Assembly (NCBI RefSeq): GCF_001457595.1
Contig: NZ_LN831039.1
Location: forward strand, 6,540,001 to 6,572,000
From: Mycolicibacterium smegmatis
GTDB taxonomy: Bacteria > Actinomycetota > Actinomycetes > Mycobacteriales > Mycobacteriaceae
Length of the DNA: 32,000 nucleotides
Direction of reading: 5' to 3'
Shown: piece after piece, positions 1 through 32,000 of the stretch
Layout of the letters: every line of letters starts with the position of its first letter
How positions within the stretch are numbered: the first letter of the stretch is position 1
The notes under the pieces: model-generated
Database searches by the model: none
What the model saw: the letters and a program-made list of their open reading frames with translations, nothing else
Told to the model about the DNA's origin: nothing
Position numbers and translations under genes: made by a program

Positions 1-3764
<3,764 letters not shown>

Positions 3765-4132
3765 TCCCACCTAGCCCTTCAAGACGCATTTCTGAAGCCC
3801 CGCCGCCACCGGCCACGTACGGCCGCCAACTCGGCGTTAGCCAGCTCGGCGTGGAGAACCTTCGTGCAGCACTGAACGACGGCTTTGTGTCCCACACGCC
3901 ATAAGTGGGGAAAACGATAGGACAGAAACCGTGCGACATGCCAACTTAGCCGACCCTAACTATGCTGAATATCCAGCCGGGCCACAATCGTCGGATGATT
4001 GCGTGGTTTTGCCGAATTCCCCTGACCGGCTTGGTAATTGAGTTCCACACGACCCTGGGCCCGAACCGGCCCGATCCGGCCGACGGCCACACCGAGACCC
4101 GCGGGCGTTTGCTGAGGGGAGTTTTTATTCCC

Positions 4133-4159
4133 GTTACACAGCCGTTATACAGATTTTTC
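4133..4159. promoter_or_regulatory. Phased pentamer repeats GTTAC-N6-GTTAT-N6-TTTTC in the AT-rich core of the gltB/thioesterase divergent intergenic region; candidate response-regulator (GlnR-like) site
   Basis: GTTAC at 4133, GTTAT at 4144 and TTTTC at 4155 give an 11-nt period. Read on the gltB strand this is GAAAA-N6-ATAAC-N6-GTAAC, which resembles actinobacterial GlnR a/b half-sites (gTnAc / GaAAc separated by 6 nt). This is a pattern match only. Confidence 0.2.
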
Positions 4160-4425
4160 ACATTTGCGAGAAAGCTTAGTCAGATTCTTAGAATTTGCCG
4201 CAGCCCCTCAAAAGCATCCCTCAGACCACCAAAATCGGCCACCGGTGGGCCCGCCGTCGTGCGCATCCGACCACCATCCGCCACCGGAGCCTCGCAACGC
4301 ACTCCAACCCCGCTGCGCGGCACCGGATTCCGCGCCGCACGTAGGCCACACCGCAACCGGCCCGGCCGTGCGCACGACCCATTTATACCCACCTGGGGTA
4401 TATACGGCCTGCGCATACCGGCACT

Positions 4426-5235
4426 GTGAGGCGCATGCGTTTTCCGCTGACCACACCGCTGGGCCGCATGGGCGTCGAAAGCCTCGACGAGACCCCCGGG
4501 CACTGCGTCGCCTCGATCCCCGCGGGCGGCCTCACCAACCCGCTGACCGGAGCGCCCACGCTCGCGACGCTGGCCATGCTGGTCGACCACACCGGCGGGC
4601 TGGTGAACCACCTGCGGCGTCCGCCCGGCACGTGGACCGTGTCCAGTGAGCTGGCCATCGAATTCGCGCCCGAGGCCGACGAACTCATCGCGTCCGCGCC
4701 GCAGACACCGGTGATCGCGACCGGCACCGAGTTCGGGCCCACGATCTGGGCACCCCTGGCCATGTGCGAGCTCACCCACGACGGCCGTCCGGTGGCCACC
4801 GCGACCGTGCGCTCGGTATATGTGGCCGCGCCTGACCACATCGTCGAATGGCCCGCCGATGCCGGTGAGGGTGACCTGCTGCCGACGCTCGCCGAGCGAC
4901 TGGCGGTGGAGGTCGCCGAGAGCGGCGGAGCCACCAAGACGTTGCGGCAACTCTCGAACAAGGTCCTCAACAACAGCCTGGGCGTCGTGCACGGCGGAAT
5001 ATCGGCCTCGGCGCTGGAACTCGTCGGGTCGGCCGCCGTCAACGACAGCGACGGGCCCGCCCTTCGGACGGCGTCGCTGCGGGTGAACTACCTGCGGCAG
5101 TTCTTCGGCGGCGCGCACGCCCGGTACGAGGGTGCCGCGGTCCGGGTGGGACGCACCATGGCGGTCGCCGACGCGCAGGCCGTCGGCGACGACGGCAAGA
5201 CCGCGCTGCTGGCCCGAGTCACCGCTTACCGCTGA
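4426..5235 (+). CDS. Hotdog-fold (PaaI/4HBT-type) thioesterase, apparent double-hotdog
   Basis: ORF 4426..5235 starts at GTG 4426, with ATG 4435 as an alternative. The C-terminal half has LNNSLGVVHGGISASALELVGSAAV, a PaaI-type G-x-HGG core. The N-terminal half carries a degenerate copy, LATLAMLVDHTGGLV. The antisense ORF 4180..5358 is Arg/Gly-rich with no motif. Confidence 0.75.
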   Translation: MRRMRFPLTTPLGRMGVESLDETPGHCVASIPAGGLTNPLTGAPTLATLAMLVDHTGGLVNHLRRPPGTWTVSSELAIEFAPEADELIASAPQTPVIATGTEFGPTIWAPLAMCELTHDGRPVATATVRSVYVAAPDHIVEWPADAGEGDLLPTLAERLAVEVAESGGATKTLRQLSNKVLNNSLGVVHGGISASALELVGSAAVNDSDGPALRTASLRVNYLRQFFGGAHARYEGAAVRVGRTMAVADAQAVGDDGKTALLARVTAYR

Positions 5236-5266
5236 AGCCAGGCGGTTTGCGCAGTAGCATCCGCTC

Positions 5267-6643
5267 ATGCGCACGAGGCCTCGAATCGACGGAGGCCTGG
5301 GCAACTTCGTCCGGAACTCCGGATACGTCCGCAAATGGCTGATCCTGGGCATCGCCATCGGCGTGATCGCCGGCCTGGGCGCGGTGGTGTTCTACCTGGC
5401 CCTGGACGGCGCGGGCCGTGTGCTGCTGGGCTATCTCGGTGGCTATGGCATCCCGAAACCCTCGGGCGACGGCGGGAACCCCGGTTCCCCCGGCTTCGAC
5501 CGGCCGTGGGCCATCCCGCTCATCTCGTGTGGCGGTGCGCTGGTCTCGGCGTGGTTCGTGGCGAAGTTCGCGCCCGAGGCCGAAGGACACGGCACCGACG
5601 ACGCGATCGAGGCCGTGCACACCGACCCGCGCAAGATCCGGGTGCGGGCCATCGTGGTCAAGACCATTGCGAGTGCGCTGACCATAGGTTCGGGTGGTTC
5701 CGGCGGGCGCGAGGGACCCGCGGCGCACATCTCGGCCGGCTTCGGATCGCTGCTCACACGCTGGCTCAACCTGTCCGACGAGGACGGCCGCCTCGCGGTG
5801 TCCCTGGGGATCGGTGCGGGCATCGGCGCGATCTTCGGTGCGCCGCTCGGCGGGGCTGTGCTCGCGGCGTCGATCGTGTACCGCGACGATTTCGACTACC
5901 GGGCCCTGATCCCCGGCTTCATCACCTCGGCATCGGCATACGCGGTTCTCGGATCGATCCTCGGCTTCGACCCGCTGTTCGGCTTCCTGGTGGGTGACTA
6001 CCGGTTCGGCCAGGCGCTCGATCTCGCGTGGTTCGTGGTGCTCGGGGTGATCGCGGGCGGTGTGGGTTGGCTGTATGCCCGCGTGTTCTACGGCACCGTC
6101 GCGGTCACCAAGATGCTGCCCGGCGGCAAGATCGTCAAACCCGCCCTCGGCGGCCTCGCGGTGGGTTTGATGGCGCTCGCCATCCCGCAGGTGCTCGCGA
6201 GTGGATACGGATGGGCCGAAAAGGCCGCTGCCACAGAGACTCTGATGAACATTCCGTTGTGGATCGTGCTGGTGCTGCCGGTCGCGAAGATCGTCGCGAC
6301 GTCGCTGTCGATCGGTACCGGCGGGTCGGGCGGCATCTTCGGGCCCGGCGTGGTGATCGGTGCGTTCGTCGGAGCGGCGTTGTGGCGCTTGGGCGATGCG
6401 CTGGCGCTGCCTGGGATACCCGACAGCCCAGCGATTTTCGTCGTCGTCGGCATGATGGCGTGCTTCGGGTGCGTGGCACACGCGCCACTGGCGGTGATGA
6501 TCATGGTGTGCGAGATGACCAGTTCGTTCGCGGTGATCCCGTGCGCCATGGTCGGCGTCGGTGTCGCGTGCCTGACCATCTCGCGCAGCGACGTCGCGAT
6601 CTACCGGGCGCAGCGCGCCCGCCGCGAACCCGAACCTGCGTGA
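5267..6643 (+). CDS. ClC-family voltage-gated chloride channel / H+-Cl- exchanger homologue, no CBS domains
   Basis: 458-aa polytopic protein carrying ClC signature blocks: FAPEAEGHGTDDAIEAV, GSGGSGGREGPAAHISAG (GREGP), GGSGGIFGPGVVIG (GxFxP) and PLAVMIMVCEMTSSF. Confidence 0.9.
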   Translation: MRTRPRIDGGLGNFVRNSGYVRKWLILGIAIGVIAGLGAVVFYLALDGAGRVLLGYLGGYGIPKPSGDGGNPGSPGFDRPWAIPLISCGGALVSAWFVAKFAPEAEGHGTDDAIEAVHTDPRKIRVRAIVVKTIASALTIGSGGSGGREGPAAHISAGFGSLLTRWLNLSDEDGRLAVSLGIGAGIGAIFGAPLGGAVLAASIVYRDDFDYRALIPGFITSASAYAVLGSILGFDPLFGFLVGDYRFGQALDLAWFVVLGVIAGGVGWLYARVFYGTVAVTKMLPGGKIVKPALGGLAVGLMALAIPQVLASGYGWAEKAAATETLMNIPLWIVLVLPVAKIVATSLSIGTGGSGGIFGPGVVIGAFVGAALWRLGDALALPGIPDSPAIFVVVGMMACFGCVAHAPLAVMIMVCEMTSSFAVIPCAMVGVGVACLTISRSDVAIYRAQRARREPEPA

Positions 6644-6746
6644 CGGGAGTGCTGATTTCGGTCAGCAAACGAATCGGCAACACTAGCCTTGGCCTGAGCG
6701 GGCCCGTGTCACGGTACGGGCAGATAACCGCACTTAGGAGGCTCTG

Positions 6747-7520
6747 ATGCGAACGCCAACCATGACCCACCGCTTGACCGCCGAGTTCGTCGGCACCTTC
6801 TGGCTGGTGCTCGGCGGATGTGGCAGCGCAGTCTTCGCCGCGAAGTTCGTCGCCGACGACGGCGTGTCTCTGGGGATCGGATTCCTCGGCGTCGCCTTGG
6901 CGTTCGGCCTGACGGTGCTCACCGGCGTTTACGCGTTCGGCGTCATCTCGGGCGGCCACTTCAACCCGGCGGTCACGCTGGGTGCCGCACTCGCCAAACG
7001 GGTGGAGTGGGGTGCGGTGCTGCCGTACTGGATCGTGCAGGTGATCGGCGGCCTGCTGGCCGGCCTGGTGATCTATGTGGTCGCCAAGGGCAAAGAGGGG
7101 TGGAGCGCCATCGGCAACATGGCCGCCAACGGCTACGGCGAGCACTCGCCCGGGGGTTACTCACTGGTCGCGGTGCTGATCGCCGAGATCGTGCTCACCG
7201 GGATCTTCCTGCTCGTGATCCTGGGGTCCACCGACGATCGCGCGCCCAAGGGGTTCGCGGGCCTGTCGATCGGCCTGACATTGACCCTGATCCACCTGAT
7301 CTCGATCCCGATCTCGAACACGTCGGTGAACCCGGCGCGTTCGACGGCGGTCGCGTTCTTCAACGGCGACGGTGCGCCCGCGCAACTGTGGGCGTTCTGG
7401 CTGGCCCCCCTGGTCGGCGCCGCCATCGCGGGCGTCGCGTATCCGTACCTGTTCGGGGTGGCAGAAGAACTGGCCGAGCGCCCGGTGCGCGACGACGCGC
7501 TCGACGACCGACGCGGCTGA
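6747..7520 (+). CDS. aqpZ: Aquaporin Z (MIP family water channel)
   Basis: Two NPA boxes are present, [12 protein letters not shown] and [13 protein letters not shown]. The protein has a 6-TM layout. A strong SD, taggaggctctgATG, lies immediately upstream of 6747. Confidence 0.93.
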
Positions 7521-7527
7521 AAAAGAA

Positions 7528-7573
7528 CCGCACCGTCGGGGCCGCCGTTGTCTTGACGTCCCCGACGATGCGG
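7528..7573. terminator. Bidirectional stem-loop between convergent aqpZ and dps
   Basis: ccgcaccgtcgggg (7528-7541) pairs with ccccgacgatgcgg (7560-7573) at 13 of 14 positions, with an 18-nt loop. It lies between the aqpZ stop (7520) and the dps stop (7595). Confidence 0.6.
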
Positions 7574-7594
7574 TGTGTGCGGTGAGGTTCTCTA

Positions 7595-8146
7595 TCAGGC
7601 AGACTTGCGGCGCGCCTTGTCGGCGGCGCCCTTCTCGGTCGACTGCCCCTCGTGCGTCAGCTGGCCGCCGGCGCTCTCCAGGTGCGCCCGCACGAACCAC
7701 TGGAATTTCTCCAGCTCGCCGGCATGGGCGATGAGCAGGTCCTGTGACACCAGGTCGAGGTCTTCGAGTTTCTCGATCGACTTGCGGGTGTCTTCGATGA
7801 CGCCGTTGTACACCAGGTCGAGCGCGGCCAGGTGGGCCTGGACGGTGTCACGCTCGACGGAGTAGTCGTCCCACGTGCGGTCCTTGATGATCGCACCCGG
7901 GGTGCCCTTGGGCGACTTGCCCAGCGTCGCGATGCGCTCGGCCACCTCGTCGGCGTAACCACGCACCAGTTCGACCTGGGGGTCGATCATCTCGTGCACG
8001 CCGATGAAGTTCGGGCCCACGACGTTCCAGTGGACGTGTTTCAGCGTCAGATGCAGATCGTTGTAGGTGCTGAGCTGCTTCTGCAGCAGGTCCGCCACAT
8101 CGCTTGCCTTCTTGTCGGACAGGCCCGGAATGGTGAATGAGGTCAT
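7595..8146 (-). CDS. dps: DNA-binding protein from starved cells (Dps, ferritin-like), with a lysine/arginine C-terminal tail
   Basis: 183 aa: MTSFTIPGLSDKKASDVADLLQKQL..HVHWNVVGPNFIGVHEMID..DEVAERI..KGAADKARRKSA. The Dps ferroxidase-site residues are present. From memory the sequence matches M. smegmatis Dps1. A strong SD, aaaggagcaacgATG, precedes the start. Confidence 0.96.
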   Translation of the reverse strand: MTSFTIPGLSDKKASDVADLLQKQLSTYNDLHLTLKHVHWNVVGPNFIGVHEMIDPQVELVRGYADEVAERIATLGKSPKGTPGAIIKDRTWDDYSVERDTVQAHLAALDLVYNGVIEDTRKSIEKLEDLDLVSQDLLIAHAGELEKFQWFVRAHLESAGGQLTHEGQSTEKGAADKARRKSA

Positions 8147-8183
8147 CGTTGCTCCTTTTGCGTTTCCGCGTTCGACGCCTCGT

Positions 8184-8212
8184 GTACCCGGCAGCGCCGG
8201 GCACTAATCACC
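8184..8212 (-). promoter_or_regulatory. Candidate SigF-type promoter of dps (GGTGATT-N16-GGGTAC on the minus strand)
   Basis: The minus strand reads ggtGATTagtgcccggcgctgccGGGTACacg. GGGTAC (complement of 8184-8189) resembles the mycobacterial SigF -10 GGGTA(T). A GATT (versus GTTT) lies 16 nt upstream. As I recall, published work reports SigF/SigH dependence of this gene. Confidence 0.35.
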
Positions 8213-8239
8213 GGGGCCTGATCACCGGGCACTGATCAC
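8198..8239. repeat. 3 x 14 bp perfect-phase tandem repeat (minus strand: GTGATCAGTGCCCG / GTGATCAGGCCCCG / GTGATTAGTGCCCG)
   Basis: The units occupy 8226-8239, 8212-8225 and 8198-8211. The distal unit contains the TGA stop (8236-8238) of the upstream glycosylase gene. The proximal unit supplies the -35-like element of the dps promoter. Confidence 0.85.
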
Positions 8240-9135
8240 AGGGTGCGCAACTTCGGGATCGCCTGGCGGGGCCCGCGGCGCCGGTAGACGAACATCCCGC
8301 CGGCCTCCAACAACCGCACGGCGCGGTGGCGGTGCGGCCGCATCGGTTCGAGCAACTCGACCATGCCGGCGTCGTCGACCGGTTCACCGGTGAGCGCCTG
8401 GCCTACCAGTGTCGCGAGGTGATAGTCCCCCACCGAGAGCGCGTCGGCGTCGCCGAACACCCGCTGCATGGTCTCGGCGGCGGTCCACTCCCCCACCCCG
8501 GGCAGCGACCGCAGGCCGACTGCGGCGCGTTCGTGGGTGAGACGCTCCAGCGAATCGGCGCGCTGGGCACACATGACGATGGTGCGGGCCCGGCCGGGAT
8601 CGACGTTGGCCCGGTGGAACTCCCACGACGGGATGCGCCGCCACACCTCGGCGCTGGGCACCACCCGCATACCGTCCGGAGCGGGTCCGGGTGCGGGGGT
8701 GCCGAACTTGGTCACCAACGCGCGCCAGGCCCGCCAGGCATCCAGGCCGTACACGCGTTGTTCGATGATCGCGGGGATCAACGCCTCCAGCATCCGGCCG
8801 GTGCGGCCGAGCCTCAGGTGCGGAACCTGTCTGCGCGCCTTGGCGATCGTAGGCTCGGCCGGTGCGAAATCGGACGCGTCGTCGTCGACGCCCAGCAGAG
8901 CGGGCAGACGGTCGATGAACTCGTCGGCGCCCTCACCCCACGCCTGGCAGTCGGCGGCGTCTGTCGCCGCGCATGTGATGCGTGCGGTCACCGGTCCGCT
9001 GGGCATCAGGCTCGTGCGCCAGATCGCGCCTGCGGCGTCCACGCGGTAGCAGGGATCGATGCCGCCACGGCGCAGCGGCGCGAGCGTCAGCCCCGGACTT
9101 GCCGGGCCGCTGAACACCACCGTCGCACTTCGCAC
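8236..9135 (-). CDS. DNA-3-methyladenine glycosylase II-like (AlkA-like, HhH-GPD superfamily)
   Basis: 299 aa with the helix-hairpin-helix block LRSLPGVGEWTAAETMQRVFGDADALSVGDYHL, i.e. GVG.WTA plus a catalytic Asp region. Confidence 0.8.
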   Translation of the reverse strand: MRSATVVFSGPASPGLTLAPLRRGGIDPCYRVDAAGAIWRTSLMPSGPVTARITCAATDAADCQAWGEGADEFIDRLPALLGVDDDASDFAPAEPTIAKARRQVPHLRLGRTGRMLEALIPAIIEQRVYGLDAWRAWRALVTKFGTPAPGPAPDGMRVVPSAEVWRRIPSWEFHRANVDPGRARTIVMCAQRADSLERLTHERAAVGLRSLPGVGEWTAAETMQRVFGDADALSVGDYHLATLVGQALTGEPVDDAGMVELLEPMRPHRHRAVRLLEAGGMFVYRRRGPRQAIPKLRTL

Positions 9136-9178
9136 CGCACCAGGCTATGCCCGGCGCACGACAGGGCGGCGACACCGC

Positions 9179-9562
9179 TCACGCGACCGTGATCTCGGCC
9201 TTGTCGGGATAGAACGCCACGCGGCCCGCGATGTCGGCGACGGCCGGGTACGGCCGTTCGTAGGTCCAGATGGCGTCGGCGAGCGCTGCGCCCTCGGATC
9301 CGCTTCCGAATTCGAGGCTGTAGTAGTTCGCCTCGCCCTTGTACGGGCAGTAGGTCGTGGTGTCGCTGCGCCTGAGCACCGACCCGTCGACGTCGGCCAG
9401 CGGGATGTACTGCACGGGCGGATACGACGCTTCCTGCAGTGTCAGTGCGTCGTCGGTCTCGGCGATCACCGTGCCGTTCACGCGCACGGTGACATGTCTG
9501 CCGGTGGGCGTGACGGTGATGGGGTGCTCGGCGGTGGGTTCGAGGACGGGGCGAGAGGTCAT
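9179..9562 (-). CDS. DUF427 domain protein
   Basis: The ORF extends to 9604, but ATG at 9562 (MTSRPVLEP..) is the more likely start. DUF427-type block: VQYIPLADV..TTYCPYKGEANYYS..AIWTYERPYP..GRVAFY. The same block recurs in the protein at 23427..24290. Confidence 0.75.
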   Translation of the reverse strand: MTSRPVLEPTAEHPITVTPTGRHVTVRVNGTVIAETDDALTLQEASYPPVQYIPLADVDGSVLRRSDTTTYCPYKGEANYYSLEFGSGSEGAALADAIWTYERPYPAVADIAGRVAFYPDKAEITVA

Positions 9563-9696
9563 GTGAGGTCCAACGTGACGGGCCTCACCGATCTTCCGGT
9601 TCACCGCCCGACATCACGCCGAACATAATCTGGAATGACTCCAAACTTGTGGCGGAGGCCCTCCGGTGTTTGCCCCGTGATCGGTGCCACACAAGT

Positions 9697-9754
9697 TTCC
9701 TGCCACTCGACGATCAAATTCTGCCAGTGGAATTATTGCGCTGACCTGCGGGTT
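9697..9754 (+). promoter_or_regulatory. Candidate ECF-sigma promoter with upstream TGCCAC/TGCCAG direct repeat (copy 1)
   Basis: TGCCAC at 9701-9706 and TGCCAG at 9722-9727 are spaced 21 bp. GGAAT is at 9729-9733, followed by an 18-nt spacer tattgcgctgacctgcgg and GTT at 9752-9754. The start codon lies 46 nt downstream. Confidence 0.5.
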
Positions 9755-9799
9755 CTTTCAGTCAGACGCCCACAGAGAACGACCAGAAGGATCACGAAG

Positions 9800-10006
9800 A
9801 TGAAGAAGTTCGGAATTGCCGCCATCACCGCCAGCGGACTGGCCGCCGCCGTCCTGGGCCTGGCAGCCCCCGCGCAGGCCGTGCCGGCGCAGGTCGACTC
9901 GACCGTCATCTCGGCAGGCGTCGACCGCCTGCAGTGGCTGGACAAGGTCCAGCCGAAGGCCACCGCGCCGAAGGTGGACAACACGGTCCGCCACAGCGGG
10001 CGGTGA
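9800..10006 (+). CDS. Small secreted protein (68 aa; Sec signal peptide, roughly 41-aa mature part), paralogue of 11605..11829
   Basis: MKKFGIAAITASGLAAAVLGLAAPAQA|VPAQVDSTVISAGVDRLQWLDKVQPKATAPKVDNTVRHSGR. ATG is at 9800 with SD gaagga upstream. The longer track ORF from 9635 is an upstream extension through the promoter. Confidence 0.7.
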   Translation: MKKFGIAAITASGLAAAVLGLAAPAQAVPAQVDSTVISAGVDRLQWLDKVQPKATAPKVDNTVRHSGR

Positions 10007-10021
10007 CGCGTGACGTACGCG

Positions 10022-10050
10022 AGAGGGGCACCCGGTGCGGGTGCCCCTCT
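10022..10050. terminator. Perfect 12-bp GC-rich hairpin (agaggggcaccc / gggtgcccctct) followed by ttcgtgt
   Basis: Stem 10022-10033 pairs with 10039-10050 around loop ggtgc. It sits between the stop of the small gene (10006) and the stop of the convergent FAD oxidoreductase (10057). Confidence 0.75.
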
Positions 10051-10056
10051 TTCGTG

Positions 10057-11499
10057 TCAGTGCGGCTTTCGCGTGATGACGTCGGCGATCTTGGCGATCG
10101 GCGACGTGGTGGGACGGCCACCGGCCTCGTGCCGGTCGGCCAGCTTGTAGGCGATGTAGAGGCCCCGAACACCGAGCCACCGCAGCGGTTCGGGCTCCCA
10201 GTTGCGTGACCGGTGCCCGACCCAGGGCAGCTCGGTCAGCGGGGTGCTGCGGTTGCACACCAGATCAGCCAGTGTGCGTCCGGCGAGGTTGGTCGCGGTG
10301 ACGCCGTGGCCCACATATCCGCCGGCCCACCCCAGGCCCGTGGTCCGGTCGAGCACCACACTGGCCTCCCAGTCGCGCGGGACGGCCAGCACGCCGCACC
10401 ACCCGTGCGCGATGGGCACGTCACGCACCTGCGGCAGGATCGAGTGCAGCACGTCGGTGAGCAGCCGGATGGTCTTCGGCGGCACCCGGCCGTCGACGTC
10501 GGTGCGCGAGGCGTACCGGTACGGGACGCTGCGCCCGCCGATCGCGATGCGGTCGTCGACCGTGCGCTGCGCGTAGAAGAAGCCGTGCGCCGAATCGCCC
10601 ACGGTTTCGCGTCCCTGCCAACCGATCTCGTCCCACACGTGCGCCGGGATCGGCTCGGTGGCGATCATCGAACTGTTCATCGGAAGCCACGCGCGACGCT
10701 GTCCGGGCAACGCCGCGGTGAACCCCTCGGTGGCGCGCAGCACGATCGGCGCCCGAACGGTTCCGCGTGCGGTCACCGCGCGCCCCTGCGCGATCTCGGC
10801 GACCGGGGACTGCTCGTAGATCGTGACACCCAGACGTTCGACGGCCTCGGCCAGACCGCGGGCCAGCGCGGCAGGCTGGATCCGCGCGCAGTGCGGATTG
10901 TGATAGGCCGACACCAGGCCGTTGAACCGGATGCGTTCTGCTGCTTGCTCTTTGGTGAGTTCGGTGACATCGACACCCCACGACCGCTCCTCGGCGATCG
11001 AGGCCGCCAACCGCGCCGCCTGCGCCGGGTTGCGCGCGATCTCCAAGGTGCCGCCCTTGACCGCACCCGCGTCGATGCCCTCGGCCTCGGCCACCGCGAT
11101 GACCTCGTCGACGGCTTCGTTGAGCGCCTTCTGCCAGGCGAGCACCCTGTCCCGTCCGTACAGCTCGGCCATGCGGCGCCGGTCACCCGGCACCAGTCCC
11201 GACAGCCAACCGCCGTTGCGACCCGACGCCCCGAAACCGGCGAAGCGCGCCTCAAGGATCGTGATGCGCAGCGACGGATCCGCCTTCTTGAGGTAGTACG
11301 CGGTCCAGAGTCCCGTGTACCCCGCGCCGACGATGCACACGTCGGCGTCCCGGTCGCCGGGCAGCGGCGGCCGTGGCGTGGGCAGGGTGTCGAACCAATG
11401 GGAGATCTGACCGTTCACCGTGATGGGCACCGTGAGATTCTGCCAGCAGTTGCTGAAATCCCGCCGTCCGCGGATCACTTCCTGCCACCCGGCGGTCAA
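10057..11499 (-). CDS. FAD-dependent oxidoreductase (DAO family; PuuB / amine-oxidoreductase-like)
   Basis: Rossmann motif DVCIVGAGYTGLWTAYYL followed by ..FGASGRNGGW. The start is uncertain. The first 23 codons overlap the conserved promoter element of the neighbouring small gene, so GTG at 11430 (VPITVNGQISHWFD..) is a plausible true start. Confidence 0.85.
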   Translation of the reverse strand: MTAGWQEVIRGRRDFSNCWQNLTVPITVNGQISHWFDTLPTPRPPLPGDRDADVCIVGAGYTGLWTAYYLKKADPSLRITILEARFAGFGASGRNGGWLSGLVPGDRRRMAELYGRDRVLAWQKALNEAVDEVIAVAEAEGIDAGAVKGGTLEIARNPAQAARLAASIAEERSWGVDVTELTKEQAAERIRFNGLVSAYHNPHCARIQPAALARGLAEAVERLGVTIYEQSPVAEIAQGRAVTARGTVRAPIVLRATEGFTAALPGQRRAWLPMNSSMIATEPIPAHVWDEIGWQGRETVGDSAHGFFYAQRTVDDRIAIGGRSVPYRYASRTDVDGRVPPKTIRLLTDVLHSILPQVRDVPIAHGWCGVLAVPRDWEASVVLDRTTGLGWAGGYVGHGVTATNLAGRTLADLVCNRSTPLTELPWVGHRSRNWEPEPLRWLGVRGLYIAYKLADRHEAGGRPTTSPIAKIADVITRKPH

Positions 11500-11536
11500 T
11501 TCCTGCCACCGGAATTAAACCCCTGACCTGCATGTT
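11479..11536 (+). promoter_or_regulatory. Candidate ECF-sigma promoter with upstream TGCCAC direct repeat (copy 2)
   Basis: TGCCAC at 11483-11488 and 11504-11509 are spaced 21 bp. GGAAT is at 11511-11515, followed by an 18-nt spacer taaacccctgacctgcat and GTT at 11534-11536. Confidence 0.5.
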
Positions 11537-11604
11537 CAGGTAAGCATACGGCACGGATCGCACGGAATCCGAAAGCCGAAGAGCCGCCAAAAGGGAGAGA
11601 GAAA

Positions 11605-11829
11605 ATGAAGAAGTTCGGATTCGCCGCAATCGCCGCAAGCGGGTTGACCGCAGCCATCCTGGGCCTGTCCGGTCCCGCGCAGGCCGCGCCTGCGGTGGCC
11701 CCGGTGTCCACCGGTGTGGACGCCACCACCATCACCGCGGGTGTGGACCGCCTCGAGTGGCTGGACAAGATCCAGCCGAAGGCCACCGCGCCTCAGGTTG
11801 ACACCACGGTCCGCCACAGCGGCCGGTGA
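11605..11829 (+). CDS. Small secreted protein (74 aa), paralogue of 9800..10006
   Basis: MKKFGFAAIAASGLTAAILGLSGPAQA|APAVAPVSTGVDATTITAGVDRLEWLDKIQPKATAPQVDTTVRHSGR. SD is aaagggagagagaaaATG. Confidence 0.72.
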   Translation: MKKFGFAAIAASGLTAAILGLSGPAQAAPAVAPVSTGVDATTITAGVDRLEWLDKIQPKATAPQVDTTVRHSGR

Positions 11830-11841
11830 GCGGCTGCACGC

Positions 11842-11875
11842 AAAGAGGGGCACCCGGGATCGGGTGCCCCTCTTT
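11842..11875. terminator. Perfect 15-bp hairpin (aaagaggggcacccg / cgggtgcccctcttt), near-identical to the hairpin at 10022
   Basis: Stem 11842-11856 pairs with 11861-11875 around loop ggat, followed by cgtgt. Confidence 0.75.
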
Positions 11876-11896
11876 CGTGTTCGGCCGCTTCGGGTC

Positions 11897-11958
11897 TCGC
11901 GAGTGTGAAGCCTCAGCGAAAACACACGCGAGAGTTCGCTGACGTTTCACACTCGCGA
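11897..11958. terminator. Nested long hairpin just downstream of the methyltransferase stop (probable minus-strand terminator or structured RNA)
   Basis: The outer stem pairs tcgcgagtgtgaa (11897-11909) with ttcacactcgcga (11946-11958), 13 bp perfect. The inner stem pairs tcagcgaa with ttcgctga. The methyltransferase stop is at 11963-11965. Confidence 0.5.
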
Positions 11959-11962
11959 AAGC

Positions 11963-12781
11963 TCAGAACGCGAAGCGGTAATACTGCGCCATGTAGCGCA
12001 GCGCCGGGATCGGCCGCATGACCTTCGCCAACAACCGGAAATGCCAGGACAATTCGTCGAACGCCGGATCCTCGAACACCGACATCCACGCCAAGAGCCG
12101 GGTGCCCGGCACCGCGTCGAGGATGTCGTCGGGCCGGTTGATCGCCCAGCGCAGCGTCGCCCCCGAGCGGCGCACCACGGTGTTGGTCCACTGCGTCCGG
12201 ATCCCGAAGCTGTCGAACGCGTCGAACTGCAGTTCGCCGGTGCCGAAACGGTCGACGACGCGGCGCAGCAGCGCGACACCGTCTGCCTCGGTGAGATACA
12301 TCGTGAGGCCCTCGCCGAGCATGAGCACCGGCCGTCCGGTCGGCACCTCGTCGAGCCATGCCGGATCGGTCACCGACGCCGACACCAGGTGGTAGCGCTC
12401 GTGTTCCGGGTACAGCTGGGAACGCAGGTCGATGACCTCGGGGTAGTCGACGTCGAACCACTCGACACCCGGCCCCGGGGCCAGCCGGAAGAACCGGCCG
12501 TCGAGCCCGCAGCCCAGGTGCAGCACGACCGCCTCGGAGTGCACCGCGAGGAACTGGCGGGCCCATCTGTCGAAGTGCGCGCTGCGCGTGGTCACCGCGG
12601 GCGCACGCGCAGGGGTGATCGCTGTTCTGGTCCAGTCGTAGTCGATGCGCTCCGCGATCTCGGCGGCCATATCGTCACCGAGGATCGGGGTGGGCAGACG
12701 CGCGTCGAGCGCTTTCGCGTAGAACGTCGCGAGCATGGTCTGCGGCGCGCCGCTCAGGTCGACCTTCAGCTTGTCGGTCAT
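11963..12781 (-). CDS. Class I SAM-dependent O-methyltransferase (TcmP / LCMT-like family)
   Basis: 272 aa. N-terminus LSGAPQTMLATFYAKALDA, then the SAM-binding block VVLHLGCGLDGRF and ..VLMLGEGLTMYL, as in TcmP-type polyketide O-methyltransferases. Confidence 0.75.
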   Translation of the reverse strand: MTDKLKVDLSGAPQTMLATFYAKALDARLPTPILGDDMAAEIAERIDYDWTRTAITPARAPAVTTRSAHFDRWARQFLAVHSEAVVLHLGCGLDGRFFRLAPGPGVEWFDVDYPEVIDLRSQLYPEHERYHLVSASVTDPAWLDEVPTGRPVLMLGEGLTMYLTEADGVALLRRVVDRFGTGELQFDAFDSFGIRTQWTNTVVRRSGATLRWAINRPDDILDAVPGTRLLAWMSVFEDPAFDELSWHFRLLAKVMRPIPALRYMAQYYRFAF

Positions 12782-12843
12782 ACCCCGAGGCTAGATCGGA
12801 TTCGAGTTGCGGCACACGGGCTGAACAGCCCTCGGTGTGGCGT

Positions 12844-13866
12844 TCAGCCGCCTCGGCGCGCCTGCTTGGCTGCCCGAAGACCCACCCAGAACTTCGCGGC
12901 CTCGGCGATCGATTCCTCGACCGGCCTTGGCTGCCAACCGAGTTCACGCACGGCCTTGGAGTGGTCCAGTTCGCACTCGGCGCGCATGAGCCGCAGTGAC
13001 CGCAACGACAACCGCTCGTCGGTTCCGCGCAGCTTGCCCTTGACAGTGCCGATGGCCGCCAGCAGATAGGACACCGGCAGCGGGATCGACCGGCGCGGCG
13101 GCGCGACGCCCGCGGCCTCGGCGGCGATCCGGGCGACCTCGGCGTTGCTGATCAGTTTCTCGGAGATCAGGTACCGCTCACCCGGTCTGCCGCTTTCCGC
13201 GGCGAGGATGAGGGCGCGGGCGGCGTCGTCGACACCGACGGCTTCCAGATCGATGCCGCTCATCACGAACGGCAGCTTGCCGAACGCGGCGCCCGCGATG
13301 ACCGCGCCGTGCGGTGTGCGGCCCCAGTCGCCGCTGCCGTAGGTGGTCGACACGCACATCGCGACCGCAGGCAGGCCGCGCTCGGTGGCGTACCGCAGCA
13401 CCAGTTCCTCGGCCTGTACGCGTGAGCGCACATACGGTGTGACACCACGCAGGTCGATCACGTCGTCCTCGGTGGCCACACATCCACGCCTGCGCCCGAC
13501 CGTGACGTAGCTGCTGGTGTAGACGAACTTCCGCAGCCCGATCCCGGGTTCGAGCGCGACGTCGAGCACGTGCCGCGTGCCCTCGACGTTGGTGCGGAAC
13601 AGCGGGGCCGGGTGGCGCAGCCAGCCCCTGGTGTCGACGACGCAGTAGTACACGACGTCGCATCCGGTCATGGCGGCGCGCAGCACCTCGGTGTCGAAGA
13701 TGTCGCCGGTGAACCGCGTGACGTCCAGGTCGTCGATGCCGACGGTGTTGGCGCCCGGTCGCACCATGGCGCGGATCTCGGACCCGTCGGTGTTGTCGGC
13801 CACGAGTTGGCGCAGCACGTGCGATCCCAGGAATCCGTTGGCGCCGATGACCAGCGAGGTGCTCAC
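12844..13866 (-). CDS. NAD(P)-dependent epimerase/dehydratase-type extended SDR
   Basis: I place the start at GTG 13866 (VSTSLVIGANGFLGSHVLRQL, a GxxGxxG motif). It overlaps the upstream stop in a GTGA arrangement. The track ORF extends to 14001, but that extension overlaps the SnoaL-like gene. The active-site region reads PYVRSRVQAE. Confidence 0.82.
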   Translation of the reverse strand: MSTSLVIGANGFLGSHVLRQLVADNTDGSEIRAMVRPGANTVGIDDLDVTRFTGDIFDTEVLRAAMTGCDVVYYCVVDTRGWLRHPAPLFRTNVEGTRHVLDVALEPGIGLRKFVYTSSYVTVGRRRGCVATEDDVIDLRGVTPYVRSRVQAEELVLRYATERGLPAVAMCVSTTYGSGDWGRTPHGAVIAGAAFGKLPFVMSGIDLEAVGVDDAARALILAAESGRPGERYLISEKLISNAEVARIAAEAAGVAPPRRSIPLPVSYLLAAIGTVKGKLRGTDERLSLRSLRLMRAECELDHSKAVRELGWQPRPVEESIAEAAKFWVGLRAAKQARRGG

Positions 13867-14363
13867 CTGCGGCCCCCGAACTTGGCCATCCATTCGGCAG
13901 CCTCGTCGGTCAGCGTGCCGAGTTCGGCGGCCTTGCGGCACCACTTCATCGCCGCCGACGCGAAGCGCAGCGGGTTGTAGACGTCTTCCTGCCTGCTCCA
14001 CAGGCCGTCGCCGGCGTAGGTGAGGATCGAGATGTTGGTGGCGCTGATGATCGTGCCGTCACCCGGGTCCACCATGGGATTGTCGAGTTCGCAGATCACG
14101 CGGCCGGTCGGTTCGTCGATCACCGTCCACAGCGACGGGAACGCCGTCATGTGGTTGCCCGGGAAGCTCGTCATGGTCTTCCAGATCCAGGCGCGCACCT
14201 CCTCGCGGCCCTTCATGGTGCCCGCGGCGTGCTCGACGTAGTCGACATCGGGCGTGTAGTGCCGGACCCAGACGTCCCAGTCCTTCGTGCGGGCCGCGGT
14301 GTCCACGGTCGCCTCGAATCGGGCGAACGCCGCGCTGAGTTCGTCGCGACTGAACCTGCTCAT
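13863..14363 (-). CDS. SnoaL-like / NTF2-fold protein
   Basis: 166 aa: MSRFSRDELSAAFARFEATVDTAARTKDWDVWVRHYTPDVDYVEH..GREEVRAWI, typical of SnoaL-like cyclase/NTF2 domains. It is translationally coupled (GTGA) to the SDR gene. Confidence 0.65.
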   Translation of the reverse strand: MSRFSRDELSAAFARFEATVDTAARTKDWDVWVRHYTPDVDYVEHAAGTMKGREEVRAWIWKTMTSFPGNHMTAFPSLWTVIDEPTGRVICELDNPMVDPGDGTIISATNISILTYAGDGLWSRQEDVYNPLRFASAAMKWCRKAAELGTLTDEAAEWMAKFGGRR

Positions 14364-14370
14364 GCCAGAA

Positions 14371-14386
14371 CTAGAACACGTTCTAG
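14371..14386. promoter_or_regulatory. Palindrome CTAGAAC-AC-GTTCTAG 8 nt upstream of the SnoaL-like start codon
   Basis: 7-bp perfect arms lie in the 42-nt gap between the stop at 14406 and the ATG at 14363. The sequence is AT-rich relative to its surroundings. Confidence 0.35.
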
Positions 14387-14405
14387 TGAGGTTTGTCGAG
14401 ACCCG

Positions 14406-14807
14406 TCACGCGCTCACCACGGTGCGGTCGCCGAGTGGCTGCTGCAGCGGGACGTCCATGGTCGCGTCGAGCGCGATCGCGATGCACATCCGGTCGGCGG
14501 CCTCGGGGCGGGTACCGACGGACAACTCGACGGTGACGGTCTCGGCGGACTCCGTGGCGACGACGTGCGCGCCGTAGCACTGCGGTGTGCCCGCAGTGAA
14601 GTTGACGCGCAGCCCCTCGCCGTTGCGGCTCCACGATTCGACGCGCGCCGGATGCTGATCGACGATCCGCGGGTTGTCGGTGAAAACCGTGCGATCAGGG
14701 TCGACGGGCACTTCGGGCACGGTGGCGGCGGCCGCGTGGGGTGCCGTCACCGTTGCCAGGAGTAAACCGGTCAACGCGGTGGTTACCACTGGACGCATGC
14801 GCACCAC
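14406..14807 (-). CDS. Secreted hypothetical protein (signal peptide, two Cys)
   Basis: M(VRM)RPVVTTALTGLLLATVTAPHAAA|ATVPEV.. carries an A-x-A cleavage motif. The start is either 14807 or ATG 14798. I recognise no family. Confidence 0.55.
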   Translation of the reverse strand: MVRMRPVVTTALTGLLLATVTAPHAAAATVPEVPVDPDRTVFTDNPRIVDQHPARVESWSRNGEGLRVNFTAGTPQCYGAHVVATESAETVTVELSVGTRPEAADRMCIAIALDATMDVPLQQPLGDRTVVSA

Positions 14808-14873
14808 GGTAGTGCCACGATCCGGCCGCCTCTGGCAGCATGGATTGTGCGTCTAGGGAAGGAATGAACGACT

Positions 14874-15389
14874 ATGGGCAATCACGCCACGGCGATCCTC
14901 GCGGGCGGCTGCTTCTGGGGTATGCAGGATCTGATCCGCAAGCAGCCCGGTGTCGTCTCCACCCGGGTCGGCTACACCGGAGGCCAGAACGACCATCCGA
15001 CGTACCGCAATCACCCCGGGCATGCCGAGGCCGTCGAGATCGTCTACGACCCGGCACAGACCGACTATCGCGCCCTGCTGGAGTTCTTCTTCCAGATCCA
15101 CGATCCGACCACCAAGGACCGTCAGGGCAACGACGTCGGCTCGAGTTACCGTTCGGCGATCTTCTACCTCGACGAGGAGCAGAAGCGCATCGCGCTGGAG
15201 ACCATCGTTGATGTGGACGCCTCCGGACTGTGGCCGGGCAAGGTGGTCACCGAGGTGACACCGGCGAGTGACTTCTGGGAGGCCGAGCCCGAACACCAGG
15301 ACTATCTGGTGCACTACCCCAACGGCTACACGTGCCACTTCCCGCGCCCGGGCTGGAAGCTGCCGCGCCGCGAGACCGCGAACCAGTAG
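14874..15389 (+). CDS. msrA: Peptide methionine-S-sulfoxide reductase
   Basis: The GGCFWG catalytic motif is near the N-terminus ([14 protein letters not shown]), followed by ..[34 protein letters not shown]. Confidence 0.95.
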
Positions 15390-15392
15390 CGC

Positions 15393-16736
15393 TCAGGCGC
15401 CAAGCGGTTCGCTGCGGCGCCGCATCACCACGCGGCCACCCGACGCGGGAGTGTAGGCCACCCCGCGCGGGTGCACCTTCTCGTCGGGTGCGGTGGTGGT
15501 CTCGATGACGAAGTGGCGCAGTACGGTTCGCAACACCACGTCCATCTCGATGTTGGCGAACACCGCGCCCACGCAGCGGCGCGTGCCGCCGCCGTAGGGG
15601 AGCCAGCCGAGTCCCGGCCGGTTCCCGACGAAGCGCTGCGGGTCGAACCGGTGCGGGTCGGGGAACTCCTCTTCGCGCTCCTGGATGTGGGCGAGCGCGA
15701 CGATGATCGAGTAGCCTCGCGGAATCGTCCACTGCCCCAACTGGAATGACGGCGCGTAGACGTGGCGGCCGGAGAAGTCGATCACGGTGCGCACGCGCTG
15801 CACCTCGGCGATGGCGGCCTGCCGGTACTCGTTGTCGCCGGAGGCCGCCTCGGCGACGAGCTTCTCCAGTACGTCGGGATGCCTGCTGATCCGCTCGAAC
15901 GCCCAGCCCAGTGTGGACGCCGTGGTCTCGTGCCCGGCCGCGAGCAGCGTGAGCAGTTCGTCGCCGATGTCCTTGCGGGACATGGATGATCCGTCTTCGT
16001 AGGCGCTGCGCAGCAGCAGTGCCAGGATGTCGTCGCGCTGGTCGAAGTCCGGATCGGCCGCGACGCGGTCGATGAGGCGGTCCACGACGTCGTCGTACTC
16101 CGCGCGGTAGGCCGCGAGCCGGCCCCAGGGCGTGAGGCGTCCGTAGTTGCGCGTGGGTGTCGGCAGCACCGCCAGGCGCGACCCGAGGGTCACCCACGGC
16201 GGGATGATGCGGCGCAGTTCGTCGAGTTGTTCTCCGTCGGCCCCGAACACCGCGCGCAGGATCGCGTTGAGCGTGATCCGCATCATCGGCTCGAGTGTCG
16301 GGAACTCCCGACCGTCGGGCCAGGACGCGGCTTCGCGCAGGGTCTCCTCTTCGAAGATGCGCTCATAGTTCTTGATGCTGCGGCCGTGGAACGGCGGTGT
16401 GAGCAGCTTGCGCCTGCGCCGGTGGTCGGTGCCATCGAGGGCGAACACCGATCCGGGACCGAGCATGCGGCTGAGGTTCGGCTGGATGTTGCCGACGTCG
16501 TCGGGGTGGGCGGCGTACACCTGTTTGGCCAGTTGCGGTTCGGCGACCAGCACGGTGCGGCCGAACACCGGGATGTCGAGCGTGAAGACGTCGCCGTACC
16601 TGCGGGCCGCGTGCTTGACCACCCACCGTCGCGCGACCGAGAAGGCCAGGCCCTGAACGACTCTGGGCAGTGGCACGGCCGGCGGAAGCTGGGCCGCGCG
16701 GATGGCGGTCTCGGGACGTTCGACGGTCGCGGTCAT
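15393..16736 (-). CDS. Cytochrome P450 monooxygenase
   Basis: Heme-binding loop YGGGTRRCVGAVFA, I-helix LLAAGHETT and ExxR (EVQR) are all present. I place the start at ATG 16736 (MTATVERPE), preceded by SD gggggagag. The track ORF extends to 16814. Confidence 0.92.
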   Translation of the reverse strand: MTATVERPETAIRAAQLPPAVPLPRVVQGLAFSVARRWVVKHAARRYGDVFTLDIPVFGRTVLVAEPQLAKQVYAAHPDDVGNIQPNLSRMLGPGSVFALDGTDHRRRRKLLTPPFHGRSIKNYERIFEEETLREAASWPDGREFPTLEPMMRITLNAILRAVFGADGEQLDELRRIIPPWVTLGSRLAVLPTPTRNYGRLTPWGRLAAYRAEYDDVVDRLIDRVAADPDFDQRDDILALLLRSAYEDGSSMSRKDIGDELLTLLAAGHETTASTLGWAFERISRHPDVLEKLVAEAASGDNEYRQAAIAEVQRVRTVIDFSGRHVYAPSFQLGQWTIPRGYSIIVALAHIQEREEEFPDPHRFDPQRFVGNRPGLGWLPYGGGTRRCVGAVFANIEMDVVLRTVLRHFVIETTTAPDEKVHPRGVAYTPASGGRVVMRRRSEPLGA

Positions 16737-16752
16737 AGGCTCTCCCCCGTTG

Positions 16753-16802
16753 TTGGTACCGCGTCGTACCAGGTGATGGTGTAGTACGGTACTCGCAGGT
16801 AC
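16753..16802. promoter_or_regulatory. GTAC-rich inverted repeats in the P450 / TetR divergent intergenic region (candidate TetR operators)
   Basis: TGGTAC-cgcgtc-GTACCA lies at 16753-16770, AGTAC-g-GTACT at 16782-16792 and GGTACC at 16797-16802. Confidence 0.35.
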
Positions 16803-16825
16803 CACACAGCGCAAGGGGGGTCCGT

Positions 16826-17434
16826 ATGACGACCGCGCTCACCGGCACCGCCACGGCGGGGGGCTCAGGCGGTGACGCGTTCCGGTCCCGCCTGCTCGAC
16901 GGGCTCTCGGCCGCCATCGACGACAAGGGTTACCGCGACAGCACCGTTGCCGACATCGTCCGCCACGCTCGCACCTCCAAGCGCACGTTCTACGACCAGT
17001 TCGCAAGCAAAGAAGCCTGTTTCATCGAGCTGCTGCGCGCCAACAACGCCGCGCTCGTCGAGCACATCCGCTCGGCCGTCCGCCCCGAGGCCGAATGGCA
17101 GGACCAGATCGACCAGGCCGTCGGCGCCTACGTCGAGCACATCGAATCCGCCCCGAGCATCACGCTGAGCTGGATCCGCGAACTGCCCGCGCTCGGCCCC
17201 GCGGCACGCCCGCTGCAACGCGACGCGATGGGGGCGCTCACCGATCTGCTCATCGACCTCAGCGACAGTCCGGGATTCCGGCGCGCCGGGCTCAACGGGC
17301 TCAGCAGGCAGATGGCCATCATCCTGCTGGGCGGTCTACGGGAACTCACGGCACTGATCGTCGAGGACGGCCACGACATCCGGGAGATCTACGAACCGGC
17401 CGTCGCGGCGTCGCGGGCGATCCTCACCGCGAGT

Positions 17435-17458
<24 letters not shown>
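16826..17458 (+). CDS. TetR/AcrR-family transcriptional regulator, divergent from the P450 gene
   Basis: N-terminal HTH: GYRDSTVADIVRHARTSKRTFYDQFASKEACF. Confidence 0.88.
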
Positions 17459-19796
<2,338 letters not shown>

Positions 19797-19802
19797 AGCG
19801 CA

Positions 19803-20525
19803 TCACCCACGGGCATCCGGTTTGGTGAAGTACAGCGCCACGCTCTTGCCGATCAGCGGGTTGAGCACCGACTCGGCGGTCCTGGTGAGCCACGGCCGGC
19901 CCATCATGTCCCACACCAGCAGCTGGTGGTATGCCTTGACCGCCGGGTGGTCGTTCTTCTCGGTCCCCACAAGGCACTTGAGCCACCAGTACGGCGAGTG
20001 CAGCGCGTGCTCGTGGTGGGTGTGGGTGAGTTCCAGACCGTGTGCGAGCACCTTGTCGCGCAACTCGTCGGCCTTGTAGATGCGGATGTGGCCGCCCTCG
20101 TTGGCGTGGTACTCGTCCGACAGCAGCCAGCAGATCTTCTCCGGCAGCCACCGCGGCACCGTGATGGCCAGCGAGCCACCGGGTTTGAGCACGCGGACCA
20201 GTTCGGAGATCGCGCGGTCGTCCTCGGGGACGTGCTCGAGGATCTCCGAGGCGATCACGCAGTCGAAGGTGCCGTCGGGGTACGGCAGGTCGAGCGCGTC
20301 ACCCTTGACGGCCTCGCCTTTCGCCGTGGCGGGCGCCTCGCCCGCTTCGGCCATGGCCTGCAGCATCTCGTCGACGCTGTTGAGATCGGCCACGCTCTGG
20401 TCGAAGCCGATCACATGCGCCCCGCGGCGGAACGCCTCGAACGTGTGCCTGCCCGCGCCGCACCCGACGTCGATCACCGACGTGCCCGGGCCGACACCGA
20501 GCCGGTCGAAGTCGACTGTCAGCAC
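19803..20525 (-). CDS. Class I SAM-dependent methyltransferase (Methyltransf_11 type)
   Basis: Motif I is VIDVGCGAGRHT, followed by ..FDCVIASEILEHV.. and ..LKPGGSLAITVP. The GTG start overlaps the GT4 stop by 7 nt (GTGCTGA). Confidence 0.85.
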   Translation of the reverse strand: MLTVDFDRLGVGPGTSVIDVGCGAGRHTFEAFRRGAHVIGFDQSVADLNSVDEMLQAMAEAGEAPATAKGEAVKGDALDLPYPDGTFDCVIASEILEHVPEDDRAISELVRVLKPGGSLAITVPRWLPEKICWLLSDEYHANEGGHIRIYKADELRDKVLAHGLELTHTHHEHALHSPYWWLKCLVGTEKNDHPAVKAYHQLLVWDMMGRPWLTRTAESVLNPLIGKSVALYFTKPDARG

Positions 20526-21760
20526 GCCTTGACCCCCATCCGGTTCTGTGCCTGCTCGTACACCGCAACCGTCTGTGCGGCAACGGACTCCCAGCTGAAG
20601 ACATCAAGTGCACGCCGGCGTCCGGCTGCGCCGAGGCGGCGGCGTTCGGACGGCGAGTCCAGCAGTTCGCCCAGCACCGCGGTCAGCTCGTCGACGTCGG
20701 CCGGGCGGACCAGCCGCGCGCACGATCCGTCGGTGCCCACGACCTCGGGCAGCGCGCCCGCGCGGCTCGCGACGATCGGGGTGCCGCTGGCCATGGCCTC
20801 CACGGCGGGCAGCGAGAAGCCCTCGTACAGCGACGGGATGCACGCGACCTCGGCCGATGCCAACAGGCCTGCCAGCTCCTGATCGGACAGCCCGCTGGAG
20901 ATGTGGACGATGTCGGAGATGCCCAGCTCGGCGATGAGCTTCTCGGTGGGACCGTTGGGTTCGAGCTTGCTCACGAGTTGCAGGTCGAGGTTGCGTTCCA
21001 CGCGCAGGCGCGCGACCGCGTGCAGCAGGTGGCTCACACCTTTGAGCGGAACGTCGGCCGACGCGATCGCGATGATGCGTCCACTCACGCGCTGCTCGGC
21101 GGGTTTGAACAGTTCGGTGTTCACGCCGAGCGGCACGATGTGCAGCTGATCGGACGTGACGCCGAAGTCCGCGGCGATGTCCGCGGCCGACGACGAGGAC
21201 ACCGTGAGCAGTTCGGGAATCTGGCGCGCGACCTTCTTCTGCATCTCGGCGAAGCCGTACCAGCGGCGCACGAGCGGCTTGCGCCACCACTTGGCCGCCG
21301 CGACGTCGACGACCTTGTCGCGCGTGATCGGGTGGTGCACGGTCGCCACCACGGGTAGGCCGAGCTTCTCGATCTTGAGCAGACCGGTGCCCAGGCTCTG
21401 GTTGTCGTGGACGACGTCGAACTCGTCGCGGCGCGCCGCGAGGATCCGCGCGGCGCGCATCGTGAACGTGCGCGGTTCCGGGAAGCCGGCCGACCACATG
21501 GTCAGCAGTTCCAGCGCGTCGATGCCGTCGCGGATCTCCCGCGGGTGCGGCACGCGGAACGGATCGGGCTCGCGGTACAGATCCAGGCTGGGCACCTTGG
21601 TCAGCGTGACGCGGGGGTCGAGGCCCTCCGGATAGGGCTGGCCCGAGAACACCTCGACGTCGTGGCCGAGTTCGGCCAGACCGCTGCTCAGGTGACGGAC
21701 GTAGACGCCTTGACCGCCGCAGTGGGTTTTGCTCCGGTACGAAAGCAGTGCGATGCGCAT
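20519..21760 (-). CDS. GT4-family (GT-B fold) glycosyltransferase
   Basis: N-terminus MRIALLSYRSKTHCGGQGVYVRHLSSGLAELGHDVEVF. The C-terminal block reads IPSLYEGFSLPAVEAMASGTPIVASRAGALPEVV, the E-x7-E region typical of GT4. Confidence 0.9.
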   Translation of the reverse strand: MRIALLSYRSKTHCGGQGVYVRHLSSGLAELGHDVEVFSGQPYPEGLDPRVTLTKVPSLDLYREPDPFRVPHPREIRDGIDALELLTMWSAGFPEPRTFTMRAARILAARRDEFDVVHDNQSLGTGLLKIEKLGLPVVATVHHPITRDKVVDVAAAKWWRKPLVRRWYGFAEMQKKVARQIPELLTVSSSSAADIAADFGVTSDQLHIVPLGVNTELFKPAEQRVSGRIIAIASADVPLKGVSHLLHAVARLRVERNLDLQLVSKLEPNGPTEKLIAELGISDIVHISSGLSDQELAGLLASAEVACIPSLYEGFSLPAVEAMASGTPIVASRAGALPEVVGTDGSCARLVRPADVDELTAVLGELLDSPSERRRLGAAGRRRALDVFSWESVAAQTVAVYEQAQNRMGVKAC

Positions 21761-21828
21761 ATCAACTCACCCGACGGCAGGAATCGCGCTGAGCTGGGAA
21801 GACGCCTTCACGCGCCGACTCCGAAACC

Positions 21829-21874
21829 TCTGGACATGTGTCCAGACTATAGTTTGACGACCTACCGGGCGCAA
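21829..21874 (-). promoter_or_regulatory. Candidate sigma-A promoter plus operator of the GT4 operon: TTGCGC-N17-TATAGT-ct-GGACAcaTGTCC
   Basis: The minus strand reads cgtgcgTTGCGCccggtaggtcgtcaaacTATAGTctGGACAcaTGTCCagagg. The 18-bp palindrome TCTGGACA-TG-TGTCCAGA lies at 21829-21846, the -10 at 21846-21851 and the -35 at 21869-21874. The architecture is the same as at 17998-18041. Confidence 0.55.
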
Positions 21875-21880
21875 CGCACG

Positions 21881-22336
21881 TCACTCGGGCGGGAACCCGC
21901 CGGTGGCAACCGGACCCCACTGTTTCGGCGTGACCCGGATCAGGCACTTGCCCTGATCCACCATCGCCTGGCGATACTCGTCCCAGTCCGGATGCTCACC
22001 GGAGATGACCCGGAAGTACTCGACCAGAGGCTCGACCGCGTCCGGCAGACCGATCACCTCGGCCTCACCGTCGACCTGCACATAGGGTCCGTTGAACTCG
22101 TCGGACAGCACCACCACGCTCGCGCGCGGTGTGCGGCGGATGTTGGCCGACTTCGCCCGCTGCGGATAGGTCGCGATCACGATGCGGCCCTGCGCGTCGA
22201 CCCCGCCCGTCACCGGCGAACTCTGCAGCGACCCGTCGGCGCGGAACGTCGTCAACACCATGCGATGTCTCGGGCGGACGAAGTCGAGCAGCTCGTCGAG
22301 ATCCACCGCGTCCGCGGTCGCGTACTTCTTGGCCAT
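21881..22336 (-). CDS. Pyridoxamine 5'-phosphate oxidase-family (PPOX class, probably F420-dependent) protein
   Basis: 151 aa: LDELLDFVRPRHRMVLTTFRADGSLQSSPVTGGVD..GRIVIATYPQRAKSANIRRTPRASVVV, typical of actinobacterial PPOX/FDOR split-barrel proteins. Confidence 0.75.
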   Translation of the reverse strand: MAKKYATADAVDLDELLDFVRPRHRMVLTTFRADGSLQSSPVTGGVDAQGRIVIATYPQRAKSANIRRTPRASVVVLSDEFNGPYVQVDGEAEVIGLPDAVEPLVEYFRVISGEHPDWDEYRQAMVDQGKCLIRVTPKQWGPVATGGFPPE

Positions 22337-22414
22337 CTCCTGACCCTAGCCCCGCTCCCCCTGCACCGCGAGGGTGCGCGTCTGCCGCCCCAATTGCGGT
22401 GTGTCGTCAGCACT

Positions 22415-22978
22415 TTACGCACGCTCACCGCTCGGCACGACGAACGCGAACGGCCGGTGGAACCCCAGACCGCGCACCCGCGCACCGCGCACCGCGTCCA
22501 CCGGCACCGCCACCACCCGCCCCGACGACGGCTCGTAGCACTGCAACCGCTCCCCCGACACCCCGACGATCAACACCCAGTGCCGCGGAATACCGCGCGC
22601 GCCGACGAGCATCGCCACCGGGCGCCCCTCGGCCGCGGCGCGCAGGACATCGGTCAGCGGATCCGACGCACCGCGGAACCGGCGCCAGCGATACCGGAAC
22701 CCGGCCGAGACGCTGTGCTCACTGAGGGCCCGCGCCATCCCCGCGGGCGTGGTGCCGAGCCGGCGTGGCCAGATCGCGTTGATGTCGGAGTGGATCCGGT
22801 CCTGCTCGGCGGCGAACCATTGGCCGCCGTGTGACCCCAGCAACTTGTCACGCTTGGCAGGGTCGAGCATCACACCGGCGACGACCGCCACCGTCGGCCC
22901 ACACGTGATTCCGTCGCGCTGACGCAGCCTCAGCGCCGCGATCCGCTCGGGCTCCACATAAATCCTGTCAGCTGTCAA
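22415..22978 (-). CDS. Hypothetical protein with a papain-fold, C39-like cysteine peptidase signature
   Basis: The ordered motif is Q20-x5-C26 (RQRDGITCGPT), then H in GIPRHWVLIVGV, then YEPSSG. This matches the Gln / Cys / His / (D/E)P layout of C39-like peptidases. No signal peptide. The start is TTG 22978 or GTG 22957. Confidence 0.45.
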   Translation of the reverse strand: MTADRIYVEPERIAALRLRQRDGITCGPTVAVVAGVMLDPAKRDKLLGSHGGQWFAAEQDRIHSDINAIWPRRLGTTPAGMARALSEHSVSAGFRYRWRRFRGASDPLTDVLRAAAEGRPVAMLVGARGIPRHWVLIVGVSGERLQCYEPSSGRVVAVPVDAVRGARVRGLGFHRPFAFVVPSGERA

Positions 22979-23020
22979 TCAATTACTGCCACCTGAAATT
23001 AAATCGCTGAACTGCAGGTT
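22966..23020 (+). promoter_or_regulatory. Candidate ECF-sigma promoter with upstream TGTCAG/TGCCAC repeat (copy 3)
   Basis: TGTCAG at 22966-22971 and TGCCAC at 22987-22992 are spaced 21 bp. GAAAT is at 22995-22999, followed by an 18-nt spacer taaatcgctgaactgcag and GTT at 23018-23020. Confidence 0.45.
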
Positions 23021-23071
23021 TACACAGGCATAACAGCGACACAGCAAGCCTAGAAGAACAGGATCACCAAA

Positions 23072-23365
23072 GTGCGAAAGACAGCGAAGAGATTCGGTGT
23101 TGCGACGGTGGCAGCCAGTGGCCTGGCGGCGACCCTGATCGGCCTCGCAGCTCCGAGCCAGGCGGCCCCCAGCGGCCCCAGCAACGCCCAGCAGACCATC
23201 AGCCAGTTGCAGAGCCAGGGCTACCACGTCATCGTCAACCGGATCGGTGCGACCCCGATCGACAAGGCCGTCGTCGTGGCCGTCCGTCCCGGCACCAACT
23301 TCACCCGCACCGACAGCCTCAACACGGGCGTCACACAGAAGACCGTCTACGTCGACGTGAAGTGA
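23072..23365 (+). CDS. Small secreted protein (97 aa) whose signal peptide resembles those of the 9800 and 11605 genes, with an unrelated mature domain
   Basis: MRKTAKRFGVATVAASGLAATLIGLAAPSQA|APSGPSNAQQTISQLQSQGYHVIVNRIGATPIDKAVVVAVRPGTNFTRTDSLNTGVTQKTVYVDVK. The start is GTG. Confidence 0.7.
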   Translation: MRKTAKRFGVATVAASGLAATLIGLAAPSQAAPSGPSNAQQTISQLQSQGYHVIVNRIGATPIDKAVVVAVRPGTNFTRTDSLNTGVTQKTVYVDVK

Positions 23366-23387
23366 ACCGCGAAGTAGACCCAGACCG

Positions 23388-23427
23388 TCAGCCCCCGTCG
23401 GATTCGTCCCCCTCCGGCGGGGGCTGA
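23388..23427 (+). terminator. Stem-loop after the small secreted-protein gene
   Basis: tcagcccccg (23388-23397) pairs perfectly with cgggggctga (23418-23427), 10 bp with a 20-nt loop. A tighter alternative, ccccc/ggggg, lies inside it. Confidence 0.45.
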
Positions 23428-24290
23428 TGCATTCCAGAATGCCTTTTCCGGACTACGCCACGGGATCGCGCCGCGCCACCGATAATGGTGCGATGGCAGT
23501 CAACATGGGGGATCTGTTCGCCGCCAACCTCGAATCCCTGCGATATCAGCCGACTGCCAAGCGAATTCGCGCGTGCCTGGGCGGTGAACCCGTGGTCGAC
23601 ACGTGCGCGGCCGTCCTCGTGTGGGAGCCGCGCCGCGTCGTCCCGACGTATGCGGTTCCGCGCGCAGCCATCTCGGCGCAACTGGTTCCCGCGGGCGGCG
23701 ACCACGGCGACGACGAGATTCCCGGCTTCCTCGATCCGTCGGTCCCGTTCACCGCGCACACCTGCTCGGGCACCGGCTTCGACGTGATCGCCGGCGGCGA
23801 GAACAGCCCGTCCGCGGCGTTCACGCCCGACGATCCCGACCTCGCCGACTACGTGATCCTCGACTTCGACTCGTTCGAATGGCGCGAGGAGGACGAACCC
23901 GTGGTGGCCCATCCGCACGACCCGTTCCACCGGATCGACATCCGGCGCAGCGCGCGCCAGGTCCGCATCGAACTCGACGGGCACCTGCTCGCCGAGTCGA
24001 CGCAACCGATGCTGTTGTTCGAGACCGGCCTCCCCACACGCTTCTATCTGCCCTACGACGATGTCGTCACGCCGCTCGAGCTGAGCCAGACCGTCACCTT
24101 CTGCGCCTACAAGGGGCGCGCGAGTTACTACTCGGTGCCCGACGGACCCGCCGACATCGCGTGGACCTATCACGAACCGCTGCACGACGCGGTTCCCGTT
24201 CGCGACCGCATCTGCTTCTTCGACGAGCGTGTCGACGTCGTGGTCGACGGGCAGCACCAGAGCCGCCCGGTCACACCGTGGAGCGATTGA
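23427..24290 (+). CDS. Tandem DUF427 domain protein
   Basis: The C-terminal half, RFYLPYDDV..TVTFCAYKGRASYYSV..IAWTYHEPL..DRICFFDERV, parallels the single-domain protein at 9179..9562. The N-terminal half is a degenerate copy. The start is uncertain, with ATG candidates at 23427, 23439, 23493 and 23505. Confidence 0.72.
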   Translation: MHSRMPFPDYATGSRRATDNGAMAVNMGDLFAANLESLRYQPTAKRIRACLGGEPVVDTCAAVLVWEPRRVVPTYAVPRAAISAQLVPAGGDHGDDEIPGFLDPSVPFTAHTCSGTGFDVIAGGENSPSAAFTPDDPDLADYVILDFDSFEWREEDEPVVAHPHDPFHRIDIRRSARQVRIELDGHLLAESTQPMLLFETGLPTRFYLPYDDVVTPLELSQTVTFCAYKGRASYYSVPDGPADIAWTYHEPLHDAVPVRDRICFFDERVDVVVDGQHQSRPVTPWSD

Positions 24291-24326
24291 CAGATCGACG
24301 CCGAACAGTAAAGGCAGGACGGCGAA

Positions 24327-24353
24327 GGAACGGGTGTTTCGATCCGTGCGGTT
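24327..24353 (+). promoter_or_regulatory. Weak candidate ECF-type promoter GGAAC-N19-GTTC upstream of the membrane operon
   Basis: GGAAC is at 24327-24331 and GTT at 24351-24353. The -10 context gtgcgGTTCtgg resembles ctgcggGTTCttt of copy 1 at 9752. The spacer is 1 nt longer than in the three small-gene promoters. Confidence 0.25.
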
Positions 24354-24371
24354 CTGGCAACATCACCCCAC

Positions 24372-26234
24372 ATGGTGGGCTCGTCGCACGTTTCGCTGGT
24401 CGCCGCCGCGGGAACCGAGGGCGGCGGTGCCGCGCTCGACCAGGTGATCGGGTTGTCCGCGGTCGCGACGGTCATCACGGTCGTGCTGCTGTGGATCGGT
24501 TATCTGCACCGGCAACGACGCATCACGTGGCTGAACACCTTCGCCGAACGCCTCGGGCGCAAGTTCCACCGCCCGCCGTGGGTGGCGCTCCAGATCTTCC
24601 TGTTCACCTCGACCATCATCTGCGCGCTGTTCGGCTTCATCTGGGACGTGAGCCTGCACATCGGTCAAGGCCGCGACGAGGGACCGCTGGCCAACCCCGC
24701 GCACTACTTCATCCTGGTCGGACTGTTCCTGCTGTTCATCGCCGGTGTCATGGCGATGGTGCTGCCCTACGACAAACCGGGTCCGGCGGCGGTCCGGATC
24801 ACCCGCACGTGGTACGCCCCCGTGGGCGGCGTGCTCATGGCGCTGTGCGGCCTGTACGCGCTGATCGGCTTCCCGCTCGACGACATCTGGCACCGCATCT
24901 TCGGCCAGGACGTGACCCTCTGGGGTCCAACACATCTGATGCTCATCGGCGGCGCGGGGTTGTCATTGATCGCGGTGCTGCTTCTCGAGCACGAGGGCCG
25001 GGTGGCGATGGCAGGCAACAGCACCCCGGGCGATATCAAGGACGACACCAGGTTCAACACCTTCCTGCGGTACCTGTCGTTCGGCGGTCTGTTCATCGGG
25101 CTCTCGGTGTTCCAGATCGAATACGACTTCGGTGTCGAGCAGTTCCGCCTGGTGCTGCAGCCCATGATGATCGCGGGTGCGGCCGCGCTGGCAGCCGTCG
25201 CGGCGCGCCTGGTGCTCGGGCCCGGCGCGGCGGTGATCGCCGCGGTGCTCGCGATCGTCCTGCGCGGTGCGGTTTCGCTGGCCGTCGGCCCGGTGCTGGG
25301 CGCCCCGCACAGCTGGTGGGCGCTGTACCTGGGCCCGGCGCTCGTGGTCGAGTTGGTGGCCCTGACACCGCTTGTCAAGCGGCCCTTGGTCTTCGGCGCG
25401 GTCAGCGGCCTCGCGGTCGCGACCGTGGGTCTGTGGCTGGAGTCGCTGTGGATCGGCGCCGTGTACACCTATCCGTGGCCGACGAGCATGTGGGGCGAGG
25501 CGCTGGCCATGTCGATCCCCGTCGCGGTCGGCATGGGTCTGTGCGGTGCGCTGCTGGCCCTGGTGCTCACCAGCAGGCGGTTGCCGCGCCCCGCCGTCGG
25601 CATCTCGATCGTGGTGGCCACCGTGCTGGCGATCGGCGGCGCGGTGGCCAACGGCCTTCGCATCGAGGTTCCCGAGAACGCCACCGCCACAATCGCACTC
25701 ACCGACGCAGCGGGCGCGGGTGAGCAGCGCATGGTCGACGCCGACGTGCGGATCACCCCGGCCGACCTCATCAGCGACGATCCCGAGTGGGTGTCGCTCC
25801 TGTCCTGGCAGGGCGGCCTGGACAATCAGCGCGGCCTGCTGGTGAACCATCTCGAACGAGTCGGCCCCGGCCACTACCGCACCACGCAGCCGATGCCGGT
25901 GTCGGGCTCGTGGAAGACGCTGCTGCGTGTACAGGACGGCACCACCATGGCGGGTGTTCCGATCTACCTGCCCGCCGATCCGGGTATCGGCGCCGAGGAG
26001 CAGCCCGCCGAGGCCGTCAGCACGCGGGAGTTCGTGCCGGAGATCACGATCCTGCAGCGCGAGCGCAACCTCGATCACCCGTCGTGGTTGTTCGGCGCGG
26101 CTTCGCTCGTGGTCCTGGTGTGCACGTTGCTCCTGATCGCCGCGTTGACGTGGGGTGCGGGCCGGGTCAACGCGCGAGAGCTGGCAGCAGGCAGCACCAC
26201 CGACGAGACCCGACCGGTTCAGCCTCAGACATGA
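24372..26234 (+). CDS. Large polytopic membrane protein (roughly 13 TM helices plus a roughly 130-aa extracytoplasmic domain), function unknown
   Basis: 620 aa with many hydrophobic segments. Notable motifs are WDVSLHIGQGRDEGPLANPAHY and DDIWHRIFGQDVTLWGPTHL. A soluble segment, VPENATATIAL..PIYLPADPG, precedes the last TM. Confidence 0.75.
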   Translation: MVGSSHVSLVAAAGTEGGGAALDQVIGLSAVATVITVVLLWIGYLHRQRRITWLNTFAERLGRKFHRPPWVALQIFLFTSTIICALFGFIWDVSLHIGQGRDEGPLANPAHYFILVGLFLLFIAGVMAMVLPYDKPGPAAVRITRTWYAPVGGVLMALCGLYALIGFPLDDIWHRIFGQDVTLWGPTHLMLIGGAGLSLIAVLLLEHEGRVAMAGNSTPGDIKDDTRFNTFLRYLSFGGLFIGLSVFQIEYDFGVEQFRLVLQPMMIAGAAALAAVAARLVLGPGAAVIAAVLAIVLRGAVSLAVGPVLGAPHSWWALYLGPALVVELVALTPLVKRPLVFGAVSGLAVATVGLWLESLWIGAVYTYPWPTSMWGEALAMSIPVAVGMGLCGALLALVLTSRRLPRPAVGISIVVATVLAIGGAVANGLRIEVPENATATIALTDAAGAGEQRMVDADVRITPADLISDDPEWVSLLSWQGGLDNQRGLLVNHLERVGPGHYRTTQPMPVSGSWKTLLRVQDGTTMAGVPIYLPADPGIGAEEQPAEAVSTREFVPEITILQRERNLDHPSWLFGAASLVVLVCTLLLIAALTWGAGRVNARELAAGSTTDETRPVQPQT

Positions 26235-26443
26235 CCGCCGAGATCATCACCTATCAGGCCGACCATCCGTTGCTGCTGGCGGTTCCCGCGTTCGCGCCGG
26301 CAATCGTGGTGGCAGGTGTGGTTGCCTACATCGCGATACGCGACCGGCGCCGTAAAGACCCACCGAAGGATCAGCCGGCCGGGACGAGAGACAGGGTTCA
26401 CAGTGAACGCGGGGGCGTTGCAAGCGAAGATGATTCACCGTGA
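26231..26443 (+). CDS. Small single-pass membrane protein (70 aa)
   Basis: Its ATG overlaps the upstream stop (ATGA at 26231-26234). MTAEIITYQADHPLLLAVPAFAPAIVVAGVVAYIAIRDRRRKD.. has one TM helix followed by a charged tail. It shares a frame with track ORF 25787..26443. Confidence 0.55.
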   Translation: MTAEIITYQADHPLLLAVPAFAPAIVVAGVVAYIAIRDRRRKDPPKDQPAGTRDRVHSERGGVASEDDSP

Positions 26444-26883
26444 TGAACCGTAAACGCAGCCTTGTCGTTGTGGCGACCGCATTGACCCTGGTGACCGCGG
26501 CATGTGGCTCGGGCGGCTCCGACGGTGGCGGGGAACAGACCTCCGCGGCGCCCGCGAGCCCCTCCGAGTTGACCGTCAGCCCGTCGGACATGACCGATCA
26601 GCAGCAGGCCCCCAGCCGGCTGGTGATCGACGTGACGATCAAGGGCGGTGAGGTGACGCCCACCAACGAGCAGTTGCAGGGCAAGGTGGGTGACCCGATC
26701 GTGGTGCGGGTCAACAGCGACGCCGCCGACGAACTGCATGTGCACTCCAACCCCGAGCACAACTTCCCCATCGAACCGCGCAGCGGCCAGCAGTTCCAGT
26801 TCACCGTCGACGTGCCGGGCACCGTCGACATCGAACTGCACCAGTTGAACCGCGTGATCGCCAGCGTGCAAGTGCAGCAGTGA
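26440..26883 (+). CDS. Lipoprotein with a cupredoxin-like beta-sandwich domain, His-rich and lacking a Cys ligand
   Basis: The signal plus lipobox region is MMNRKRSLVVVATALTLVTAAC|GSGG. The domain reads VIDVTIKGGEVTPTNEQLQGKVGDPIVVRVNSDAADELHVHSNPEHNFPIEPRSGQQFQFTVDVPGTVDIELHQ, which resembles EfeO-N / Cupredoxin_1-type domains. The start GTG 26440 or ATG 26443 overlaps the upstream stop. Confidence 0.65.
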   Translation: MMNRKRSLVVVATALTLVTAACGSGGSDGGGEQTSAAPASPSELTVSPSDMTDQQQAPSRLVIDVTIKGGEVTPTNEQLQGKVGDPIVVRVNSDAADELHVHSNPEHNFPIEPRSGQQFQFTVDVPGTVDIELHQLNRVIASVQVQQ

Positions 26884-28172
26884 CTTCGGACCGAACCGCG
26901 CTGCTGGCCCACGGCTTGGGCGGTTCGACCGACCTTCCGATCCCGTACACCTACGCGTTGCTCGGTGCGGCGTGGACGTTGACGTTCACGTTCGCCGTGG
27001 TGGCATTCGCGTGGCGTAGGCCGAGGTTCGACCCCGACAAACCGGGGCATCCGCTGCCCGAGTGGGTGACCACCTTCGTGGACTCCCCCGTCACCCGGTG
27101 GGGCGTCGGCCTGCTCGCGCTGGTGTTCACCGGGTGGGTCGGCGCCCTGTCGTTCACGGGACCCCAGGACGCGTCGAACCCGCTGCCCGGGGTGTTCTAC
27201 GTACTGCTGTGGGTGGGCCTGGTCGCGGTGTCGCTGCTGATCGGTCCGGTCTGGCGGTTGATCTCGCCGGTGCGGACGCTGATCCGGCTGATCCCCGCGA
27301 CGACAGGGCGCCTGCGGTATCCGGCGCGGCTGGGTTACTGGCCCGCCGCAGCCGGACTGTTCGCGTTCGTGTGGCTGGAGCTCGCCAGCGCCGACCCGGG
27401 ATCTCTTGCCGCCATTCGCAACTGGCTGCTCATCTACCTCGCGGTGACACTGGCCGGTGCACTGTGCTGCGGCCAGGGGTGGCTTTCGAACGCCGATCCG
27501 TTCGAGGTCTACAGCACGGCCGCGTCGAAGCTGTCGCCACTGCGCAGGCACGCCGGGCGCATCGTGGTCGGCAACCCGTTCGACCACCTGCAGTCGCTTC
27601 CGGTGCGTCCCGGGGTCGTGGCGGTTCTCGCGGTGCTGCTCGGTTCGACGGCGTTCGACAGCTTCTCGGCGATGCCGGTGTGGCGCAACTTCGTCGACGA
27701 CAACTCGGGTTCGGCGGCGGGCGCGACGTTGATCCGCACCGCCGGCCTTGCGGTGTTCGTCGCGACCGTGGCGCTCACCTTCTGGGCCGCGGCCCGCGCG
27801 ACCGGCGGCGTGGACCGGCAGCAACGTCGTGAACTCCCCGGGCAGATGGTGCACTCGTTGATCCCGATCGTCGTCGGCTACGTCTTCGCGCACTACCTGA
27901 CCTACCTCGTCGAGCGCGGCCAGCAGACCATCTTCCTGCTGTTCGGGATGCACGACGCCCAGGTCAGCTACATCCTGTCGATGCATCCGGCGGTGCTGTC
28001 GTCGCTCAAGGTCGGGTTCGTACTGGCGGGCCATGTCGCAGGCGTGATCGCCGCGCACGACCGGGCACTGCGACTGCTGCCTGCGCGCCACCGGCTCACC
28101 GGGCAGCTCGCGATGATGCTCGTGATGGTCGGCTACACCTTCACCGGCCTGTACCTGCTGTTCGGCGGTTAG
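26880..28172 (+). CDS. Polytopic membrane protein (roughly 10 TM helices), function unknown
   Basis: The GTG start overlaps the upstream stop (GTGA). The N-terminus is LLAHGLGGSTDLPIPYTYALLGAAW. A C-terminal His pair is present, GHVAGVIAAHD. Confidence 0.72.
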   Translation: MTSDRTALLAHGLGGSTDLPIPYTYALLGAAWTLTFTFAVVAFAWRRPRFDPDKPGHPLPEWVTTFVDSPVTRWGVGLLALVFTGWVGALSFTGPQDASNPLPGVFYVLLWVGLVAVSLLIGPVWRLISPVRTLIRLIPATTGRLRYPARLGYWPAAAGLFAFVWLELASADPGSLAAIRNWLLIYLAVTLAGALCCGQGWLSNADPFEVYSTAASKLSPLRRHAGRIVVGNPFDHLQSLPVRPGVVAVLAVLLGSTAFDSFSAMPVWRNFVDDNSGSAAGATLIRTAGLAVFVATVALTFWAAARATGGVDRQQRRELPGQMVHSLIPIVVGYVFAHYLTYLVERGQQTIFLLFGMHDAQVSYILSMHPAVLSSLKVGFVLAGHVAGVIAAHDRALRLLPARHRLTGQLAMMLVMVGYTFTGLYLLFGG

Positions 28173-28735
28173 AGACCGGCGGCGGTCAGCAGCGCCTCGG
28201 CCGCCGCGCGTCCCACGTCGCCGCGGCGCGCGTCGTTGAACACCATGGAACGGCTCGCGACCCCGTCGGTGAGGATCGCGAGCTGCTCGGCCAGCCCCTG
28301 CGGGTCGTCGGCGCCCAGTTCGGTGAGCAACTCGGCGATACGAAGGGTGAAGGCCTGCTTGCGTTCCCGCGTATAGGCGTGCGCGGGACTGTCAGGGTCG
28401 GGGAACTCGGTGGCCGCGGCGACGAACGGGCATCCGCGCACCGGGCCGTCACCGCGCGTCGGCACCGTGAACATCGCCAGGATGCGTTCGCGGGCAGGCA
28501 CATCGGCGTCGTACAGCGCGCTCTCGACCGTGAGACCGGACCGGTAGACGTACTGCAGGAACTCCACCACCAGGTCGTCCTTGGTCGGGAAGTGCGCGTA
28601 CAGCGTGCGTTTGGAGACCGGCGCCTTGGCGGCGATCTGCTCCATGGTGGTCGCGGTGATGCCCTGCGCCTCGAACAACGCGGCGGCCGCGGCGACGATG
28701 CGTTCCCGGCCTCCACGACCGCGCGGTTTGGTCAC
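28169..28735 (-). CDS. TetR/AcrR-family transcriptional regulator
   Basis: HTH: GITATTMEQIAAKAPVSKRTLYAHFPTKDDL. The start is GTG 28735. Its stop overlaps the convergent membrane-protein stop (TTAG at 28169-28172). Confidence 0.88.
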   Translation of the reverse strand: MTKPRGRGGRERIVAAAAALFEAQGITATTMEQIAAKAPVSKRTLYAHFPTKDDLVVEFLQYVYRSGLTVESALYDADVPARERILAMFTVPTRGDGPVRGCPFVAAATEFPDPDSPAHAYTRERKQAFTLRIAELLTELGADDPQGLAEQLAILTDGVASRSMVFNDARRGDVGRAAAEALLTAAGL

Positions 28736-28740
28736 GCCGC

Positions 28741-28810
28741 CAAGTATACGTTCACGTTTACATCCGAGAAGAACCCGCTATCGTCGCTGAGGTAAACGCA
28801 AACGTGTACT
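28741..28810. promoter_or_regulatory. Pair of 20-bp inverted repeats in the TetR / nitroreductase divergent region (candidate operators)
   Basis: aagtatacgttcacgtttac (28741-28760) matches the reverse complement of gtaaacgcaaacgtgtactt (28791-28810) at 17 of 20 positions. The two arms are separated by 30 nt. The region is AT-rich for this genome. Confidence 0.45.
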
Positions 28811-28824
28811 TGAGAGGTGTCCAC

Positions 28825-29529
28825 ATGTCCGTGCCCACCCTGCCCACCGGGCCCACTGTCGACCTGGCCCAAGCCGCCGAACGGCTGATCAAGGGCCGCC
28901 GCGCCGTCCGCGCGTTCCGGCCCGACGAGGTGCCCGAGGAGACCATGCGCGCGGTGTTCGAACTCGCGGGCCACGCGCCGTCGAACTCCAACACACAGCC
29001 GTGGCACGTCGAGGTGGTCAGCGGCGCGGCGCGCGACCGCCTCGCCGAGGCACTGGTCACCGCGCACGCCGAGGAGCGCGTGACGGTGGATTTCCCGTAC
29101 CGCGAGGGCCTCTTCCAGGGTGTGCTGCAGGAGCGGCGCGCCGATTTCGGTTCCCGCCTGTACGCGGCGCTGGGTATCGCGCGCGGCCAGACCGATCTGT
29201 TGCAGGGCTACAACACCGAGAGTCTGCGGTTCTACGGCGCACCGCACGTCGCGATGTTGTTCGCGCCCAACAACACCGAAGCGCGCATCGCGGGCGACAT
29301 GGGGATCTACGCGCAGACGCTGATGCTCGCCATGACCGCGCACGGCATCGCGTCGTGCCCGCAGGCGCTGTTGAGCTTCTACGCCGACACCGTGCGTGCC
29401 GAACTCGGTGTCGAGAACCGAAAATTGCTGATGGGCATCTCGTTCGGCTATGCCGACGACACCGCGGCCGTCAACGGCGTGAGGATCCCGCGGGCAGGCC
29501 TCGCGGAGACCACACGCTTTTCCCGCTGA
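28825..29529 (+). CDS. Nitroreductase-family (FMN-dependent) oxidoreductase
   Basis: RRAVRAFRPDEVPEETMRAVFELAGHAPSNSNTQPWHVEVV is the classic nitroreductase N-terminal block. I place the start at ATG 28825, preceded by SD gagagg; the track ORF starts at GTG 28804. Confidence 0.88.
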   Translation: MSVPTLPTGPTVDLAQAAERLIKGRRAVRAFRPDEVPEETMRAVFELAGHAPSNSNTQPWHVEVVSGAARDRLAEALVTAHAEERVTVDFPYREGLFQGVLQERRADFGSRLYAALGIARGQTDLLQGYNTESLRFYGAPHVAMLFAPNNTEARIAGDMGIYAQTLMLAMTAHGIASCPQALLSFYADTVRAELGVENRKLLMGISFGYADDTAAVNGVRIPRAGLAETTRFSR

Positions 29530-29546
29530 CCCGTTACCGTCGAGGC

Positions 29547-30098
29547 ATGCGTGCACTGATTGTCGTCGACGTCCAGAACGATTTCTGTGAGGGCGGTTCG
29601 CTGGCGGTCACCGGTGGTGCGGAAGTGGCCCGCGGGATCACCGAACTGCTGGCCGGTGATCATGGTTACGACCATGTGGTCGCCACGATGGATTTCCACA
29701 TCGACCCGGGTGAGCACTTCTCGGACACGCCCGACTACCGGGTGTCGTGGCCGCGCCACTGCGTGGCCGACACCCAGGGCGCCGAGTTCCATCCGGAGTT
29801 CGATGCAGGTGCGGTGGAGGTGGTGTTCCGCAAGGGCCACTACTCGGCGGCCTACAGCGGCTTCGAGGGCACCGACGAATCGGGGACGACGCTGGCCGAC
29901 TGGCTGCGTGAGCGGGATGTCGACGCGGTCGACGTCGTCGGCATCGCCACCGACTACTGCGTGGCCGCCACGGCCGCCGACGCCGTCGACGCGGGTTTCG
30001 CCACCCGCGTGCTGACGCGTCTGACGGCCGGGGTCGCGCCCGAGAGCACGACGGCGGCGGTCGACCAATTGCGTTCTGCCGGAGTGACGATCAGCTGA
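29547..30098 (+). CDS. pncA: Nicotinamidase / pyrazinamidase
   Basis: MRALIVVDVQNDFCEGGSLAVTGG..ATMDFHIDPGEHFS..WPRHCV..AYSGFEG..VDVVGIATDYCV is close to M. tuberculosis PncA as I recall it, including catalytic Asp8 / Lys / Cys138 equivalents and the metal-binding D-x-H..H. The ATG at 29547 lies inside the longer track ORF 29001..30098. Confidence 0.93.
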   Translation: MRALIVVDVQNDFCEGGSLAVTGGAEVARGITELLAGDHGYDHVVATMDFHIDPGEHFSDTPDYRVSWPRHCVADTQGAEFHPEFDAGAVEVVFRKGHYSAAYSGFEGTDESGTTLADWLRERDVDAVDVVGIATDYCVAATAADAVDAGFATRVLTRLTAGVAPESTTAAVDQLRSAGVTIS

Positions 30099-30267
30099 CC
30101 CGCGGGTGATGATTGCAACACCAGCAATAGGTTTAACCTGCGGAAATCGTTGATCCGCCAGCTCACCGGCGGCCGATGCGTACCGTGGCGCGCCCACCCG
30201 GGTCCGGCGGACGACGACCCGTCGTCATTGTCCGACGCACTCACGCCGATCACCGTAAGGTCGAATC

Positions 30268-32000
30268 GTGGACCCAAGAGTTACCGAAACCGGTTTGGAG
30301 ATCTGGCGAGGCAAGGCATACCCGTTGGGCGCCACCTACGACGGCTCGGGCACCAACTTCGCGTTGTTCAGCGAGGTCGCCGAGCGCGTCGAGTTGTGCC
30401 TGTTCGACGACGACGGCGACGGCGGCCTGCGCGAAACCCGCATCACGCTGCCCGAGGTCGACGGCTTCGTGTGGCACGGCTTCATCCCCAACATCGAACC
30501 GGGCCAGCGCTACGGCTACCGCGTACACGGGCCGTACGATCCGGCCGCGGGCCACCGGTGCAATCCCAACAAGCTGGTACTGGACCCGTACGCCAAGGCC
30601 ATCGACGGTCAGTTCGACTGGGGTCAGCCGCTGTTCTCGTACAACTTCGGCGACCCGGACAGCTGCAACGACGACGATTCGGCGCCCAACATGCCGAAGT
30701 CCGTGGTGATCAACCCGTACTTCGACTGGGGCGTGGACCGTCCGCCGAGCCACGACTACGCCGACACCGTGATCTACGAGGCCCACGTCAAGGGCCTGAC
30801 CCAGACGCATCCCGACATCCCGGACAACATCCGTGGCACGTACGCCGCGGTCGCGCACCCGGCCATCGTCGAACATCTGCAGAACCTGGGGATCAACGCG
30901 ATCGAGTTGATGCCGGTGCACCACTTCGCCAACGATTCGACGCTCATCGACAAGGGTCTGTCGAACTACTGGGGCTACAACACGATCGGATTCCTCGCGC
31001 CGGATTCGAAGTACAGCTCGAGCCCCAACCCGGGCGGGCAGGTGCAGGAATTCAAGGCGATGGTCCGCACGCTGCACGAGGCAGGCATCGAGGTGATCCT
31101 CGACGTGGTCTACAACCACACCGCCGAAGGCAACCACATGGGCCCGACGCTGTCCTTCCGCGGCATCGACAACGCGGCGTACTACCGCCTCGTCGACGAC
31201 GACAAGCGGTACTACATGGACTACACCGGCACGGGCAACAGCCTCAACGTCGGTCATCCGCACGCGTTGCAGCTGATCATGGATTCGTTGCGCTACTGGG
31301 TGATCGAGATGCACGTCGACGGTTTCCGCTTCGACCTGGCCTCGACGCTGGCCCGTGAGTTCTACGACGTCGACCGCCTGGCGACGTTCTTCGAACTGGT
31401 GCAACAGGATCCGGTGGTCAGCCAGGTCAAGCTGATCGCCGAGCCGTGGGACGTCGGCCCGGGCGGATACCAGGTGGGCAACTTCCCGCCGCTGTGGACC
31501 GAGTGGAACGGCAAGTACCGCGACACCGTGCGCGACTACTGGCGCGGCGAGCCGGCAACGCTCGACGAGTTCGCCTCCCGGATCACCGGTTCGGCCGATC
31601 TGTACGAGCAGACCGGCAGGCGCCCGTTCGCGTCGATCAACTTCGTCATCGCCCACGACGGCTTCACGCTGCGGGACCTGGTGTCCTACAACGAGAAACA
31701 CAACGAGGCCAACGGCGAGGACAACAACGACGGCGAGAGCCACAACCGGTCGTGGAACTGCGGAGCCGAGGGTCCGACCGATGATCCGGAGGTCAACGCC
31801 CTGCGGTCGCGTCAGCAACGCAACTTCATCACGACTCTTCTGCTCTCCCAAGGTGTTCCGATGCTCGCCCACGGCGACGAACTCGGCCGTACGCAGCAGG
31901 GCAACAACAACGTCTACTGCCAGGACAGTGAGCTGTCCTGGATCGACTGGGAGAGCGCGGACACCGAACTGCTGGAGTTCACGCAGAAGGTGTCGGCACT
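30268..32000 (+). CDS. glgX: Glycogen debranching enzyme (GH13), 5' portion; the gene continues past the right window edge
   Basis: Translation from GTG 30268 reads [48 protein letters not shown].. The GH13 blocks follow: [26 protein letters not shown] and [17 protein letters not shown]. The ORF is absent from the track because it has no stop in the window. ORF 30250..31872 (-) is its antisense shadow. Confidence 0.93.

Follow-up and report, generated by a model that had tools for sequence, protein, structure and literature searches.

A SigH-type promoter cassette with phased upstream repeats precedes genes for small secreted proteins in Mycolicibacterium smegmatis and across its genus

The window, by which we mean the whole 32,000-nucleotide stretch of Mycolicibacterium smegmatis DNA analysed here, contains three small genes that are orthologues of MSMEG_6470, MSMEG_6472 and MSMEG_6498 of strain mc2155. 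The DNA is from a strain other than mc2155, and database entries for M. smegmatis contain all three proteins with identical sequence. A copy of one and the same promoter element stands in front of each gene and a terminator-like hairpin follows it, from which we conclude that each is a monocistronic cassette (Table 1). Aligned with one another, the three copies are conserved over ~55-75 nt, and the DNA on either side cannot be aligned. The distance from the GTT of the promoter to the start codon is 46, 69 and 52 nt for genes 1, 2 and 3, respectively. All three genes are predicted to encode Sec-type signal peptides (an MKKFG or KRFG start, a hydrophobic core and an AxA motif), as would be expected of the small secreted proteins that a first-pass annotation of this DNA had taken them to specify. 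Searches of Pfam and NCBIfam gave no match for any of the three proteins. Their homologues are all annotated as hypothetical, and those with a named species belong to Mycolicibacterium or to rapidly growing Mycobacterium. A structure model of the gene 3 product, of modest quality, comprises one helix and four strands; its best matches in the PDB are PASTA domains, with scores that are not significant.

Table 1. Features of the three cassettes and their surroundings (window coordinates; position 1 is the first nucleotide of the window)
Feature	Coordinates	Strand	Remarks
Dps gene	7595-8146	-	With msrA, locates the region around MSMEG_6467 to MSMEG_6498
Copy 1, distal repeat CTGCCAC	9700-9706 (TGCCAC 9701-9706)	+	Roughly -64 to -58 (putative +1: 9764)
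Copy 1, AT-rich block ATCAAATT between the repeats	9713-9720	+	Family consensus CGaTCAATT
Copy 1, proximal repeat CTGCCAG	9721-9727 (TGCCAG 9722-9727)	+	1 nt from the -35
Copy 1, -35, extended form GGAATTAT	9729-9736 (GGAAT 9729-9733)	+	Family consensus GGAATTAA; SigH -35 of MSMEG_6470 in PMC5430705 Table S7
Copy 1, family-specific spacer box CTGACCTGC	9741-9749	+	-23 to -15
Copy 1, -10 GTT	9752-9754	+	Table S7 -10 at -46 agrees with 9800 minus 9754
Copy 1, TCAGA	9762-9766	+	Conserved; putative transcription start A9764
Gene 1, MSMEG_6470 orthologue	9800-10006 (ATG 9800)	+	68 aa, family A; signal peptide MKKFGIAAITASGLAAAVLGLAAPAQA
Terminator-like hairpin after gene 1	10022-10057	+	-33.6 kcal/mol, z -6.6, then UUUCGUGU
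MSMEG_6471 start, divergent, leaderless	11430	-	mc2155 position 6536660, as listed in the published start-site data
Copy 2, cassette	11482-11536	+	SigH promoter of MSMEG_6472 in PMC5430705 Table S7
Copy 2, distal repeat CTGCCAC	11482-11488 (TGCCAC 11483-11488)	+	
Copy 2, proximal repeat CTGCCAC	11503-11509 (TGCCAC 11504-11509)	+	
Copy 2, -35 GGAAT	11511-11515	+	
Copy 2, spacer box CTGACCTGC	11523-11531	+	
Copy 2, -10 GTT	11534-11536	+	
Copy 2, GCATA	11544-11548	+	Aligned with copy 1 TCAGA; putative start A11546
Gene 2, MSMEG_6472 orthologue	11605-11829 (ATG 11605)	+	74 aa, family A; paralogue of gene 1
Terminator-like hairpin after gene 2	11845-11880	+	-31.9 kcal/mol, z -5.9; near-identical to the gene 1 hairpin
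msrA	14874-15389		
Copy 3, cassette	22965-23020	+	Identical to the MSMEG_6498 SigH promoter in PMC5430705 Table S7
Copy 3, distal repeat CTGTCAG	22965-22971 (TGTCAG 22966-22971)	+	
Copy 3, proximal repeat CTGCCAC	22986-22992 (TGCCAC 22987-22992)	+	
Copy 3, -35 (T)GAAAT	22994-22999 (GAAAT 22995-22999)	+	
Copy 3, spacer box CTGAACTGC	23007-23015	+	
Copy 3, -10 GTT	23018-23020	+	
Copy 3, GCATA	23028-23032	+	Putative start A23030
Gene 3, MSMEG_6498 orthologue	23072-23365 (GTG 23072)	+	97 aa, family B; helix and beta-sheet with a weak likeness to PASTA
Terminator-like hairpin after gene 3	23389-23427	+	-35 kcal/mol, z -5.6

The coordinates that the first-pass annotation assigned to the three copies hold when the sequence is re-checked, and so, in three copies out of three, do its 18-nt spacer between -35 and GTT and its 21 bp between the starts of the two hexamers. 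The proximal hexamer abuts the -35, as had been noted; the gap is 1-2 nt and the register with GGAA is fixed. Two details need amendment. The hexamers lie where they were placed, but the unit that repeats is longer, roughly TTnCTGCCAsC. The third copy, although correctly located, is better described as GGAA+A, that is, by a 1-nt insertion in the -35/spacer, than by a longer gap after its proximal hexamer.

The bare motif GGAAY-N18-GTT matches three times in the window against 0.88 expected, which is not significant alone; the significance of the three copies comes from their extended conservation instead. The core GRAATTA-N5-CTGAMCTGC-NN-GTT has exactly three matches in the window, even when up to three mismatches are allowed, and none in 100 shuffles. 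The phased hexamer pair, with at most one mismatch, has four matches in the window (the three copies, which are exact, and one site with one mismatch) against 1.6 expected, and CTGCCAS occurs 21 times against 11.2 expected.

Both the core of this promoter and its induction by stress are already published, and that much of the account is not new. Hillion et al. (2017; PMC5430705) analysed M. smegmatis by RNA-seq 30 min after addition of 1 mM NaOCl, and the three genes were among those most strongly induced (Tables S5-S7): MSMEG_6470 by 3970-fold (M 11.95, the third row of the induction table), MSMEG_6472 by 898-fold (M 9.81) and MSMEG_6498 by 427-fold (M 8.74). The co-regulation that the first-pass annotation had proposed thus appears in the published RNA-seq as joint induction by NaOCl. 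Table S7 of the same paper gives the promoters as GGAATTATTGCGCTGACCTGCTGGTT for MSMEG_6470, GGAATTAATCCTCTGACCTGCATGTT for MSMEG_6472 and GAAATTAAATCGCTGAACTGCAGGTT for MSMEG_6498, with the -10 at -46, -68 and -52 from the start codon, respectively, and labels all three ‘SigH’. That label was assigned in silico, from the consensus GGAAY-N18/19-GTT, the induction and the presence of read stacks downstream, with no sigH mutant. The -35 and -10 picked in the first pass are the elements published for these orthologous mc2155 promoters. Its reading of them as ECF-sigma promoters, of the SigE/SigH type, is therefore supported, and the sigma factor that it left unnamed is SigH by the published assignment. 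In the window, the -35 reads GGAAT in copies 1 and 2 and GAAAT in copy 3, and a GTT follows 18 nt after the -35 pentamer in all three, inside the 17-19 nt of SigH-type promoters.

The msrA promoter of Table S7 maps exactly, at 14759-14784, 90 nt before msrA, and this validates the coordinate frame. The promoter listed there for MSMEG_6469 was not found in the window strain within three mismatches. Full-text literature searches on MSMEG_6470 and MSMEG_6472 returned no paper. We rejected a sigma-70 reading of the cassette because a scan with a sigma-70-type consensus across 9500-12100, which covers copies 1 and 2, gave no plus-strand match inside it. The scan produced one plus-strand match, at 9600-9629, ~130 nt upstream of the cassette, and, within the cassettes, a weak minus-strand match in copy 1 only. 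Visual inspection showed no TANNNT hexamer past the GTT in any of the three copies.

The element is by no means confined to this strain. A scan of one genome per species with the pattern TGCCA-N2-3-GRAAY-N7-CTGNNCTGC-NN-GTT yielded at least 120 loci. Mycolicibacterium and unclassified Mycobacterium account for nearly all of the matches listed, and a single genome often has several copies; about seven of the 131 matches listed resemble chance matches in unrelated bacteria. The distal hexamer, though absent from the search pattern, accompanies 118 of these 131 matches (at least 118 copies). The consensus read from the information profile is TTyCTGCCAnC-N5-CGaTCAATTnCTGCCAsCGGAATTAAnCCcCTGAcCTGCnnGTT(T/C)AAnCnnTCAGA. 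High information content extends over 75 nt, the distal repeat, TCAATT, TAA and TCAGA included; in the flanks and the leader it is low. TCAATT, and TCAGA with its CA 8-12 nt past GTT, are conserved in the family copies listed, although both fall outside the search pattern. The repeats start 21 bp apart in 138 of the 149 distinct family copies listed, and 22 bp apart in eight. They are thus two helical turns apart, and the half-way position is taken by the unrelated CGaTCAATT.

Across the family the -35 is GGAAT or GGAAAT, and the spacer to GTT is 18 or 19 nt long. A minority class, 23 family copies besides copy 3, carries one extra A within GGAA(A)T. Here the interval between the repeats and GGAA is unaltered, as is that between the spacer box and GTT, so that a 1-nt change in length is tolerated only between GGAA and TTAA, and spacers of 18 and 19 nt result. 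One would expect this if a spacer of 18-19 nt linked two blocks, one holding the -35 and the other the -10.

Almost every family copy listed has a small ORF 40-115 nt downstream, and the protein begins MKKFGFATI.ASGLAAAvLGLAAPAqA. The mature parts behind this shared signal peptide fall into at least five unrelated short families. Family A, to which window genes 1 and 2 belong, comprises proteins of 55-75 aa; family B, to which gene 3 belongs, comprises proteins of about 100 aa and forms at least 1346 clusters at 90% identity. At several loci (our L099, L041 and L054) the cassettes occur in tandem arrays. A conserved divergent promoter is ruled out as an account of the block, since the cassette also occurs in co-directional tandem arrays.

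Promoters can also be collected through the proteins that they serve. Those of gene 3 orthologues retrieved in this way from M. phlei, M. rutilum and one further locus (L130, on CP050191.1) have retained the repeats, GGAA(T/C), TGAnC, GGTTT and CA; their flanks diverge, and so do the details of the spacer box (e.g. CTGACCACC or TTGACCTGA). For a larger protein-anchored sample we took family-B homologues from soil metagenomes; the core promoter is present in at least 51 of their 61 distinct upstream regions. Among these 51, the TGA of the spacer is kept in 49, the proximal repeat in 42 and both repeats in 38; nine keep the core and lack both repeats. The order of conservation is core promoter and spacer TGA first, repeats second. 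Because nine homologue promoters do without them, we regard the repeats as a separable accessory module that is dispensable for a functional promoter. That the repeats, TCAATT and the box are conserved from species to species, next to a leader that is not, favours selection over shared descent alone.

The promoter sequences of Table S7 begin at the -35, and comparison with other SigH promoters covers the interval from -35 to GTT only. Within it, the exact 9-mer of the spacer box (CTGACCTGC, CTGAACTGC or CTGAGCTGC) recurs among the other M. smegmatis SigH/SigE promoters solely in that of dnaK, where it is shifted by 2 nt. The promoters of MSMEG_3680 and MSMEG_4499 are partly similar and look like diverged members of the family. 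Since the remaining SigH/SigE promoters of Table S7, dnaK excepted, lack the box, the repeats, TCAATT and box appear not to be general SigH determinants. Nor do they appear to be needed for very high induction, since SigH-only promoters apparently without this shell reach similar or higher values: MSMEG_0094 is induced 8538-fold, and MSMEG_3012 is induced equally or more (PMC5430705).

A literature search for a regulator that binds CTGCCA found none. Clustering of 1013 neighbouring ORFs from the genome-scan loci revealed no regulator gene that recurs beside the copies, and a motif search of all 1.15 Mb of locus DNA revealed no ECF sigma gene near them. BldC-like AATTNNNNC repeats, which we considered as a model, fit loosely, with units 15-22 bp apart and not contiguous, and are uninformative. 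For the hexamers, whose conservation is confirmed, the first-pass annotation had offered an activator site, an extended -35 or an UP-like determinant as possible roles. The pair, an accessory module, is probably the site for a co-regulator.

Several known systems resemble the cassette in part. Streptomyces SigR promoters have the form GGAAT-N18-GTT. SigH promoters of M. tuberculosis (PMC4803200) and SigH/SigE promoters of M. smegmatis (PMC5430705) share with the cassette GGAAT, GTT, a spacer of 18-19 nt and induction by thiol-oxidative stress. The cassette differs from them in combining T at -35 position 6 with a conserved spacer box, phased upstream repeats and a conserved start region. Tandem phased sites of which the proximal copy touches the -35 are familiar from AraC (I1-I2) and from XylS at Pm (21-bp direct repeats). 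The cassette has this tandem-site geometry, in that 21 bp is an integral number of helical turns and the proximal site lies 1-2 nt from the -35. The Dev boxes of mycobacterial DevR/DosR likewise form a pair of similar sites on the same side of the helix, ~21 bp from each other, and the nearer one abuts or overlaps the -35 (PMC3177182). The sites of DevR, AraC and XylS are unrelated in sequence to CTGCCAsC, and the partner of these proteins is a primary-type sigma, whereas that of the cassette would be an ECF sigma. XylS also works with sigma-32 and sigma-38.

The OmpR/PhoB family, too, has activator-bound direct repeats that lie upstream of the -35 or overlap it. M. tuberculosis PhoP recognizes 7-bp repeats separated by a 4-bp spacer (PMC4832192). 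The periodicity of such repeats is 11 bp, whereas that of the cassette is 21 bp with no similar unit half-way, and in this the cassette departs from a pho box. Where the products are concerned, a parallel exists in Streptomyces BldN, an ECF sigma that drives the chaplins and rodlins, which are small secreted proteins. Like BldN, the sigma factor of the cassette would preside over many small signal-peptide genes; the two differ in sigma group, promoter motif and biology, development in the one case and oxidative stress in the other. Mycoplasma vlp/vsp genes form a multigene family whose members share their promoter and signal-peptide 5' end but diverge in the mature part. The cassette likewise sets one promoter and signal peptide before many mature sequences; unlike vlp/vsp, it gives no sign of phase variation or lipoprotein processing, and its regulation is by a stress sigma.

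The explanation that we favour, as probable though far from assured, is that of a self-contained cassette in which a SigH-type ECF core is surrounded by a conserved shell that docks an accessory DNA-binding protein. Each copy brings together a promoter, a small secreted-protein ORF with a short leader before it, and a terminator hairpin. The core is a SigH-type ECF promoter: a -35 of GGAAT(T), a spacer of 18-19 nt, a -10 of GTT, and a start at the conserved CA some 10 nt further on. In ordinary growth the promoter is presumably silent, given that induction is so large. Oxidants such as hypochlorite would inactivate the anti-sigma factor, RshA, and the SigH set free would bring RNA polymerase to the promoter and raise expression of the three genes 400- to 4000-fold, the rise itself being shown by the published RNA-seq. 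The shell around this core is specific to the family and would be under purifying selection. It comprises two direct TTnCTGCCAsC repeats, from about -64 and -43, of which the proximal one touches the -35; the AT-rich TCAATT between them, at about -51 to -46; and the box CTGAcCTGC inside the spacer, the repeats being in register with GGAA and the box with GTT. We infer that the repeats are putative docking sites for an accessory DNA-binding protein, which would occupy one face of the helix beside sigma region 4. Docked there, it could act as a class-II-like co-activator or as a gate, tuning SigH-dependent firing or adding a signal to it. The cassette has spread across Mycolicibacterium, with many mature peptides behind one conserved signal peptide.

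Other explanations change one or another part of this picture. The architecture might be as described and the promoters be fired not by canonical SigH (MSMEG_1914) but by SigE, or by an extra SigH-like ECF sigma with an oxidant-sensitive anti-sigma, which we judge distinctly unlikely. In M. tuberculosis, the SigH consensus established by ChIP-seq and RACE is GGAAYR-N17-18-GTT, and at position 6 of the -35 SigH prefers a purine and SigE a pyrimidine, T being tolerated (PMC4803200). All three copies, and the family consensus GGAATT, have T at this position, which departs from the purine optimum of SigH and resembles the preference of SigE; because of it, some contribution from SigE or a SigH paralogue could occur. 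Besides the in silico nature of the SigH label, it also speaks for another sigma that RseA and SigE are likewise activated by NaOCl and that 36 promoters are common to both sigmas (PMC5430705). Against it, T at position 6 is found in several other M. smegmatis promoters listed as SigH in Table S7, T at position 5 belongs to the SigH-only class of that table, in which SigE-type promoters have GGAAC, and the induction is on a par with that of the strongest SigH-only genes. Alternatively, the sigma factor might be SigH and the shell be read by RNA polymerase itself, by way of its alpha C-terminal domains, sigma region 4 or the geometry of the spacer, as extended contacts or DNA shape that make for an exceptionally strong SigH promoter. 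TCAATT does occupy the position of an UP-element subsite, the registers of the repeats with GGAA and of the box with GTT are fixed, and the three genes rank with the most strongly induced of the genome. However, the repeats that flank TCAATT are GC-rich, unlike UP elements, and the distal one, at -64, lies outside the usual sigma contacts. MSMEG_0094 and MSMEG_3012, moreover, equal or exceed this induction, apparently without repeats, and the core stands without them in those nine of 51 homologues. This, too, we consider unlikely.

A repressor could make similar use of the shell. The repeats and the spacer box would then be operators that keep the cassette off until a second signal arrives, with the site in the spacer blocking polymerase. 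A conserved box between -35 and -10 is in the classic position for a repressor; CTG(C/A)C units that resemble one another occur three times on the same side of the helix, at intervals of 21 and 20-21 bp; fold changes of this size imply that basal expression is very low; and the log- and stationary-phase start-site data of Li 2017 list MSMEG_6471 and no start for the three small genes. Yet SigH-only promoters without the box show fold changes equally large, and no linked regulator gene was found near the copies listed. The box also varies (CTGACCACC, GTGATCTTG) while the repeats are constant, which argues against a single protein that reads all three units, and we find repression quite improbable. 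That only GGAAT and GTT are functional, the rest being conserved through shared descent after recent duplication or gene conversion, is suggested by the paralogy of genes 1 and 2, by their near-identical terminators and by the tandem arrays. It is made very improbable by the leader (from +15 as far as the start codon) and the sequence beyond -70, which cannot be aligned between paralogues or species while the 75 nt are nearly invariant; by the many species and at least five mature-protein families over which the copies listed extend; and by the comparison of the window with the mc2155 promoters, in which differences fall at variable spacer positions only. The block might, finally, be transcribed and act as a leader, a riboswitch or some other cis-regulatory RNA, for it is highly conserved non-coding sequence upstream of genes. 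But nothing in the window matches Rfam at gathering thresholds, the conserved units are direct and not inverted repeats, and the published read stacks begin downstream of the -10 (PMC5430705), all of which leaves this account a negligible chance, and we rejected it.

As far as we could find, no earlier description exists of the spacer box and the phased repeats, of the conservation around the start, or of the joining of promoter and signal peptide in one cassette throughout the genus. A block of ~75 bp stands nearly unchanged across the genus, in front of more than 1000 clusters, at 90% identity, of uncharacterised secreted mini-proteins. The cassette is compact, presumably tightly off and very strongly inducible, and might be put to use as a tool for expression in mycobacteria. 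If the repeats do bind a factor, they would provide a rare case of an activator or gate at an ECF-sigma promoter, and the secreted products would suggest that the SigH response extends outside the cell. We suggest, tentatively and as a possibility more doubtful than not, that CTGCCAsC repeats, with or without the spacer box, mark a co-regulator-dependent subclass of SigH promoters, through which a dedicated DNA-binding protein, docked at sites two helical turns apart beside an ECF sigma in an AraC/XylS- or DevR-like geometry, gates a genus-wide and rapidly diversifying set of small secreted proteins. Were this so, that set would constitute an extracytoplasmic arm of the mycobacterial response to oxidative stress.

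Promoters with partial similarity to the cassette are listed for other genes of strain mc2155. The spacer of its dnaK SigH/SigE promoter (GGAACAAATCCTGACCTGCGCCCGTT; Hillion et al. 2017, PMC5430705) contains the 9-mer CTGACCTGC of the cassette, placed 2 nt nearer to the -35 element than in the cassette itself; among the Table S7 promoters, dnaK is the only one outside the three cassette promoters to carry it (PMC5430705). The SigH promoters given for MSMEG_3680 and MSMEG_4499, GGAATGAAATCTCTGAGCAGGGAGTT and GAAATTAATGCCGCCACCTGCAGGTT, respectively (PMC5430705), resemble diverged copies of the cassette. A published list of six genes with raised levels in a nitrogen-starved glnR mutant includes both MSMEG_3680 and MSMEG_6498, the orthologue of gene 3.

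Further TGCCA units lie near copies 1 and 2 of the cassette (table). The divergent FAD oxidase gene next to copy 2, MSMEG_6471, is leaderless according to two published data sets, its start being window position 11430 on the minus strand, and the third TGCCAG near copy 2 overlaps the -10 region of this gene. A TGCCA at 14754-14758 directly abuts the -35 element of P1, the published SigH promoter of msrA (GGAGTAAACCGGTCAACGCGGTGGTT; PMC5430705), in a register that differs from that of the cassette.

Features of the window adjoining the three genes, the cassette copies and msrA (window positions)
Feature	Position	Strand	Remark
DUF427 gene adjoining copy 1	9179-9604	minus	
Additional TGCCAC at copy 1	9685-9690		
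Hairpin 3' of gene 1	10022-10057		near-same sequence as gene 2 hairpin
Third TGCCAG near copy 2	11441-11446		upstream of copy 2 distal repeat by exactly 42 bp (2 x 21)
Hairpin 3' of gene 2	11845-11880		near-same sequence as gene 1 hairpin
msrA P1, GGAGTAAACCGGTCAACGCGGTGGTT	14759-14784		
DUF427 gene adjoining copy 3	23427-24290	plus	

Copies 1 and 3 each adjoin a DUF427 gene, and the pairing of small gene with DUF427 gene is conserved in M. phlei, in M. rutilum and at a locus on CP050191.1 (loci L127, L129 and L130). MSMEG_6469, a DUF427 protein homologous to Rv0140, is induced 11-fold by NaOCl and is entered as SigH/SigE* in the published tables (PMC5430705).

The product of gene 3 (23072-23365) is labeled in UniProt as PASTA domain-containing. 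Its structure model, with a pLDDT of 60 overall and 63-79 across the mature part, predicts a fold of one helix and four strands; the top PDB matches are PASTA domains of PknB and PBP2x, but with E values of only 0.5-2. At loci outside the window, the leaders of 29 genes of family B, to which gene 3 belongs, carry a second conserved block 20-60 nt 5' of the start codon, with the consensus GTC(G/A)AAACCGCG(C/A/T)GA(C/T)nCGCTCCACGGCTC(C/A)GACCC...CAGGGAAGAGCA (loci L009, L014, L018-L020, L025, L028, L034, L036, L050, L052, L054, L059 and L066, and further L074, L078, L082, L084, L096, L099, L105, L106, L121 and L122). This block may be a leader RNA or a translational control element.

Locus-tag and accession numbering places 28 genes between genes 1 and 3 in mc2155 (MSMEG_6470 to MSMEG_6498), whereas only ~16 ORFs were counted in the corresponding 13 kb of the window (9800-23072). 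The window strain may lack a segment that is present in mc2155.

The hairpins 3' of genes 1 and 2, the two family A paralogues, are nearly alike, with the form GAGGGGCACCC-loop-GGGTGCCCCTC followed by TTTCGTGT; a consensus terminator scan picked up neither. Their near-identity indicates that the duplication from which the paralogues arose took in promoter, ORF and terminator together.

Follow-up and report, generated by a model that had tools for sequence, protein, structure and literature searches.

A conserved, translationally coupled four-gene envelope operon of Mycolicibacterium smegmatis and its possible role in copper acquisition or delivery

Small extracytoplasmic beta-sandwich metal-binding proteins encoded together with a polytopic, His-bearing membrane partner are found in the CopC/CopD and YcnI/YcnJ copper uptake systems, among them the mycobacterial Rv0102/MSMEG_4702, and joint working of the two proteins is presumed. 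Cells lacking the Rv0102 homologue contain less copper (PMC11413399), and extended pmo/amo operons include copC, copD, and PCuAC (PMC6189053). The M. smegmatis operon described here, whose products we term c1 to c4, follows the same plan, including the presumed joint working of small protein and membrane partner. Pairs of both types adjoin copper monooxygenase operons and oxidase-assembly genes (PMC6189053 for CopC/CopD), and on an M. vanbaalenii plasmid c1 (63% identity) lies after copC. However, Pfam detects CopD or Caa3_CtaG in neither c1 nor c4, c3 is a cupredoxin-type protein with an internal HxH and a lipidated N-terminal Cys whereas CopC has an N-terminal His brace, and the operon has four components. 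We give roughly even credence to the reading that these four membrane proteins of previously undescribed families form a novel system for acquiring or delivering copper, an analogue but not a homologue of CopC/CopD. If true, unrelated families would do the job performed by CopC/CopD, YcnI/YcnJ, and PCu(A)C in other bacteria.

Operon structure and conservation

The window, i.e., the whole 32,000-nucleotide stretch analysed, is from M. smegmatis, and the operon lies around MSMEG_6499-6502. Four open reading frames follow each other on the forward strand, with every junction overlapping: c1 (24372..26234, ATG to TGA; a 620-aa polytopic membrane protein), c2 (26231..26443; a 70-aa single-helix protein), c3 (26440..26883; a 147-aa lipoprotein), and c4 (26880..28172; a 430-aa membrane protein of about 10 helices). 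The original prediction of a translationally coupled envelope operon was borne out: the overlaps are exactly ATGA at 26231-26234 (c1/c2), GTGATG at 26440-26445 (c2/c3), and GTGA at 26880-26883 (c3/c4), and coupling is conserved in related genomes. A 4- or 1-nt overlap is retained for c3/c4 in 64 of 67 loci, for c1/c2 in 31 of 35, and for c2/c3 in 28 of the 33 loci with c2 downstream, and since they persist across related loci these overlaps are not due to chance. Third-position GC is 0.88-0.90 in c1, c3, and c4. Despite its lower value (0.68), c2 is a real gene, since orthologues with an invariant His and shared features (conserved H12, a PAF.PA helix, an RDRR stop-transfer signal, and an acidic tail) occur in at least 57 of 80 related loci. 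In 22 slow-grower loci c2 instead lies upstream of c1, and has thus been retained despite reordering.

A conserved 15-mer, TCTGGCAACATCACC (24353..24367, forward strand), ends 5 nt before the c1 ATG in M. smegmatis and resembles an extended -10 promoter (TGn-CAACAT), so that the transcript may be leaderless in this species. With up to two mismatches allowed, about 35 fast-grower loci carry the 15-mer at 35-66 nt upstream of c1 (at 103 nt in one of them), and other positions of these loci are almost devoid of it. A DUF427 gene does lie 81 nt upstream as described, although Pfam detects a single DUF427 stretch in it (residues 179-266) in place of a tandem, and it adjoins the operon in only 5 of 80 loci. 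On the other side, a convergent TetR gene has a 4-nt overlap with the c4 stop codon. This gene, MSMEG_6503, encodes the repressor already known to control the divergent nitroreductase gene nfnB (PMC3206020), and it offers no clue to the operon's function.

Phylogenetic co-occurrence, counted across 80 Mycobacteriales loci/genomes, is strongest for the two large membrane proteins, with c4 after c1 in 77 (two of the three exceptions being cut by contig ends). The smaller components are less constant: c3 is present in 71 loci, Williamsia and Gordonia being without it, and c2 in at least 57. The predicted coupled operon is conserved, yet it is no indivisible four-part unit: it is two joined modules, c1+c2 and c3+c4, which are usually separate elsewhere.

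Features of the four proteins

In line with the original prediction, in which no characterised transporter family was recognised and no ATPase or ABC component seen, searches of Pfam, NCBIfam, and PDB sequences gave no match for any of the four proteins. The c1 family includes at least 6473 homologues, all annotated as hypothetical, in 1686 clusters at 50% identity, and none of the 120 homologues listed carries a precomputed Pfam domain. The AlphaFold2 model of c1 (pLDDT 90.6, pTM 0.91) is without a structural relative in the PDB by Foldseek. It shows 13 long helices and, ahead of the last, a beta-sandwich at residues 438-553 (25683..26030, forward strand), matching the anticipated 13 or so transmembrane helices and extracytoplasmic domain of about 130 residues. 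The His/Asp-rich loop motifs first noted in c1 are present and most of their residues are conserved family-wide. The first hairpin motif (24642..24704, forward strand; W91 D92 x3 H96 x3 G100 R101 D102 x6 P x H111) is invariant or nearly so in 38 sequences of 28-47% identity, and is predicted to sit at the outer end of helices 2 and 3 when the positive-inside rule is applied to the model helices. The second (24870..24935, forward strand; F167 P168 x D170 D171 x W173 H174 x3 G178 x D180 x3 W184 x P186 x H188), also conserved in the homologue alignment, is an internal duplicate of the first (D-x3-H...D...P-x-H), residues 62-135 aligning with 140-218 over 48 columns (hhalign, E 2e-4, probability 46%).

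Cation diffusion facilitator (CDF) transporters have a mid-membrane tetrahedral HD-HD Zn2+ site built from HxxxD on two helices. By analogy only, the D-x3-H of two neighbouring c1 helices could form a DH-DH set one helical turn apart, although fold and family are unrelated and the c1 site would lie at the outer leaflet. The c1 beta-sandwich in turn recalls FixH, YtkA (CtaK), CrdA, and PCu(A)C: local Foldseek matched Helicobacter pylori CrdA (9ll4, probability 0.93, TM 0.53) and chain C of a cbb3 oxidase complex (9g6b), and Pfam gave signals for FixH (E 0.09, 0.13) and YtkA (E 0.04). However, every signal of this domain is sub-threshold, its conserved W514, K515, R519, and D536 are not typical copper ligands, and a profile search of it against PDB sequences returned nothing relevant.

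The Cys-free, cupredoxin-like lipoprotein expected for c3 was borne out: c3 has a lipobox (VTAAC, C22 invariant), a flexible linker, and, in the model, a cupredoxin-fold domain at residues 60-147 (AlphaFold2 pLDDT >96) with no copper-ligand Cys. Foldseek matched this domain to the CuA domain 2cua (E 2e-6), EfeO (7wgu), FtrB (8vuk), and Cupredoxin_1 (4hcf). With the EfeO N-terminal domain, Cupredoxin_1 (PF13473), and FtrB, c3 shares the fold (E 2e-6 to 1e-4, target-normalised TM 0.53-0.66), the lack of Cys, and a gene adjoining one for a permease-like membrane protein, and UniRef names it an 'EfeO-type cupredoxin-like domain' protein. It nevertheless gets no score against PF13473, the 14.7 bits of a Pseudonocardia homologue fall short of the cut-off of 27, and its membrane partner is not an Ftr1/EfeU permease. 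The motifs originally quoted for c3 are present, with S93, D94, H100, H102, H107, E132, and H134 conserved. Most of these belong to a putative metal site (26716..26760, forward strand; S93 D94 x2 D97 E98 x H100 x H102 S x P x H107) which probably acts with E132 x H134 (26833-26841), and the conserved pattern SD...HxH...ELH may bind metal. Invariance of S93, D94, H100, and H102 extends to homologues from Pseudonocardia, Variovorax, and the copper monooxygenase plasmids.

For c4, hydropathy gives about 10 helices, as predicted, and the family (at least 6142 homologues) reaches Proteobacteria and Haloarchaea. Conserved polar residues are H11, D68, R73, N100, E167, D206, D260, H325, H338, E345, Q348, H369, H385, H393, and D394, so that both terminal motifs picked out earlier are conserved. 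The N-terminal motif LAHGLGGSTDLPIP (26904..26945, forward strand; A10, H11, G12, L13, L19, P20, and P22 invariant) is predicted to face outwards; homologues from Sulfitobacter and Haladaptatus seem to have a signal peptide whose end falls right before the His equivalent to H11. The C-terminal helix motif (28029..28061, forward strand; G384 H385 x6 A392 H393 D394, invariant) is predicted from hydropathy to run from mid-membrane to the inner face. The conserved His/Asp clusters of the operon, outward-facing by prediction, were counted towards a copper role.

Copper-related neighbourhoods and competing readings

A metal role had been suggested from the sequence, and homologue neighbourhoods now back it, favouring copper over iron or zinc. 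An M. dioxanotrophicus plasmid carries, in order, sigC, a His-rich lipoprotein, c3-like (BLASTP E 1.6e-12) and c4-like (36% identity, E 3e-81) genes, an anti-sigma factor, and copper monooxygenase C, A, and B. On the M. chubuense NBB4 plasmid, where the available stretch begins inside copper monooxygenase subunit A, A and B are followed four genes on by sigC, c3-like, and c4-like genes; SigC counters copper starvation in M. tuberculosis (PMC7924339). The M. vanbaalenii plasmid island that carries copC and c1 also includes c3-c4, heme-copper oxidase subunit III, TlpA, and a cytochrome oxidase assembly protein. Further c4-like genes lie between an ArsR regulator with a P-type ATPase and a multicopper oxidase (M. 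gallinarum plasmid), no more than a few kb from a heavy-metal P-type ATPase in Haloferax (directly upstream of it) and Haloarcula, and divergent from PCu(A)C (Sulfitobacter), while a Pseudonocardia plasmid has a c3+c4 pair near a galactose-oxidase-like gene. Among 16 plasmid neighbourhoods of c4 inspected, about half had copper or heavy-metal genes, but plasmids are enriched in metal islands anyway. Also against copper, no copper gene or copper regulator adjoins the chromosomal operon in the window or the 80 loci.

The copper reading is favoured because overlaps and co-occurrence are conserved, homologue neighbourhoods are copper-related, c3 has a cupredoxin fold, and the c1 domain gives weak signals. 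The system would act at the outer face of the cytoplasmic membrane, where lipid-anchored c3 would capture copper through its Cys-free site (D94, H100, H102, H107, E132, H134) and hand it to its translationally coupled partner c4. The conserved His, Asp, and Glu of c4, predicted to span the outer face (H11, H338, E345, H369), mid-membrane (H385), and inner face (H325, H393, D394), would be consistent with an ion path. The contribution of c1 would be two duplicated D-x3-H...D...H sites at the outer leaflet and the FixH/YtkA/CrdA-like beta-sandwich, and that of c2 one further outward His. Together, presumably as a complex, c1 to c4 might take up copper or supply it to copper enzymes of the envelope (cytochrome aa3 oxidase and multicopper oxidase, for example).

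In an alternative we consider unlikely, c1 together with c2 would be a metalloenzyme embedded in the membrane (e.g., an oxygenase, oxidase, or hydrolase) whose substrate, hydrophobic or a lipid, is met at the outer leaflet; the duplicated D/H/H sites would form the catalytic metal centre, and c3+c4 would only supply or hold its copper. Relatives of c1 at 28-45% identity that keep the motifs are fused to SDR domains at the cytoplasmic C-terminus (P0484, P0501), or translationally coupled either to an SDR or to an FMO/Baeyer-Villiger-type flavin monooxygenase followed by a c2-like gene of 51-56 aa and an alpha/beta hydrolase; tandem c1 paralogues also occur beside an MMPL-like membrane protein (judged from sequence), an SDR, and type II fatty-acid synthesis genes. 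An enzyme fits these oxidoreductase partners better than a transporter, and a pure transport model leaves them unexplained. However, the paralogues with such partners are without c3 and c4, and the mycobacterial operon is without an electron donor gene.

Likeness to the copper sites of particulate methane (pMMO) and ammonia monooxygenases bears on the same alternative, at motif level only. Two copies of D-x3-H-x4-(R/Q)-D-x-P-x-H lie about 78 residues from each other in c1, with D-x3-H...P-x-H spacings almost those of the PmoC CuC/CuD ligand motifs (D156/H160/H173, N227/H231/H245). The HxH of c3 stands on a cupredoxin fold like PmoB H137/H139, its best local match to PmoB falling on the CuB ligands (ELHVHS vs. 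DWHVHT), hhalign selects exactly these c1 and c3 registers, and c3-c4 paralogues lie inside actinobacterial copper monooxygenase clusters. Against this, comparisons with PmoC, PmoA, and PmoB are all non-significant (probability <1%, E 0.07-0.28), no pMMO chain is among the 50 Foldseek matches listed for c1 (all E >= 3e-3), neither c1 nor c3 has significant sequence or fold similarity to pMMO, sizes and helix counts differ, and c4 is unlike PmoA.

Iron uptake analogous to EfeUOB or FtrABCD, with c3 as the EfeO N-domain/FtrB part and c4 and/or c1 replacing the Ftr1/EfeU permease, is very unlikely. It would accord with the c3 fold matches to EfeO and Brucella FtrB and with the UniRef name, and a P19/Iron_transport (PF10634) lipoprotein, of an iron/copper type that would suit iron too, precedes the Haloferax c4-like gene, while an 'iron transporter' gene lies near that of Haloarcula. 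Yet c1 and c4 show no FTR1 family match and, on reading, no REXXE motifs; EfeB, M75 domain, and polyferredoxin partners are absent; no iron-regulated genes adjoin the operon; and the most specific neighbourhoods are those of copper (two with sigC and copper monooxygenase, and others with multicopper oxidase, with PCu(A)C, or with oxidase assembly genes alongside CopC).

Most improbable of all is c4 as a permease or hydrolase for an organic compound, perhaps one related to nicotinate, with catalytic or structural His. In its favour, many UniRef orthologues bear the name 'Fenitrothion hydrolase' and Burkholderia cenocepacia BCAM2542 is annotated FedA; alphaproteobacterial c4-like genes lie within nicotinate degradation clusters (Sulfitobacter, Fuscovulum, Neorhizobium), which also counts against copper; and c4 is followed by a pncA-like gene in 27 of 80 mycobacterial loci. 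However, the hydrolase name is a propagated annotation with no accessible experiment behind it, c4 is an integral membrane protein of about 10 helices in which no fold or motif of a hydrolase can be recognised, its coupling to a cupredoxin-fold partner is tight in both Actinobacteria and Variovorax, and homologue neighbourhoods point to copper. A literature search on the function of c1 to c4 found no paper and merely passing mentions: MSMEG_6501 is among the genes lower in a sigF mutant (PMC4694148), and a ClpC1 interactome includes MSMEG_6502 (PMC10433963).

Layout and conservation of the operon

The operon comprises four overlapping genes, c1 (24372-26234), c2 (26231-26443), c3 (26440-26883) and c4 (26880-28172), encoding proteins of 620, 70, 147 and 430 aa, and its reading frames and ATGA, GTGATG and GTGA junctions are exactly as originally predicted. 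Codon-position GC indicated that c1, c3 and c4 are coding (GC3 of 0.88-0.90), with a GC3 of only 0.68 for c2; the mc2 155 versions of c2 and c4 are UniProt A0R6C6 and A0R6C8, respectively. Downstream, the TetR gene (28169-28735, minus strand) is MSMEG_6503 and the plus-strand nitroreductase gene (28804-29529) is nfnB, MSMEG_6505, which together form a known benzothiazinone/dinitrobenzamide inactivation locus (PMC3206020). Since these are the neighbours, c1-c4 should correspond to about MSMEG_6499-6502, and a published MSMEG_6503 sequencing primer apparently lies inside the 3′ end of c4 when compared by eye with the c4 translation (PMC3206020). MSMEG_6503 is the nfnB repressor, which rules it out as regulator of the operon. 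On the upstream side, the tandem DUF427 gene of the original prediction proved to hold a single DUF427 stretch in Pfam (residues 179-266 of the gene at 23427-24290), and this gene adjoins c1 in only 5 of 80 loci.

Conservation as a unit was assessed in the 80 best c1-bearing genome loci, drawn from Mycobacterium, Mycolicibacterium, Williamsia, Gordonia, Rhodococcus and Nocardia (loci from this set and from beyond it are given below as L plus a number, with coordinates in that locus). c4 follows c1 in 77 of these loci, the exceptions being two contig ends and one lone paralogue, while c3 is present in 71 (absent from Williamsia, Gordonia and a contig labelled "Kitasatospora") and c2 could be recognised in 57. 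Start/stop overlaps of 4 nt (or 1 nt) are found at 64 of 67 c3/c4 junctions and, among loci with c2 between c1 and c3, are retained at 31 of 35 c1/c2 and 28 of 33 c2/c3 junctions. In 22 slow-grower loci, c2 instead lies 67-125 nt upstream of c1, which then abuts c3, and the retention of c2 despite this changed gene order argues for a functional link with the operon. Clustering of ORFs across the 80 loci yielded only these four genes and no other conserved neighbour.

The flanks are lineage-specific. In slow growers (e.g., L008 and L014) the operon sits between bioB plus two small genes and an aminotransferase gene, with nadA, a LIP lipase gene and DUF2567 nearby; these surroundings presumably resemble the M. 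tuberculosis Rv1589-Rv1594 region, which contains a prophage and a repeat element and from which the operon may be absent. Fast growers carry a pncA-like gene, found after c4 in 27 of the 80 mycobacterial loci, and the stretch at 29548-30098 of the window belongs to the same nicotinate/NAD theme, which recurs in the nadA and bioB neighbours of slow growers. The contig labelled Kitasatospora arboriphila (NZ_JNYV01000002.1, L006, 1.4 Mb) carries a c1-(c2)-c4 locus lacking c3, as in Williamsia and Gordonia, with a c1 71% identical to that of M. smegmatis; it may represent a mislabelled assembly or a horizontal transfer.

Upstream of c1, a conserved element (24353-24367) has the consensus TCTGGCAA(C/T)AT(T/C)AC(C/T) and, in about 35 loci (e.g., L003 at 5933, L016 at 5930 and L044 at 5943), lies 35-66 nt ahead of c1, usually with GATACCCCTGGTTTC about 11 nt further upstream. 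Judged by sequence, the pair resembles an extended -10 promoter (TGn-CAACAT) plus an operator-like upstream block. In M. smegmatis the element ends 5 nt before the c1 ATG, and for this reason the operon mRNA is suggested to be leaderless. Slow growers have another conserved block, GGTGTTCAAAGTAGGGTAACGG, upstream of c2. A scan for regulatory signals gave neither an Rfam match nor a terminator, nor a consensus promoter at c1, and a promoter-like site lies at 28757-28784, in the intergenic region between MSMEG_6503 and nfnB.

Folds and conserved residues of the four proteins

No Pfam-A or NCBIfam model matched any of c1-c4, and searches of PDB sequences with single sequences and profiles of c1, c3, c4 and the c1 beta domain returned nothing useful. 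Homologues of all four are annotated as hypothetical, propagated names aside, and we found no paper on their function. The general kind of system, an extracytoplasmic metal-binding protein with polytopic membrane partners, is already known; the protein families, the fold of c1 and the four-gene architecture are undescribed.

The clearest structural assignment was obtained for c3, which consists of a signal peptide (MMNRKRSLVVVATALTLVTAAC) with an L-x-x-C lipobox (VTAAC), a low-complexity linker, and a domain at residues 60-147 modelled with pLDDT >96; C22 and A20 are invariant across 25 orthologues. The model superimposes on solved cupredoxins as a Greek-key beta-sandwich, bearing out the predicted cupredoxin-like domain, with 328 PDB matches at E ≤ 0.001 in Foldseek led by a CuA domain (2cua, E 2e-6), EfeO (7wgu), plastocyanins, FtrB (8vuk) and Cupredoxin_1 (4hcf). 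At the sequence level, c3 had no Pfam match to PF13473 (Cupredoxin_1/EfeO-N) at E ≤ 1, the best family member, from Pseudonocardia, scored 14.7 bits (E 0.033) against a threshold of 27 bits, and the family profile gave only marginal CuA-domain (E about 0.011) and nitrite-reductase matches among PDB sequences. The 1061 c3 homologues include some with the propagated name "EfeO-type cupredoxin-like". As anticipated, c3 has no copper-ligand Cys, its sole Cys being the lipobox C22, and a type 1 or CuA blue-copper centre is rejected since the required Cys thiolate is absent from the C-terminal ligand loop. Nor is c3 a CopC, because its mature N-terminus is the lipidated C22, without an N-terminal His brace. 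Even distant homologues retain S93, D94, H100 and H102 without exception, and H107, E132 and H134 are nearly invariant within Mycobacteriales.

c4 has about 10 hydrophobic segments, an invariant N-terminal motif (LAHGLGG..DLP.P) predicted to face outward, and further invariant residues at E167, D260, H338, E345, H369, H385 and H393-D394. Heme binding through H325/H338, 13 residues apart, was considered and set aside for want of a second matching His pair. The family counts at least 6142 homologues and extends to Proteobacteria and Haloarchaea. Neither c1 (E ≤ 1) nor any of 20 c4 members (E ≤ 10) matched the Pfam families CopD (PF05425) or Caa3_CtaG, and NCBIfam likewise gave no match.

c1, with at least 6473 homologues in 1686 clusters at 50% identity, was modelled with high confidence (pLDDT 90.6, pTM 0.91) as 13 long helices with a beta-sandwich (438-553) ahead of the last helix. 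Among 38 sequences sharing 28-47% identity, polar conservation is concentrated in two hairpin motifs, W91-D92-x3-H96-x3-G-R-D102-x6-P-x-H111 and D170-D171-x-W-H174-x3-G-x-D180-x5-P-x-H188, with E250, R279, E327 and E564 conserved as well; by hhalign (E 2e-4, probability 46%) the two hairpins are internal duplicates. Applied to the helices of the model, the positive-inside rule would place both hairpins at the outer leaflet and the C-terminus in the cytoplasm, which agrees with the position of SDR fusions in relatives. Whole c1 has no global PDB relative in Foldseek (best E 3e-3, TM <0.2), its only local matches, probably through the beta domain, being H. pylori CrdA and a cbb3 oxidase complex subunit. 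Residues 430-568 matched Pfam FixH/YtkA below threshold in 3 of 7 domain sequences (FixH 13.3 and 12.7 bits, YtkA 15 bits; gathering thresholds 23 and 25.9). A GT-C glycosyltransferase, considered for c1 on account of its many helices, periplasmic domain and Asp loops, is rejected, with no GT-C among the 50 Foldseek matches listed, and no relationship between c1 and c4 was found. Despite its lower GC3, c2 is conserved: its His is invariant, and it carries a PAF.PA helix, a stop-transfer sequence (RDRR) and a variable acidic tail.

Gene neighbourhoods of homologues

Beyond Mycobacteriales, the genes fall apart into two modules. Distant homologues of c1, from Propionibacteriales, Frankiaceae and Solirubrobacterales, lack c3 and c4 and are found alone beside an Rv1828-like MerR regulator, in tandem copies, fused at the C-terminus or coupled to an SDR, or beside an FMO/Baeyer-Villiger-type monooxygenase accompanied by a gene for a 51-56 aa single-helix protein and by an alpha/beta hydrolase. 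The MerR regulator with its Rv1828-like C-terminal domain is often divergent from or adjoining non-mycobacterial c1 (L082, 4892-6004; L084, L085 and L167), and in Frankiaceae a coupled gene ahead of c1 encodes a product that is metallo-beta-lactamase-like by eye. An ATP synthase subunit a gene adjoins a c1-like gene on a Nocardia chromosome (L072, 4187-4984) and on a Rubrobacter plasmid (L185, 7019-7822), where the c1 match is confined to the two-motif core (residues 91-195).

Conversely, a c3-like and c4 pair with the same 4-nt overlap and no adjacent c1 is carried by plasmids of M. rufum, M. vanbaalenii, Rhodococcus, Pseudonocardia and Variovorax. The PH-06 plasmid of M. dioxanotrophicus carries, in this order, sigC, a His-rich lipoprotein gene, c3-like, c4-like, an anti-sigma factor gene and the genes for all three subunits of a copper membrane monooxygenase; in pMYCCH.01 of M. 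chubuense NBB4, sigC, c3-like and c4-like come four genes after the monooxygenase genes. In M. tuberculosis, SigC counters copper starvation (PMC7924339). The place of c3-c4 in these actinobacterial clusters is analogous to that of copC, copD and PCuAC, which extend proteobacterial pmo/amo operons (PMC6189053). Further copper or heavy-metal genes accompany c4-like genes elsewhere: on a M. gallinarum plasmid one has an ArsR/P-type ATPase unit on one side and a multicopper oxidase on the other, a heavy-metal P-type ATPase lies close by in Haloferax and Haloarcula, and PCu(A)C is divergent from one in Sulfitobacter. A single plasmid c1 (63% identity) lies directly after a genuine copC (a separate gene, AAAH|TSL); heme-copper oxidase subunit III, TlpA, a cytochrome oxidase assembly protein and c3-c4 are encoded in the same island. 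Next to the chromosomal operon, no copper gene was found in the window or the 80 loci.

Haloarchaeal c4-like genes are translationally coupled to a gene whose 85-91 aa product carries a C-x2-C...H-x3-H (C2H2-like) motif and has a helix at its C-terminus (L170, 5438-5695; L172, 4415-4681; L173, 6056-6331), and in Haloferax the gene for a lipoprotein combining P19/Iron_transport and DUF7350 lies just upstream. Alphaproteobacterial c4-like genes are housed in nicotinate dehydrogenase/6-hydroxynicotinate reductase clusters (L174, L178 and L179).

Copper handling and competing readings

How bacteria transfer copper to and across the cytoplasmic membrane is still poorly understood, and mycobacterial infection is shaped by both copper supply and copper poisoning. 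With about even confidence, we read the operon as a system that acquires or delivers copper at the membrane's outer face, specifying as copper the metal that the original prediction had left as Cu, Fe or Zn. Beyond the observed folds, conservation, coupling and neighbourhoods, we infer the identity of the metal, its ligands, the direction of transport and the formation of a physical complex. c3 would capture copper at a putative Cys-free His/Asp/Glu site and hand it to c4, in which successive conserved His, Asp and Glu residues could line a route through the membrane. A second station would be made up of c1, contributing paired D/H sites in the outer leaflet and a possibly FixH/YtkA/CrdA-like domain, and c2, contributing a single outward His. 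Three large families without Pfam, NCBIfam or PDB relatives are now defined and tied to copper enzymes by gene neighbourhood. If the copper reading is confirmed, c3 and c4 would be a widespread, unrecognised counterpart of CopC/CopD and a candidate aid to the heterologous production of actinobacterial copper monooxygenases, and c1 would represent a new membrane fold carrying a paired His/Asp metal site. The genetic tractability of M. smegmatis makes the copper hypothesis directly testable.

The main rival, which we consider unlikely, is that c1 is itself a metalloenzyme for hydrophobic substrates, and this would account for the SDR and flavin monooxygenase partners of c1 paralogues. Iron uptake of the EfeUOB/FtrABCD type is less likely, indeed improbable. 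A P19-type iron/copper protein ahead of the Haloferax c4-like gene is a signal counter to the copper reading. Neither c1 nor c4 had an FTR1/EfeU match in Pfam or a REXXE motif on reading of both sequences.

The proteins were also compared with particulate methane monooxygenase (pMMO). The conserved c1 triads D92/H96/H111 and D170/H174/H188 fit, as a motif match only, a (D/N)-x3-H...H hairpin pattern, with spacings almost those of the copper ligands D156/H160/H173 and N227/H231/H245 of the subunit PmoC. For this comparison, the M. capsulatus PmoC sequence was confirmed against 7ev9_C, and PmoC, PmoA and PmoB alignments were built from 80 metagenome loci (73 sequences for PmoC). Against M. capsulatus PmoC and this alignment, the c1 profile reached an hhalign probability of only 0.2-0.4% (E 0.16-0.25, 20-23 columns). 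The sole local alignment set DDIWHRIFGQDVTLWGPTHL against DGTWHQTIVRD-TDFTPSHI, in register with PmoC D156/H160/H173; global alignment failed, and Pfam AmoC gave no match. Comparisons of c4 with PmoA and of c3 with PmoB each stayed below 1% probability, the latter placing ELHVHS opposite DWHVHT, which holds the CuB histidines. Homology to PmoC, PmoA or PmoB is therefore rejected, all hhalign comparisons being non-significant and a motif resemblance alone being left; with every probability below 1% and no pMMO chain among the 50 Foldseek matches listed for c1, we do not assign the operon to the pMMO family. The motif match is compatible with copper binding, and with either convergence or very deep ancestry.

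It would be a long shot that c1 is the catalytic subunit of an unrecognised actinobacterial class of copper-dependent membrane oxygenase or oxidase, with c2 as small subunit and c3 and c4 as its copper-loading pair. Its duplicated D-x3-H...H hairpins would then have converged on the CuC and CuD sites of PmoC or share a very ancient origin with them, and those c1 paralogues whose genes are coupled to ones for Baeyer-Villiger monooxygenase, esterase and SDR would perform the first step in the sub-terminal oxidation of hydrophobic substrates. Least probable among the readings considered is a role of c4 on organic substrates, which we regard as very unlikely. The nicotinate catabolism clusters around alphaproteobacterial c4-like genes are a signal counter to copper, and the name "fenitrothion hydrolase" (FedA) borne by c4 homologues could be traced only to propagated annotation.

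The genes immediately following those of actinobacterial copper monooxygenases (L175, 10643-10939; L180, 2124-2339) encode small proteins with a (Y/I)LAHGGQ start, then a single helix and an acidic tail. This layout is shared by c2; comparison of the two gave only 3-8 bits, too little to establish homology. The LAHG motif of these small proteins also forms the N-terminus of c4.
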